The notes under the pieces were generated by a model. It had not been told where the DNA came from, did not search any database, and was given only the letters and a program-made list of their open reading frames with translations. Of a stretch of DNA of 64,000 nt, positions 1 to 64,000 are shown piece after piece. The DNA comes from Escherichia coli (GTDB taxonomy: Bacteria; Pseudomonadota; Gammaproteobacteria; Enterobacterales; Enterobacteriaceae): assembly GCF_030013595.1 (NCBI RefSeq), contig NZ_CP122768.1; one strand, given 5' to 3'. A program made the position numbers and the translations under genes. How positions within the stretch are numbered: position 1 is the first letter of the stretch; every line of letters begins with the position of its first letter.

Positions 1-328
<328 letters not shown>

Positions 329-329
329 A

Positions 330-1079
<750 letters not shown>

Positions 1080-1151
1080 TTATTCCCAAGAATTGATAGT
1101 GAGCGTAATATTCACGCGCTCAATTATCATAACTTATTCCTGGGGAATGCT

Positions 1152-2192
1152 ATGACTGGTCAGTCTTCATCTCAGGCGGCAACGCCCATTCAGTGGTGGA
1201 AACCCGCGCTTTTCTTTCTCGTTGTCATTGCCGGTCTCTGGTATGTGAAATGGCAACCTTACTACGGCAAAGCGTTTACTGCTGCCGAAACCCACAGTAT
1301 CGGTAAATCTATCCTTGCGCAGGCGGATGCTAATCCGTGGCAGGCGGCGTTGGATTACGCGATGATCTATTTCCTCGCGGTATGGAAAGCGGCGGTGCTG
1401 GGGGTGATCCTCGGTTCGTTGATTCAGGTGCTGATCCCGCGTGACTGGTTGCTGCGTACGCTTGGGCAATCGCGCTTTCGCGGCACGCTGCTGGGAACGC
1501 TGTTTTCGCTGCCGGGCATGATGTGTACCTGCTGTGCGGCTCCGGTCGCGGCGGGAATGCGTCGCCAACAGGTGTCGATGGGCGGTGCGCTGGCATTCTG
1601 GATGGGGAATCCGTTGTTAAACCCGGCGACGCTGGTGTTTATGGGGTTTGTCCTCGGCTGGGGCTTTGCCGCGATTCGTCTGGTGGCGGGGCTGGTGATG
1701 GTGTTGCTGATTGCGACGCTGGTGCAAAAATGGGTGCGTGAAACACCGCAAACGCAGGCACCGGTCGAAATTGACATACCGGAAGCGCAGGGCGGATTTT
1801 TTAGCCGCTGGGGCAGGGCGCTATGGACGCTTTTCTGGAGTACGATCCCGGTTTACATCCTTGCAGTACTGGTGTTGGGTGCCGCTCGCGTCTGGTTATT
1901 CCCGCATGCCGATGGTGCTGTCGATAACAGCCTGATGTGGGTGGTGGCGATGGCGGTAGTAGGATGCTTGTTTGTCATTCCCACGGCAGCAGAAATTCCA
2001 ATTGTGCAAACGATGATGCTGGCAGGCATGGGAACCGCTCCGGCGCTGGCATTGTTGATGACGCTCCCGGCGGTGAGTTTGCCGTCACTGATTATGTTGC
2101 GTAAAGCGTTCCCGGCGAAAGCCTTATGGCTGACAGGGGCGATGGTGGCAGTGTCAGGTGTGATTGTCGGCGGGCTGGCGCTGTTGGCCTAA
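1152..2192 (+). CDS. yraQ: Predicted permease YraQ (346 aa, multi-pass membrane protein)
   Basis: ORF track 1152..2192; hydrophobic multi-helix protein; position between yraR and dolP matches K-12 order. Confidence 0.85.
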   Translation: MTGQSSSQAATPIQWWKPALFFLVVIAGLWYVKWQPYYGKAFTAAETHSIGKSILAQADANPWQAALDYAMIYFLAVWKAAVLGVILGSLIQVLIPRDWLLRTLGQSRFRGTLLGTLFSLPGMMCTCCAAPVAAGMRRQQVSMGGALAFWMGNPLLNPATLVFMGFVLGWGFAAIRLVAGLVMVLLIATLVQKWVRETPQTQAPVEIDIPEAQGGFFSRWGRALWTLFWSTIPVYILAVLVLGAARVWLFPHADGAVDNSLMWVVAMAVVGCLFVIPTAAEIPIVQTMMLAGMGTAPALALLMTLPAVSLPSLIMLRKAFPAKALWLTGAMVAVSGVIVGGLALLA

Positions 2193-2227
2193 GATGTTGG
2201 ATGCTCCTGAATACAGCACTGGACGGT

Positions 2228-2252
2228 CCCCTCTCCCCTTTGGGGAGAGGGT
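2228..2252. repeat. GC-rich palindrome (cctctcccc-tttg-gggagagg) between convergent yraQ and dolP
   Basis: Perfect 9-bp inverted repeat with 4-nt loop seen directly; no flanking T-run so not a classic intrinsic terminator. Confidence 0.4.
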
Positions 2253-2307
2253 GAGGGGAACAGGTCGGCTAAGGTGTGAATATTTACTTCAACGACCGAT
2301 CAATGGC

Positions 2308-2883
2308 TTATTTAATAAACGTAAACGCCGTGGTTACCCGCTTCACGCCGCTTACCCGGCTGGCAATATCTGCCGCCGCTTTCGCTTCACGTTCAGTCAC
2401 TAGTCCCATCAGGAACACTTCACCGTTTTCGGTGGTCACTTTCACGTTGGACGATTTCACCAGGTCGCTGGTTAAGAGCTGCGAACGCACTTTGGTGGTG
2501 ATCCACGTATCGTTAGACGCTTCGCCCAGACCAATCGGCTGGCCCTGACGAATCTCGTTATACACTTCGTTGGCACCGTCTACGCCCATAGCAATCTGTT
2601 TGGCGCGAGCCGAAAGTTCAGCGTTTGGTGACTGCCCAACCAGCAGCACTTTGCCCTGATAGGCCGTTACATTAATGCGCGCTTCTTTCTTAATCTGTTC
2701 GTCTTTCGACAATGCGCTGTTCACGCGCACTTCCAGGGTACCATCGTCCACCTGGGTGCCGACACTGCGTGGGTCAGTTGCGGCTTTGGTACCTACAGCA
2801 GCGGTACCCACTACGGCAGCGGCAACACAACCTTGCAACAGCAGCGCGGAAAGAAGGACTGCGATTGGCGATAATGCCTTCAT
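2308..2883 (-). CDS. dolP: Outer-membrane BON-domain lipoprotein DolP/YraP (191 aa)
   Basis: ORF 2308..2883; N-terminal lipoprotein signal MKALSPIAVLLSALLLQGC; two BON-like repeats. Confidence 0.85.
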   Translation of the reverse strand: MKALSPIAVLLSALLLQGCVAAAVVGTAAVGTKAATDPRSVGTQVDDGTLEVRVNSALSKDEQIKKEARINVTAYQGKVLLVGQSPNAELSARAKQIAMGVDGANEVYNEIRQGQPIGLGEASNDTWITTKVRSQLLTSDLVKSSNVKVTTENGEVFLMGLVTEREAKAAADIASRVSGVKRVTTAFTFIK

Positions 2884-2892
2884 GTATTCTCC

Positions 2893-3483
2893 TTAAACAT
2901 CCTGGTGAGGGAAAAGCGTGTTATCGATCAGATCGCACAGGCAATTTACCGTCAGCATATGCATTTCCTGAATGCGAGCACTACGATGCGAAGGAATGCG
3001 GATCTCCACATCCTGTGGCCCTAACAAACCTGCAAGTTCACCGCCGTCATAGCCGGTTAATGCCACAATGGTCATATCACGCGTAACGGCAGCTTCTACC
3101 GCTTTTACAATATCGCGGCTGTTGCCACGGGTGGAAATGGCTAACAATACATCTCCCGCATGACCCAGCGCCCGCACCTGTTTTGCATACACTTCATCAT
3201 GTAAGCGATCGTTGGCAATCGCCGTTAAGACAACATTATCAGTATTTAGTGCAATGGCAGGTAAGCTGGGCCGCTCCGTTTCGAAACGGTTGATCATGCT
3301 GGCAGCAAAATGCTGTGCATTGGCAGCGGAAGTTCCATTACCACAACAGAGGATTTTGTTGCCATTGAGCAGAGACTGAACCAGCGTCATGGCTGCACGG
3401 GAGATGGCATCCGGAAGCGCCTCTGCCGCCGCAATTTGAGTTTGAATGCTTTCAGTGAAGCAAGCTTTAATTCTTTCTTGCAC
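2893..3483 (-). CDS. diaA: DnaA initiator-associating protein DiaA (SIS domain, 196 aa)
   Basis: ORF 2893..3483; SIS/phosphoheptose-isomerase-like sequence; synteny. Confidence 0.85.
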
Positions 3484-3502
3484 GCTAATCCTTAAACCTT
3501 AA

Positions 3503-3898
3503 TTATGAGTGGTCATTAAAGGCATCCTTAATCCACTCAACCTCATTCCCGGTGAAGGCTACCACATCGAACCGGCAATCCACAGTATCAAAACTCCCAT
3601 TATGACGCGCGAGCCACAAGCGGGCAGTCTGTAATAATTTGTGTTGTTTGCTGCGGGTCACACTGGCTGCCGCGCCGCCATAAAGCGCAGAGCGGCGGTA
3701 ACGCACCTCGACAAAAACGGTGGTCCGGCCTTCACGCATTATCAGATCGATCTCGCCGCCACGCTCGTTCACGTTAGCGGCGATAAACCGCAGTCCTTTG
3801 CCTTCCAGCCAGCGACGCGCTTGTGCTTCCCACGCATCGCCGGTCTGTTTGGTGGTTAACTGGCGGGGACTACCTGACCTTGTTGGTACTGTAGCCAT
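3503..3898 (-). CDS. yraN: UPF0102 protein YraN (131 aa)
   Basis: ORF 3503..3898; synteny between diaA and lpoA; overlaps 3' end of lpoA. Confidence 0.8.
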
Positions 3899-5892
3899 GA
3901 TAACTTCCTGTTAATCACGCAATCCGGGTTAGCCGTCAGACTTCCGGTATTACCGTTGATTTCAAAACCCTGAACCTGGCGCATTTGTGAGAAATGATTT
4001 GCCAACGACCAGGCATCGACGCCCATCGCATACATGCGAGCCAGCGAATAATCGTTGTTCACCGCGCTGAGCGCCTGCTGCATTAACGGCAGATTACCGC
4101 CTGCCAGCATCGGGATTTCGCTGTACTGCAAGCCTTCCATCTCCAGACGGAAATCCGGGCCTGCGGTGCCTTGTGCGCTGCGGGAACTGGCGTACAGCGT
4201 TGCACCGCTCTGGCTACCGTTACGCATGGCGATCATCGGTTTGATAAAAGCGATTTCACCCGGCGTTGCCACAATGTACACCGCATCGACACGACCGCCA
4301 TTATTGGTGAACTGGTCATCGGTTGGCGTGGTTTGCAGCGTTGGATTGTTGGTCGTCATGCCGGAGTCGGTTGTCGCTCTGGGAGTAATCGGGCTACCCG
4401 TTAAAGCAATACCAGAACCGCCGTTAACACCCGCGCGTAATTCGCTGGTGGAACCAAATTTTTGTTGCAGAACGGTGCCGCCACCCAGTTTCTGCCACTC
4501 TTGCGCAAACGCATTGGCTACGCGATCGCCCAATGAACTGCGTGGGATCAGCACCAGCGGCGCTTGTTTACCCTGGTCACGAATATGACGCGCTGCATCG
4601 CGCGCTTCGTCTTCCGGTGAAAGCGCGAAGTAACAAATATTGACGCGGTTTTCGATGTTCTCCGGCTGGTTCAGTGCCAGCACGTTCAGCGGAGTGTTGC
4701 TCTTCAGCAACTCTTCAACGTTATTTTTCAGCAACGGACCGACCACAATACTCGCGCCATCCTGCTGAACCTGGCTTAAGATCTGGCTAAGTGGTTGTGA
4801 TGAGGTATCGTAGATTTTCAGCTCTGCGGATGGATTTGCGGGTGCGCTTACCGCTGCGGTGCTTGTCGCCGGGGCGCTTACAGGCACCGGCTGGGCCGCA
4901 GGTTGTTCACCGGTCAGATCGCTAACCGAGGCTTGTGCCGGGCTGGCAACGCCATCCACGGTTTGCGGCTGAGGTTGTTCTGCTACGTCTGCGGCAGGTG
5001 CGGCAGCTACCTGAGCCGCCACTGGCTGAGTGCCGATATTTTTTGCCGCTTCAAAGCCTTGCTGAATAGTGCGACCAAATACCGCTGCCTGGCCATTCAG
5101 TGGCAACAGCAGGGCGATTTTGTTGGTCGATGCGGGTTTAAACGCTTTTACGTTAACCAACTGCGTTGGCAGCATTTTCGCGCCCGGGTTGTTCGGATAA
5201 CGTTTCTGCCAGTCGGCGATCCCGGCTTTCATCATGTCGGGATCGTTACGGTTATCAAACCAGATGCGCTGCAGATCCAGCCAGCCTTGCAGAATATTTT
5301 CGTCGGCATTGATCACCAGCGTATTCGCCTGTTCCTGAGTCATGGAGGAGAGCGCCTGCCAGGTGGCGTCAATATTCTGCTGCTTTTCTTTCGCGCCGAG
5401 CAGCGGTTCCTGAGCAATTAACGCGCGCAGTAAATCAATGGAAGGACGCCCCTGGCTGGCATCGATTTTTGCCTGCCAGTAACGCGCTTGCTGGTTTTGT
5501 TCTAAATCTGCAGGTGTGATTTTCGCCAGCAAGTTTTGCGCGCCAGCAAAATCTTTCTGCGCCAGTTTAATCTCTGCCGCCAGCAGTGTTTTCTCGCGAC
5601 GCTGAGAATCGTTCAGTTCTTGCGGTAGTTGGTTAAACAACTCCACCGCCTGTCCGGTTTTACCTTCTTTCACCAGTGCACGAATGGCGAGTAATTGCCA
5701 GTTGATCCTGGTATCATCAGAACTTTGCTGCATCTGTTGCAGGTAAAAGGCAGAATCAGCCTGCGCCGTGCCCTGCATATAAGCAGTGGACTGATCGGGA
5801 GTATGGGTGCCACAACCGGCGAAAATCAGGGCTGCCAGAACAACAGGCAGACAACGCGCGGCTTTCAAACGAGAAAATGTTGAGGGTACCAT
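3856..5892 (-). CDS. lpoA: Penicillin-binding protein activator LpoA (678 aa)
   Basis: ORF track 3856..5922; start trimmed to [27 protein letters not shown] (lipoprotein signal); TPR-like N-domain and periplasmic-binding-like C-domain. Confidence 0.85.
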
Positions 5893-5956
5893 AATGTATC
5901 CAGTGATATTTTTTTTACGCAATGCTCAATATTAAATCGGCAATACGGACGACACA

Positions 5957-6820
5957 ATGAAACAACACCAATCGGCGGATAATTCTCAGGGCCAGCTTTA
6001 CATTGTACCGACGCCAATCGGCAATCTGGCGGATATCACCCAGCGTGCGTTGGAGGTATTACAGGCCGTTGATCTGATTGCCGCCGAGGATACGCGTCAC
6101 ACCGGTTTATTGCTGCAACATTTTGGGATTAATGCTCGGTTGTTTGCGCTGCACGACCATAACGAACAACAAAAAGCCGAAACGCTGCTGGCGAAGCTGC
6201 AAGAGGGGCAAAACATTGCGCTGGTTTCCGATGCCGGAACGCCTCTAATTAACGATCCTGGCTACCATCTGGTGCGTACCTGCCGTGAAGCGGGGATTCG
6301 CGTGGTGCCGCTACCCGGGCCGTGTGCTGCTATCACTGCGTTAAGCGCCGCGGGTTTACCATCCGATCGTTTTTGTTATGAAGGCTTTTTACCTGCCAAA
6401 TCAAAAGGCCGCCGTGATGCGCTAAAAGCCATTGAAGCGGAGCCGCGCACGCTGATTTTTTATGAATCTACCCACCGTCTGTTAGATAGCCTGGAAGATA
6501 TCGTAGCGGTATTAGGCGAATCCCGCTATGTCGTTCTGGCGCGTGAGCTGACCAAAACCTGGGAAACCATTCACGGCGCGCCCGTTGGCGAGCTGCTGGC
6601 GTGGGTCAAAGAAGATGAAAACCGTCGCAAAGGCGAAATGGTACTGATTGTCGAAGGCCATAAAGCACAGGAAGAAGACTTACCCGCTGATGCCCTGCGC
6701 ACGCTGGCGCTGTTGCAGGCAGAACTGCCACTGAAAAAAGCGGCGGCGCTGGCAGCAGAAATTCACGGCGTGAAGAAAAATGCGCTGTATAAGTATGCAC
6801 TGGAGCAGCAGGGAGAGTGA
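5957..6820 (+). CDS. rsmI: 16S rRNA 2'-O-ribose C1402 methyltransferase RsmI
   Basis: ORF 5957..6820 (287 aa); tetrapyrrole-methylase fold sequence; divergent from lpoA as in K-12. Confidence 0.9.
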
Positions 6821-6869
6821 TTACAGGCGTCGCAGCAGGAATAGCGTTGCAACGCCTGTAGCAGGCGAG

Positions 6870-7637
6870 TTAACGACGACACATCTCATCAATCATGCAT
6901 GTGAAATAGTTATGCAGCCATAAAAATGAAGCCGGGATAGCGGTAGAGACTTTAGCCGTGAGAAAACGTTCTGTCGCATCCTGCTTTCCTTCGCCAGTCA
7001 CCAGTAACAAAACTTCGCGGGCATTGAGAATATCCTTCAGGCCTAAGGTGATCCCACGAGTCACGGGACGGCCCGCGGTTTTTAACATCTCATGTTGCTG
7101 TGTTCTGGCATCAAGTTGACTGATATGGCAGGCCGGTTGCAGGTTTTCTCCCGGTTCGTTCAGCCCAAGATGACCGTTTTTCCCCAATCCGAGAACGCAT
7201 AAATCCAGACCGCCTTTGCGCGCAATCAGGTTCGTTACCCGTTCGCACTCTGTCTCATTTATCTCTTCGGAGCGAAAGCTGATGAGCTGGTCTTCACGTA
7301 GCCCCAGCGGCTGCACGATATGCTGTTGCAGGAAAGTTTCGCAGGTACCAGGCATCGTTAATGGCAGATCCACCCATTCGTCGAGCTTCACGAAGGTGAG
7401 CTGGCTGACATCAACCTGCTGCTGGTGGATTTTTTCTACCAGATAATGATACGTCAGTAATGGCGTGGCTCCGGTCGCCAGGCAAATCACGGCATCCGGT
7501 TTGCTACGGATCACGGCCAATAAATATTCGCTGGCACGTTCACTTAACGCCGTATAGTTTTCAACTTGTTGAAGGGTTTGCACAGGATGAAATTCCTTAA
7601 GTAAAGAGGCACCGCCAGACGCAGTGCCTCGTTCCAT
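6870..7637 (-). CDS. agaI: Galactosamine-6-phosphate deaminase/isomerase AgaI
   Basis: ORF 6870..7637; NagB-like glucosamine-6-P deaminase family; last gene of aga cluster. Confidence 0.8.
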   Translation of the reverse strand: MERGTASGGASLLKEFHPVQTLQQVENYTALSERASEYLLAVIRSKPDAVICLATGATPLLTYHYLVEKIHQQQVDVSQLTFVKLDEWVDLPLTMPGTCETFLQQHIVQPLGLREDQLISFRSEEINETECERVTNLIARKGGLDLCVLGLGKNGHLGLNEPGENLQPACHISQLDARTQQHEMLKTAGRPVTRGITLGLKDILNAREVLLLVTGEGKQDATERFLTAKVSTAIPASFLWLHNYFTCMIDEMCRR

Positions 7638-8429
7638 TTACAAAATGCCGAATGCGGAACAAACAATAGAGAGCACAAAAGTCACGCCGATTAACAGCAC
7701 CGGATGCGCTTTTTTCACCCGCAGGAAGTAATACATCAGCAGGGTGTAGGCCATCGGTAAAATATTCGGGAAGACTTTATCGAAGAAATCCTGCTGCAGC
7801 GCGACGCTGTGGGTACTGTCGATGGCAAACGATGTCACCACGTTAATATGCACATACGAAGCGATCAGTCCGCCGATTACCGTGATCCCGAGGATGGTTG
7901 CCGAACGAGCAATCATCTGCGAGTTCTCTCGCACTTTATCGATCGCCTTCACGCCGACTGAATAACCGACGTGGGTCCAGCCGACGCGCAGGAAGAAGAT
8001 AAGCAGGTAAACGGCGAAAAATAGAATCGGCCCCAGCAAGTTTCCCTGGCTGGCAAATGATGAGCAAATTCCCGCCATAATCGGCAATAAGGTAAACCAG
8101 AAAATCGCATCGCCAATCCCGGCGATTGGGCCAAACAGTGCCACTTTGAGGCCTTTAATGGTGTCGCGGTTTTCTCCTTTTTCTTCCATCGAAATTAATA
8201 ACCCCATCAGGAATCCGACCAGATTCGGGTGGGTATTAATAAATTCGAGGTTATCTTTCATCGCCGCGCTTAGGCCCGGTTTGTCGTCCTTATAAATCTT
8301 TTTCAGGATCGGCAACATCGCCCAGGTAAAACCGCCCGCCTGCATCCTTTCGTAGTTAAAGCTCGCTTGCAGCAGTGACGAACGAAAGCCCAGACGGGTG
8401 ATATCTTTTTTACTGATTTCAGATCCCAT
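7638..8429 (-). CDS. agaD: PTS galactosamine-specific EIID component AgaD (263 aa)
   Basis: ORF track 7638..8576; start trimmed to MGSEISKKDITRLGFRSSLLQASFNYERMQ (mannose-family IID signature); 11-nt overlap with agaC. Confidence 0.8.
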   Translation of the reverse strand: MGSEISKKDITRLGFRSSLLQASFNYERMQAGGFTWAMLPILKKIYKDDKPGLSAAMKDNLEFINTHPNLVGFLMGLLISMEEKGENRDTIKGLKVALFGPIAGIGDAIFWFTLLPIMAGICSSFASQGNLLGPILFFAVYLLIFFLRVGWTHVGYSVGVKAIDKVRENSQMIARSATILGITVIGGLIASYVHINVVTSFAIDSTHSVALQQDFFDKVFPNILPMAYTLLMYYFLRVKKAHPVLLIGVTFVLSIVCSAFGIL

Positions 8430-9222
8430 TGCTGTAGTCCTCTTCTTCATTTTTACTGGCAACGGGCTGCGGTTGCGCTTGCTGCCGGGATTTCGCATTG
8501 AAAAACTCATACACCGCAAAGCCTGCGCCCAGTACGGCAACCGGCAACAGGTTGCTGACCTGGATGTAGCAAACAAACAGGAAACCGGCGATCAGGTAAG
8601 GGATATATTGCGCTTTGAACATTACGCGCAGCAGCAAGCCAAAACCAACGGCAGGCAGAATACCGCCAGCCACTTCAAAGCCGTGGGTCAGCCAGGCGGG
8701 CATCGCTTTCACCAGCGCCTGCATCGCCCCTTGTGCCAGGTAAGTACAGAGGAAAGCAATCACCGCATACGCTGAAGCAACGATGAGCATCGTTGTCCAG
8801 TTAAGTCGGGAAAACGCTGCCGTATCCGCTTCTTTCGCGCATTTATCGGCTTTGGTCATAAATAATGAGAAAGCAGAATAGAAGAACAGAATGACATACT
8901 GCATTAACAAACTAAACGGCAGGCCAAGACCAATTGCTGTTTTGGCATCAACGCCCGTAGACCATGCAATGACGGTGGTCATCAGACCCGCCATAATCGG
9001 GTTGGGCGGCTGAACACCACCTGCAGGGGTTAATCCGGCGAAAGCCAACTCTGTCAGACCACCGGTAATTAAGCCAGTCTGAATATCACCGAGAATAGCG
9101 CCAGTTAGGGTACAAACGATTATCGGGCGGAATAAAAATAAGGCTTCCAGCCAAAAATCAATCCCCAGAACGAAAACTAACGCCGCCAGGGATAATCCCT
9201 GAAGTAGGGTTATTTCATGCAT
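8419..9222 (-). CDS. agaC: PTS galactosamine-specific EIIC component AgaC (267 aa)
   Basis: ORF 8419..9222; mannose-family IIC membrane protein. Confidence 0.85.
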   Translation of the reverse strand: MHEITLLQGLSLAALVFVLGIDFWLEALFLFRPIIVCTLTGAILGDIQTGLITGGLTELAFAGLTPAGGVQPPNPIMAGLMTTVIAWSTGVDAKTAIGLGLPFSLLMQYVILFFYSAFSLFMTKADKCAKEADTAAFSRLNWTTMLIVASAYAVIAFLCTYLAQGAMQALVKAMPAWLTHGFEVAGGILPAVGFGLLLRVMFKAQYIPYLIAGFLFVCYIQVSNLLPVAVLGAGFAVYEFFNAKSRQQAQPQPVASKNEEEDYSNGI

Positions 9223-9260
9223 TTTTATTACCTCAAACCAATATTAAGGCGATTTTAGAT

Positions 9261-9737
9261 TTAGTCAGGGATTTGTTCTTTTTGATCGCCAGGGACGTCC
9301 TGAATGAAAACATTCACGCCACGTTGTTTAATAAAACGTAAGTCCGTGAGATCCTGGTCATCGACATAAACTTTACTGCTGATTTGCTTTTTCCCTTCCG
9401 AGAAATGCATATTGCCGACGTTGACATCTTTCAGGTCAATGCCACCTTCTACCAATTTACGTACCGTTTGTGGCGTGCGGCAAATCAGGAAGATCTTCTG
9501 ATGCGGTGCAGCTTTGCCGATGACGTTAATGGTTTTTTCGATAGTAAAGAAACGAATGCCAAAGCCGTAGGTTTCCGCGGTAATACCCATTAATTTCTGT
9601 TGAATATCATCGTTAGCGACAACATCATCCACGACTACCAGCAGATTTGCACCGATGGTGGATGTCCAGGTCACGCCAACCTGACCGTGAACCAGACGGT
9701 TATCAATACGGGTTAAGAGAATATTTGGACTGCTCAT
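9261..9737 (-). CDS. agaB: PTS galactosamine-specific EIIB component AgaB (158 aa)
   Basis: ORF 9261..9737; mannose-family IIB with N-terminal LTRIDNRLVHGQV phospho-His motif. Confidence 0.85.
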   Translation of the reverse strand: MSSPNILLTRIDNRLVHGQVGVTWTSTIGANLLVVVDDVVANDDIQQKLMGITAETYGFGIRFFTIEKTINVIGKAAPHQKIFLICRTPQTVRKLVEGGIDLKDVNVGNMHFSEGKKQISSKVYVDDQDLTDLRFIKQRGVNVFIQDVPGDQKEQIPD

Positions 9738-9903
9738 TGTGTAATCCTCACCATAAAGTTGAATAATATAATTTTTTTAAATATATTATTGTTGCGGTAT
9801 TGTACTGATGTATTTATTAAGGTTTAGTTATCTCCTTTACCATTAAGGCACTCCCCGATATTAATCGGGAAGTACATTGGGATAAATCATAAAAAACTAA
9901 TGA

Positions 9904-10776
<873 letters not shown>

Positions 10777-11931
10777 TTATGCCTGCCACGGATGAATGAT
10801 TACGCCTTGCACCACGCGGTTAACGGTGCCGCTGGCTGATGGGGTATCCGGCGTATTGCCCATGTGCAGCGACTGCATCAGTGCAAACGTCTGGGCGTAC
10901 ATCAGGAAGCAAAATGCCTGCTCAACGTCGATAAAGTGACGGGACGGCGGCAGGATGATATGTGGACCGGCGGTAATAACGTCGTTGCTTTCCGCGGCGA
11001 TAGCGATTACGCGTATCGCCTGGTTATCGCGGCGAAGTTCAGCCAGCAGATCAAGATCATACTGACGGGTGTAAGGGTGGCTGGAGACAAATACCACCAC
11101 CAGCGTTTCGTTATCGACCAGCGATTTCGGGCCATGACGGAATCCGGTCGGGGAATCATAAAAGGCCGCCAGTTTACCCGCCGTCAGTTCCAGCACTTTC
11201 AGCGCCGACTCGCGTGCTGCGCCCTGTAAGCCACCGCTGCCGAGATAAACGATCCGTTTCCACGGTGCGTAACCAAACACACCTTCGCTGAAATCGCCCA
11301 GTGAGGTCAGGATCGCCTGGCAACGTTCCGCCACGTCGCGGAAGCTCTGGCTGTTGATCGTCTCAGGTGCGAAAACCGCGAGGCAGCTGGCCATCATGGT
11401 GGTAATGCTGCTGGTCATCGCAAAGCCGCGATCGTGCGTTTCTGCGGGCATCAGCAGGGCAAACGCGTTGTCGCTGTTGATCGCATTTTGGTAAAGAGCG
11501 CCCGCTTCGTTGCAGGTGATCGGCAGGTGATAGCACTCGGGTACAAATTGATTTGCCAGTTCCACGGCGGCGACGCTTTCCGGGCTGTTGCCGGATCGAC
11601 CGAAGGAGATCAACAGCAGTGGATGAGCTGGATTCAGGTAGTCCATCGGATTGGTGACCAGATCGGTGGTCGGTACGGCGCTGAAGTTTTTACCTGTATG
11701 GCTGGCGAGCCACGGCGCGATGATGTCACCGATAAATGCCGAGGTTCCGGCTCCGGTCAGGATTACCCGCAGATTCTCTTTGCGCAGTAACGGTTCAAGG
11801 AAGTTATTGAGCGCGGGACGTAGCGCGTCGATGTTGGTGAGTGAACGGATCCATGCGCGAGGCTGATGGCGGATCTCTTCTTCAGTCCATGTACCGGTTG
11901 CGGCAGCAGCAGGGGTGTAATTTTCTGGCAT
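10777..11931 (-). CDS. agaS: Galactosamine-6-phosphate deaminase/isomerase AgaS (SIS domains, 384 aa)
   Basis: ORF 10777..11931; tandem SIS domains. Confidence 0.9.
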   Translation of the reverse strand: MPENYTPAAAATGTWTEEEIRHQPRAWIRSLTNIDALRPALNNFLEPLLRKENLRVILTGAGTSAFIGDIIAPWLASHTGKNFSAVPTTDLVTNPMDYLNPAHPLLLISFGRSGNSPESVAAVELANQFVPECYHLPITCNEAGALYQNAINSDNAFALLMPAETHDRGFAMTSSITTMMASCLAVFAPETINSQSFRDVAERCQAILTSLGDFSEGVFGYAPWKRIVYLGSGGLQGAARESALKVLELTAGKLAAFYDSPTGFRHGPKSLVDNETLVVVFVSSHPYTRQYDLDLLAELRRDNQAIRVIAIAAESNDVITAGPHIILPPSRHFIDVEQAFCFLMYAQTFALMQSLHMGNTPDTPSASGTVNRVVQGVIIHPWQA

Positions 11932-12149
11932 AACTCAATCCTTAGTCTGATGAACTTGACGTCGGGCGTTGTCGCTTTCGCTTACCTTTCGTTTCATTTC
12001 ACTTGGTGATGTCTTTCGTTGATTAAAATCTATAGAAAAGAAACTGAAAGTTCAATGGAGAAAAAAGAAATAAAACGAAATTTGTGATCGTTGAAAGAAA
12101 AGACAAGGGAAGATTAAAGAATTGCATGATGACGTTGCTATGTGCACCG

Positions 12150-12220
12150 ATTGCCGGATGCGGCGTACCGTAGGTCGCATAAGACGCGTCAGCGTCGCAT
12201 CCGACACCGCTGCACAGATC
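12150..12220. repeat. REP/BIME palindromic units in agaS-agaA intergenic region
   Basis: gccggatgcggcgtaccgtaggtcgcataagacgcgtcagcgtcgcatccgacaccg matches the REP/PU consensus pattern. Confidence 0.55.
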
Positions 12221-12281
12221 AAAAAGAAAGAAAAAGAAAGGCCTTACGGGGGAAGTGAAGGCCCAATAAAGGAGCAAACCA

Positions 12282-13415
12282 TCAAAACGAAGCTAATTGA
12301 CCCTGAATCCAGATTTGTTGCACATGCAGCCCGCTATCCAGCGCAACGACGCTGGCGCGTTTGCCCGGTTTAAGCGATCCCAGAACATCATCAACACCCA
12401 GCATACGCGCCGGATGCAGCGACGCCATATGGATGGCTTCCGCAGGCGTTACGTCCGTCAACTCGACCATATTGCGCACTGCCGCATCAACAGACAGCGT
12501 ACTGCCCGCCAGTCCACCGGACGCGGTACGGACAACGCCACCGTGCATCTGCACTTCTTCGCCACATAACGTATAGCGACCATCCGGCATCCCGGCTGCC
12601 TGCATCGCGTCGGTGATCAGCACGATTCTCTCTTTCGCACAGCAACAACACAGCGACATCGCCGCCGGATGCACATGATGACCATCGGCTATCAGTTCCA
12701 GCCAGGCGCGCTTGTCCGTTAATCCCGCGCCAACCATTCCCGGTTCGCGGTGATGTAAACCTGTCATCCCGTTATAGCAATGCACCAGGCCGTCGGCACC
12801 AGCGTCAAACGCGGCACGGGTTTGTTGCCAGGTCGCCGCGCTATGCCCCAGTATCACCCGTACGTTTTGCTGTTTAAGATGGCGGATGGCCTGCAATGCC
12901 CCTTCTTTTTCCGGTGCCAGCGCTACCACGCGCAAGGTGTGCTGAGAAACGGCAATCAATTGATCCAGCTCGGCAATTTCCAGCTCGCGAAACAGCTCCG
13001 GCGGATGCGCGCCTTTATTCTGCGGCGTGAAGTACGGTCCTTCGAGATAACTCCCCAGCACTTGCGCACCAGGTCCGCCGCGTTGGCAACGTTGAGCAAT
13101 ACGTTTCAGCGCCGCATGAATGGTATTAAGCGGCGCGGTTACGGTGGTCGGTAACCAACTGCCGACACCTTCGCGTGCTTTGTGCATTGCCAGCTTGTCG
13201 AGCACATCCGGCGCGTCATCCATTACATCAACGCCCGCACCACCATGTACATGGGTGTCGATGTAAGCGGGGCAGAGCAGTTCCGCATCGCGTTCAGTCA
13301 CGCCCACTGGAATCGGTTCGATTGCTGAGATTACACCGTCAGCAATACGCAACTGATGGTCATCGAGCCATCCCTCTTCAGTCAGCAGCCTTCTGGCGCG
13401 CAGAACGTGTGTCAT
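12282..13415 (-). CDS. agaA: N-acetylgalactosamine-6-phosphate deacetylase AgaA, full length (377 aa)
   Basis: ORF track 12282..13436; start trimmed to MTHVLRARRLL; NagA-like amidohydrolase with metal-binding His motifs; full length here, unlike the truncated K-12 allele. Confidence 0.85.
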   Translation of the reverse strand: MTHVLRARRLLTEEGWLDDHQLRIADGVISAIEPIPVGVTERDAELLCPAYIDTHVHGGAGVDVMDDAPDVLDKLAMHKAREGVGSWLPTTVTAPLNTIHAALKRIAQRCQRGGPGAQVLGSYLEGPYFTPQNKGAHPPELFRELEIAELDQLIAVSQHTLRVVALAPEKEGALQAIRHLKQQNVRVILGHSAATWQQTRAAFDAGADGLVHCYNGMTGLHHREPGMVGAGLTDKRAWLELIADGHHVHPAAMSLCCCCAKERIVLITDAMQAAGMPDGRYTLCGEEVQMHGGVVRTASGGLAGSTLSVDAAVRNMVELTDVTPAEAIHMASLHPARMLGVDDVLGSLKPGKRASVVALDSGLHVQQIWIQGQLASF

Positions 13416-13846
13416 ATTCCTTCCTCGACCGGACATTCTTCATGGCAGCGGCCTAACTCGTCCACCAAACTGGTCAGCCCACGGTGTCCACACTCCAGCG
13501 CCTGCACACGGAACTCTTCACCGCTTAACCCTTCGCGCTCCAGCACCATCTCCAGTAGCAGTTGCAAATTGGTGCCGGTGATCACTTCACAGCCCGGTTT
13601 TTGCATCGCCAGCGTTGAAGCTACGCGAAACGGCGTGCCGCCCAGCAAATCCGTCAGAAAAACAATGCCGTCTTCACAATCGAGTTGGGCGATGGCCTCT
13701 TCAAGCTGCGATGTAAGCTGCGCGGTGCTTGAGGTTTCGGGAAAATCGATGGCAATAAACTGCGATTGCTCGCCGAGGATTTGCTTCATTGCTTTTTCCA
13801 TGCCACTGGCAAATCCGCCATGCCCTGTCAAAATAATACTTAACAT
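13412..13846 (-). CDS. agaF: PTS EIIA component AgaF (144 aa)
   Basis: ORF 13412..13846; mannose-family IIA sequence MLSIILTGHGGFASG; ATGA overlap with agaA start. Confidence 0.8.
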   Translation of the reverse strand: MLSIILTGHGGFASGMEKAMKQILGEQSQFIAIDFPETSSTAQLTSQLEEAIAQLDCEDGIVFLTDLLGGTPFRVASTLAMQKPGCEVITGTNLQLLLEMVLEREGLSGEEFRVQALECGHRGLTSLVDELGRCHEECPVEEGI

Positions 13847-13863
13847 CTAATACCTCATTGTAT

Positions 13864-14742
13864 TTAAAGGAAATGACAGAATTTACCGACGATGCCGAGT
13901 ACCACGGTAACTGCAATCAGGCGCAGCGGACTCCAGCCGCGGCGTACCAGCCAGAACATGGTCAGGGTGTAGACCAGCGGTAAGAAGGCAGGCATCAGTT
14001 TGTCGATAACATCAGCCTGTAACTTAACCACTGCGTCGCCAGCGGTGATTTCCAGCGTGGTGCTTAAACGAACATAGGTTGCCACCAGCGCGCCGATTAC
14101 CGTCATCCCAACGATTGACGCAGCATGGCCGACTTTTTTGGTATTCGCTTTAATGAGTGGAATCGCCGCCACGCCCATGCGGTAAGCATAATGCGCCAGA
14201 CCAAAACGCAGCCCCAGGTGTACCACGTTGAACAGAACAATAAATACGACTGCGCCAAGAATGGAGCCTTGTAATGCCAGACTGGCACCAATCCCGCCAC
14301 AAATCGGCAGTAGCGTTAGCCAGAACATCGCATCGCCAATCCCGCCAAGCGGCGCACCGACGGCAATTTTGGTGCTCTGAATACTGTTAACGTCCTGCTT
14401 AGAACGCTCCATCGCAAGGATAATGCCGATAACAAACGTCACCAGAAACGGATGGGTATTGAAGAAACCCATATGCCCCTTCATGGCGCGCGCCAGGTCG
14501 CGTTTATTAGTGTGGATCTTTTTCAGAGCAGGCAGCAGACCGTACAACCAGCCGGAAGCCTGCATACGTTCGTAGTTAAAAGACGCTTGTAACAGCATGG
14601 AACGCCAGGCGACGCGGTTGATATCTTTTTTTGTCAGCTCCGCGCCAATACTCTGATCTTCATACACGTTTTCATTGACGCCTGTCAGCAGTGTTTCTTC
14701 GTTTTCACTGACGTTCGGCAGGGTGGTTTGATTAGATGCCAT
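13864..14742 (-). CDS. agaE: PTS N-acetylgalactosamine-specific EIID component AgaE
   Basis: ORF 13864..14748; paralogous to AgaD (shared FNYERMQA motif). Confidence 0.8.
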   Translation of the reverse strand: MASNQTTLPNVSENEETLLTGVNENVYEDQSIGAELTKKDINRVAWRSMLLQASFNYERMQASGWLYGLLPALKKIHTNKRDLARAMKGHMGFFNTHPFLVTFVIGIILAMERSKQDVNSIQSTKIAVGAPLGGIGDAMFWLTLLPICGGIGASLALQGSILGAVVFIVLFNVVHLGLRFGLAHYAYRMGVAAIPLIKANTKKVGHAASIVGMTVIGALVATYVRLSTTLEITAGDAVVKLQADVIDKLMPAFLPLVYTLTMFWLVRRGWSPLRLIAVTVVLGIVGKFCHFL

Positions 14743-15511
14743 CTTCAAATTCCTCTTTCTGTGCCGCAGGTTGAGTCGGTTCAGGAGATTTACGCAGCAG
14801 GTCGATCAGCGCCATCGCCAGCGCGGCGGCAGCAATAGCCAGCACCGGTAACTTGAGCCAGGCTGCGGCAACAAAGCCCAGGATGAAGTAGGGGATGTAG
14901 ACGTTTTTCATCATGATTTTCAGCAGCACGGCAAAACCGATTGCTGGCATGATGCCGCCCGCGACGCCGAGGCCGTCGATTAATCGTTGCGGCAGGACAT
15001 CAATGATGGTTTTGGCATGTTCTGCGCCGAAGTAGATAGGCAGGAAAGCGCAGAGAAAATAGAAAGTGCCGAGTGCCAACAGTGCCAGATAGTTCACGCG
15101 TTCAATGCCGCGTGTATCGGCGTTCTCCGCCATCCGGTCGCAGCGGGACATTACGCCAGACATCACCGAGAACAGGAAGGTAATCCCCATCTGTACTGCG
15201 ACAGCGAAAGGTACGGCGACACCGACCGCGACATCGGGTTTCACGCCAGTAGTAATGGCAAACGCCGTGCCGACGATAGTACCGATAATCACGTTAGGCG
15301 GCTGTGCGCCCGCCAGCGGGGCCAGCCCCATCCACACCAGTTCCAGCGTACCGCCGGTTAAAATACCGGTATGCAGATCGCCAAGTACCAGCCCGACTAA
15401 CGGGCCGAGGACCACCGGGCGGTGCATATGGGTTAAGCCGTTAAACATATCCAGGCCAGCGATAAAGGCGATAATGCCCAACGCGAATGCCTGCAACAGA
15501 CTGATTTCCAT
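14732..15511 (-). CDS. agaW: PTS N-acetylgalactosamine-specific EIIC component AgaW, full length (259 aa)
   Basis: ORF 14732..15511; paralogous to AgaC. Confidence 0.8.
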   Translation of the reverse strand: MEISLLQAFALGIIAFIAGLDMFNGLTHMHRPVVLGPLVGLVLGDLHTGILTGGTLELVWMGLAPLAGAQPPNVIIGTIVGTAFAITTGVKPDVAVGVAVPFAVAVQMGITFLFSVMSGVMSRCDRMAENADTRGIERVNYLALLALGTFYFLCAFLPIYFGAEHAKTIIDVLPQRLIDGLGVAGGIMPAIGFAVLLKIMMKNVYIPYFILGFVAAAWLKLPVLAIAAAALAMALIDLLRKSPEPTQPAAQKEEFEDGI

Positions 15512-15521
15512 GATGAATCCC

Positions 15522-15995
15522 TCAAAGTAATTTAAAGAGGTCCACAGCAGGCTCTGTCGGGACGCCCTGAACGAAGCATTCCACCCCAGCGGCTTTCAGG
15601 TCGTTAAATGCTGCGATATCGCCCGCATCCACAGAAACCGTTTTGGCGATTTGTTGCTTGCCATTGGCGTAGTGCATATTGCCAACGTTAATGCGATTCA
15701 CCGGAACGCCACCTTTCACCAGCGTCAGGAAATCGGCAGGTGTTTTACAAACCAGCAGGATTTTCTGTCGATCGGCGGCGCGATGAATGTTGTCGATGAC
15801 TTTTTGCAGCGTCCAGAAACGTACGGCGATCCCTTCTGCCAGTACCATTTCCATCAGGTTTTGTTGTACCGGATCTTCGGCAACCTCATCGTTGGCTACC
15901 AGCACCAGATTTGCCCCCGCAAATCCGACCCACTGAACGCCGACCTGACCGTGAATCAAGCGTTCATCAATCCGGCTTAAAACAATATTTGGCAT
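15522..15995 (-). CDS. agaV: PTS N-acetylgalactosamine-specific EIIB component AgaV (157 aa)
   Basis: ORF track 15522..16031; start trimmed to MPNIVLSRIDERLIHGQ; paralogous to AgaB. Confidence 0.8.
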   Translation of the reverse strand: MPNIVLSRIDERLIHGQVGVQWVGFAGANLVLVANDEVAEDPVQQNLMEMVLAEGIAVRFWTLQKVIDNIHRAADRQKILLVCKTPADFLTLVKGGVPVNRINVGNMHYANGKQQIAKTVSVDAGDIAAFNDLKAAGVECFVQGVPTEPAVDLFKLL

Positions 15996-16017
15996 AGCGT
16001 GTTCCTCTTTGTTTTGC

Positions 16018-17298
16018 TTATTGGCCTTCACAGGCTGTGTGGTACTGCGCCAGGATGTCCTGAATATGGTTGATAATGAGTTCCCGTGGCGTCGGTTGCA
16101 GCTCGCCGGAGCGAACTTTCACGTACTGCAGCGGCAGATACTGACTGATCAGCGGTAGCGGAATTGGTGAATCCGCCAGATTACGAACCAGATGAGCGAA
16201 AGCGTCATCAATCTGGCTGTCTGGCCAGTAATAGCGCACGCGATCTGAGTAGCTATAACCACGCGCCAGACGACGCGCGTTGCCGTCACCGTGGTAGTGG
16301 CTTTGCCAGTATTCCGGGCGGTCGAGCATCACGTTTTCCAGCACCTGACGCAGACCAGAACAGGCTTTTGCTGGCACCAGTTCTTCTTCAATCGCTGCCA
16401 GAGAGAACAGAGCTTCACGCAGGGCGAAGGTCAGCGCCGGGCCAACTTTCAGAATGGCAAAGTGGTCAATCACCAGCTGGCGCAGCGATTGCGGCGTTTG
16501 ATAATCGGTAGAGTGCGCTTCGAAAATCAGCGTTTCGTAGTTTTCGACCATCTGGCTTAAGGCGGTCGCTTTAGCTGGCTGATAATCAATAACGTTGGTG
16601 TGATCGAATTCGACGCCGGGTTGTACCACCAGAGCAATGATGCGTGGCCAGATGGCACTCAGACCTTGCTTTTCAAAGGCGTGACGATGGGCTTCCAGCG
16701 TGGCACGGGCGGCATCCGGCGTGGTGACCGCCAGCTCGCTTAAGGTTTCATGCGCGCCGCCAGGTACCGGTACTTCGGTCCCAATGACATACACGAGATC
16801 GGCTTCGCCAAAGTGTTCACGACAGGTTTCTTCCGCCACTTTCGCCAGACGTGCGGCGCGTTCAGCCACGATGTCATCAGTTAAGGGAACCGGATCGTCC
16901 TGACAGGACATGCTGCAATCAAGGTGAATTTTTTTGAATCCTGCCGCCACGTAGCTTTTAATCAAATCATCGGCATTGGCCATTGCCTGAGCGGCAGGCA
17001 GGCTTTGCCAGCGGTTTGGACCCAGATGGTCGCCACCCAGAATCAACGCATCCTGTGGGAAATTCAACGAGTCGGCGAGCTGACAAACAAAGCCGCGAAA
17101 ATCGGCGGGCGTCATTCCGGTATAACCGCCGAACTGGTCCACCTGATTGGAGGTTGCTTCAATCAGTAACGGCGTTTGGTTTGCACTGGCGTAGCGGATT
17201 GCAGCTTCCAGCACCAGCGGATGTGCGGAACAAACGGCATAAATCCCATTTGTTTTGCCCTCTTTGTGCTGTCTCACCATTTCTGTCAGATGTTTCAC
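16018..17298 (-). CDS. kbaZ: Tagatose-bisphosphate aldolase non-catalytic subunit KbaZ (426 aa)
   Basis: ORF 16018..17298; GatZ/KbaZ family sequence. Confidence 0.9.
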
Positions 17299-17546
17299 TT
17301 TCCTCTCCAGTTCAGATTACTGCGATATTAATCTTTCGTTTTGTTTCAGTTGATACTGCGCCATGGTGAGATAAAAATAAAACGAAAGATAATAGTTTTC
17401 TGATCTGATTCACAAAAGAAACATAATGAAAGCCACTGAAACGAGAGTAGCTTGCGCCAATGGGTAAGGTGGGCTTGCATTTGCTTAATAGAAAGGCGTT
17501 AATAGGCAAAACGAAATGAAACGAAAGTTTTACGAAAGGACTTACT
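17299..17546. promoter_or_regulatory. Divergent kbaZ / agaR control region (AgaR operator and promoter region expected)
   Basis: AT-rich 248-bp spacer between divergent kbaZ (-) and agaR (+); individual sites not mapped. Confidence 0.45.
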
Positions 17547-18356
17547 ATGAGTAATACCGACGCTTCAGGTGAGAAGCGAATGACAGGCACCAGCGAGCGA
17601 CGAGAACAGATCATTCAGCGTCTGCGACAGCAAGGGAGTGTGCAGGTTAACGATCTGTCGGCATTGTATGGCGTATCTACTGTGACGATCCGCAACGATC
17701 TGGCGTTTCTGGAAAAGCAGGGGATCGCTGTGCGTGCCTATGGCGGCGCGTTGATCTGCGATAGCACCACGCCGTCAGTCGAGCCATCAGTGGAAGATAA
17801 AAGCGCGCTGAACACCGCGATGAAACGCAGCGTTGCGAAAGCTGCCGTTGAGTTGATTCAGCCAGGTCATCGGGTGATCCTCGATTCCGGGACCACCACT
17901 TTTGAGATTGCTCGTCTGATGCGCAAGCACACTGACGTAATTGCGATGACCAACGGTATGAACGTGGCTAATGCGTTGCTGGAAGCGGAAGGCGTTGAGC
18001 TGCTGATGACCGGCGGGCATTTGCGCCGTCAGTCGCAATCTTTTTACGGCGATCAAGCTGAACAATCGCTGCAAAATTACCACTTCGATATGCTGTTTCT
18101 TGGTGTAGATGCGATCGATCTGGAGCGCGGCGTCAGCACACATAATGAAGATGAAGCCCGTTTAAACCGCCGGATGTGCGAAGTTGCGGAACGGATCATC
18201 GTGGTCACCGATTCCAGTAAATTCAATCGTTCCAGTTTACATAAGATCATTGATACTCAACGTATCGACATGATCATTGTTGATGAAGGCATTCCTGCGG
18301 ATAGCCTGGAAGGGCTGCGAAAGGCTGGGGTTGAAGTGATTCTGGTCGGGGAGTGA
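17547..18356 (+). CDS. agaR: DeoR-family repressor of the aga regulon AgaR (269 aa)
   Basis: ORF 17547..18356; N-terminal HTH ([19 protein letters not shown]) and DeoR C-terminal sensor domain. Confidence 0.9.
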
Positions 18357-18410
18357 GAAAGGGTGCCCGCTGGTCAACACGAATGCGTTCGGCGGGCATT
18401 GTGAACACCA

Positions 18411-18875
18411 TCAATGGGGTTCTTCTGTCTCTCGGGTGAGGGTTTCCCAGTCGGCAGGAGGATGTCCTCTTTTTAACATTTTGCTGAATACGGTATAGGC
18501 ATCTGTTTTTTTACCGTAGGTGCGCAGAGTGTTTTCATCGTTCATCCATCCCAGAATGATGACTTTCTCTTTTTCACTATAACGAAAGAAGAGACGATAA
18601 CGACCAGCACCAAATTTTACCCGTGACCAGTCTTTATTTTTCCCAGAGCCTAACGACTTGCCATGACGGAATGCCGGTGATGATGGATTGACCGTGATAT
18701 GCTCCTCAATCACTTTATGGACTACCGCCAATAACTTTGTGGCGGCTTTTCTCTGATAATTTTCAGGATCTTTTCCCTTTAATGTCTCGACTTCGGCAAC
18801 TAAAGCGTCGTAGGTTTCCTGAAAACAGGGATGAGCATATAGCGCCCAACCATTAACCCTTTGTGGAAAATCCAT
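18411..18875 (-). CDS. yhaV: Type II toxin YhaV (ribosome-dependent mRNA interferase, 154 aa)
   Basis: ORF 18411..18875; start overlaps prlF stop by 1 nt; recognised YhaV sequence. Confidence 0.9.
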   Translation of the reverse strand: MDFPQRVNGWALYAHPCFQETYDALVAEVETLKGKDPENYQRKAATKLLAVVHKVIEEHITVNPSSPAFRHGKSLGSGKNKDWSRVKFGAGRYRLFFRYSEKEKVIILGWMNDENTLRTYGKKTDAYTVFSKMLKRGHPPADWETLTRETEEPH

Positions 18876-19210
18876 TATTCGTCGTCGCCAATCTCATCAT
18901 CAATGTTGACGTCCATGCCAGCGACAAGTTTCTTTCCTTGTTGAATGTTGAATGGACGAGTTTTTTGCGGGTTGTTCTGGATATCTGCATCCAGAAAACG
19001 CAAAAATGCATTCATAGTATGATCCTCCTGTTCATCTCCCAGTCGGCACATAAATACTTGCCCACCAGGCAGAATTTCGTAATGAATGCTGTCCTGGCCT
19101 GGCTTCAGTTTTAAGGCCTCACGCACTGGCGCGGGGATAGTTGTTTGTCCGCGTATCGTGACCTTTGATTCAGTGGTCAGTACAGCGTGAGAGCGAGCAT
19201 TAGCGGGCAT
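18875..19210 (-). CDS. prlF: Antitoxin PrlF/SohA (AbrB/SpoVT-type DNA-binding, 111 aa)
   Basis: ORF 18875..19210; acidic C-terminal tail (DVNIDDEIGDDE); immediately upstream of yhaV. Confidence 0.9.
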   Translation of the reverse strand: MPANARSHAVLTTESKVTIRGQTTIPAPVREALKLKPGQDSIHYEILPGGQVFMCRLGDEQEDHTMNAFLRFLDADIQNNPQKTRPFNIQQGKKLVAGMDVNIDDEIGDDE

Positions 19211-19304
19211 GATTCACTGTCCTTTTACAGCCTGTTTTCTGCTCAAATTATAAGCTTGAACTAAGGTAATGCAAATGCATTATTAATGGACGTGGGGACT
19301 TTAA

Positions 19305-19336
19305 ACAATAAAAACATGGCACTAAGGCCATGTTTT
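19305..19336 (-). terminator. Putative intrinsic terminator downstream of garD
   Basis: Minus-strand hairpin aaaacatggcc-ttagt-gccatgtttt followed by T-rich tract, just 3' of garD stop. Confidence 0.5.
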
Positions 19337-19358
19337 GCGAGGGACGTTCCAAAAGAAA

Positions 19359-20930
19359 TCAGGTCACCGGTGCCGGGTTAAACACCGCCAGCTGGTTATG
19401 CAGTCCCCATTGATCTGAGAAGGTTTTCTTCTTCCCGCTGGCGACGTCGAGAATAAAGTGGAACAACTTCCAGCCCACCTCTTCAATGCTCTCTTCGCCG
19501 GTAGCGATAGTGCCCGCGTTAATATCCATTAAATCAAACCAGCGGTTCGCCAGCTCGGTGCGGGTCGCCATTTTAATGACGGGTACCGCCATCAGGCCGT
19601 ACGGCGTACCACGGCCGGTCGTAAACACTTGCACGGTAATCCCTGAAGCCACCTGTTGTGTGCCACAGACAAAATCGCTGGCTGGCGTCGCGGCGTAAAT
19701 TAATCCGCGTTTAGTCGGGCGTTGACCGGGCGACAGCACTTCAACAATTGCGCTTTTACCCGATTTAGCAATGGAGCCGAGCGCTTTCTCCACCACATTT
19801 GCCAGACCGCCTTTCTTGTTGCCCGGCGAAGGGTTGGCGCTGCGGTCGGTTTTTCCCATATTGAGATAGTTATCGTACCACTCCATCTCCTCCAGCAGCC
19901 GTTTGCCGACCTCTTCGTTCACTGCGCGTGGTGTCAGCAGATGGATCGCGTCACGCACTTCCGTGACTTCTGAAAACATCACCGTTGCGCCGCAGCGCAC
20001 CAGTAGATCAGACGCATACCCAACCGCCGGGTTTGCCGTTACGCCAGAAAACGCATCGCTGCCGCCGCACTGCATGCCGACAACCAGTTCTGAAGCCGGA
20101 CAGGTTTCTCGCTGCCGTTGATTCAGTTTGTGCAAATGGCGTTCGGCGACCTGCAAAATATCCTCGACCATGGACTGAAAGCCGACATGCTTTTCATCCT
20201 GCAAACTGACAATGCTGGCGCTTTCTACTGGAATAGCTTGCACATCATCCGTTCCAGTCAGCAGGCGCTCAGGCTGCAACTTTTCACAACCCAGACCAAT
20301 CACCATTACTTCGCCGCCAAAGTTAGGGTTCAGCGAAATATTGTGGATGGTACGAATAGGCACAACTGCCGCCGGTGCATTAATCGCCACGCCACAACCG
20401 TACAAATGATTCAGCCCCACCACGCCATCGACGTTCGGGTATTTCGGTAGCAGATCGCGTTCAATGATTTTTACTACATAGTCCACCACGCCTGCTACAC
20501 AGTGGACGCTGGTGGTGATGCCGAGCAGGTTTTTAGTGCCCACGCTGCCATCGGCATTGCGATAGCCCTCAAAGGTGTATCCTTCCAGCGGCGGTAAGGG
20601 GTCCGGGACTTTGGTTGCCAGTGGCAGCGTGTGTAACGGCGGCGCTTCCGGTAGTACAACCATTGATTCGTCGATCCAGCTTCCGCGTGGGATTGCGCGC
20701 ACGGCGTAACCAATCACTTCGCCATAACGAATAATTTCACCATTAGCCGGAATGTCCAGCAATGCGACTTTATGCCCCTGGGGAATATGTTCAATTAATT
20801 CCAGCCCATCCGGAAAACGCGTTCCTGCTTTCAGGCCATTATCATTAACAATAATTGCCACATTATCTGTGTCGTGAACTTTTATATAAAACGCAGTTGG
20901 CGTTTCTTGTCTGATTTCGATGTTGGCCAT
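19359..20930 (-). CDS. garD: Galactarate dehydratase GarD (523 aa)
   Basis: ORF 19359..20930; UxaA-family (SAF + dehydratase) sequence paralogous to UxaA at 53823. Confidence 0.9.
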
Positions 20931-21304
20931 TGTGCAATATTCTCCAGCCAGGGGTTATTAAAATGAGGACCTGGTCTCATTTAAAAATAAATGACTTCAT
21001 TGGGTGAAATAAGAATGTCAGGAGTTTAAACGCAGAAATGTGATCAATGTCAATCATTTCAGGGATTGCAGTGCCGCACGGTAAGGTAAAGCGCAAATCT
21101 GTGCTTTAGCGCGCAACCTTATGTGCATATGCTCAAAATAATATTTAAATAATATTAATTAAATTAGCATTTGCACAATGATTATTATTCTCGCGCTGCT
21201 TATACTAATTCCCGAGTTCATTGCCGTAACGGTATAAATAAAACTCATAAATAACACCTTCCCCATAATAATAAAAATCAGCATAAGTACCCGAGGTAAA
21301 TAAA
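20931..21304. promoter_or_regulatory. Divergent garD / garPLRK control region
   Basis: 374-bp AT-rich spacer between divergent operons; CdaR-dependent promoters expected here; sites not individually resolved. Confidence 0.45.
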
Positions 21305-22639
21305 ATGATTCTGGACACCGTTGACGTAAAAAAGAAAGGCGTGCATACCCGCTATTTAATATTACTGATTATTTTTATTGTTACCGCCGTTAACTACGCC
21401 GATCGTGCAACGCTGTCTATTGCTGGTACCGAAGTGGCAAAAGAGTTGCAGTTAAGTGCGGTTTCGATGGGTTACATCTTCTCCGCTTTTGGCTGGGCCT
21501 ACCTGCTGATGCAAATCCCCGGCGGCTGGTTGCTTGATAAGTTTGGCTCGAAAAAAGTTTACACCTACAGCCTCTTTTTCTGGTCGCTGTTCACCTTCCT
21601 GCAAGGCTTTGTTGATATGTTCCCGTTGGCCTGGGCAGGGATCTCCATGTTCTTTATGCGCTTTATGCTCGGCTTCTCGGAAGCGCCATCATTCCCGGCG
21701 AACGCCCGTATTGTCGCCGCCTGGTTTCCGACAAAAGAACGTGGTACTGCCTCCGCCATCTTTAACTCGGCGCAATATTTCTCGCTGGCGCTCTTTTCGC
21801 CGCTGCTTGGCTGGCTGACTTTCGCCTGGGGCTGGGAGCACGTCTTTACCGTTATGGGGGTAATTGGTTTTGTGCTGACGGCGCTGTGGATCAAGTTGAT
21901 TCATAACCCGACAGATCACCCACGTATGTCTGCGGAAGAGCTGAAGTTTATCTCAGAAAATGGCGCGGTGGTCGATATGGACCACAAAAAGCCGGGCAGT
22001 GTGGCAGCAAGCGGTCCCAAGCTGCATTACATCAAGCAATTGCTCTCTAACCGCATGATGCTGGGCGTATTTTTCGGACAATATTTTATCAACACCATCA
22101 CCTGGTTCTTCCTCACCTGGTTCCCAATTTATCTGGTGCAGGAAAAAGGCATGTCGATTCTGAAAGTGGGTCTGGTCGCCTCGATTCCGGCACTGTGTGG
22201 CTTTGCGGGCGGCGTGCTGGGAGGTGTCTTCTCGGATTATCTGATCAAACGCGGTTTGTCCCTGACCCTGGCACGTAAGCTACCGATTGTGCTGGGAATG
22301 TTGCTGGCTTCCACCATCATCTTATGTAACTACACCAACAACACCACGCTGGTGGTCATGCTGATGGCGCTGGCTTTCTTTGGCAAAGGATTTGGTGCGC
22401 TGGGCTGGTCAGTGATTTCTGACACCGCGCCGAAAGAGATTGTTGGCCTCTGCGGCGGCGTCTTTAACGTCTTTGGCAATGTTGCCTCCATTGTCACTCC
22501 ACTGGTGATTGGCTATCTGGTAAGTGAACTGCACTCCTTCAATGCAGCACTGGTTTTCGTGGGATGTTCAGCGCTGATGGCGATGGTCTGCTACCTCTTC
22601 GTAGTTGGCGACATTAAACGTATGGAATTGCAGAAATAA
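21305..22639 (+). CDS. garP: Galactarate/glucarate/glycerate MFS transporter GarP (444 aa)
   Basis: ORF 21305..22639; MFS anion:cation symporter sequence. Confidence 0.9.
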   Translation: MILDTVDVKKKGVHTRYLILLIIFIVTAVNYADRATLSIAGTEVAKELQLSAVSMGYIFSAFGWAYLLMQIPGGWLLDKFGSKKVYTYSLFFWSLFTFLQGFVDMFPLAWAGISMFFMRFMLGFSEAPSFPANARIVAAWFPTKERGTASAIFNSAQYFSLALFSPLLGWLTFAWGWEHVFTVMGVIGFVLTALWIKLIHNPTDHPRMSAEELKFISENGAVVDMDHKKPGSVAASGPKLHYIKQLLSNRMMLGVFFGQYFINTITWFFLTWFPIYLVQEKGMSILKVGLVASIPALCGFAGGVLGGVFSDYLIKRGLSLTLARKLPIVLGMLLASTIILCNYTNNTTLVVMLMALAFFGKGFGALGWSVISDTAPKEIVGLCGGVFNVFGNVASIVTPLVIGYLVSELHSFNAALVFVGCSALMAMVCYLFVVGDIKRMELQK

Positions 22640-22654
22640 GCAAAGGTATAAGCG

Positions 22655-23425
22655 ATGAATAACGATGTTTTCCCGAATAAATTCAAAGCCGCATTGGCTG
22701 CGAAACAGGTACAAATTGGTTGCTGGTCAGCACTCTCTAACCCGATTAGCACTGAAGTTCTTGGTTTGGCTGGGTTTGACTGGCTGGTGCTGGATGGCGA
22801 ACATGCGCCAAACGATATCTCCACGTTTATTCCGCAGTTAATGGCCCTGAAAGGCAGCGCCAGCGCGCCAGTAGTACGAGTGCCGACCAACGAGCCGGTA
22901 ATTATTAAGCGTCTTCTGGATATCGGTTTCTATAACTTCCTGATTCCTTTTGTAGAAACAAAAGAGGAAGCAGAGCAGGCGGTGGCATCAACCCGTTATC
23001 CACCGGAAGGCATTCGCGGCGTCTCCGTTTCTCACCGCGCCAATATGTTTGGCACCGTGGCGGATTATTTCGCTCAGTCGAACAAGAACATCACCATTCT
23101 GGTCCAGATAGAAAGTCAGCAGGGCGTAGATAACGTCGATGCCATTGCCGCTACCGAAGGTGTAGACGGTATCTTCGTCGGCCCCAGCGATCTGGCTGCG
23201 GCATTAGGCCATCTCGGCAATGCCTCGCACCCGGATGTACAAAAAGCAATTCAGCACATTTTTAACCGTGCCAGTGCGCACGGCAAACCCAGCGGTATCC
23301 TCGCACCGGTCGAAGCCGATGCGCGTCGTTATCTGGAATGGGGTGCGACGTTTGTGGCTGTCGGCAGCGATCTCGGCGTCTTCCGCTCTGCCACTCAGAA
23401 ACTGGCTGATACCTTTAAAAAATAA
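22655..23425 (+). CDS. garL: 5-keto-4-deoxy-D-glucarate (2-dehydro-3-deoxygalactarate) aldolase GarL (256 aa)
   Basis: ORF 22655..23425; HpcH/HpaI aldolase family. Confidence 0.9.
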
Positions 23426-23460
23426 CCACCACCGCAACAAGAGAGATGATTGATATGACT

Positions 23461-24345
23461 ATGAAAGTTGGTTTTATTGGCCTGGGGATTATGGGTAAAC
23501 CAATGAGTAAAAACCTTCTGAAAGCAGGTTACTCGCTGGTGGTTGCTGACCGTAACCCAGAAGCTATTGCTGACGTGATTGCTGCAGGTGCAGAAACAGC
23601 CTCTACGGCTAAAGCGATCGCTGAACAGTGCGACGTCATCATAACCATGCTGCCAAACTCCCCTCATGTGAAAGAGGTGGCGCTGGGTGAGAATGGCATT
23701 ATTGAAGGCGCGAAGCCAGGTACGGTATTGATCGATATGAGTTCTATCGCACCGCTGGCAAGCCGTGAAATCAGCGAAGCGCTGAAAGCGAAAGACATTG
23801 ATATGCTGGATGCTCCGGTGAGCGGCGGTGAACCGAAAGCTATCGATGGTACGCTGTCAGTGATGGTGGGCGGCGACAAGGCTATTTTCGACAAATACTA
23901 TGATTTGATGAAAGCGATGGCGGGTTCCGTGGTGCATACCGGGGAAATTGGTGCAGGTAACGTCACCAAACTGGCGAATCAGGTCATTGTGGCGCTGAAT
24001 ATTGCCGCGATGTCAGAAGCGCTAACGCTGGCAACCAAAGCGGGCGTTAACCCGGATCTGGTGTATCAGGCAATTCGCGGTGGACTGGCGGGCAGTACCG
24101 TGCTGGATGCCAAAGCGCCGATGGTGATGGACCGCAACTTCAAGCCGGGCTTCCGTATTGATCTGCATATTAAGGATCTGGCGAATGCACTGGATACTTC
24201 CCACGGCGTCGGCGCGCAACTGCCGCTCACAGCTGCGGTTATGGAGATGATGCAGGCACTGCGTGCAGATGGTTTAGGAACGGCAGATCATAGCGCCCTG
24301 GCGTGCTACTACGAAAAACTGGCGAAAGTCGAAGTTACTCGTTAA
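23461..24345 (+). CDS. garR: Tartronate semialdehyde reductase GarR (294 aa)
   Basis: ORF track 23446..24345; start trimmed to MKVGFIGLGIMG (NAD-binding GxGxxG). Confidence 0.85.
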   Translation: MKVGFIGLGIMGKPMSKNLLKAGYSLVVADRNPEAIADVIAAGAETASTAKAIAEQCDVIITMLPNSPHVKEVALGENGIIEGAKPGTVLIDMSSIAPLASREISEALKAKDIDMLDAPVSGGEPKAIDGTLSVMVGGDKAIFDKYYDLMKAMAGSVVHTGEIGAGNVTKLANQVIVALNIAAMSEALTLATKAGVNPDLVYQAIRGGLAGSTVLDAKAPMVMDRNFKPGFRIDLHIKDLANALDTSHGVGAQLPLTAAVMEMMQALRADGLGTADHSALACYYEKLAKVEVTR

Positions 24346-24441
24346 TGACGTCGTGCCCGGATGGCGTATTGCAATCCGGGCCTGGAATCCAGGCCGAATA
24401 AGAGAAACGCCCTCCGGCGTCATGTGGTAACAGGCATAGGT

Positions 24442-25587
24442 ATGAAAATCGTAATCGCCCCAGACTCTTATAAAGAAAGTTTATCTGCCAGCGAGGTTGC
24501 GCAGGCGATAGAAAAAGGATTTCGGGAAATTTTTCCTGATGCACAGTACGTTTCTGTTCCGGTTGCCGACGGTGGCGAAGGAACGGTGGAAGCGATGATT
24601 GCAGCCACCCAGGGTTCCGAACGTCACGCCTGGGTTACAGGGCCGTTGGGCGAGAAAGTGAATGCCAGTTGGGGGATCTCCGGCGATGGCAAAACCGCGT
24701 TTATTGAAATGGCGGCGGCCAGTGGGCTGGAGCTGGTACCTGCGGAAAAACGTGATCCACTCGTGACCACTTCACGCGGCACAGGCGAGTTAATTCTGCA
24801 GGCGCTGGAGAGCGGCGCGACAAACATTATTATCGGCATTGGCGGTAGCGCTACAAATGATGGCGGCGCAGGCATGGTACAGGCGCTGGGGGCGAAATTA
24901 TGCGACGCCAACGGCAATGAAATTGGTTTTGGCGGCGGTAGTCTTAATACTCTGAATGATATTGATATTTCCGGCCTCGATCCGCGCTTAAAAGATTGCG
25001 TCATTCGCGTCGCTTGTGATGTCACCAATCCGCTGGTGGGTGATAACGGCGCATCGCGCATCTTTGGCCCACAAAAGGGAGCCAGTGAAGCGATGATTGT
25101 CGAGCTGGACAATAACCTCTCTCACTATGCCGATGTCATTAAAAAAGCGCTGCATGTTGATGTGAAAGATGTCCCCGGCGCAGGAGCTGCGGGTGGTATG
25201 GGCGCGGCGCTGATGGCGTTTCTTGGTGCAGAACTGAAAAGTGGTATTGAAATAGTCACTACGGCGCTGAATCTGGAGGAACATATTCACGATTGTACGC
25301 TGGTGATCACCGGTGAAGGGCGTATTGACAGCCAGAGTATACACGGCAAGGTTCCGATTGGCGTCGCAAACGTGGCGAAAAAGTACCATAAACCGGTTAT
25401 TGGCATTGCGGGTAGCCTGACCAATGATGTTGGCGTTGTACATCAGCATGGCATTGATGCGGTCTTCAGCGTATTGACCAGTATTGGTACGTTGGACGAA
25501 GCATTCCGCGGGGCTTATGACAATATTTACCGTGCTTCACGTAATATCGCCGCGACACTGGCGATTGGAATGCGCAACGCGGGGTGA
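24442..25587 (+). CDS. garK: Glycerate 2-kinase GarK (381 aa)
   Basis: ORF track 24361..25587; start trimmed to MKIVIAPDSYKESLSA (glycerate kinase family N-terminus). Confidence 0.85.
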   Translation: MKIVIAPDSYKESLSASEVAQAIEKGFREIFPDAQYVSVPVADGGEGTVEAMIAATQGSERHAWVTGPLGEKVNASWGISGDGKTAFIEMAAASGLELVPAEKRDPLVTTSRGTGELILQALESGATNIIIGIGGSATNDGGAGMVQALGAKLCDANGNEIGFGGGSLNTLNDIDISGLDPRLKDCVIRVACDVTNPLVGDNGASRIFGPQKGASEAMIVELDNNLSHYADVIKKALHVDVKDVPGAGAAGGMGAALMAFLGAELKSGIEIVTTALNLEEHIHDCTLVITGEGRIDSQSIHGKVPIGVANVAKKYHKPVIGIAGSLTNDVGVVHQHGIDAVFSVLTSIGTLDEAFRGAYDNIYRASRNIAATLAIGMRNAG

Positions 25588-25619
25588 CAAGGGCGCGCAA
25601 ACCCTCTATACTGCGCGCC

Positions 25620-25996
<377 letters not shown>

Positions 25997-26004
25997 TTTT
26001 ACGT

Positions 26005-26036
26005 AAAAACCCGCTTCGGCGGGTTTTTGCTTTTTG
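26005..26036 (+). terminator. Intrinsic terminator of rnpB
   Basis: aaaaacccgc-ttcg-gcgggttttt hairpin followed by gcttttt immediately 3' of M1 RNA. Confidence 0.7.
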
Positions 26037-26102
26037 GAGCATAGTGTAAGATGAATAAATATCTACGGTATTAATAATAGACTTTGTAAGAAGTTATTAA
26101 GT

Positions 26103-27290
26103 CTATATTGCATTTAAAAGGTCGTAATCATACGTATAGTCCTCTCTGGTAAAATATTGCTTCTCTGAGTTATAAGCTTCATATGTGTTATATTTTACGA
26201 CCTCAAAGCAATTGTCTGGAGAATTTTCGTCTTTCTCGAGTGTATTATCTGGAAGGAATTCCTCTGAGCTAGAGTCCTCTATGTTTAAATCTGTATTGTA
26301 ATTAATGTTTGGATCGATCAGATAAGCATTTTCTTTGACGCTTTCATAATCTTTAATGATTATATCGATGTAATAATCTATTTTTTCTAATGAGAATACT
26401 TTCATCTCTGGTAATTTAATTCTGTTCAAGTAATTGTTAATTTTCGATGAGCTTTTATATATTTCTTTTGTTAATTCATTTTCTAATTCATCTGTTAGAG
26501 TTGCTCTTGGTATAGATTCTATAATTGCAAGTCTCATAATTTTTAATTGTTCTTCGGTAATATCTCCAAGCGCATTTAAACAACTTTCGACAAGCTTAAT
26601 TTTTTCTTCAGAATACATATCGTTAATGCTTGTTATAACAGGCGTTATTTTTAGTAAATAATCCCATGAGATTGTGGCGTTTTGTTTTGAACTAACGAAA
26701 TTTACCTGAAACATGTTGGCATTAGTAAAATCTGTGTCATCCAATTTAAAAGGATTTAAAATTGTATTGGCCATATGTTTATCTGTAAAATCATAAAGTT
26801 CTAAATCGACATTCCGTAAGTCCAGAGAGGATAGATCAACTATACCTCCAGTCCCACAACTAAAGATTACGTTCAACCTCCTGATTTCATTGTAAATGTC
26901 TTTCAATGGGCAATTAACATTGATATTGCCTGTGGATATTTCCTGGTTTTTTAACGGTTCATTAATTGTAAGTTCACAGGTATTGTCTGATCGTTGAATA
27001 ATTCGGGCGTTATAACCAAAAAAATCCATACGAAGAGAGGAGTCATTATAAAGAATTACATTTTGTAAGTACGCTAATTCTTTTTGAAAATCACCAGTGA
27101 TAACACATTTCCCACCTGGTTGTAACGCGTTAAGTAAAGTGACCATTTCAATAGAGGTCTGTTTTAGTTTTTCTATGCCTGGTGCTAGTGCTTCGAGGTT
27201 ATTTCCTATGGGGCTTTCAGGAAGGTCATTCATTTTTCGACGGGCTAAATCACTACTAATATCATTACCAATTGATGAAACAGGTGACAT
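26103..27290 (-). CDS. yhaC: Uncharacterized protein YhaC (395 aa), low-GC gene
   Basis: ORF 26103..27290; Asn/Asp/Ile-rich with pentapeptide-repeat-like central region; AT-rich codon usage unlike neighbours. Confidence 0.8.
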   Translation of the reverse strand: MSPVSSIGNDISSDLARRKMNDLPESPIGNNLEALAPGIEKLKQTSIEMVTLLNALQPGGKCVITGDFQKELAYLQNVILYNDSSLRMDFFGYNARIIQRSDNTCELTINEPLKNQEISTGNINVNCPLKDIYNEIRRLNVIFSCGTGGIVDLSSLDLRNVDLELYDFTDKHMANTILNPFKLDDTDFTNANMFQVNFVSSKQNATISWDYLLKITPVITSINDMYSEEKIKLVESCLNALGDITEEQLKIMRLAIIESIPRATLTDELENELTKEIYKSSSKINNYLNRIKLPEMKVFSLEKIDYYIDIIIKDYESVKENAYLIDPNINYNTDLNIEDSSSEEFLPDNTLEKDENSPDNCFEVVKYNTYEAYNSEKQYFTREDYTYDYDLLNAI

Positions 27291-27301
27291 TATTTTATCC
27301 T

Positions 27302-27910
27302 TTATAAATAATCAATAAAAATCATTATTAAAATGATCGGGTGAAAAAAAGAGAATTTGCCAACAATCTGAAGGAATGGAGGTTTTATTAAAGTACGTAG
27401 GGGGGTTAAGATGGCTTCTTTTCGGGTGAATTTTGCACAATACTTAGAAATCGTCTCCTTAATACACTCCAGCTCTTTTTTATTGACGGCTGAGCAAGTA
27501 CATTGTTCGCCAAAAGGTGCAAAAGTGCCTACATCTAATGTTTGTATGATATAATCGTCATGTTCTCCTGTAGAAATATCTATGATGAATGGACTCATAT
27601 TTTCCGGTTGGATTCGAATCATGACAGAAGGAACATCGCCTTGATAGAAATTCAATGCAGTAATTGCAGATAATACTCTCCGCAGTTCATTACTTATACT
27701 GTATATTTTATTAACGTCATTGGTGGAGACAATTTCTGCAAACTTTCTTTTTACCGTCCAATAATCAATATTTCTGTTGTGATTGTTAACCACTGCGTGC
27801 ATTGGCGGGATTGAAGGGTGAAAAATATGTGCAATTGGGAAGCCTTTCATTGATGCCTGCCTTGTCATCATGACAAACAATAATAGATGCTTATTTTCCT
27901 CGCACGGCAC
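27302..27910 (-). CDS. yhaB: Uncharacterized protein YhaB (start codon uncertain; ORF 202 aa)
   Basis: ORF 27302..27910; AT-rich; several in-frame ATGs near 5' end so the true start may be up to 60 nt internal. Confidence 0.65.
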   Translation of the reverse strand: MPCEENKHLLLFVMMTRQASMKGFPIAHIFHPSIPPMHAVVNNHNRNIDYWTVKRKFAEIVSTNDVNKIYSISNELRRVLSAITALNFYQGDVPSVMIRIQPENMSPFIIDISTGEHDDYIIQTLDVGTFAPFGEQCTCSAVNKKELECIKETISKYCAKFTRKEAILTPLRTLIKPPFLQIVGKFSFFHPIILIMIFIDYL

Positions 27911-28105
27911 TTTCGCACTATCAAAAAACGCTCATTTACCCGGCATTACAGTAAACGAAGCAACATTCTGTGGCCTACGCCGATCAAAAGCTCTGTGAAA
28001 ATTTCCCTTGTTGTCTTTGTCTGACCTTATCGCGGCGACCAGCAATTATTCGTTTTGTGATCCTCAACACAAAATGCTATTCGTCGCCTATGAGGGGAGA
28101 GGAAT

Positions 28106-28324
28106 TTATGGAAAACGATTGCATTCACAAAATGACGCCCTGTCAGAAGAGAAAAAGTTGACGTTAATCAATTGTTCGAGATGATCAATACCTGTATTCG
28201 AAATTTTAAAATATTGATAAAATAAATGTTTGTTCTCCAACAAATAACGTGAAAAAATGTGACGTGCCGCATTATTTATCGCTGAAATTGGTTTATTTAT
28301 AATAAAATTTGAGAACTTGCTCAT
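28106..28324 (-). CDS. tdcR: Small regulatory protein TdcR (72 aa), divergent from tdcA
   Basis: ORF 28106..28324; position upstream of and divergent from tdcABC as in K-12. Confidence 0.7.
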   Translation of the reverse strand: MSKFSNFIINKPISAINNAARHIFSRYLLENKHLFYQYFKISNTGIDHLEQLINVNFFSSDRASFCECNRFP

Positions 28325-28638
28325 TAAATTTAACTAAAATTTAGCCTGGTAATTATCCGGTAATTGCTTGAAATATGGTCTCAGCCCCTTTTTTGTATTA
28401 ACCACATAACGAATGATGTTATCGCCATAAAATATGGTTATCCCCGTCATTTTTTTTGACAAAAATCAGGGTTTATGCTGATTTTTATACCTTAACTTGT
28501 TGATATATAAAGATATTTAATTGTAATAACGATACCCTGGAAAGTATTGAAAGTTAATTTGTGAGTGGTCGCACATATCCTGTTCATTTCATTTTGATAC
28601 ACTTCATGCCGTCACTGAGGTAATTAACGTAGGTCGTT
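28325..28638. promoter_or_regulatory. tdc operon promoter/control region (CRP, IHF, TdcA, TdcR-dependent)
   Basis: 314-bp AT-rich region upstream of tdcA; identity by position; individual sites not mapped. Confidence 0.5.
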
Positions 28639-29577
28639 ATGAGCACTATTCTTCTTCCGAAAACGCAGCACCTGGTAGTCTTTCAGGAAGTCATTAGAAG
28701 TGGCTCTATCGGCTCGGCTGCAAAAGAATTAGGGTTAACTCAACCGGCCGTCAGTAAAATCATTAACGATATTGAAGATTATTTTGGCGTGGAATTAGTG
28801 GTGCGGAAAAATACCGGTGTAACACTAACACCTGCCGGTCAATTGTTACTCTCCCGTTCCGAATCCATTACCCGTGAAATGAAAAATATGGTTAATGAGA
28901 TAAGCGGTATGTCTTCTGAGGCAGTGGTGGAAGTCTCATTTGGTTTTCCTTCATTGATTGGTTTTACTTTTATGTCCGGGATGATCAACAAGTTCAAAGA
29001 GGTGTTCCCGAAAGCGCAGGTTTCTATGTATGAAGCGCAACTGTCTTCGTTCTTACCGGCAATCCGCGACGGTCGACTGGATTTTGCGATTGGTACGTTA
29101 AGCGCAGAAATGAAGCTTCAGGATTTACATGTTGAGCCGCTGTTCGAGTCCGAGTTTGTGCTGGTAGCCAGTAAGTCCCGAACATGCACCGGCACCACCA
29201 CGCTGGAGTCGTTGAAGAACGAACAGTGGGTGTTGCCACAAACCAATATGGGGTACTACAGCGAGCTGCTCACCACGTTACAAAGAAATGGCATCAGTAT
29301 TGAAAACATCGTTAAAACCGACTCAGTCGTGACAATTTATAATCTTGTTCTCAATGCTGATTTCTTAACTGTAATTCCTTGTGATATGACATCACCTTTT
29401 GGTTCTAATCAATTTATTACTATTCCGGTTGAAGAAACATTACCTGAGGCACAATATGCCGCGGTATGGTCGAAAAATTATCGTATTAAAAAAGCAGCAT
29501 CGGTTTTGGTGGAATTAGCCAAAGAGTATTCATCTTATAATGGGTGTAGACGAAGGCAATTAATTGAAGTTGGTTAG
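28639..29577 (+). CDS. tdcA: LysR-type transcriptional activator TdcA (312 aa)
   Basis: ORF 28639..29577; N-terminal LysR HTH. Confidence 0.9.
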   Translation: MSTILLPKTQHLVVFQEVIRSGSIGSAAKELGLTQPAVSKIINDIEDYFGVELVVRKNTGVTLTPAGQLLLSRSESITREMKNMVNEISGMSSEAVVEVSFGFPSLIGFTFMSGMINKFKEVFPKAQVSMYEAQLSSFLPAIRDGRLDFAIGTLSAEMKLQDLHVEPLFESEFVLVASKSRTCTGTTTLESLKNEQWVLPQTNMGYYSELLTTLQRNGISIENIVKTDSVVTIYNLVLNADFLTVIPCDMTSPFGSNQFITIPVEETLPEAQYAAVWSKNYRIKKAASVLVELAKEYSSYNGCRRRQLIEVG

Positions 29578-29675
29578 TTATTTGTTTTTATTTAAACATA
29601 AATAATCCACCTGTCTGTTTTGCAGGTGTCGGTTACGGTTACCTACATATTTAATTCAGGCTAAGAGGTTTTATA

Positions 29676-30665
29676 ATGCATATTACATACGATCTCCCGG
29701 TTGCTATTGATGACATCATTGAAGCAAAACAACGACTGGCTGGGCGAATTTATAAAACAGGCATGCCTCGCTCCAACTATTTTAGTGAACGTTGCAAAGG
29801 TGAAATATTCCTCAAATTCGAAAACATGCAGCGTACCGGTTCATTTAAAATTCGTGGCGCATTTAATAAATTAAGTTCACTGACCGATGCGGAAAAACGT
29901 AAAGGTGTAGTGGCCTGCTCTGCGGGCAACCATGCGCAAGGGGTTTCGCTCTCCTGCGCGATGCTGGGCATCGACGGTAAAGTGGTGATGCCAAAAGGCG
30001 CGCCGAAATCCAAAGTAGCGGCAACGTGCGACTACTCTGCAGAAGTCGTTCTGCATGGTGATAACTTCAACGACACTATCGCTAAAGTGAGCGAAATTGT
30101 CGAAATGGAAGGCCGTATTTTTATCCCACCTTATGATGATCCGAAAGTGATTGCTGGCCAGGGAACGATTGGTCTGGAAATTATGGAAGATCTCTATGAT
30201 GTCGATAATGTGATTGTGCCAATTGGTGGTGGCGGTTTAATTGCTGGTATTGCGGTGGCAATAAAATCTATTAACCCGACCATTCGTGTTATTGGCGTAC
30301 AGTCAGAAAACGTTCACGGCATGGCGGCTTCTTTCCACTCCGGAGAAATAACCACGCACCGAACTACCGGCACCCTGGCGGATGGTTGTGATGTCTCCCG
30401 CCCGGGTAATTTAACTTACGAAATCGTTCGTGAATTAGTCGATGACATCGTGCTGGTCAGCGAAGACGAAATCAGAAACAGTATGATTGCCTTAATTCAG
30501 CGCAATAAAGTCGTCACCGAAGGCGCAGGCGCTCTGGCATGTGCTGCATTATTAAGCGGTAAATTAGACCAATATATTCAAAACAGAAAAACCGTCAGTA
30601 TTATTTCCGGCGGCAATATCGATCTTTCTCGCGTCTCTCAAATCACCGGTTTCGTTGACGCTTAA
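29676..30665 (+). CDS. tdcB: Catabolic threonine dehydratase TdcB (PLP-dependent, 329 aa)
   Basis: ORF 29676..30665; PLP-lysine motif SFKIRGA. Confidence 0.9.
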
Positions 30666-30683
30666 TTAATTCGTTGAGGATAG

Positions 30684-32018
<1,335 letters not shown>

Positions 32019-32043
32019 TCCGTAACTCAGGATGAGAAAAGAG

Positions 32044-33252
32044 ATGAATGAATTTCCGGTTGTTTTGGTTATTAACTGTGGTTCGTCTTCGATTAAGTTT
32101 TCCGTACTCGATGCCAGCGACTGTGAAGTATTAATGTCAGGTATTGCCGACGGTATTAACTCGGAAAATGCATTCTTATCCGTAAATGGGGGAGAGCCAG
32201 CACCGCTGGCTCACCACAGCTACGAAGGTGCATTGAAGGCAATTGCATTTGAACTGGAAAAACGGAATTTAAATGACAGTGTGGCCTTAATTGGCCACCG
32301 CATCGCTCACGGCGGCAGTATTTTTACCGAGTCCGCCATTATTACCGATGAAGTCATTGATAATATCCGTCGCGTTTCTCCACTGGCACCCCTGCATAAT
32401 TACGCCAATTTAAGTGGTATTGAATCGGCGCAGCAATTATTTCCGGGCGTAACTCAGGTAGCGGTATTTGATACCAGTTTCCACCAGACGATGGCTCCGG
32501 AAGCTTATTTATACGGCCTGCCGTGGAAATATTATGAAGAGTTAGGTGTACGCCGTTATGGTTTCCACGGCACGTCGCACCGCTATGTTTCCCAGCGCGC
32601 GCATTCTTTGCTGAATCTGGCGGAAGATGACTCCGGCCTGGTTGTGGCGCATCTTGGCAATGGCGCGTCAATCTGCGCAGTTCGCAACGGTCAGAGTGTT
32701 GATACCTCAATGGGAATGACGCCGCTGGAAGGCTTGATGATGGGTACCCGCAGTGGTGATGTCGACTTCGGGGCGATGTCCTGGGTCGCCAGCCAAACCA
32801 ACCAGAGCCTGGGTGACCTGGAACGCGTAGTGAATAAAGAGTCGGGATTATTAGGTATTTCCGGTCTTTCTTCGGATTTACGTGTTCTGGAAAAAGCCTG
32901 GCATGAAGGTCACGAACGCGCGCAACTGGCAATTAAAACCTTTGTTCACCGAATTGCCCGTCATATTGCCGGACACGCAGCCTCATTACGTCGCCTGGAT
33001 GGAATTATATTCACCGGCGGAATAGGAGAGAATTCAAGTTTAATTCGTCGTCTGGTCATGGAACATTTGGCTGTATTAGGCGTAGAGATTGATACAGAAA
33101 TGAATAATCGCTCTAACTCCTGTGGAGAGCGAATTGTTTCCAGTGAAAATGCGCGTGTCATTTGCGCCGTTATCCCAACCAACGAAGAAAAAATGATTGC
33201 TTTGGATGCCATTCATTTAGGCAAAGTGAACGCGCCCGCAGAATTTGCATAA
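32044..33252 (+). CDS. tdcD: Propionate/acetate kinase TdcD (402 aa)
   Basis: ORF track 32032..33252; start trimmed to [19 protein letters not shown] (acetate kinase family). Confidence 0.85.
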
Positions 33253-33285
33253 TTTAGTTGAAGTATTGTAGAGAGATTATTTTTC

Positions 33286-35580
33286 ATGAAGGTAGATATT
33301 GATACCAGCGATAAGCTGTACGCCGACGCATGGCTTGGCTTTAAAGGTACGGACTGGAAAAACGAAATTAATGTCCGCGATTTTATTCAACATAACTATA
33401 CACCGTATGAAGGCGATGAATCTTTCCTCGCTGAAGCGACGCCAGCCACCACGGAATTGTGGGAAAAGGTGATGGAAGGCATTCGTATTGAAAACGCAAC
33501 CCACGCGCCGGTTGATTTCGATACCAATATTGCTACCACCATTACCGCTCATGATGCGGGATATATTAACCAGCCGCTGGAAAAAATTGTTGGCCTGCAA
33601 ACGGATGCGCCATTAAAGCGTGCGCTGCATCCGTTCGGTGGCATTAATATGATTAAAAGTTCATTCCACGCCTATGGCCGTGAAATGGACAGTGAATTTG
33701 AATATCTGTTTACCGATCTGCGTAAAACCCATAATCAGGGCGTATTTGATGTTTACTCACCGGATATGCTGCGCTGCCGTAAATCTGGCGTACTGACCGG
33801 TTTGCCAGATGGTTATGGCCGTGGGCGCATTATTGGTGACTACCGCCGCGTGGCGCTGTATGGCATTCGTTATCTGGTGCGTGAACGCGAACTGCAATTT
33901 GCCGATCTCCAGTCCCGTCTGGAAAAAGGCGAGGATCTGGAAGCCACTATCCGTCTGCGTGAGGAGCTGGCAGAGCATCGTCATGCGCTGTTGCAGATTC
34001 AGGAAATGGCGGCGAAATATGGCTTTGATATCTCTCGCCCGGCGCAGAATGCGCAGGAAGCGGTGCAGTGGCTCTACTTCGCTTACCTGGCGGCAGTGAA
34101 ATCACAGAACGGCGGCGCGATGTCGCTGGGTCGCACGGCATCGTTCCTCGATATCTACATTGAGCGCGACTTTAAAGCTGGCGTCCTCAATGAGCAGCAG
34201 GCACAGGAACTGATCGATCACTTCATCATGAAGATCCGTATGGTACGCTTCCTGCGTACACCGGAATTTGATTCGCTGTTCTCCGGCGACCCAATCTGGG
34301 CGACGGAAGTGATCGGCGGGATGGGGCTGGACGGTCGTACGCTGGTGACCAAAAACTCCTTCCGCTATTTGCACACCCTGCACACTATGGGGCCGGCACC
34401 GGAACCTAACCTGACCATTCTTTGGTCGGAAGAATTACCGATTGCCTTCAAAAAATATGCCGCGCAGGTGTCGATCGTCACCTCTTCCTTGCAGTATGAA
34501 AACGACGATCTGATGCGTACTGACTTCAACAGCGACGATTACGCGATTGCCTGCTGCGTCAGCCCAATGGTGATTGGTAAGCAGATGCAGTTCTTTGGTG
34601 CGCGCGCTAACCTGGCGAAAACACTGCTGTACGCAATTAACGGCGGGGTGGATGAGAAGCTGAAGATTCAGGTCGGGCCGAAAACAGCACCATTGATGGA
34701 CGACGTGCTGGACTACGACAAAGTGATGGACAGCCTCGATCATTTCATGGACTGGCTGGCAGTGCAGTACATCAGCGCGCTGAATATCATCCACTACATG
34801 CACGACAAGTACAGCTATGAAGCCTCGCTGATGGCGCTGCACGATCGTGATGTTTATCGCACGATGGCGTGCGGCATCGCGGGCCTGTCGGTGGCAACAG
34901 ACTCCCTGTCCGCTATCAAATATGCCCGCGTGAAACCAATCCGTGACGAAAACGGCCTGGCGGTGGATTTCGAAATCGACGGTGAATATCCGCAGTACGG
35001 CAACAACGACGAGCGCGTAGACAGCATTGCCTGCGATCTGGTTGAACGCTTTATGAAGAAAATTAAAGCGCTGCCAACCTATCGCAACGCCGTCCCTACC
35101 CAGTCGATTCTGACTATCACTTCTAACGTGGTGTACGGCCAGAAAACCGGTAACACGCCAGACGGTCGTCGTGCGGGTACACCGTTCGCACCGGGCGCTA
35201 ACCCGATGCACGGTCGTGACCGCAAAGGTGCGGTAGCCTCGCTGACGTCGGTGGCGAAACTGCCGTTCACCTACGCCAAAGACGGGATCTCGTACACCTT
35301 CTCGATCGTGCCTGCGGCGCTGGGCAAAGAAGATCCAGTACGTAAAACCAACCTTGTCGGCCTGCTGGATGGGTATTTCCACCACGAAGCGGATGTCGAA
35401 GGCGGTCAACACCTCAACGTCAACGTAATGAATAGGGAAATGCTGCTGGATGCCATCGAGCACCCGGAAAAATATCCTAACCTGACAATCCGTGTCTCTG
35501 GCTACGCCGTGCGCTTCAACGCACTGACCCGTGAACAGCAACAGGATGTTATTTCACGTACTTTTACCCAGGCGCTCTGA
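33286..35580 (+). CDS. tdcE: 2-ketobutyrate/pyruvate formate-lyase TdcE (glycyl radical enzyme, 764 aa)
   Basis: ORF 33286..35580; C-terminal glycyl-radical motif RVSGYAVRF. Confidence 0.9.
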
Positions 35581-35593
35581 CGCCGGAGGATGT

Positions 35594-35983
35594 ATGAAAA
35601 AGATTATCGAAACGCAACGTGCCCCAGGCGCAATCGGCCCTTATGTTCAGGGCGTTGATTTAGGCAGCATGGTCTTCACCTCCGGGCAAATTCCGGTTTG
35701 CCCACAGACCGGTGAGATCCCGGCTGATGTGCAAGATCAGGCGCGTTTAAGTCTCGAAAACGTCAAAGCGATCGTGGTTGCTGCCGGGCTGAGCGTGGGC
35801 GATATCATCAAGATGACCGTGTTCATCACCGATCTGAATGATTTTGCCACCATCAACGAAGTCTATAAGCAGTTCTTCGATGAGCATCAGGCGACCTACC
35901 CGACCCGGAGCTGTGTACAGGTCGCGCGTTTGCCGAAAGATGTGAAGCTGGAAATTGAAGCCATCGCAGTACGTAGTGCGTAA
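35594..35983 (+). CDS. tdcF: RidA/YjgF-family enamine/imine deaminase TdcF (129 aa)
   Basis: ORF track 35531..35983; start trimmed to ATG 35594 (MKKIIETQRAPGAIGPYVQG). Confidence 0.9.
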   Translation: MKKIIETQRAPGAIGPYVQGVDLGSMVFTSGQIPVCPQTGEIPADVQDQARLSLENVKAIVVAAGLSVGDIIKMTVFITDLNDFATINEVYKQFFDEHQATYPTRSCVQVARLPKDVKLEIEAIAVRSA

Positions 35984-36054
35984 AGCCTCGTGAGCGGGAC
36001 GGTCGCAAGGTCGTTCCGCTCCACTTCACTGAACGGCAATCCGAGGGTATGGAT

Positions 36055-37419
36055 ATGATTAGTGCATTCGATATTTTCAAAATTGGGATTGGTCCCTCCA
36101 GTTCGCATACCGTGGGGCCAATGAATGCCGGAAAAAGTTTTATTGATCGGCTGGAAAGTAGCGGCTTATTAACCGCGACGAGCCATATTGTGGTCGATCT
36201 GTACGGGTCGTTGTCACTGACGGGCAAAGGCCATGCCACGGATGTCGCCATTATCATGGGACTGGCAGGAAACAGTCCGCAGGATGTTGTCATTGATGAG
36301 ATCCCTGCATTTATAGAGTTAGTAACGCGCAGCGGGCGGCTGCCAGTGGCATCTGGTGCGCATATTGTTGATTTTCCTGTAGCAAAGAACATTATCTTCC
36401 ATCCCGAAATGTTGCCTCGCCATGAGAACGGAATGCGGATCACTGCCTGGAAGGGACAGGAAGCGCTATTAAGTAAAACCTATTACTCTGTCGGCGGCGG
36501 GTTTATTGTCGAAGAAGAACACTTCGGCCTGTCGCACGATGTCGAAACGTCCGTACCTTACGATTTCCACTCAGCAGGTGAACTGCTGAAAATGTGTGAT
36601 TACAACGGCCTGTCTATATCTGGTCTGATGATGCACAACGAGCTGGCGCTGCGCAGCAAAGCGGAAATTGACGCCGGTTTTGCCCGTATCTGGCAAGTGA
36701 TGCATGACGGTATTGAACGCGGGATGAACACTGAAGGCGTGCTGCCTGGTCCGCTCAATGTGCCGCGTCGTGCCGTAGCGCTGCGTCGTCAGCTGGTTTC
36801 CAGCGATAACATCTCTAACGATCCGATGAATGTCATCGACTGGATCAATATGTACGCGCTGGCGGTTAGTGAAGAAAACGCAGCTGGCGGGCGCGTGGTG
36901 ACGGCACCGACTAACGGTGCGTGCGGCATTATTCCGGCAGTGCTGGCTTATTACGATAAGTTCCGTCGTCCGGTAAACGAGCGGTCAATTGCCCGCTATT
37001 TTCTGGCAGCGGGGGCTATTGGCGCGCTGTATAAAATGAACGCCTCCATCTCTGGCGCGGAAGTCGGCTGTCAGGGGGAGATTGGCGTGGCCTGTTCAAT
37101 GGCGGCGGCAGGGTTAACTGAACTCCTGGGCGGCAGTCCGGCGCAGGTGTGCAATGCGGCGGAAATCGCGATGGAGCATAACCTTGGGCTGACCTGCGAT
37201 CCGGTTGCCGGACAGGTACAAATCCCGTGCATTGAACGTAATGCCATTAATGCCGTGAAAGCAGTAAATGCCGCACGGATGGCGATGCGCCGCACCTCGG
37301 CACCGCGTGTTTCACTCGATAAAGTGATCGAGACGATGTATGAAACCGGCAAAGATATGAACGATAAATACCGCGAAACATCACGCGGAGGACTGGCCAT
37401 TAAAGTGGTCTGCGGCTGA
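36055..37419 (+). CDS. tdcG: L-serine dehydratase TdcG (Fe-S, 454 aa)
   Basis: ORF track 36049..37419; start trimmed to [23 protein letters not shown] (SdaA family). Confidence 0.85.
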
Positions 37420-37442
37420 CATTACTGTCAGCTTTCATCCTT

Positions 37443-37475
37443 GGGTGCACAAATGTGCACCTTTTTTTTGTGATC
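37443..37475 (+). terminator. Intrinsic terminator of the tdc operon
   Basis: gggtgcac-aaat-gtgcacc hairpin followed by tttttttt immediately after tdcG. Confidence 0.6.
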
Positions 37476-37693
37476 TGCCGCAAATAGAGAATGAATATTC
37501 TCTTGCAGTTAATTTAGTAGAAAATTCTTATCCATCTCCGTTATTTCAAAGTCTTGATTGTGAAGATTTTCTCTGACCTCGCGCGTATCATTTCTTTATT
37601 CTAATAACTCGCCTGCAAAAACGTAGACTGCATATCGCCTTGATGCGGCTCGGAAAAAAATAATAAGCCCTACAAAATATTGAGCGAGAAATT

Positions 37694-39025
37694 ATGGAAA
37701 TTGCATCGAATAAAGGCGTCATTGCAGACGCTTCGACCCCGGCGGGTCGTGCTGGAATGAGTGAGAGCGAGTGGCGAGAAGCGATCAAATTCGACAGTAC
37801 TGACACCGGCTGGGTGATTATGAGTATCGGGATGGCGATTGGCGCGGGGATTGTTTTTCTCCCGGTGCAGGTCGGTTTGATGGGATTGTGGGTATTTTTG
37901 CTCTCATCGGTGATTGGTTACCCGGCAATGTATCTGTTTCAGCGGTTGTTTATTAATACGCTGGCAGAATCACCAGAATGTAAAGATTACCCGAGCGTCA
38001 TTAGCGGTTATTTAGGTAAAAACTGGGGCATCCTGTTAGGTGCGCTCTATTTCGTAATGCTGGTGATTTGGATGTTCGTCTATTCCACCGCCATCACCAA
38101 CGATAGTGCTTCCTATCTGCATACCTTCGGCGTGACGGAAGGGTTGCTGTCAGACAGTCCCTTTTATGGTCTGGTACTGATTTGCATTCTGGTGGCGATC
38201 TCTTCACGCGGCGAGAAATTGTTATTCAAAATTTCGACCGGCATGGTGCTGACCAAGCTGCTGGTGGTCGCTGCGCTGGGCGTGTCGATGGTGGGAATGT
38301 GGCATCTGTATAACGTCGGTTCGCTACCGCCGCTGGGGCTGCTGGTGAAAAACGCCATTATTACGCTGCCGTTTACCCTGACGTCGATTCTGTTTATCCA
38401 GACGTTAAGCCCGATGGTGATCTCTTATCGCTCGCGGGAAAAATCAATTGAAGTGGCGCGGCATAAAGCATTGCGGGCAATGAATATCGCGTTTGGCATT
38501 TTGTTTGTCACCGTCTTTTTCTACGCCGTGTCGTTCACGCTGGCGATGGGACATGACGAAGCGGTAAAAGCCTACGAGCAGAATATTTCCGCGTTGGCGA
38601 TTGCCGCACAGTTTATTAGCGGTGACGGCGCAGCGTGGGTGAAAGTGGTCAGCGTCATTCTCAATATCTTTGCTGTAATGACTGCATTCTTTGGCGTCTA
38701 TTTAGGCTTTCGCGAAGCAACGCAAGGGATCGTAATGAACATCCTGCGTCGCAAGATACCTGCCGAGAAGATTAACGAAAATCTCGTTCAGCGCGGCATC
38801 ATGATTTTCGCCATTTTGCTGGCCTGGAGCGCCATCGTACTGAACGCCCCGGTGTTGAGCTTCACCTCTATCTGTAGCCCGATTTTCGGCATGGTAGGGT
38901 GCCTGATCCCGGCGTGGCTGGTTTACAAAGTACCGGCATTGCACAAATACAAAGGGATGTCTCTGTACCTGATTATCGTCACTGGTTTGTTGCTTTGTGT
39001 TTCTCCGTTCCTGGCATTTTCTTGA
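37694..39025 (+). CDS. yhaO: HAAAP-family amino-acid transporter YhaO (also called CyuP/DlsT; 443 aa)
   Basis: ORF 37694..39025; paralogous to TdcC; synteny. Confidence 0.85.
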   Translation: MEIASNKGVIADASTPAGRAGMSESEWREAIKFDSTDTGWVIMSIGMAIGAGIVFLPVQVGLMGLWVFLLSSVIGYPAMYLFQRLFINTLAESPECKDYPSVISGYLGKNWGILLGALYFVMLVIWMFVYSTAITNDSASYLHTFGVTEGLLSDSPFYGLVLICILVAISSRGEKLLFKISTGMVLTKLLVVAALGVSMVGMWHLYNVGSLPPLGLLVKNAIITLPFTLTSILFIQTLSPMVISYRSREKSIEVARHKALRAMNIAFGILFVTVFFYAVSFTLAMGHDEAVKAYEQNISALAIAAQFISGDGAAWVKVVSVILNIFAVMTAFFGVYLGFREATQGIVMNILRRKIPAEKINENLVQRGIMIFAILLAWSAIVLNAPVLSFTSICSPIFGMVGCLIPAWLVYKVPALHKYKGMSLYLIIVTGLLLCVSPFLAFS

Positions 39026-39052
39026 TTTACCTGAAATTTTAAGGTTTTTAAT

Positions 39053-40363
39053 ATGTTTGATTCGACTTTAAATCCGTTATGGCAGCGTTACATCCTCGCC
39101 GTTCAGGAGGAGGTAAAACCGGCGCTGGGGTGTACTGAACCGATTTCACTGGCGCTGGCAGCGGCGGTTGCTGCGGCTGAACTGGAAGGTCCGGTTGAAC
39201 GTGTAGAAGCCTGGGTTTCGCCAAATCTGATGAAGAACGGTCTGGGCGTCACCGTTCCCGGCACGGGAATGGTGGGGCTGCCGATTGCGGCGGCGCTGGG
39301 AGCGTTAGGTGGAAATGCTAACGCCGGGCTGGAAGTGCTGAAAGATGCAACTGCGCAGGCAATTGCCGATGCCAAAGCACTGCTGGCGGCGGGGAAAGTC
39401 TCAGTTAAGATCCAGGAACCTTGCGATGAAATCCTCTTCTCACGCGCCAAAGTCTGGAACGGTGAGAAGTGGGCGTGTGTCACCATTGTCGGCGGGCATA
39501 CCAACATTGTGCATATTGAGACGCACAATGGTGTGGTGTTTACCCAGCAGGCGTGTGTGACAGAGGGCGAGCAAGAGTCGCCGCTGACGGTGCTTTCCAG
39601 GACGACGCTGGCTGAGATCCTGAAGTTCGTCAATGAAGTCCCGTTTGCGGCGATCCGCTTTATTCTCGATTCTGCGAAGTTAAATTGTGCGTTATCGCAG
39701 GAAGGTTTGAGCGGTAACTGGGGGCTGCATATTGGTGCGACGCTGGAAAAACAGTGCGCGCGCGGTTTGCTGGCGAAAGATCTCTCTTCATCCATTGTGA
39801 TTCGTACCAGCGCGGCATCCGATGCGCGTATGGGCGGCGCTACGCTTCCGGCAATGAGTAACTCCGGCTCGGGTAACCAGGGGATCACTGCAACAATGCC
39901 TGTGGTGGTGGTAGCAGAACACTTCGGGGCCGATGATGAACGGCTGGCGCGAGCGCTGATGCTTTCGCATTTGAGCGCGATTTACATCCATAACCAGTTA
40001 CCGCGTTTGTCTGCGCTTTGTGCCGCAACGACCGCAGCAATGGGGGCCGCCGCCGGGATGGCATGGCTGGTGGATGGGCGTTATGAAACCATCTCGATGG
40101 CGATCAGCAGTATGATCGGCGATGTCAGCGGCATGATTTGCGATGGTGCGTCGAACAGCTGCGCGATGAAGGTTTCGACCAGTGCTTCGGCTGCGTGGAA
40201 AGCGGTGTTAATGGCGCTGGATGATACCGCAGTGACCGGCAATGAAGGGATTGTGGCGCATGATGTTGAGCAGTCGATTGCCAACCTGTGTGCGTTAGCA
40301 AGCCATTCGATGCAGCAAACGGATCGGCAGATTATCGAGATTATGGCGAGCAAGGCCAGATAA
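39053..40363 (+). CDS. yhaM: L-cysteine desulfidase YhaM (CyuA; 436 aa)
   Basis: ORF 39053..40363; UPF0597 family; synteny. Confidence 0.85.
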
Positions 40364-40444
40364 ACGCCAGGTTTTGGGTAACGTGCCGGATGCGATGCTG
40401 GCTGAACTGCACCCCAAATGTTGGACATAATCTGACATCTGAAG

Positions 40445-40975
40445 GTGCAGTTTATGAAACATTCATTTGAAGTAAAACTTGCCGCTGTAAATCATTACCT
40501 GGCTGGTCATGCAGGCATCATTTCTACGGCAAAACTCTTTCAACTTTCTCACACCAGCCTCTCACACTGGATTAATCTTTTTCTTCTTCACGGTCCTCGT
40601 GCACTGGATTGCAGACACAAGCGTAGCTATTCTCCTGAAGATAAACTTTGCGTGGTTCTTTATGCTCTCGGGCATTCTGAGTCTCTACCCCGGGTAGCTG
40701 CCCGGTTTAACATTCCCAGCCACAACACGGTTAAAAACTGGATAAAAGGCTACCGCAAATCTGGTAATGAGGCCTTTATCAGGCGCAGGAAGGAGAAAAG
40801 CATGACCCGTTCTGATGATACCCATGAAAACGAGGCAAACATGACGCCGGAAGAGATGAAGAATGAGCTGCGTTATCTTCGCGCAGAAAATGCATATCTG
40901 AAAGCCATGCAGGAGCATCTCCTGGAAAAAAAGCGCCAGGAGCTGGAGAAAAAACGAAAGTCATCCGGAGCCTGA
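40445..40975 (+). CDS. IS3-family transposase OrfA (HTH, leucine-zipper region; 176 aa)
   Basis: ORF 40445..40975; in-frame A_AAA_AAG slippery heptamer at 40927-40933 near the 3' end. Confidence 0.85.
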   Translation: MQFMKHSFEVKLAAVNHYLAGHAGIISTAKLFQLSHTSLSHWINLFLLHGPRALDCRHKRSYSPEDKLCVVLYALGHSESLPRVAARFNIPSHNTVKNWIKGYRKSGNEAFIRRRKEKSMTRSDDTHENEANMTPEEMKNELRYLRAENAYLKAMQEHLLEKKRQELEKKRKSSGA

Positions 40976-41079
40976 GGTGCGGACACTGCCAGTCTGACCT
41001 GTTAAAGGCTGCAGGGCTGGCCAGAAGCACGCTGTACTACCAGCTGTCACTGCAGAAGGCTAAGGACAAGTATGCTGAT

Positions 41080-41928
<849 letters not shown>

Positions 41929-41931
41929 TCT

Positions 41932-42099
41932 TTACGCGGTAGCTTCATCCTCGGCTAAACGCGTTTCAGCATCCGCGACGATGGCTTCCAGCTCGCTCAA
42001 CATCTCTTCATAGCCAAAATTATTGGCGGTGCGAGCAGGTTCTTTCGCCACCACGGGCTTCACTGGCTGACGCTTTTTGGCCGATTTTTTACTCATCAT
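41932..42099 (-). CDS. yhaL: Small protein YhaL (about 54 aa; below ORF-track size cut-off)
   Basis: Manual reverse-complement translation MMSKKSAKKRQPVKPVVAKEPARTANNFGYEEMLSELEAIVADAETRLAEDEATA; position between yhaK and yhaM. Confidence 0.6.
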   Translation of the reverse strand: MMSKKSAKKRQPVKPVVAKEPARTANNFGYEEMLSELEAIVADAETRLAEDEATA

Positions 42100-42118
42100 C
42101 ATCTCCCTGTAAAAACAA

Positions 42119-42820
42119 CTAGACAGGCAAATCTATCAGCAAAGCGCGCAGTGGGGAATCGGCAACCAGCGTAATGTTAGCCTCGTCACGAATAAACGCC
42201 CCATCACCGCAGGTCAGCGCCGCTTTCTCTTCATGATGCGTAAGCGCATGAAATTTCCCGTGAATCGATTGCAAATACGCGCGTGGTCCATGCAACTGGA
42301 AATTCGCACTTTCGCCTTTGTCGAGCACGATATGGTGCAGCCACACTTGCTGGCGCAGTTGCAGGCTACCCACTGTGCCCTCTGGCGAGGCGATTAATTG
42401 CTGCTTGCCCATATTAAGCGCCAGTTTTTGAATCAGCGGATTCTCTCGCTGCGGGCAGGCATCCAGCCAAAGCTGCATTCGCGTTAACGGTTTGTCTTTG
42501 CTGAGATTGTGTTCACTATAGCTGACACCCGGCTGGGTAGAGAGCAGCAACGCCTCTCCGGCTCTGGCCTGAACATGATTGCCTTCGCTGTCGCGATACT
42601 CTGCTTCTCCATCCAGAATCACATTTAAAATATCGACTTTGGGATAGGTTCGCGGCTGAAAGGCGGCACCTGGGGCCAGCACTTCCTGGTTAAGCACGCG
42701 CAGGGAGGCATAGCCTAACAATTTCGGGTCGAAGTAGTGTCCAAAGGAAAAAGTATACCGGGCCTGCAACCATCCGTAGTCTGCTTGTCCACACTGCCTG
42801 GCAGTTCGGGTAGTAATCAT
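42119..42820 (-). CDS. yhaK: Pirin-like bicupin protein YhaK (233 aa)
   Basis: ORF 42119..42820; divergent from yhaJ. Confidence 0.85.
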   Translation of the reverse strand: MITTRTARQCGQADYGWLQARYTFSFGHYFDPKLLGYASLRVLNQEVLAPGAAFQPRTYPKVDILNVILDGEAEYRDSEGNHVQARAGEALLLSTQPGVSYSEHNLSKDKPLTRMQLWLDACPQRENPLIQKLALNMGKQQLIASPEGTVGSLQLRQQVWLHHIVLDKGESANFQLHGPRAYLQSIHGKFHALTHHEEKAALTCGDGAFIRDEANITLVADSPLRALLIDLPV

Positions 42821-42924
42821 AATTCTTGACCTCTCTTTACTTCCTTTTATGGTAAGGGGCTGGACGCTACATTGTTAGCCAGATATTCTGCCCGGTATGT
42901 TCAAATTTCCTGAATGAGAACGAA

Positions 42925-43821
42925 ATGGCCAAAGAAAGGGCATTAACGCTGGAAGCACTACGGGTTATGGATGCGATCGATCGCCGGGGCAGTTTTGCGG
43001 CGGCGGCGGATGAGCTGGGACGCGTGCCTTCCGCACTTAGCTACACCATGCAAAAACTGGAAGAAGAGCTGGATGTGGTGCTGTTTGACCGCTCGGGCCA
43101 TCGCACCAAATTCACCAATGTCGGGAGGATGTTGCTGGAGCGAGGGCGCGTTTTGCTGGAAGCCGCAGATAAACTGACTACTGATGCGGAAGCTCTCGCG
43201 CGCGGTTGGGAAACGCATCTCACCATTGTGACCGAAGCGCTGGTACCGACACCTGCCTTTTTCCCGTTAATCGATAAACTGGCGGCAAAAGCCAATACCC
43301 AACTGGCAATTATCACCGAAGTGCTGGCGGGGGCGTGGGAACGGCTGGAGCAGGGGCGGGCGGATATCGTTATCGCGCCGGATATGCATTTTCGTTCCTC
43401 GTCGGAGATCAACTCGCGCAAGCTCTATACGTTAATGAACGTCTACGTTGCCGCGCCTGATCACCCGATTCATCAGGAGCCGGAACCGTTATCTGAAGTG
43501 ACGCGCGTGAAATATCGTGGAATTGCGGTGGCGGATACCGCTCGTGAGCGCCCGGTATTGACCGTACAGCTACTGGACAAACAGCCGCGTTTAACGGTGA
43601 GCACGATTGAAGATAAACGTCAGGCATTACTGGCGGGGCTTGGCGTGGCGACGATGCCGTATCCGATGGTCGAAAAAGATATTGCGGAAGGGCGGTTGCG
43701 TGTCGTCAGCCCGGAATCGACCAGCGAGATCGATATTATTATGGCCTGGCGTCGTGACAGTATGGGGGAAGCGAAATCCTGGTGTCTGCGGGAAATTCCC
43801 AAACTTTTTAGCGGAAAATAA
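42925..43821 (+). CDS. yhaJ: LysR-type transcriptional regulator YhaJ (298 aa)
   Basis: ORF 42925..43821; LysR HTH at N-terminus. Confidence 0.85.
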   Translation: MAKERALTLEALRVMDAIDRRGSFAAAADELGRVPSALSYTMQKLEEELDVVLFDRSGHRTKFTNVGRMLLERGRVLLEAADKLTTDAEALARGWETHLTIVTEALVPTPAFFPLIDKLAAKANTQLAIITEVLAGAWERLEQGRADIVIAPDMHFRSSSEINSRKLYTLMNVYVAAPDHPIHQEPEPLSEVTRVKYRGIAVADTARERPVLTVQLLDKQPRLTVSTIEDKRQALLAGLGVATMPYPMVEKDIAEGRLRVVSPESTSEIDIIMAWRRDSMGEAKSWCLREIPKLFSGK

Positions 43822-43871
43822 TGTTTGTTATTTTTAATAACAAGGGGCGAAATATCGCCCCAATTCTAAGA

Positions 43872-44228
43872 TTAATTTGAACCAAACTTCGGATCGTTTC
43901 CGTAACGATTGCTGCCAGAATTGCCTTCTAAACAGGCAAATACAAACAGAACTAACCAGCCAATGACCGGTACCAGATAGAGAAGCGCCCACGCACCTGA
44001 ACGGTCAGTATCGTGCAGACGACGAACGCACAGAGCAATGACCGGAATGATTGTTGCTGCCAGGTAAATGAGAGAAAGGAATGGAAACTCTAAACCTAAA
44101 ATCAATTGAATGACATTGATAATAGCGCCGACGATGGCGTTAATCAGAGTAAACATCCAGTACTCTTTACGACGTGCGCGACCAGAGAAACCAACATAAT
44201 TTTTTAATACGGCTAAATACCACTGCAT
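43872..44228 (-). CDS. yhaI: DUF805 inner-membrane protein YhaI (118 aa)
   Basis: ORF 43872..44228; MQWYLAVLKNYVGFSGRARRKEYW N-terminus; paralogous to neighbouring gene. Confidence 0.75.
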   Translation of the reverse strand: MQWYLAVLKNYVGFSGRARRKEYWMFTLINAIVGAIINVIQLILGLEFPFLSLIYLAATIIPVIALCVRRLHDTDRSGAWALLYLVPVIGWLVLFVFACLEGNSGSNRYGNDPKFGSN

Positions 44229-44469
44229 AAAAACATCCCTTTAATTAAAAGTTGCGAAAGTCTATTCCGGGGATGGAGTAAATGCTATTCGTATCTTTCT
44301 TTTTCGGATGTTATAAAGCTTTTGATATTTAAGATAAATATATGGTTATTTTTTATAGGTAATTTATATAACGACATTGAAATATTTTAAATAAACATTA
44401 GTAAATTATTCATTCATCAACATGATGATAAAAGCCGGATGAGTCAGACATCCGGCGAGCAGATTTGTT

Positions 44470-44834
44470 TTAAGGTTCCAGTTTTGGATCTGGTCCAAAG
44501 CGGTTTTCGCCTGGCGTACCCGCCTGGCAGTTAAAGACGATGATAATAAGCCAGCCGATAAACGGGATTAAGAACAGCAGTGCCCACCACGCCGAGCGGT
44601 CGGTGTCGTGCAGGCGGCGGAACTGAACCGCCCACCACGGTAAAAACACCAGAATACCGTAGATTGTTGTCAGGATGCCTTCGCCACCAGCGCGTTGCCA
44701 GCCTAACATTTTATCCAGCAGCCCCAGCACGAACGTAAAGATGATGTTGACCAGAATAAACATCCAGTACTCTTTGCGCCGCGCACGACCCGGAAACCGA
44801 CATAATTTTTTAGTACTTTCAGATACCAGTCCAT
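44470..44834 (-). pseudogene. yhaH: DUF805 inner-membrane protein YhaH with apparent 1-nt frameshift after codon about 15
   Basis: ORF track gives only 97 aa (44470..44763); a paralogous N-terminus MDWYLKVLKNYVGF starts at 44834 but is 71 nt (not 72) upstream of the internal ATG, so the two parts are out of frame. Confidence 0.6.
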
Positions 44835-44969
44835 TTTTGCCTCAATTTTGCTCAATCACTTGTTTTTAAAGCAGCAAATTAAGAATAGACGTGAATGAAA
44901 TGGCAGTAAATATTCGTTCAAGGAATTAATAAAGTGCCGTGAAGGCGCGCTAAGACTGATGACAAGCGC

Positions 44970-45075
44970 AAAATCGCCAGATGCGCTACGCTTATCTGGC
45001 CTACGCGGCATTGTAACATATTGAATATAAACGTTTTGTAGGTTGGAGAAAACGTTTACGCCGCATCCGACATAA
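44970..45075. repeat. REP/BIME cluster between yhaH and yqjG
   Basis: gccagatgcgctacgcttatctggcctac and gtaggttggagaaaacgtttacgccgcatccgacat resemble convergent palindromic units. Confidence 0.5.
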
Positions 45076-45125
45076 ATAACACGCACTTAGCTAATAATCA
45101 GAGGCACCTCGTAAGGTGCCTTTTT

Positions 45126-46112
45126 TTAACCGAAGCGAACATCTCGTCCATGCGGTTCATCGAGATCCTGCCACGGACCAATTGAAATAATCCCCGTAGG
45201 GTTGATGGTCTTATGGCTGCGGAAGTAGTGATTACGGATGTGTTCGAAATTGACAGTTTCGGCAATCCCCGGCATCTGGTAGATATCGCGCAGGAAACCA
45301 TACAGGTTCAGGTAATCGCTGATGCGGTGCTTATCACACTTGAAGTGGGTGACATACACCGGATCAAAACGCACCAGCGTGGTCCACAGGCGAATATCGG
45401 CTTCGGTTAGCTGGTTGCCGGTCAGGTAACGATGCTGGCCTAAAATCTGCTCCAGTCGCGCCAGCGATTCAAACACTTTCACTACCGCCTCGTCGTAGGC
45501 TTGCTGGCTGGTGGCAAAACCGGCTTTATACACGCCATTGTTAACGGTGTCATAAATCCAGGCGTTAAGTTCGTCAATTTTCGGTTGCAGGGCTGGTGGG
45601 TAGTAATCACCAGCTTTCGCGCCCAGCGCATCAAACGCGGTATTGAACATGCGGATGATTTCTGCTGATTCGTTGCTGACGATGGTGTGGTTCTTTTTGT
45701 CCCACAGCACGGGAACAGTAACTCGTCCGCTGTAGTGTGGATCGGCGTGGAGATAAAGCTGATACAGAAATTCATGTTGATAGAGCGTATCTCCGGTTGC
45801 TCCCGGAAAACTGTCATCAAAGGTCCAGCCGTTTTCCAGCATCAGCGGGTTCACTACGGAAACGGAAATAAATGGTTCCAGTCCTTTGAGTTTACGCATG
45901 ATCAGCGTACGGTGCGCCCACGGGCAGGCGAGTGAAACATAGAGATGATAACGATCTTTCTCTGCGGTAAAACCGCCTATGCCAGTGGGGCCAGGAGTGC
46001 CATCGGCAGTGAGCCAGTTACGAAATGCGGAAGCTGAACGTTGAAATTTACCGCCGGTGGATTTGGTATCGTACCAGGTGTCATGCCAGACGCCGTCAAT
46101 CAGTTGACCCAT
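45126..46112 (-). CDS. yqjG: Glutathionyl-hydroquinone reductase YqjG (Xi-class GST, 328 aa)
   Basis: ORF track 45126..46133; start trimmed to MGQLIDGVWHDTWYD; GST fold with CPWA active-site motif. Confidence 0.85.
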   Translation of the reverse strand: MGQLIDGVWHDTWYDTKSTGGKFQRSASAFRNWLTADGTPGPTGIGGFTAEKDRYHLYVSLACPWAHRTLIMRKLKGLEPFISVSVVNPLMLENGWTFDDSFPGATGDTLYQHEFLYQLYLHADPHYSGRVTVPVLWDKKNHTIVSNESAEIIRMFNTAFDALGAKAGDYYPPALQPKIDELNAWIYDTVNNGVYKAGFATSQQAYDEAVVKVFESLARLEQILGQHRYLTGNQLTEADIRLWTTLVRFDPVYVTHFKCDKHRISDYLNLYGFLRDIYQMPGIAETVNFEHIRNHYFRSHKTINPTGIISIGPWQDLDEPHGRDVRFG

Positions 46113-46130
46113 ATTTCTCTCCTCCAATAG

Positions 46131-46159
46131 CAAAAACGAGGAGTTTCCTCCTCGTTTTT
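46131..46159 (-). terminator. Hairpin plus U-tract between yqjF and yqjG (possible partial terminator)
   Basis: aaaaacgaggag-tttc-ctcctcgtttttt palindrome flanked by A/T runs on both sides. Confidence 0.45.
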
Positions 46160-46181
46160 TATCGTTAAGTATAGCGCGTGC

Positions 46182-46574
46182 TTACCACTTTTTATTCAGC
46201 AGGCGGTCGATGCTATACGCGCCCGGACCGGTAATTGCCAGCAGCAGGAATCCGCCAGAAATTGTCAGGTTTTTCATGAACATCAGCGAGTTGACGCCTT
46301 CAGCAAAGTTGCTGTGAAATAAAAATGCCGTCAGCAGCGTAAAGCCCGCAGTAAACAGGGCTGTGGTGCGAGTCAGGAAACCAAACAGGATTGCCAGACC
46401 ACCACCAAACTCAAGCAGAATCACCAGCGGCAGCATAAAGCCTGGGACACCCATCGCTTCCATATATTGTTGGGTACCCGCGTAGCCAGTAATTTTTCCC
46501 CAGCCTGCGGTAATAAACAGAATCGGCATTAAAATGCGCGCTACCAGTACACCAACATCTTCTAATTTTTTCAT
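46182..46574 (-). CDS. yqjF: DoxX-family inner-membrane protein YqjF (130 aa)
   Basis: ORF track 46182..46664; start trimmed to MKKLEDVGVLVARILMPILF. Confidence 0.8.
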   Translation of the reverse strand: MKKLEDVGVLVARILMPILFITAGWGKITGYAGTQQYMEAMGVPGFMLPLVILLEFGGGLAILFGFLTRTTALFTAGFTLLTAFLFHSNFAEGVNSLMFMKNLTISGGFLLLAITGPGAYSIDRLLNKKW

Positions 46575-46760
46575 CATACTCTCCACTGCGCCACTCAGGC
46601 TGCTGATTGTTTTTTTGTGCAAGGGCGCGGTATTAGCGTCGTTGCTGTCGATGGAGAGAATCATAAACGTGGTGAATGATGATTGTTAGCAAGGAAAACT
46701 GTCAAAAATCTTCAAAAAATTTGAGGGATAAGGCCGGAATGGCTCCGGCCAGAGAGGTTA

Positions 46761-47060
46761 TTAACCGCGAAGCTGTTGCTGCTTGAGGGTCGTTTTAACC
46801 AGACGCCAGGCGCTCCATAAGCCAAAACCGCGTCTGGCCCAGCGGACCAGCATATTAGGATGGCGAATCGTCCAGATCGCCATCACGCTACTGCCAACCA
46901 GCGCCCAGGAGCGCAGACTTAGCAGCATATTCCAGCGACGATCGTAAGCGCCTGTTGCCTCCAGCCATTCACGACGACTGGCAGAAAGATCCAGCCGTTG
47001 TTGCTGGATCTGGCTAAGCAGTTGCGCCTTACGTCGTTCACGTTCGACTTTACTGCTCAC
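46761..47060 (-). CDS. yqjK: Small protein YqjK (99 aa), GTG start
   Basis: ORF track 46761..47162 uses an upstream ATG; a GTG at 47058-47060 preceded by GAGGAGG gives the 99-aa product (V/MSSKVERERRKAQLL...). Confidence 0.7.
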   Translation of the reverse strand: MSSKVERERRKAQLLSQIQQQRLDLSASRREWLEATGAYDRRWNMLLSLRSWALVGSSVMAIWTIRHPNMLVRWARRGFGLWSAWRLVKTTLKQQQLRG

Positions 47061-47454
47061 GGGACTCCTCCTCGAGCAGCTGCCGATCGTTTGCCAGCTC
47101 ATGGCGTGTATGGCGCAGCAAGGTGGATTTACGCGATTTACGTAACGTCCAGATACCGCCAATCAGTGCCAGTAGCAGCAACACCACGGTGGTGGCAATC
47201 ATCGCATTCAGGCGATATTGCGGATCAACCGCCCAAATAATCAGCACCATCAGGCTCATAAGACCAAATGCAGCGAAAAGCATCGTCAGGCCCAGCATCA
47301 GTAAAAGTTGAAAGAGATTCGCTTTTTCCTCTTCCAGCTCCACCACCGCCAGCCGCAGACGTGTTTCCACCATTTCAACCATGATGGAAACAATTCGCTG
47401 CCCGATGCCCAGAACGCTTTTACCGGGCCCTTGCGCGTGATGAGTGTCCGCCAT
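47050..47454 (-). CDS. yqjE: Inner-membrane protein YqjE (DUF1469, 134 aa)
   Basis: ORF track 47050..47523; start trimmed to MADTHHAQGPGKS. Confidence 0.8.
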   Translation of the reverse strand: MADTHHAQGPGKSVLGIGQRIVSIMVEMVETRLRLAVVELEEEKANLFQLLLMLGLTMLFAAFGLMSLMVLIIWAVDPQYRLNAMIATTVVLLLLALIGGIWTLRKSRKSTLLRHTRHELANDRQLLEEESREQ

Positions 47455-47456
47455 AA

Positions 47457-47762
47457 TTAACGACGCGACAGCAGAACGCCGAGCACTACACCGATTGCAG
47501 CGCCAATGCCCACGCCCGTCCATGGATTTTCACGCACATACTCATCGGCACGCGCTGCCGCAACACGGGTTTGTTTGGCGATGGCATCACCGGTTTCACC
47601 CAGGCGATAACGGCTCTGTTTCAGTGCCTGCTCCGCTTTGCTACGAATCTTACTCAACTCTTCTTTCGACTTCTCGCCAGATGAGCTAAGCACCTCTTCC
47701 AGCGTATCGGAAAGGGATTTCAACTCAGCACGCAGATGTTCCGTAGTGTGTTCTTTCGACAT
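47457..47762 (-). CDS. yqjD: Ribosome-associated membrane protein YqjD (ElaB family, 101 aa)
   Basis: ORF 47457..47762; C-terminal TM anchor. Confidence 0.85.
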   Translation of the reverse strand: MSKEHTTEHLRAELKSLSDTLEEVLSSSGEKSKEELSKIRSKAEQALKQSRYRLGETGDAIAKQTRVAAARADEYVRENPWTGVGIGAAIGVVLGVLLSRR

Positions 47763-47799
47763 AGTTTTCTCCAGGTGAGTAAGTAGTGACTATTGTGAG

Positions 47800-48168
47800 T
47801 TAGTAGTCGCGCGCTTCCAGCTTTTTCAGCTCTTCCTGCGCTTCTGCCAGTTTCCGTTCGCGTTTGGCAATCTTATCGGCATCGCCTTTTTGCTTCGCCT
47901 CGGTTAAATCTTGCTGGCGTTCCGCCACCTCATCTTTCTGCTTTGCGATTTTCTTCTGATGATCGGCACGTAGCTGGCTATCTGAACAGTTGGCCCGGAC
48001 TTCACTCAGGGCTTTATTCAGACCGTCAATACGATTCTGGTTTTGGTGTTTTTCGGCATAGCTGATCTCCTTAAGGATATTTTGCTCCTTTTCCTGACAC
48101 AGGGTAGTGGCATAACTACCGGCACTAAGAGCAAAAAGAGAAACAGCTAAAGCGATGCGGTATTTCAT
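47800..48168 (-). CDS. yqjC: Periplasmic protein YqjC (DUF1090, 122 aa)
   Basis: ORF track 47800..48183; start trimmed to MKYRIALAVSLFALSAGSYA (signal peptide). Confidence 0.8.
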   Translation of the reverse strand: MKYRIALAVSLFALSAGSYATTLCQEKEQNILKEISYAEKHQNQNRIDGLNKALSEVRANCSDSQLRADHQKKIAKQKDEVAERQQDLTEAKQKGDADKIAKRERKLAEAQEELKKLEARDY

Positions 48169-48314
48169 TCTTGAACCTTCCATTGTGATTCGGACCTATT
48201 ACAAAGGAACGATTGTCCAGACAACGAAGCGGTAGTGTTAACCACCGCCTCATTAATCATAGACAGTTACGGTGAAATCACCAAAGTCAGTGATATGTTT
48301 CGGATAACAGGAAG

Positions 48315-48698
48315 TTATCCGAAGCGATGAGAGTTATCCCGCAACCGGGTCAGCCACTGCATAGCCTGACTATTATTGTCCTGCTGCGCGATGATGTAGC
48401 CATGGGGCAATGTTCTGTCGAGGACCGCTTTTGCGGCGGCACTCTGGTCGCTGGAGTCAAAGGTAATTAACAGAGTGTCATTTTTGGGGGTGATACTTTT
48501 GAAAGGAATGCCGTGAGCGTCAAGGTGATGCCAGATTGAAAAACCGTCTGGCATCGTTGTCCCTTGATGAACGGCACGAATCGCCAGCGTAGACTCTTGC
48601 TGGCGAACCGCGGACCAGGCCAGCAACAGTGTGCCGACCAGAAGTAAAACAGCGCCGGACCAGGCTAGCTGGCGAAGCGACATGCGAGGTATTTGCAT
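48315..48698 (-). CDS. mzrA: Modulator of EnvZ/OmpR MzrA (127 aa)
   Basis: ORF 48315..48698; single N-terminal TM helix. Confidence 0.85.
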
Positions 48699-48701
48699 CC
48701 C

Positions 48702-49364
48702 TTACCCCCGATTTCCATATTTCTTTTTCCATAACACGACCAGAGAACCTGCCAGGCCAAACACCAGCAGCACCACCGGGAGCAGCATCAGGCATGACAT
48801 CAGCTGGTCCTCGTACTTTAAAAATACCGGCGTTTTGCCGAGCATGTAACCCAGAGTTGTCAGGATCAATACCCACAGCAGACCGCTCATCCAGTTGAAG
48901 AACTGAAAGCGCGCGTTATTCAGCCCTGATAATCCGGCAATCGTCGGCAGCAGTGTTCTGACAAATGCAATAAAGCGACCAATTAACAGCGCCGATAAAC
49001 CGTGTTTATGAAAAAGATGGTGTGCGCGTTGATGATAATGCGCGGGTAAATGAGATAGCCAGTTTTGTACGGTGCGGGTATTGCCCAACCATCGCCCCTG
49101 AATATAGCTGACCCAGCAACCGAGGCTGGCGGCAACGGTCAGCAGCAGAATCGTTTGCGGATAGCCCATCGCGCCTTTCGCAATCAATACGCCGACCAAC
49201 ACCAGTAAACTGTCGCCCGGTAAAAAGGCCGCCGGAAGCAAGCCGTTTTCAAGGAACAAAATTACAAACAAGACAAAATACAACATGCCAATCATCGACG
49301 GATTGGCCAGGGTTTCAAAATCCTGCGCCCACAGGGCTTGCAGCAATTGGGTCAAAAGTTCCAT
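48702..49364 (-). CDS. yqjA: DedA-family inner-membrane protein YqjA (220 aa)
   Basis: ORF 48702..49364; DedA/SNARE-associated family. Confidence 0.85.
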
Positions 49365-49708
49365 TCATTATTCCTGGTGAATCGGTTAACGCCACGCTGG
49401 TTTTAAAAGATGCACTACCGCAATGTTATTGCTGTTTTGGTATGTTTTGCGGGTTTGATACATCAACACAGCCTGAACTATTCCCTGTTAAATCGTGAGA
49501 TAAGAAAGCATTCAAAAGCATAAATTCAAATTGAATCTAATTGTAACAAAGGTCAACGTTGTTCGTTATCAAAATTACATGTCCGTGGAGTCTGATTTTG
49601 CTGATTGCAGGGGAGGGTGGCGAGAGGATTTACACAGGCTGACACTTTATACTTTTCGCTTACCGACGAAGCAAACAGGCGCATTGCAGCGCCTGTCGGA
49701 TGGAAATT

Positions 49709-50485
49709 TCATTTGCTGCCGCTGGTGGCCGTATCGAGATGCACAACCGGGTTTTCTGCGAACAGATAGCGGTCGGCATTGAACTCGAAATCGTCGCTGG
49801 TTTCGTTAAATAACATGATTTTGGTGTTTTCCAGATGCTGCCACATTGCCAGCTTAGCAGCATGAGGATCTTTGCGAATTAACGCCTTGAGGATCTGATC
49901 GTGGTCATCGCACCAGTTATCGACAGTACGGGCATCAATGTGTTCGTGTAGTTTTTTCCAGTACGGGTTATGGCTACGTTGGGTCCACATTTTTTCAACG
50001 ATAGCCGCCAGGGCGGAGTTCTGCGTCGCCAGGGCTACCTGAATGTGGAACTGCAAATCCCACTCGGAATCACGGAAGCATTGTTCGCCGCGCGCCTGCT
50101 CCTGGATGGCCATCAATTTCATGATGTCCTGTTTCGTTACCTGAGTTGCCGCGAACTCGGCAATATTACTTTCGATGAGCTGGCGAGCCTGGAGCAACTC
50201 AAACGGACCGTAATTGGCGAATTCCATATTATTGTCCGCCGCCTGCTGATGACGCGGCTGGTTGGAAACCACGTGAATACCTGAACCTTTACGCACCTCC
50301 ACATAGCCTTCAACTTCCAGCATGATGATGGCTTCACGAACTACCGTACGGCTGACGTTCTTTTCATCGGCAATAAAGCGCTCAGCAGGCAGTTTATCAC
50401 CCACCAGATAGACGCCCTGTTCGATGCGCTCTTTCAGATCAGCGGCAAGTTGTTGATACAAACGGCGTGGTTCAGTGATTTCCAT
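49709..50485 (-). CDS. exuR: GntR-family hexuronate regulon repressor ExuR (258 aa)
   Basis: ORF track 49709..50500; start trimmed to [26 protein letters not shown] (GntR HTH). Confidence 0.85.
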
Positions 50486-50614
50486 ATGCGCTCCAGGCAT
50501 GATACGGCAGACTATATTTGTTATACCACTTTTGCGAGTTTAGCTCTACTCACAGTGATGAAAAAGCCGCCTGAGAAGGCGGCTTTGAAGGGAAACTAAA
50601 ACTTACACGAAGCC

Positions 50615-51913
50615 TTAATGTTGCGGTGCAGGATCGTTATGTGTTTCCTGCGCCACCTCAATCGCCGGTTTGTTCTGCAACACGGTCCAGATAACCAGTG
50701 CACCCAGCAGGTCGAATACTGCCAGAACTGCGAACAGCGGGCTGAAGCCGATGGTGTCAGCCAGTGCACCGACAACCAGCGCAAACAGCGTACTTGCCAG
50801 CCATGCGGACATCCCGGTTAAACCGTTCGCCGTCGCCACTTCGTTACGACCGAACACGTCAGAAGAGAGCGTAATCAGCGCGCCAGACAGTGCCTGGTGA
50901 GCAAAACCACCGATACACAGCAGCATAATTGCGACATACGGGTTGGTGAACAAACCGATCATACCCGGGCCAATCATCAGCACTGCACCCAGCGTTACGA
51001 CCATCTTACGGGAAACGATCAGGTTCACACCAAACCAACGCTGGAACAGCGGCGGCAGGTAACCACCGAGGATACAACCGAGGTCAGCAAACAGCATCGG
51101 CATCCAGGCGAACATCGCAATCTCTTTCAGGTTAAAGCCGTAAACTTTAAACATGAACAGCGGGATCCACGCGTTAAAAGTACCCCAGGCCGGTTCTGCC
51201 AGGAAACGCGGCAGCGCGATACCCCAGAACTGACGGTTACGCAGGATCTGACCAACGGACATTTTCTTCGCCGTGCTCACCTGGTGCTGGGCTTCCTGAC
51301 CATTAATAATATAGTCGCGTTCTTCATCGGTCAGATGCTTCTGGTCGCGCGGATGTTTATAGAAAATCAGCCATGCCATCGCCCAGATAAAGCTCAATGC
51401 ACCGGAGATGATAAATGCCATCTGCCAGCTGTGCATTACGATTGCCCATACCACCAGCGGCGGTGCAATCATCGCACCAATCGAAGAACCTACGTTAAAG
51501 TAACCTACCGCGATGGAACGCTCTTTCGCCGGGAACCATTCGGAGCTGGCTTTCAGACCCGCCGGGATCATCGCTGCTTCCGCGGCACCGACCGCACCAC
51601 GAGCAACAGCCAGGCCGCCCCAGCTACCTGCCAGCGCGGTTGCACCACAGAACACGGCCCACAGCACAGCAAACATTGCATAACCGATTTTCGTACCCAG
51701 CACATCCAGTACATAACCTGCTACCGGTTGCATGACCGTATAAGCAGCAGAATAGGCTGCGATGATATAGGAATACTGTTGGGTGGAGATGTTTAACTCT
51801 TCCATCAGAGTTGGCGCAGCTGCCGCCACAGTGTTACGCGTCAGGTAACCAAGCACGGTGCCGAGCGTCACCAGTGCGATCATATACCAACGTAACCCTT
51901 TAATTTTACGCAT
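50615..51913 (-). CDS. exuT: Hexuronate (glucuronate/galacturonate) MFS transporter ExuT (432 aa)
   Basis: ORF track 50615..52033; start trimmed to MRKIKGLRWYMIALVTLG. Confidence 0.85.
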   Translation of the reverse strand: MRKIKGLRWYMIALVTLGTVLGYLTRNTVAAAAPTLMEELNISTQQYSYIIAAYSAAYTVMQPVAGYVLDVLGTKIGYAMFAVLWAVFCGATALAGSWGGLAVARGAVGAAEAAMIPAGLKASSEWFPAKERSIAVGYFNVGSSIGAMIAPPLVVWAIVMHSWQMAFIISGALSFIWAMAWLIFYKHPRDQKHLTDEERDYIINGQEAQHQVSTAKKMSVGQILRNRQFWGIALPRFLAEPAWGTFNAWIPLFMFKVYGFNLKEIAMFAWMPMLFADLGCILGGYLPPLFQRWFGVNLIVSRKMVVTLGAVLMIGPGMIGLFTNPYVAIMLLCIGGFAHQALSGALITLSSDVFGRNEVATANGLTGMSAWLASTLFALVVGALADTIGFSPLFAVLAVFDLLGALVIWTVLQNKPAIEVAQETHNDPAPQH

Positions 51914-53808
<1,895 letters not shown>

Positions 53809-53822
53809 GGTCTGGGGTTGAT

Positions 53823-55310
53823 ATGCAATACATCAAGATCCATGCGCTGGATAACGTCGCGGTCGCTTTAGCAGATTTGGCTGAAGGCACAGAAGTCAGT
53901 GTCGATAACCAGGCTGTTACGCTGCGCCAGGATGTTGCTCGTGGACATAAATTTGCGTTAACGGATATCGCAAAAGGGGCCAACGTCATCAAATATGGCC
54001 TGCCGATTGGTTATGCATTGGCGGATATTGCGGCGGGGGAACACGTTCACGCCCACAATACGCGCACGAATCTGAGCGATCTGGATCAGTATCGCTATCA
54101 ACCTGATTTTCAGGATCTGCCTGCGCAAGCGGCAGATCGTGAAGTGCAGATCTATCGTCGCGCTAACGGCGATGTCGGGGTGCGCAATGAGCTGTGGATC
54201 CTGCCAACCGTGGGCTGTGTCAACGGCATCGCGCGGCAGATCCAAAATCGTTTCCTGAAAGAGACCAACAACGCTGAAGGTACCGACGGCGTGTTCCTCT
54301 TCAGCCACACCTACGGCTGCTCACAGCTGGGCGACGATCACATTAATACCCGCACCATGCTGCAAAATATGGTGCGCCACCCGAACGCGGGCGCAGTGCT
54401 GGTGATTGGCCTGGGTTGTGAAAACAACCAGGTTGCCGCATTCCGTGAAACGCTGGGCGATATCGATCCTGAACGCGTTCATTTCATGATCTGCCAACAG
54501 CAGGATGATGAGATCGAAGCCGGGATCGAGCATTTGCATCAGCTGTATAGCGTGATGCGCAACGATAAACGCGAACCGGGCAAACTCAGCGAACTGAAGT
54601 TTGGTCTGGAGTGCGGTGGTTCTGACGGTCTTTCTGGTATTACTGCTAACCCGATGCTGGGGCGTTTCTCTGACTACGTGATTGCTAACGGTGGTACTAC
54701 CGTACTGACCGAAGTGCCGGAGATGTTTGGCGCAGAGCAGTTGCTGATGGACCATTGCCGCGACGAAGCAACGTTTGAAAAACTGGTCACCATGGTCAAC
54801 GACTTCAAACAGTACTTTATTGCCCATGACCAGCCGATCTACGAAAACCCATCACCGGGGAACAAAGCGGGCGGTATCACCACGCTGGAAGACAAATCAC
54901 TTGGCTGTACCCAGAAAGCGGGTTCCAGTGTCGTGGTTGACGTGCTGCGTTACGGCGAGCGTCTGAAAACGCCGGGGCTGAACTTGTTAAGTGCGCCGGG
55001 TAACGATGCCGTAGCGACCAGCGCCCTGGCGGGTGCGGGCTGTCATATGGTGCTGTTCAGTACTGGTCGTGGCACGCCGTATGGTGGATTTGTGCCGACG
55101 GTGAAAATCGCCACCAACAGTGAACTGGCGGCGAAGAAAAAACACTGGATCGACTTTGACGCGGGTCAGCTGATCCACGGTAAAGCGATGCCGCAGTTGC
55201 TGGAAGAATTCATCGATACCATCGTTGAGTTTGCCAACGGTAAGCAAACCTGTAACGAGCGTAACGACTTCCGCGAACTGGCGATCTTCAAAAGCGGCGT
55301 AACGCTATAA
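53823..55310 (+). CDS. uxaA: Altronate dehydratase UxaA (495 aa)
   Basis: ORF 53823..55310; SAF + dehydratase domains; paralogous to GarD. Confidence 0.9.
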   Translation: MQYIKIHALDNVAVALADLAEGTEVSVDNQAVTLRQDVARGHKFALTDIAKGANVIKYGLPIGYALADIAAGEHVHAHNTRTNLSDLDQYRYQPDFQDLPAQAADREVQIYRRANGDVGVRNELWILPTVGCVNGIARQIQNRFLKETNNAEGTDGVFLFSHTYGCSQLGDDHINTRTMLQNMVRHPNAGAVLVIGLGCENNQVAAFRETLGDIDPERVHFMICQQQDDEIEAGIEHLHQLYSVMRNDKREPGKLSELKFGLECGGSDGLSGITANPMLGRFSDYVIANGGTTVLTEVPEMFGAEQLLMDHCRDEATFEKLVTMVNDFKQYFIAHDQPIYENPSPGNKAGGITTLEDKSLGCTQKAGSSVVVDVLRYGERLKTPGLNLLSAPGNDAVATSALAGAGCHMVLFSTGRGTPYGGFVPTVKIATNSELAAKKKHWIDFDAGQLIHGKAMPQLLEEFIDTIVEFANGKQTCNERNDFRELAIFKSGVTL

Positions 55311-55334
55311 AGTCGAAATGAGTTGTTAATAAAA

Positions 55335-55370
55335 AACGGCGTTTCATAATGTGAAGCGCCGTTTGCTTTT
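55335..55370 (+). terminator. Intrinsic terminator after uxaA
   Basis: aacggcgtttcataatgtgaagcgccgtt hairpin followed by tgctttt. Confidence 0.55.
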
Positions 55371-55392
55371 CCAGACCTGCTAAGGATTTATC

Positions 55393-55944
55393 ATGACCGC
55401 GTATTGGCTGGCCCAGGGCGTGGGTGTCATCGCCTTTCTGATTGGTATCACAACATTTTTCAATCGTGACGAACGTCGCTTCAAAAAGCAGCTTTCGGTC
55501 TATAGCGCCGTTATTGGCGTACATTTTTTTCTTCTGGGCACCTATCCCGCCGGTGCCAGTGCCATCCTTAATGCCATTCGTACATTGATTACCTTACGCA
55601 CGCGCAGCTTATGGGTAATGGCGATTTTTATTGTGCTGACTGGCGGAATTGGCCTCGCGAAGTTCCATCATCCTGTCGAACTATTGCCGGTTATCGGCAC
55701 GATTGTCAGTACCTGGGCGCTATTCCGCTGTAAAGGGCTGACCATGCGCTGCGTAATGTGGTTTTCAACGTGTTGCTGGGTGATTCACAACTTCTGGGCG
55801 GGGTCGATAGGCGGCACGATGATTGAGGGTAGTTTTCTGCTGATGAATGGTCTGAATATCATTCGTTTCTGGCGGATGCAGAAAAGGGGAATTGATCCGT
55901 TTAAAGTAGAGAAAACCCCTTCCGCCGTAGACGAAAGGGGTTAA
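55393..55944 (+). CDS. ygjV: Inner-membrane protein YgjV (183 aa)
   Basis: ORF 55393..55944; multi-pass hydrophobic sequence. Confidence 0.8.
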   Translation: MTAYWLAQGVGVIAFLIGITTFFNRDERRFKKQLSVYSAVIGVHFFLLGTYPAGASAILNAIRTLITLRTRSLWVMAIFIVLTGGIGLAKFHHPVELLPVIGTIVSTWALFRCKGLTMRCVMWFSTCCWVIHNFWAGSIGGTMIEGSFLLMNGLNIIRFWRMQKRGIDPFKVEKTPSAVDERG

Positions 55945-55948
55945 ACAA

Positions 55949-57193
55949 TTAATTACGCAGGGCGCTATTTGCCAGACGATCGTCTTCTGCCTGGCAAGCT
56001 GCCGCAGTGAATAGCACGTCAGTTGAAGAGTTCAGCGCGGTTTCGCAAGAGTCCTGCAATACGCCGATGATAAAGCCGACGGCAACCACCTGCATGGCGA
56101 TATCGTTCGAAATACCGAACATATTACAGGCCAGTGGGATCAGCAGCAGAGACCCCCCCGCCACGCCGGATGCGCCACAGGCACACAGAGAAGCCACTAC
56201 GCTCAACAGCAGCGCTGTGGGCAGATCGACCGGAATACCCAGCGTATTAACCGCAGCCAGCGTCAACACGGTAATGGTGATTGCTGCGCCCGCCATATTG
56301 ATGGTGGCTCCCAGCGGAATAGAAACGGAATAGGTATCGCGATCCAGATTCAGCTTTTCACACAGCGCCATATTCACCGGAATGTTCGCTGCAGAGCTGC
56401 GGGTGAAGAAGGCATACACACCGCTTTCACGCAGGCACAGCAGCACCAGCGGGAACGGGTTACGACGAATTTTCCACCACACCAGCAATGGGTTAACCAC
56501 CAGCGCCACCAGTAACATACAGCCAACCAGCACGACCAGCAGTTGCGCGTAGCCCCACAGTGTGGAGAAACCGGTGGTTGCCAGGGTAGAAGAAACCAGA
56601 CCAAAAATACCGATCGGTGCGAAGCGAATGACCAGTTTCACCATAAAGGTGACGGCATTCGACATATCGTTGATCAGGTTTTTGGTGGTCTCGTTACCGT
56701 GACGCAGTGCGAAACCGAGGCCAATTGCCCACACCAGGATCCCGATGTAGTTACCTTTCAGCAGCGCGTCGATGGGGTTGGAAACCATGCTCATTACCAG
56801 CCCGCGCATCACTTCTACAATGCCTGACGGCGGCGAAATATCACCCGCGCTACTGGATAAGTGCAGGGTAGAAGGGAAGGCAAAGCTGAAGACTACTGCG
56901 GCCAGAGCAGCAGAGAAGGTGCCCAGCAGATAGAGGAACAAAATAGGGCGGATATTGGTTTTCTGCCCGTGCTGGTGGTTAGCAATAGATGCCATTACCA
57001 GCATCAACACCAGGATGGGGGCAACGGCTTTCAGTGCGCCGACGAACAAAGTACCTAACAGACCAACAGCTTCCGCCGCGGGTTTTGAGATCCATGCCAG
57101 AAGAATCCCCAGAACAAGGCCGACCAGGATTTGTTTTACCAGGCTGCCATGAGCCAGACGCCGGAATAGCCCCGGTGAACGTTGCGTAGTCAT
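55949..57193 (-). CDS. sstT: Na+-coupled serine/threonine transporter SstT (414 aa)
   Basis: ORF 55949..57193; DAACS-family transporter sequence. Confidence 0.9.
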
Positions 57194-57479
57194 TTTTCGA
57201 TCCTTTCATTGTGTTGTCGCACATCCCTGGTGCGTTCTGTCGACGCATCTTTCAGGATGTAACAAAGTGTTTGCAAGGTCGAGTATAAGGAAAGTTACAG
57301 CTTCGGGAAGCGAAAAATGCTGGATTTTAAAGAGAGGTCATATTTTGCAACTTAATGGTTACATTTATTTGACATAAACAGAGGGAAGGACTGGCTACTA
57401 AGGCTGATTAGATAACATATGGGCAAAACTATTTGGAATATGAGAACGGTTGCGCTCTTTTAATGTGCTATGCCATATA

Positions 57480-57715
57480 AAGTCACTGGCGCAGGGAGCG
57501 CGCAGGGGGCGGCCAATCGCCGCCGCCCCCTGCACCCCCAGGCTCTGGCGAACAAAATCGCCGCTGCGCGGTTCCCTCAGCTTATCCCTTGCGGCTACCG
57601 GGTCGGGCGCAAGGGAACGTCCCTGTAAGATGCCCCCTCGCCGCGCATCCATGCGCGTCGCCCCGGCCTCCAGGGAACGCTTCGGCGATTTTGACGCCAC
57701 CAACACCCGTGCGGT
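57480..57715. repeat. GC-rich multi-hairpin intergenic element of unknown identity (between alx 3' end and sstT upstream region)
   Basis: Perfect 12-bp stem gcagggggcggc / gccgccccctgc (57502-57533), palindrome cgcgcatccatgcgcg, nested ccttgcg/cgcaagg pairings, and flanking ctggcg direct repeats; much more GC-rich than the AT-rich flanks. Confidence 0.4.
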
Positions 57716-57808
57716 CTTTTTGTAAAGAGCTATAAGCCGATTACATAATTAATAGCTCACCTTTGTCTGGAATGAGTTATCTCTAGTAATGGCTTAATAT
57801 ACAGCGAA

Positions 57809-58774
57809 TCATTCTCCCCGCTGCTTATCATGCCGATAATTCACCCAAGCGTTGATAATAAACGTCATCACCAGAATGCCAAACACCACGCCCAGCGAAA
57901 CGGCGATCGGAATATGGTAGAAGTCAACAATCAGCATCTTGATACCGATAAACACCAGAATCACCGCCAGACCATATTTGAGCATCGAGAAACGTTCTGC
58001 TACGCCCGCCAGCAGGAAATACATCGCACGCAGGCCGAGGATCGCAAACAGGTTTGAGGTCAGCACAATGAACGGGTCAGTGGTAACAGCGAAGATAGCT
58101 GGAATGCTATCCACGGCGAAAATCACGTCGCTCAATTCCACCAGAATCAGCACCAGCATCAGCGGTGTGGCATACAGCAAGCCATTCTTGCGCACAAAGA
58201 AATGCTCGTTGTCGATGGTGTCGGTCATACGCAAATGACCGCGCAACCAGCGCACCAGCGGCTTGTCGCCAATGCCTGATTCATCTTCATGGGCCAGCGC
58301 CATCTTCACGCCGGTAAACAGCAGGAAGGCACCGAAGATATACAGGATCCAGTCGAACTGCGAAATCAGCCAGCTGCCAGTGAAGATCATGATGGTACGC
58401 AGAACAATCGCCCCGAGCACGCCATACACCAGCACGCGGCGTTGTAATGCCGCCGGAACAGAGAAATAGCTGAACAACATCAGCCAGACAAAGACGTTAT
58501 CGACCGCCAGCGATTTCTCAATCAGATAACCCGTGAGAAAGGCCAGTGCCTGTGGATCGGCAACGGCGCGACCTTCGGTTTGCACCAGATACCACCAGAA
58601 AGCGGCGTTAAACAGTAACGACAGCGTCACCCAGACCAGCGACCAGGCCGCAGCCTGTTTCATGGTCATGGCATGTGCCCCACGACGCCCCTGCAACAAC
58701 AGGTCGATAGCCAGCATAATGGCGACAACAACAGCGAATCCGCCCCATAGCAACGGCGTGCCGACAGTATTCAT
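57809..58774 (-). CDS. alx: TerC-family membrane protein Alx (321 aa), putative Mn2+ exporter
   Basis: ORF 57809..58774; TerC family. Confidence 0.9.
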
Positions 58775-58990
58775 AGAAGTTCCTTACACATAAAAAAAAC
58801 GGCCAACGTCGGAAGACGTCAGCCGCTGCTTTTTATGCATAGACCTCGCCTTCCGGCAAGGTCTCACTTACAACAAAAAAGGAATACGTCTGCGTATTCC
58901 TTTCGGGTTGCCCGGTGACCGGATGTGGTTTTGCACACATCGTAATGACGATCGACCGGCAATGAAGTTACTCCCCTTTGCAGGTAACAA
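58775..58990 (-). promoter_or_regulatory. sraF: alx 5' leader: pH-responsive element / yybP-ykoY-family Mn2+ riboswitch (SraF region)
   Basis: About 215-nt structured leader immediately upstream of alx; assignment by position and established knowledge; motif not verified by covariance model. Confidence 0.55.
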
Positions 58991-59057
58991 AGTATGACAG
59001 ACCATTCAGTCAGTCAATGGTCTGTTACATGCCTTTTACACTGTTTTACTTTGGCAA

Positions 59058-60044
59058 TTATAGTTTTACTCTATCTGCCGGAAAAATCACCCCAGTCTGG
59101 CGGCGGATCTCGGTCAGCAGTTTGGCGGTGATGCGACTGACCGTCAGCCATGGATGATCCACCAGATGCTCATCCACCAGTTCAGCAAACAGCTCTGCTT
59201 CGTAGAGCATGGTATTAATATGCTGCGGTTGGGTGAGATCCTGCATCTGGCTGCCACGCGGAACAAAGCAAACTTTCTGGCATTCAGACAGTTTTTCAAT
59301 CACCAGCGATCCCGCTTCGCCCTGAATCTCGCTTGCCAGGACAGAATCGCTCACTTTTGAGTGCTGCAACGTAACGCTGAAATCACCGTAATCCATCACC
59401 ACCACGCCGTGGGCATCCACACCGCTTGCCAGCAAACTGGCGGTTGCCTGCACGCTTTTCGGTTCACCGAATAATGCCACCGCCGACGCCAGGCAGTAAA
59501 AGCCGATATCCATAATTGAACCGTTAGAGAATGCCGGATTAAAGGTGTTGGGATTCTCACCATCCAGGTAACGTTGATACCGCGAGGAATACTGGCAATA
59601 GTTGAAAAAGACTTTACGCAGTTTGCCGACTTTCGGCAGCGCCTGGCGTAACAGATGAAAGTTCGGCAGGCTGGCGGTTTTAAATGCCTCAAACAGCACC
59701 ACCTGATTTTCCCGCGCACAGGCAATGGCGGCATCCACTTCCGCCAGATTCGATGCCAGCGGCTTCTCGCAAATCACATGAATTTTGTGGCTAAGGAAAA
59801 GTTGTGTCTGGGAAAAGTGCAGGGCATTCGGGCTGGCAATATACACCGCGTCAATGGCATCGCTTTCTGCCATCGCTTCCAGCGACGTAAACAGATGCTC
59901 GACAGAAAAATCATTGGCAAAGTGCTGGGCCTGTTCAAGGCTGCGGGAATATACGGCGGTTAACTTGTATTTACCGCTCTCATGGGCGGCCTCGACGAAC
60001 TGGCGAGTGATCCAGTTCGTACCAATCACAGCGAAACGTATCAT
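59058..60044 (-). CDS. ygjR: Gfo/Idh/MocA-family NAD(P)-dependent oxidoreductase YgjR (328 aa)
   Basis: ORF track 59058..60062; start trimmed to MIRFAVIGTNWITRQFVEAA (Rossmann N-terminus). Confidence 0.8.
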   Translation of the reverse strand: MIRFAVIGTNWITRQFVEAAHESGKYKLTAVYSRSLEQAQHFANDFSVEHLFTSLEAMAESDAIDAVYIASPNALHFSQTQLFLSHKIHVICEKPLASNLAEVDAAIACARENQVVLFEAFKTASLPNFHLLRQALPKVGKLRKVFFNYCQYSSRYQRYLDGENPNTFNPAFSNGSIMDIGFYCLASAVALFGEPKSVQATASLLASGVDAHGVVVMDYGDFSVTLQHSKVSDSVLASEIQGEAGSLVIEKLSECQKVCFVPRGSQMQDLTQPQHINTMLYEAELFAELVDEHLVDHPWLTVSRITAKLLTEIRRQTGVIFPADRVKL

Positions 60045-60122
60045 AACGCGTGGATACTCCATAAAGGGATTCTGCCGTCAATGTAGCACGCCTTTTTCAT
60101 CTTCGACGTGCGCAGATACGCA

Positions 60123-60815
60123 TTATTTCTGCGCCGGACAGCCATGCTCACTAAACGGCCCAATCATGACCGATGGCCCGAGATATTTCGGCTGGCGATG
60201 GAGGATTTTTGCGTCAATCACCGCGCTGACTCTGGCGAGTTTCTCCCGTAACTGAGTATAAAAACCGTGCTTCATATTGAGGTCTGGCGCGTTAAAGCCG
60301 ATAGCGTCGATGCCGTACTGTTTTGCCAGCCAGATGGCGCGTTGGTTATGAAATTCTTGCGAAATAATGGTGATATGGTTTTCCCCAAACACCTTTTTGG
60401 CACGCACCACCGAATCAAGCGTTGAGAATCCGGCATAGTCGCAGAAGATCACTTTCGCCGGTACGCCTTTAGCGATCAAAGCCTGCTGCATACCTGAGGC
60501 TTCATCGTAATTTTTACGTCCGTTATCGCCACTTACCAGTAGCCATTTCACTTTTCCGGCGTGGTACAACGCTGCTGCAGTATCAATACGTCGGGTAAAG
60601 TAGCGATTACCCGGCCTCGCCCCCAGCAATAAACCCACGTTCCGCGCCGGAACGGCGTTGACATCGCTCCAGGTCAGTTGTTGGCTGGCGTTGACCATAA
60701 CGCGATCGGCAATAAAAATGGTTGCTCCTGCTATAAGCAGCAATAAACAGCCAATCTTAAGAGTCCGGCGAGAAAAACAAATACGGAGAAGAAGGCGGGC
60801 AAAGGCGCGCAGCAT
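60123..60815 (-). CDS. ygjQ: DUF218 (SanA-like) membrane-anchored protein YgjQ (230 aa)
   Basis: ORF 60123..60815; N-terminal TM helix. Confidence 0.8.
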
Positions 60816-60891
60816 GGTCGTTATCCTTAACGAAAAGGGGGAGGTCGATTTTAGGCGCTAAAGGAAGAAAAGATAACGCCTGACATCATTT

Positions 60892-61395
60892 TCAGATTTT
60901 GTCCTGCCCAAGCGACAACTGCGTTAGCCACAGCCGGGTGTCGAACTCAAGCTGGTGGTACTGCGGCTCCATATGGCAGCACAATTGATAGAACGCTTTG
61001 TTATGCTCTTTCTCCTTCAGGTGCGCCAACTCGTGCACCACGATCATGCGCAAAAACGGTTCCGGCGCGTTGCGAAACACGGTAGCGACGCGGATCTCTG
61101 CTTTTGCTTTCAGCTTGCCGCCCTGCACACGCGAAACAGCGGTATGTAACCCGAGCGCGTTTTTTAGCACGTGGATCTTATTGTCATACATCACTTTATT
61201 GATCGGCGGGGCATTGCGCAGAAACTGATTTTTAAGATCTTGGGTATATTGCCAGAGGGCTTTATCGGTGGCGTAGTCGTGTGTTCCCGGATAACGTTTT
61301 GCCAGCACATCGCCCAGACGCTGTTCGTTAATCAGCGTTCGCACCTGGGAAAGTAGCTGGTCGGGATAACCCTGAAGATAAGTAAGATTGCTCAT
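60892..61395 (-). CDS. ygjP: Predicted metal-dependent hydrolase YgjP (HExxH, 167 aa)
   Basis: ORF track 60892..61431; start trimmed to [12 protein letters not shown]; zinc-binding motif HELAHL. Confidence 0.75.
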
Positions 61396-61479
61396 AACCG
61401 CCCACGAAAAAGAGAAAAAGGGTATACTCACGCACCCTTTTCAGGGGCAACGTCGAAATTTTATCATTCAGGAGGGCCG

Positions 61480-62616
61480 ATGAGCCACTTAGACAACGGT
61501 TTCCGTTCACTGACACTACAACGTTTTCCGGCGACGGATGACGTTAACCCGCTACAGGCGTGGGAAGCGGCGGATGAGTATCTGCTGCAACAGTTGGACG
61601 ACACAGAGATCCGCGGCCCGGTGTTAATCCTGAATGATGCTTTTGGTGCGTTAAGCTGTGCGCTGGCGGAACATAAGCCCTACAGCATTGGTGACTCATA
61701 CATCAGTGAACTGGCCACGCGCGAGAATTTACGCCTCAACGGGATTGATGAGTCGAGCGTGAAGTTTCTCGACAGCACCGCCGACTACCCGCAACAGCCG
61801 GGTGTGGTGCTGATCAAAGTACCCAAAACACTGGCGTTGCTGGAACAACAACTGCGTGCGCTGCGCAAAGTCGTCACGCCGGATACACGTATTATTGCCG
61901 GTGCCAAAGCCCGTGACATCCACACTTCCACGCTGGAACTGTTCGAAAAAATGCTCGGCCCGACCACCACCACGCTGGCATGGAAGAAGGCACGCTTAAT
62001 TAACTGTACTTTCAACGAGCCGCCGCTGGCCGATGCGCCGCAGACCGTTAGCTGGAAACTGGAAGGTACTGACTGGACTATCCACAACCATGCGAATGTC
62101 TTCTCCCGCACCGGGCTGGATATTGGCGCGCGCTTCTTTATGCAGCATCTGCCAGAGAATCTCGAAGGTGAGATTGTCGATCTCGGTTGTGGTAATGGCG
62201 TTATTGGTCTGACGCTGCTTGATAAAAACCCGCAGGCGAAAGTGGTGTTTGTCGATGAATCGCCGATGGCGGTTGCTTCCAGCCGTTTGAACGTTGAAAC
62301 CAACATGCCAGAGGCGTTGGATCGCTGCGAGTTTATGATCAACAACGCGCTCTCCGGCGTGGAGCCTTTCCGCTTTAATGCTGTGCTCTGCAACCCGCCG
62401 TTTCATCAGCAACATGCGCTGACCGATAACGTCGCCTGGGAGATGTTCCACCACGCCCGCCGCTGTCTGAAAATCAACGGCGAGCTGTATATCGTTGCCA
62501 ACCGTCACCTGGATTACTTCCATAAACTGAAGAAGATTTTCGGCAACTGCACCACCATCGCCACGAATAATAAATTTGTGGTGCTGAAAGCAGTGAAGCT
62601 GGGGCGTCGTCGGTAA
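61480..62616 (+). CDS. rlmG: 23S rRNA m2G1835 methyltransferase RlmG (378 aa)
   Basis: ORF 61480..62616; tandem methyltransferase domains, SAM-binding motif VDLGCGNGV and NPPFH catalytic motif. Confidence 0.9.
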
Positions 62617-62624
62617 GATTGGCA

Positions 62625-62722
62625 GCTACCTGCCAGATAAGGCGTAAACGCCTTATCTGGCATACGTTCAGCACATTACCCCCAGGTCGGATAAGACGCG
62701 GCAAGCGTCGCATCCGGCACTT
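62625..62722. repeat. REP/BIME cluster between rlmG and fadH
   Basis: tgccagataaggcgtaaacgccttatctggcat and ggtcggataagacgcggcaagcgtcgcatccggcac match the PU consensus pattern. Confidence 0.55.
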
Positions 62723-62733
62723 CAATGCACGAT

Positions 62734-64000
62734 TTAAATCTCCAGCGCCAGCCGTGTTCCTTGGGCAATTGCCCGTCGTGCGTCCAGCTCCATAGCTACA
62801 TCGCAGCCGCCAATTAAATGCACAGTTTTCCCGCTATCAATCAGCGGTTGCGCCAGCGCGCGGTTTGGCTCTTGCCCTGCGCAGATCACCACATTGTCCA
62901 CTGCTAATACCTGCGTTTCGCCGTTGATCACCACATGCAGCCCGTCATCGTCGATCTTCTGATAACTTACGCCTGGGATCATTTTCACGCCGCGCGAGAG
63001 CAAGGTGGTGCGATGGATCCAGCCGGTGGTTTTGCCTAACCCCTGTCCCGGTTTGCTGGCTTTGCGCTGGAGCATCACAATCTGCCGTGGGCTACGCGGG
63101 ATCTGCATTCCCTGCGGGCTTAAGCCACCAGCCTGTTGCAGGCTGCTGTCGATCCCCCACTCATTACAGAACTCGGCAATGTTCTTGCTGGTGGACTCAC
63201 CCGGCTGACTTAAAAACATCGCCGTATCAAAACCAATCCCGCCACAACCGATGATTGCTACCTTTTTGCCCACAGGCGCTTTGTCGCGCAGTACGTCGAG
63301 ATAACTCAACACCTTCGGATGATCGATTCCGTCGATAGGTGGAATGCGCGGTACGATCCCGCTAGCGAGGATCGTTTCATCGAACGACTGTAACTGATCC
63401 GCCGTCACGGTGTGATTGAGTTTCAGCGTCACGCCTGTTACTTCGATCATCCGGCGGTAATAGCGCAGCGTTTCGTAAAACTCCTCTTTGCCAGGGATCT
63501 GTTTGGCGATATTAAACTGACCGCCGATCTCACTGTGAGCATCAAACAACGTTACCTGATGACCACGTGCCGCCGCGTTAATGGCAAACGCCAGCCCAGC
63601 CGGACCAGCGCCGACCACCGCCAGATTTTTTTTCTGCACGGCGGGAAGGATCGGCATTTTGGTTTCGTGGCAGGCGCGAGGATTCACCAGGCACGAGGTG
63701 ACTTTGCCCACGAAGATCTGATCGAGGCAGGCTTGATTGCAGCCAATACAGGTGTTGATCTCATCGGCTCGCCCTGATTGCGCTTTTGACAGCAGTTCCG
63801 CATCAGCAAGAAACGGTCGCGCCATCGATACCATATCGGCATCACCGCGCGAGAGAATGTCGTCGGCAACCTGCGGATCGTTAATCCGGTTGGTGGTCAC
63901 CAGCGGCAGCGAGACGTGGCCTTTCAGTTTGCGCGTGACCCAGCTAAATGCGCCGCGCGGCACGGGCGTGGCGATGGTCGGAATACGCGCTTCATGCCAG
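62734..64000 (-). CDS. fadH: 2,4-dienoyl-CoA reductase FadH, C-terminal two-thirds (gene continues past window end)
   Basis: ORF track 62734..63963 is the 3' part; FAD/NAD(P)-binding GxGxxG motifs (VVGAGPAGLAFA, IIGCGGIGFD); reading frame stays open to the window edge. Confidence 0.85.
   Translation of the reverse strand, partial: WHEARIPTIATPVPRGAFSWVTRKLKGHVSLPLVTTNRINDPQVADDILSRGDADMVSMARPFLADAELLSKAQSGRADEINTCIGCNQACLDQIFVGKVTSCLVNPRACHETKMPILPAVQKKNLAVVGAGPAGLAFAINAAARGHQVTLFDAHSEIGGQFNIAKQIPGKEEFYETLRYYRRMIEVTGVTLKLNHTVTADQLQSFDETILASGIVPRIPPIDGIDHPKVLSYLDVLRDKAPVGKKVAIIGCGGIGFDTAMFLSQPGESTSKNIAEFCNEWGIDSSLQQAGGLSPQGMQIPRSPRQIVMLQRKASKPGQGLGKTTGWIHRTTLLSRGVKMIPGVSYQKIDDDGLHVVINGETQVLAVDNVVICAGQEPNRALAQPLIDSGKTVHLIGGCDVAMELDARRAIAQGTRLALEI

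Follow-up and report, generated by a model that had tools for sequence, protein, structure and literature searches.

The DNA directly preceding alx in Escherichia coli raises a simple question: is it the metal- and pH-sensing leader that its position suggests, and if so, why does the covariance model of the corresponding riboswitch class fail to see it, and which of its possible outputs is the conserved one? We have examined this interval within a stretch of 64,000 nt (hereafter the window) from contig NZ_CP122768.1 of assembly GCF_030013595.1, and all positions given below refer to it. A first-pass annotation had placed at 58775-58990, by position only, the alx leader described as a pH-responsive, Mn2+-sensing riboswitch of the yybP-ykoY family. 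The biology of the system is already settled: Alx exports Mn2+, and its leader responds to Mn2+ and alkaline pH together.

Identity and boundaries of the alx leader

The interval corresponds to the intergenic region between ygjR and alx of E. coli, and its RNA is encoded on the minus strand. In the list of open reading frames alx extends from 58774 to 57809 on that strand, with its ATG at 58774, so that the leader lies directly above this position; on the other side it is flanked by ygjR, also on the minus strand, with its stop at about 59058. A 401-nt query around the leader matches 5419 of the 5426 complete E. coli genomes, and the annotations found under the match are "alx: TerC family membrane protein" and ygjR. 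The assignment of the protein itself is clear, with a score of 181.8 bits for Alx against the Pfam family PF03741 (TerC). Compared with K-12 MG1655 the leader is 99% identical over 270 nt. It occupies the same locus as the K-12 alx leader (PRE/SraF; PDB 9JGM) and has essentially the same sequence, and the published landmark nucleotides and both termination sites of the K-12 leader all map onto the window. The leader and its promoter region depart from K-12 at four points: a base of the promoter spacer, two bases of the P3.2 terminal loop (nt 50 and 55) and the U-tract of P6, which is longer by one U (U8 here, U7 in K-12). No base pair is affected. Located directly upstream of alx and carrying the sequence of the experimentally studied element, this is the E. 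coli alx leader (SraF/PRE), a well-studied and already known RNA.

We have numbered the leader so that nt n corresponds to position 58983 - n, with nt 1 at 58982. Only with this origin do A11 (in L1), U35 and A37 (both in L3) and A137 (in the platform) of the published work (PMC12153347) fall on the right bases, so the upper bound of 58990 given by the first-pass annotation was about 8 nt too far and reached into the -10 hexamer. Otherwise its placement was correct, as the flanking genes and the identity to K-12 attest, and the leader extends from about 58982, the inferred transcription start, down to the alx ATG. The features discussed below are collected in Table 1.

Table 1. Features of the alx leader and of its putative promoter, with leader nucleotide numbers where applicable.
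Feature	Position in window	Strand	Basis or remark
Putative -35 hexamer TTGACT of the alx promoter	59012..59017	-	Read from sequence; TTGACN in fixed register in 64/79 orthologs
Putative -10 hexamer TACTTT	58989..58994	-	17-nt spacer; TAyTTT in fixed register in 64/79 orthologs
Mn2+ aptamer (nt 1-128)	58855..58982	-	Three-way junction of P1 (P1.1, L1, P1.2), P3 (P3.1, L3, P3.2) and P4
P1.1 5' strand (nt 2-8) and L1 5' strand GGAGUA (nt 9-14)	58969..58981	-	Motif conservation
L2 linker or "capping loop" CAUUG (nt 19-23)	58960..58964	-	Stands in place of helix P2
P3 domain: P3.1 (nt 24-34 with 62-71), L3, P3.2 hairpin (nt 42-61)	58912..58959	-	Covariation
L3 UCAUUAC (nt 35-41)	58948-58942	-	A37 at 58946
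P4 (nt 72-113)	58870..58911	-	In E. coli holds terminator-like hairpin B (58904-58877) and a U-tract (58880-58875)
P1.2 3' strand (nt 114-117), L1 3' strand GAGA (nt 118-121), P1.1 3' "switch" strand (nt 122-127)	58856..58869	-	Motif conservation
P5 hairpin (nt 119-128 with 133-142), loop GGAA	58841..58864	-	In full-length MFE; predicted OFF-state competitor of P1.1 and L1
Predicted ON-state alternative (anti-terminator) helix, nt 129-136 (58854-58847) with nt 165-172 (58818-58811)	58811..58854	-	Covariation
P6, intrinsic terminator D, stem nt 156-185, U8 tract nt 184-191	58792..58827	-	Terminator scan; 13 pairs then T8
Shine-Dalgarno AAGGA (nt 198-202) and alx start codon (nt 209-211, 58774-58772)	58772..58785	-	ORF listing

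The putative -10 hexamer ends 7 nt before nt 1. A consensus promoter scan did not flag the alx promoter because its -10 is weak, and we have placed it instead by the register conserved across orthologs, where TTGACN, 17 nt and TAyTTT would act as the -35 and -10 elements. The -35 hexamer is embraced by an inverted repeat (ACAGACCAT...ATGGTCTGT, about 58996-59024, minus strand). Across the 79 orthologs 65% of its cells pair, compared to about 33% in slid controls, and 19 species preserve all eight pairs, apparently through compensatory changes. It could be a ygjR terminator overlapping the alx promoter, or else a protein-binding site.

A three-way-junction aptamer conserved across Enterobacterales

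A scan with the Alx protein, taking one genome per species, gave 80 Enterobacterales loci ranging from Escherichia to Serratia, Hafnia, Pantoea and Erwinia. Both aptamer anchors are present in 79 of them, and the leader element stands always directly upstream of alx. When folded singly, the orthologs show a linker of 5-7 nt followed by P3.1, a loop of 7 nt on one side only, P3.2 and a P4 whose size varies widely, and no P2. This linker, between P1.2 and P3.1, has no hairpin in any of the 79, and since no ortholog has P2 the fold predicted from these sequences is a three-way junction. This is also the architecture described in the literature, where a short L2 capping loop replaces P2 in the Mn-bound crystal structure (PDB 9JGM; PMC12153347, PMC12934788). 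In the window, the aptamer folded alone with P1 enforced has an energy of -44.9 kcal/mol, compared to -45.5 for its MFE, which puts the three-way junction within 0.6 kcal/mol of the optimum.

The two strands that form P1 and L1 are the most tightly kept. The sequence of nt 2-18 (GCAAAGGGGAGTAACTT) is invariant in 78 of the 79 orthologs and the 3' strand (GTAAGTGAGACCTTGCC) in all of them; the L1 strands themselves are found at 58976-58969 (GGGGAGUA) and 58865-58860 (GAGACC). Our register for P1.2, with A15-U18 facing A114-U117, agrees with the crystal contacts U18.A114 and C19.G23, the latter closing a 3-nt loop (PMC12934788). L3 is a one-sided internal loop of 7 nt between P3.1 and P3.2, with nothing opposite. 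It reads TCATTAC in 65 of the 79 orthologs, and the other variants retain A37, which is invariant. This adenosine coordinates Mn2+ (PMC12153347); smFRET has shown docking at 1 uM Mn2+, and the A37U mutant loses pH activation (PMC12153347, PMC12934788). The metal-binding core has been described as structurally conserved (PMC12934788). A segment that by eye had been taken for L3, GUAAGUGAGACC, was rejected, being the 3' strand of P1.2, L1 and P1.1, while the true L3 is the UCAUUAC of nt 35-41.

Covariation was evaluated in a MAFFT alignment of 72 distinct Enterobacterales leaders, with the hypervariable interior of P4 masked and the registration derived solely from adjacency to conserved flanks. 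Under the three-way-junction model 95.8% of the cells are paired, compared to 27-40% in slid-register controls, and 16 of the 34 pairs have changed on both sides, a number that none of 500 shuffles reached. The changes are distributed over P3.1 (99.3% paired, five pairs changed on both sides), P3.2 (covariation at five of six pairs) and the base of P4 (six of eight pairs). P1.1 and P1.2 show no variation at all, and these two helices are therefore neither supported nor contradicted by covariation.

We have also built a covariance model (R1) from 40 of these aptamers. In the window it recovers 58855-58982 on the minus strand with 106 bits, this being one of its training sequences, and the next-best match has 14.9 bits. 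Held-out orthologs with intact aptamers score 63-93 bits and those disrupted by insertions 57-63 bits, so that true matches (57-106 bits) are separated from the background (20 bits at most). At the locus of Atlantibacter sp. RC6 (L025) R1 finds only a 25-nt match of 19.5 bits, and the alx ortholog of Rouxiella aceris (L076) has no aptamer, having retained immediately before the gene a terminator that resembles P6; some lineages appear to have lost the aptamer.

The interior of P4 tolerates insertions, and in some species these are large (L004, about 940-1110; L015, about 955-1090; L034). The P4 of E. albertii carries a REP-like element (naRNA4, 35 bits) between two copies of the P4 hairpin, and CssrA-like repeats (36 bits) occur in those of Siccibacter and "Enterobacter pulveris". 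The helix seems to be a site at which insertion is tolerated.

Expression platform and its possible conserved output

Beyond the aptamer the leader is also highly structured. Its 211 nt fold with an MFE of -97 kcal/mol, compared to -57.9 +/- 4.6 in shuffled sequences (z = -8.5, with none of 200 shuffles as good), and a terminator scan of 700 nt gave three terminator-like sites where 0.6 would be expected. Two such hairpins lie inside the interval on the minus strand, at 58904-58877 and 58827-58798, that is, nt 79-106 (with U103-108) and nt 156-185 (with U184-191), and they coincide with the products of about 108 and 190 nt obtained by termination in vitro (PMC9472077). The intrinsic terminators B and D known from the alx leader are thus found at their places, and the P6-terminated product corresponds to the SraF RNA. 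The first-pass annotation had mentioned several inverted repeats fitting alternative terminator and antiterminator hairpins. These repeats are real and beyond what chance would give, and both alternatives exist and covary, one as P6 and the other as the alternative helix.

The MFE of the full-length leader is the OFF state, with P5, P6 and nt 8-18 paired with the Shine-Dalgarno (SD) region. P5 is paired in 92.5% of the cells across orthologs and appears in 58 of 75 ortholog MFEs, without double changes because its 5' arm is invariant. This arm consists of the same bases as the 3' strand of L1 and P1.1 (nt 119-128), so the 3' strand of the P1.1 "switch helix" pairs alternatively in the expression platform, as in yybP-ykoY riboswitches, and the two pairings are mutually exclusive. 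P6 is 95.5% paired, shows three compensatory pairs and is found in 77 of the 79 orthologs. The alternative helix, which takes strands from both P5 and P6 and is incompatible with them, is 99.1% paired, also with three pairs changed on both sides, and slid controls range from 49 to 72%. Pair 130.171 is G-C in 60 sequences and A-U in nine, and pair 132.169 is A-U in 70 and U-A in two. Both pairs join the loop of P5 to the loop of P6, at positions that are unconstrained by P5 and P6 themselves, and their covariation supports a putative functional contact between the two loops. It fits a P5-P6 kissing contact equally well as a full strand exchange. Folding with P1 enforced keeps P6 and does not predict the published ON helix, described as the "P5/P6" helix in work that probed P5, P6 and the alternative helix co-transcriptionally (PMC12153347).

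We hold with high confidence that this leader is a cis-acting riboswitch by which expression of Alx, a TerC-family Mn2+ exporter, increases with cytoplasmic Mn2+ and is sensitised by alkaline pH. For the binding of Mn2+, the effect of pH through L2/L3 and RNA polymerase pausing, and the reporter responses we rely on the literature. In the mechanism that we propose, a sigma-70-type promoter would start the RNA at about 58982. The right leg (P1.1-L1-P1.2), capped by the 5-nt L2, would dock on the left leg, made of P3.1-L3-P3.2 stacked on P4, and the docked L1 and L3 (with A37) would form the metal site. The 3' strand of P1.1 and L1 (GAGACCUUGCC) could then either close the aptamer or pair downstream as P5. 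Without Mn2+, P5 and the P6 terminator would form, giving the transcripts of about 190 nt that are SraF, and in E. coli the SD region may in addition be paired with the 5' strand of L1 thus set free. Binding of Mn2+ would keep P1.1 closed and block P5, whose 3' arm and loop would instead engage the 5' arm and loop of P6, destroying the terminator and leaving the ribosome-binding site (RBS) open.

Which of these outputs is the conserved one can be approached by comparing species. The aptamer, P5, P6 and the alternative helix are common to the whole clade, which suggests that the choice between terminator and anti-terminator is the conserved output, and we infer that the anti-terminator branch is this output across Enterobacterales. 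A different distribution was found for the other two elements. Pairing of the SD region with nt 8-18, which in E. coli forms a duplex of -9.0 kcal/mol (z = -2.0), is found in 67% of the cells across orthologs, without compensation, and in 22 of 75 ortholog MFEs, with a median duplex z of about 0, figures that come from a crude MFE-based classification and from poorly aligned RBS columns. As for the site-B terminator in P4, a run of U5 or longer is present in only 11 of the 79 orthologs. Judged from these data, the SD-L1 pairing and the site-B terminator are specific to E. coli and its close relatives and not clade-wide.

These observations lead to the strongest alternative to the mechanism as set out above, namely that the element is the same but its core function is attenuation, by P6 against the anti-terminator, with RBS occlusion by the L1 strand as an add-on of the Escherichia lineage. 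It would explain why P6 covaries and is so widely present, why the competing helix is almost always paired and shows compensatory changes, and why the SD-L1 pairing is so irregular. The reporters measured in E. coli point the other way: translational fusions are induced 68-fold by pH and 21-fold by Mn, a response that is lost on deletion of the PRE, whereas transcriptional fusions barely respond and are not induced by Mn, control in E. coli being mainly translational (PMC10197570). Together with the limits just mentioned of the SD classification, this leaves attenuation as the core a rather unlikely, albeit serious, reading.

A far smaller chance is given to SraF acting in trans, with the RNA of about 190 nt that ends at P6 regulating other genes by base pairing. 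It was indeed first found as a discrete small RNA (PMC9472077) and a strong terminator precedes the RBS, but conservation follows the aptamer and the switch strands, the element sits immediately upstream of alx throughout the orthologous loci, and there is no known target or seed region. We regard such a role as very improbable, and retain the cis-acting riboswitch.

An 18-codon upstream ORF (AUG CAU AAA ... GUG UAA; nt 143-199, 58785-58841, minus strand) runs through P6 to the SD. It is probably not a conserved feature and was rejected as such, because its frame shifts with the length of the U-tract relative to K-12 and many orthologs lack its AUG. The shorter U-tract of K-12 puts the ORF in another frame, where it ends at a UGA overlapping the alx AUG.

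Relation to the yybP-ykoY class and the RF00080 model

The Rfam 15 scan of the whole window at gathering thresholds did not report the yybP-ykoY model RF00080. Its sole match was the bacterial RNase P class A RNA, rnpB, at 25620-25995 on the plus strand (317.5 bits, E = 4e-103). RF00080 was also absent at E <= 10 from a scan of 601 nt and from one of the 141-nt aptamer, in which chance matches down to 12 bits are listed, and it gave no match on the K-12 copy of alx nor on 20 diverse orthologous alx loci. The leader therefore stays below the 45 bits of the Rfam gathering threshold, but in the same run as K-12 alx the mntP leader of E. coli, used as a control, was itself under this threshold (41.6 bits, E = 6e-9). 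The first-pass annotation had proposed a scan of the reverse complement of 58775..59000 with RF00080 as the check, with the lack of a significant match counting against its interpretation. RF00080 gave no match at any threshold tried; taken literally, such a rule would falsely discard a correct call. Given the sub-threshold control and the strength of the independent evidence, we have not taken the negative as a refutation, and it shows that the rule was unsound rather than the interpretation wrong.

The evidence for the class lies elsewhere. The leader has the L1 internal loop, with GGGGAGUA on the 5' side and GAGA-CC on the 3' side, a one-sided L3 in P3 with an adenosine whose role as Mn ligand is documented (A37, PMC12153347), P3 and P4 helices backed by covariation (0/500 shuffles reach the observed level), and a gene of Mn2+ homeostasis (TerC) downstream. 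The four-way junction with helix P2 was not found in the window or in any of the 79 orthologs. That the leader belongs to the yybP-ykoY class and responds to pH and Mn2+ is established in the literature (PMC10197570, PMC12153347, PMC12934788) and supported in our data by the conservation of L1 and L3, the covarying P3 and P4, the TerC gene and the covarying terminator and anti-terminator alternatives.

The comparison with mntP makes both the kinship and the distance evident. The two E. coli leaders share the L1 5' strand GGGGAGUA, also identical in the RF00080 consensus, and the L1 3' strand GAGACC, a one-sided L3 starting with UCA and ending with UAC, the order P1/P3/P4 and a Mn2+ exporter downstream. 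They differ in P2, a hairpin in mntP (GAUUUCC...GGAAAUG) and the 5-nt L2 in alx, in the length of L3, 9 nt in mntP (UCAACAUAC) and 7 nt in alx, and in their response to RF00080, which gives alx no score. The L1 and L3 consensus sequences of RF00080 (UUGGGGAGUAGC and CGUCAACAUAC) do resemble those of alx, but alx has no P2, a shorter L3 and a P4 of different size. As read from the mntP alignment, the Rfam 15 model has its base pairs mainly in P2, P3 and P4, and much of the miss is probably due to alx being a three-way-junction variant without P2. Conversely, R1 run with filters off did not detect mntP, R1 being a very narrow model (effective sequence number 1.12). The two Mn riboswitches of E. 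coli are hence mutually invisible to profile methods, and homology of alx to the canonical members would be based on short shared motifs, topology, gene context and published structures, and not on a profile match.

This blindness in both directions, together with a junction that is three-way instead of four-way, could be taken to mean that the alx leader is a Mn2+-binding RNA that converged on the yybP-ykoY riboswitches and is not homologous to them. Against this stand the L1 strands GGGGAGUA and GAGACC, identical to those of mntP, the related L3 motif (CGUCA..UAC), the same order of elements with the same gene context (TerC) and a structurally conserved metal-binding core (PMC12934788), and convergence seems to us hardly probable. 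Least credible is a purely pH- and pausing-driven riboregulator governed by RNA polymerase kinetics and with no ligand-binding aptamer, which was the original PRE model and can cite documented effects of pausing (PMC3874183, PMC9472077) as well as the silence of RF00080, but which hardly explains an L1 and L3 invariant or nearly so in 79 species and has already been largely refuted by the published Mn-bound structure 9JGM, Mn-dependent docking and the loss of pH activation in A37U (PMC12153347, PMC12934788).

With the alx leader kept in the yybP-ykoY class, some consequences follow for surveys of the class. A negative RF00080 scan must not be taken to mean that a Mn2+ riboswitch is missing, since neither E. 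coli example reaches the curated cut-off and the alx type obtains no score at all. The entire enterobacterial alx clade drops out of comparative work seeded with Rfam members, and a dedicated three-way-junction sub-model would remedy this blind spot. A case in point is a 2026 preprint covering RF00080 members only, in which the alx-type L3 is reported as restricted to Bacillales (PMC12934788). We have found this L3 (UCAUUAC), with the three-way-junction architecture, in 65 Enterobacterales species, against such a restriction, and this fits with Rfam being without this clade. Genome annotation is equally silent. No annotated feature was present on the alx or the mntP leader in the sampled RefSeq genomes, and of the 12 RefSeq E. 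coli genomes in the sample, 11 had no annotation on the mntP leader (L003:962-1058 in E. coli K-12) and the twelfth only a "hypothetical protein" under the match.

We tentatively go one step further, in a proposal that we consider possible but somewhat more likely to fail than to hold: that the alx-type three-way junction is a coherent subclass, with at least 79 species, unseen by Rfam 15 and by the sampled RefSeq annotation, in which the decision between P6 and the anti-terminator is conserved and RBS occlusion is lineage-specific. If true, Rfam-based surveys would under-sample the class, the restriction of the alx-type L3 to Bacillales being one example, and the label "translational riboswitch" would not generalise.

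On the other side of the gene, a GC-rich block of about 260 nt (about 57449-57712) lies between the alx stop (57809) and the start of sstT (57193). The TRIP1d repeat, one of only three TRIP1 copies in K-12, has been located 96 bp past the stop codon of alx and 255 bp ahead of the start of sstT (PMC10888264), and by its position the block matches as a candidate TRIP1d.

Follow-up and report, generated by a model that had tools for sequence, protein, structure and literature searches.

The REP elements (palindromic units) of Escherichia coli, and the BIMEs in which they are grouped, are known from the literature of Higgins, Gilson, Bachellier and others to act on RNA or DNA in 3'-end protection, in attenuation and in the binding of gyrase, IHF and Pol I. 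REP-loop targeting is textbook behaviour for IS1397, and in 1990 Shyamala, Schneider and Ames reportedly found REPs as the join-points of tandem duplications. REPs have been described as imperfect GC-rich palindromes of ~35-40 nt with a GCCGGATG...CTTATCCGGC core and a (C/A)TAC tail or GTAG/CTAC foot, and their published roles include mRNA 3' stabilisation, attenuation and protein binding as well as service as IS targets and recombination substrates (Ton-Hoang et al. 2012, PMC3333891). TnpA_REP/RAYT (REP-associated tyrosine transposase) cleaves and recombines BIMEs in vitro, and it has been suggested that BIMEs are able to sequester flanking genes; the tnpA_REP 'REPtron' itself has been lost or replaced in some strains, including a replacement by hicAB (PMC3333891).

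The genes ygjNM have been established as higBA, a type II toxin-antitoxin (TA) module, and a viable ygjNM deletion strain has been listed, so that loss of the whole module is evidently tolerated (Christensen-Dalsgaard et al. 2010, PMC2814082). Variability of the locus has also been published: HigBA is complete in K-12 and HS, whilst CFT073 and NRG857c carry an orphan higA (PMC7232551). The sequence described here is a window of 64 kb, by which we mean the whole stretch of E. coli DNA that was analysed, and its right-hand part covers the same chromosomal gap and ends within fadH. It represents a common and already documented type of variation, and it differs from the states in PMC7232551 in being a third, fully empty state that lacks both genes; no description of a fully empty rlmG-fadH gap was found in the literature on the locus (PMC2814082, PMC7232551).

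The first-pass annotation of the window had claimed that higBA, which in K-12 was said to lie between fadH and rlmG, is absent from this interval, and both parts of the claim are borne out. The MG1655 order is fadH (b3081), higA (b3082), higB (b3083) and rlmG (b3084), and in alignment its gap, which has the same arrangement in BW25113, measures 1,055 bp as against a stop-to-stop spacer of exactly 117 bp in the window. The left-hand ORF is RlmG (887 bits to NCBIfam NF011577, residues 1-378 of 378); the right-hand ORF comprises the C-terminal 421 aa of FadH, with 98-99.8% amino-acid identity to other E. coli FadH by tblastn, and the ORF from 62734 onward is called fadH by RefSeq in strain HCP5S3_I2, which is 99.9% identical in this region (Table 1). 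Searching the whole window with K-12 HigB and HigA (tblastn) returned only noise (best E = 0.07), and no HigB gene (PF09907) followed by an overlapping HTH_3 antitoxin gene occurs in the 64 kb; the K-12 proteins match PF09907 (HigB) and PF01381 (HigA). Three ORFs, of 58, 83 and 30 aa, overlap the spacer; each is largely antisense to rlmG or fadH and none gave a match in a Pfam search, which rules out an overlooked pair of small ORFs, including the pair of under 60 aa that the annotation had allowed might have been missed. A consensus scan of 62400-62950 detected neither a promoter nor a T-run terminator. No integrase, transposase, recombinase or att-like feature lies at or adjoining the site, where the REPs are the sole repeats. 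The window is thus a higBA-null allele of the rlmG-fadH gap. Another type II TA module, prlF-yhaV, is present at 18411-19210 (-), colinear with K-12, and the strain has therefore not lost all of the neighbouring K-12 TA loci.

Table 1. Position of the rlmG-fadH spacer, its repeats and its flanking genes within the window.
Feature	Position	Strand	Basis
rlmG (23S rRNA m2G1835 methyltransferase), left flank	61480..62616	+	NCBIfam NF011577; RefSeq annotation of HCP5S3_I2
Convergent spacer, higBA-free allele: one BIME (REP1, linker, inverted REP2) and 14 nt before the fadH stop codon	62617..62733	.	Sequence; alignment with K-12, CH4799, 536 and other empty alleles
REP1, perfect palindrome with 15-bp arms (TGCCAGATAAGGCGT/ACGCCTTATCTGGCA), then an ATAC tail (canonical tail CTAC)	62631..62665	+	
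REP2, inverted relative to REP1; minus strand reads TGCCGGATGCGACGCTTGCCGCGTCTTATCCGACC	~62684..62719	-	Imperfect hairpin in both folds
REP2 3' arm, GCGTCGCATCCGGCA	62705..62719	.	Junction comparison
fadH (2,4-dienoyl-CoA reductase), right flank; 3' 1,267 nt, running past the window end	62734..64000	-	RefSeq colinear genomes

It had also been claimed that the spacer holds only REP-like palindromes, and here the two hairpins stand, but any notion that they take the place of higBA does not: the K-12 gap has both REPs too, to the left of higBA, with rlmG on one side of them and the higB promoter on the other, and they occur in this position in every occupied allele compared. An inverted-repeat search placed the two REP1 arms, of 15 nt each and 100% complementary, at 62631-62645 and 62648-62662, and the predicted RNA fold contains a 14-bp stem at this point. 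A pattern modelled on the canonical E. coli REP is matched by REP1 (62632-62665) at 2 mismatches, where chance alone would give 0.00 matches; this pattern has a 2-nt loop, whereas a stricter long-loop pattern gave no match. REP2, whose minus strand carries GCCGGATGCGACGC...GCGTCTTATCCGACC, is homologous to the REP2 to the left of the higB promoter in K-12, O157, ST131 and 536. As RNA, the spacer folds with z = -6.3 on the plus strand and -3.8 on the minus strand, and none of 200 shuffled sequences folds as well. The window has a perfect canonical REP at 41890-41923 and further copies at ~45038-45072 and 40381-40402, and REP-containing queries match 2-3 places per genome at the median. Since there are two REP hairpins, of which REP1 fits the canonical pattern, the pair constitutes one BIME: it shows the REP arm and foot pattern, stable stem-loops, an extragenic position between convergent genes, multiple copies and two opposed units separated by a short linker. 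By analogy with the established properties of REPs (PMC3333891), the hairpin pair most likely caps the transcripts of the convergent genes rlmG and fadH at their 3' ends, protecting them from exonucleases, and attenuates read-through.

Nothing else about this BIME is unusual in comparison with other E. coli REPs and BIMEs, apart from the perfection of the REP1 palindrome. Both REP1 arms (62631-62662) carry GCCAGATAAGGCGT, which pairs fully, whilst in the canonical form, found at the same site in K-12 and at 41890-41923 of the window, a GCCGGATGCGGCGT arm faces GCCGGATAAGGCGT and mispairs at two positions. The change amounts to GC corrected to AA, with a G-to-A in one arm matched by a C-to-T in the other, and looks like a hairpin-templated (quasi-palindrome) correction; the perfect variant is also present in FDAARGOS_1289, O157 and 536. 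Elsewhere in the window, IS1397 (IS3 family) occupies ~40403-41845 in the cyuA-yhaL interval, where it has entered a REP at its loop, leaving GTGCCGGATGCGATGCTGG on one side and CGCGTCTTATCTGGCCTAC on the other (flanks at 40380-40402 and 41843-41858). Strain HCP5S3_I2, which is 99.9% identical to the window around this site, carries an oppositely oriented IS1397 of 98.6% identity in the loop of the adjacent REP within that BIME (L092, 39737-41211), which implies that, in strains nearly identical to each other, IS1397 either inserted twice independently or hopped locally.

Comparison of occupied and empty alleles revealed the cassette to be flanked by copies of the same repeat. In higBA+ alleles the REP2 3'-arm motif GCGTCGCATCCGGCA occurs both to the left and to the right of the cassette: at the left junction ...GCGTCGCATCCGGCA is followed directly by ATGTCTGCCC, and at the right junction ...GGATGCGTYGCATCCGGC(A/G) is followed by CTTCAA. 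In the coordinates of the window the cassette would lie immediately after 62719. What lies to the right of higA varies in its state of preservation. In Escherichia sp. MOD1-EC7003 it is a full second BIME (BIME'), which aligns over 110 nt with the whole spacer of the window; in E. whittamii it is a BIME' that is almost complete (REP1 identical over 42 nt, REP2 with 3 differing positions); and in the uropathogenic strain UPEC 536 half of REP1' and a complete REP2' remain. K-12, O157, ST131 and FDAARGOS_1289 have in its place a short hairpin, GTGCCGGATGCGTYGCATCCGGC(A/G), consisting of the 5' arm of REP1 fused to the 3' arm of REP2, and in K-12 this collapsed 22-nt hairpin is the only remnant. 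Given the second BIME copy in E. whittamii, MOD1-EC7003 and 536, the cassette is bracketed by direct repeats, of ~90-105 nt in the least decayed alleles and of 13-16 nt (GCGTYGCATCCGGCA) in the most decayed, and when the cassette and one repeat copy are taken out, exactly the 117-bp spacer is left.

A survey of 5,426 complete E. coli genomes revealed that the locus exists in three states, of which that of the window, a frequent natural variant, is the third commonest. DNA of higA is present in 4,377 genomes (80.7%) and missing from 1,049 (19.3%). A higB match over at least 80% of its length was found in 2,822 genomes (~52%), and a partial match only in a further ~1,460 (~27%; 4,282 with any match minus 2,822), of which those sampled retain just the last 78 nt of the gene. 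In this ~27% a 324-bp deletion extends over promoter and operator and takes away the first 237 nt of higB, so that the 138-aa higA is intact but an orphan antitoxin without its native promoter, as in CH4799 and UPEC 536 (L002 and L003, locus 2414-2904); microhomology was looked for at this truncation and none was obvious. The empty junction of the window type was counted with a 76-nt query (40 nt of REP2 and 36 nt of right flank, matched over at least 80%) and occurs in 990 genomes (18.2%); it supersedes a 200-nt junction query, whose 2,414 genomes are an over-count because pieces up to 600 bp apart were merged, taking in the 614-bp truncated allele. With 4,379 higA places spread over 4,377 genomes, the cassette exists as a single copy and is not mobile. 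The sum of the 4,377 higA-positive and 990 empty-junction genomes does not exceed 5,426, which is consistent with, but no proof of, the lack of a second higBA copy in empty-site strains.

The direction of the change was judged from 11 E. coli alleles read at the sequence level and from outgroups other than E. fergusonii, E. marmotae, E. ruysiae and Salmonella. Within E. coli, nucleotide divergence is 0.2-3.4% for higA against 1.9-4.0% for rlmG; the corresponding values for E. coli compared with E. whittamii are 5.8-6.5% and 5.5-6.5%. Since the divergence of higA tracks that of its neighbours rlmG and fadH, the cassette has been resident since before the E. coli and E. whittamii lineages split, and this co-divergence argues for old vertical residence with repeated loss, and against repeated integration. 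The empty alleles are polyphyletic and lie on unrelated flank haplotypes. Indeed, the window has no differences from the higBA+ strain FDAARGOS_1289 over 61952-62719 (768 bp, through the BIME), whilst 43 positions in rlmG and 64 in fadH separate it from the empty 38M23CPO005 allele, with further changes inside the BIME; the haplotype of 38M23CPO005 in turn has its closest counterpart in the truncated CH4799 allele, from which its rlmG departs at 4 positions.

Sequence diversity around higBA is unusually high. From ygjR to fadH (window 59000-64000) divergence from K-12 MG1655 is 4-6% per kb, compared with a window median of ~1.9%, and fadH differs by 2.5-6.7% among ordinary E. coli strains (3.8-4.8% for pairs involving the window), with mosaic patterns; the fadH of 536 differs from that of two empty-site strains by ~7.6%. 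Other peaks at ~12, 26 and 43-45 kb mean that the ygjR-fadH region is not unique in this respect. Two further differences in gene content were observed in the window. Positions 12841-15135, missing in K-12, hold the agaW-agaE-agaF-nagA(agaA) portion of the N-acetylgalactosamine cluster in intact form, where K-12 has the known agaW'/agaA' deletion. In the closest complete genome, HCP5S3_I2, the interval from yhaH to yqjG carries an inserted IS200/IS605 tnpA (L092, ~44415-45120), where the window (~45127) has none.

The origin of the empty alleles that we consider probable is recurrent deletion of higBA by recombination between BIME and BIME', which we favour over retention of an allele that was never occupied; both the loss and its mechanism are inferred from the comparison of alleles and are not proven. 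The ancestral Escherichia order would have been rlmG, BIME (REP1, REP2), higB promoter/operator, higB, higA, BIME' and fadH, so that two BIMEs of roughly 90-105 nt, in direct orientation, enclosed the TA cassette. If these copies recombined unequally, or if replication slipped from one to the other, the cassette would be lost along with one copy, and where BIME' had collapsed the same event could take place between the surviving 13-16-nt REP2 arm repeats; in either case exactly one BIME would be left, and after it the 14 nt before the fadH stop codon. Because the BIME copies are in register, independent deletions would be expected to yield the same length of 117 bp. The proposal that REPs are involved at a variable TA locus thus gains mechanistic support from the bracketing of the cassette by REP/BIME repeats. 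The locus resembles known REP-mediated rearrangements and REPtron loss in that BIME-bracketed genes are lost precisely and a BIME is left behind, and resembles the REPtron/hicAB case (PMC3333891) in that a BIME-associated TA pair is polymorphic between E. coli strains; it differs in that recombination at rlmG-fadH, whether by RecA, slippage or TnpA_REP, is deduced from comparative anatomy alone. Some observations fit deletion poorly. One empty haplotype has on its right 14 nt (CTTCAACGCACTTTTT) that adjoin no sampled higBA+ allele, and the spacer of the window is itself a mosaic, its left part matching FDAARGOS_1289 and 536 and its right 14 nt matching O157; a single higBA+ allele that could have been its parent was not recovered among the 11 E. 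coli alleles. A short, REP-bearing empty spacer is moreover the norm across the Enterobacteriaceae, and the empty site must therefore be the original state at some depth, so that in E. coli, too, some empty alleles could have been retained from it. This family-wide norm and the unmatched right flank also speak for the alternative that the lineage of the window never received higBA and that higBA+ alleles are derived insertions, as do the empty gaps of two E. coli-labelled GTDB species representatives (L008 and L010). On that view higBA could, for example, have arrived with a BIME on a DNA molecule, circular or linear, whose recombination with the resident BIME would also produce flanking repeats. 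We nevertheless regard the alternative as unlikely, given that the co-divergence of higA with rlmG and fadH, E. whittamii included, places insertion before the diversification of E. coli, that the empty alleles do not cluster but each pair with a different occupied haplotype, in the closest case without a single difference, and that the same cassette would need to have been inserted repeatedly at exactly one nucleotide in several backgrounds. That higBA was dropped from the window by misassembly across repeated REPs can be practically dismissed: the cassette is repeat-flanked, and such repeats can in principle collapse in short-read assemblies, but repeats of at most 100 nt are too short to collapse a unique segment of 940 bp and the identical junction is found in all 990 of the empty-junction genomes, which are finished and come from many laboratories.

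The suggestion that the REP cluster is an active integration hotspot, a landing pad for varied small modules of which the window is the vacant state, has to be judged against the wider family. Among 75 non-Escherichia species representatives retrieved with RlmG, most have fadH a few bp to ~160 bp away and no hig genes, and these empty spacers usually contain the REPs of their own genus. Homologues of higBA occupy the gap in L009, L057, L070 and L072; those of Pseudocitrobacter faecalis (L057), 'Citrobacter sp. 18056' (L070) and the Enterobacteriaceae strain RIT691 (L072), at ~5350-6140, have 64-69% (HigB) and 72-83% (HigA) identity, and have in common an upstream sequence (TTCTGGAAGCG...) and operator-like TTGCCAATTTGGCAA palindromes. 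As the gap is empty in L071, a close relative of L070, the polymorphism must be much older and wider than E. coli. Other cargo has also been found at the orthologous junction. In MOD1-EC7003 (L007, 5270-6130) a gene for a 286-aa DUF1266 protein (PF06889, 87 bits) stands in the place of higB directly upstream of an intact higA, and DUF1266 beside a conserved higA may be a toxin replacement; the gap of E. albertii NBRC 107761 (L006, from 1636) begins in a similar way, with a probable DUF1266 gene, in a comparison that covers the left side only as the contig stops 641 bp past rlmG, apparently in an IS. Enterobacter sp. kpr-6 (L058, 5297-6681) has a DUF3289 gene (310 bits) and then an overlapping gene for a DUF943 membrane protein, with Enterobacter-type REPs on both sides, a layout that resembles a toxin/effector-immunity pair. 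Citrobacter youngae (L031), an unclassified Enterobacteriaceae isolate (L030) and Enterobacter sp. ENT03 (L060) have tandem arrays of 4-6 BIME units (372-457 bp, from 5138 to ~5600), which represent local BIME amplification.

This variety of homologues, cargo and BIME arrays speaks for a hotspot, and REPs are proven IS targets, as the IS1397 in a REP loop elsewhere in the window illustrates. The part of the suggestion that stands is that the site varies between strains and that other species hold other cargo there; diverse gains within E. coli were not seen. In 5,402 of the 5,423 E. coli genomes with a match (the remaining ~21 lay outside inspection), a query spanning rlmG-fadH was recovered at a single place with at least 80% of its length, so that the gap is compact in nearly all, and the sampled states (intact, deleted for the promoter and 5'-higB, or all gone) are decay stages of one cassette; several unrelated cargos were not found at this junction among the sampled E. 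coli alleles. With a single-copy cassette that co-diverges with its flanks, and a site in the window devoid of an integrase, transposase or att-like feature, we consider an active hotspot very improbable. We give slightly less credence still to the related proposal that TnpA_REP/RAYT handles BIME-bounded higBA, and by extension the DUF1266 and DUF3289/DUF943 cassettes, and that the spacer is the product of a precise, enzyme-catalysed excision, because higBA is single-copy and co-diverges with its flanks; the proposal would agree with the in-vitro activity of TnpA_REP on BIMEs and with the suggested sequestering of flanking genes by BIMEs (PMC3333891). If it were true, rlmG-fadH would be a family-wide, REP-dependent docking site for small gene cassettes.

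The allele of the window is by itself of little import, being one more presence/absence polymorphism of a chromosomal type II TA module. The locus as a whole offers a clean, countable decay series of intact modules (~52%), orphan antitoxins (~27%) and full deletions (~18%). Under recurrent BIME-mediated deletion, the reading that we prefer, it would be a tidy natural case of REP-mediated gene loss in which the toxin goes before the antitoxin; such a REP-repeat scar is a reasonable account of the spacer, though it introduces no principle that is new. In practice, strains like that of the window are without HigB, and the ten mRNA interferases inventoried in K-12 should not be taken for granted in them.
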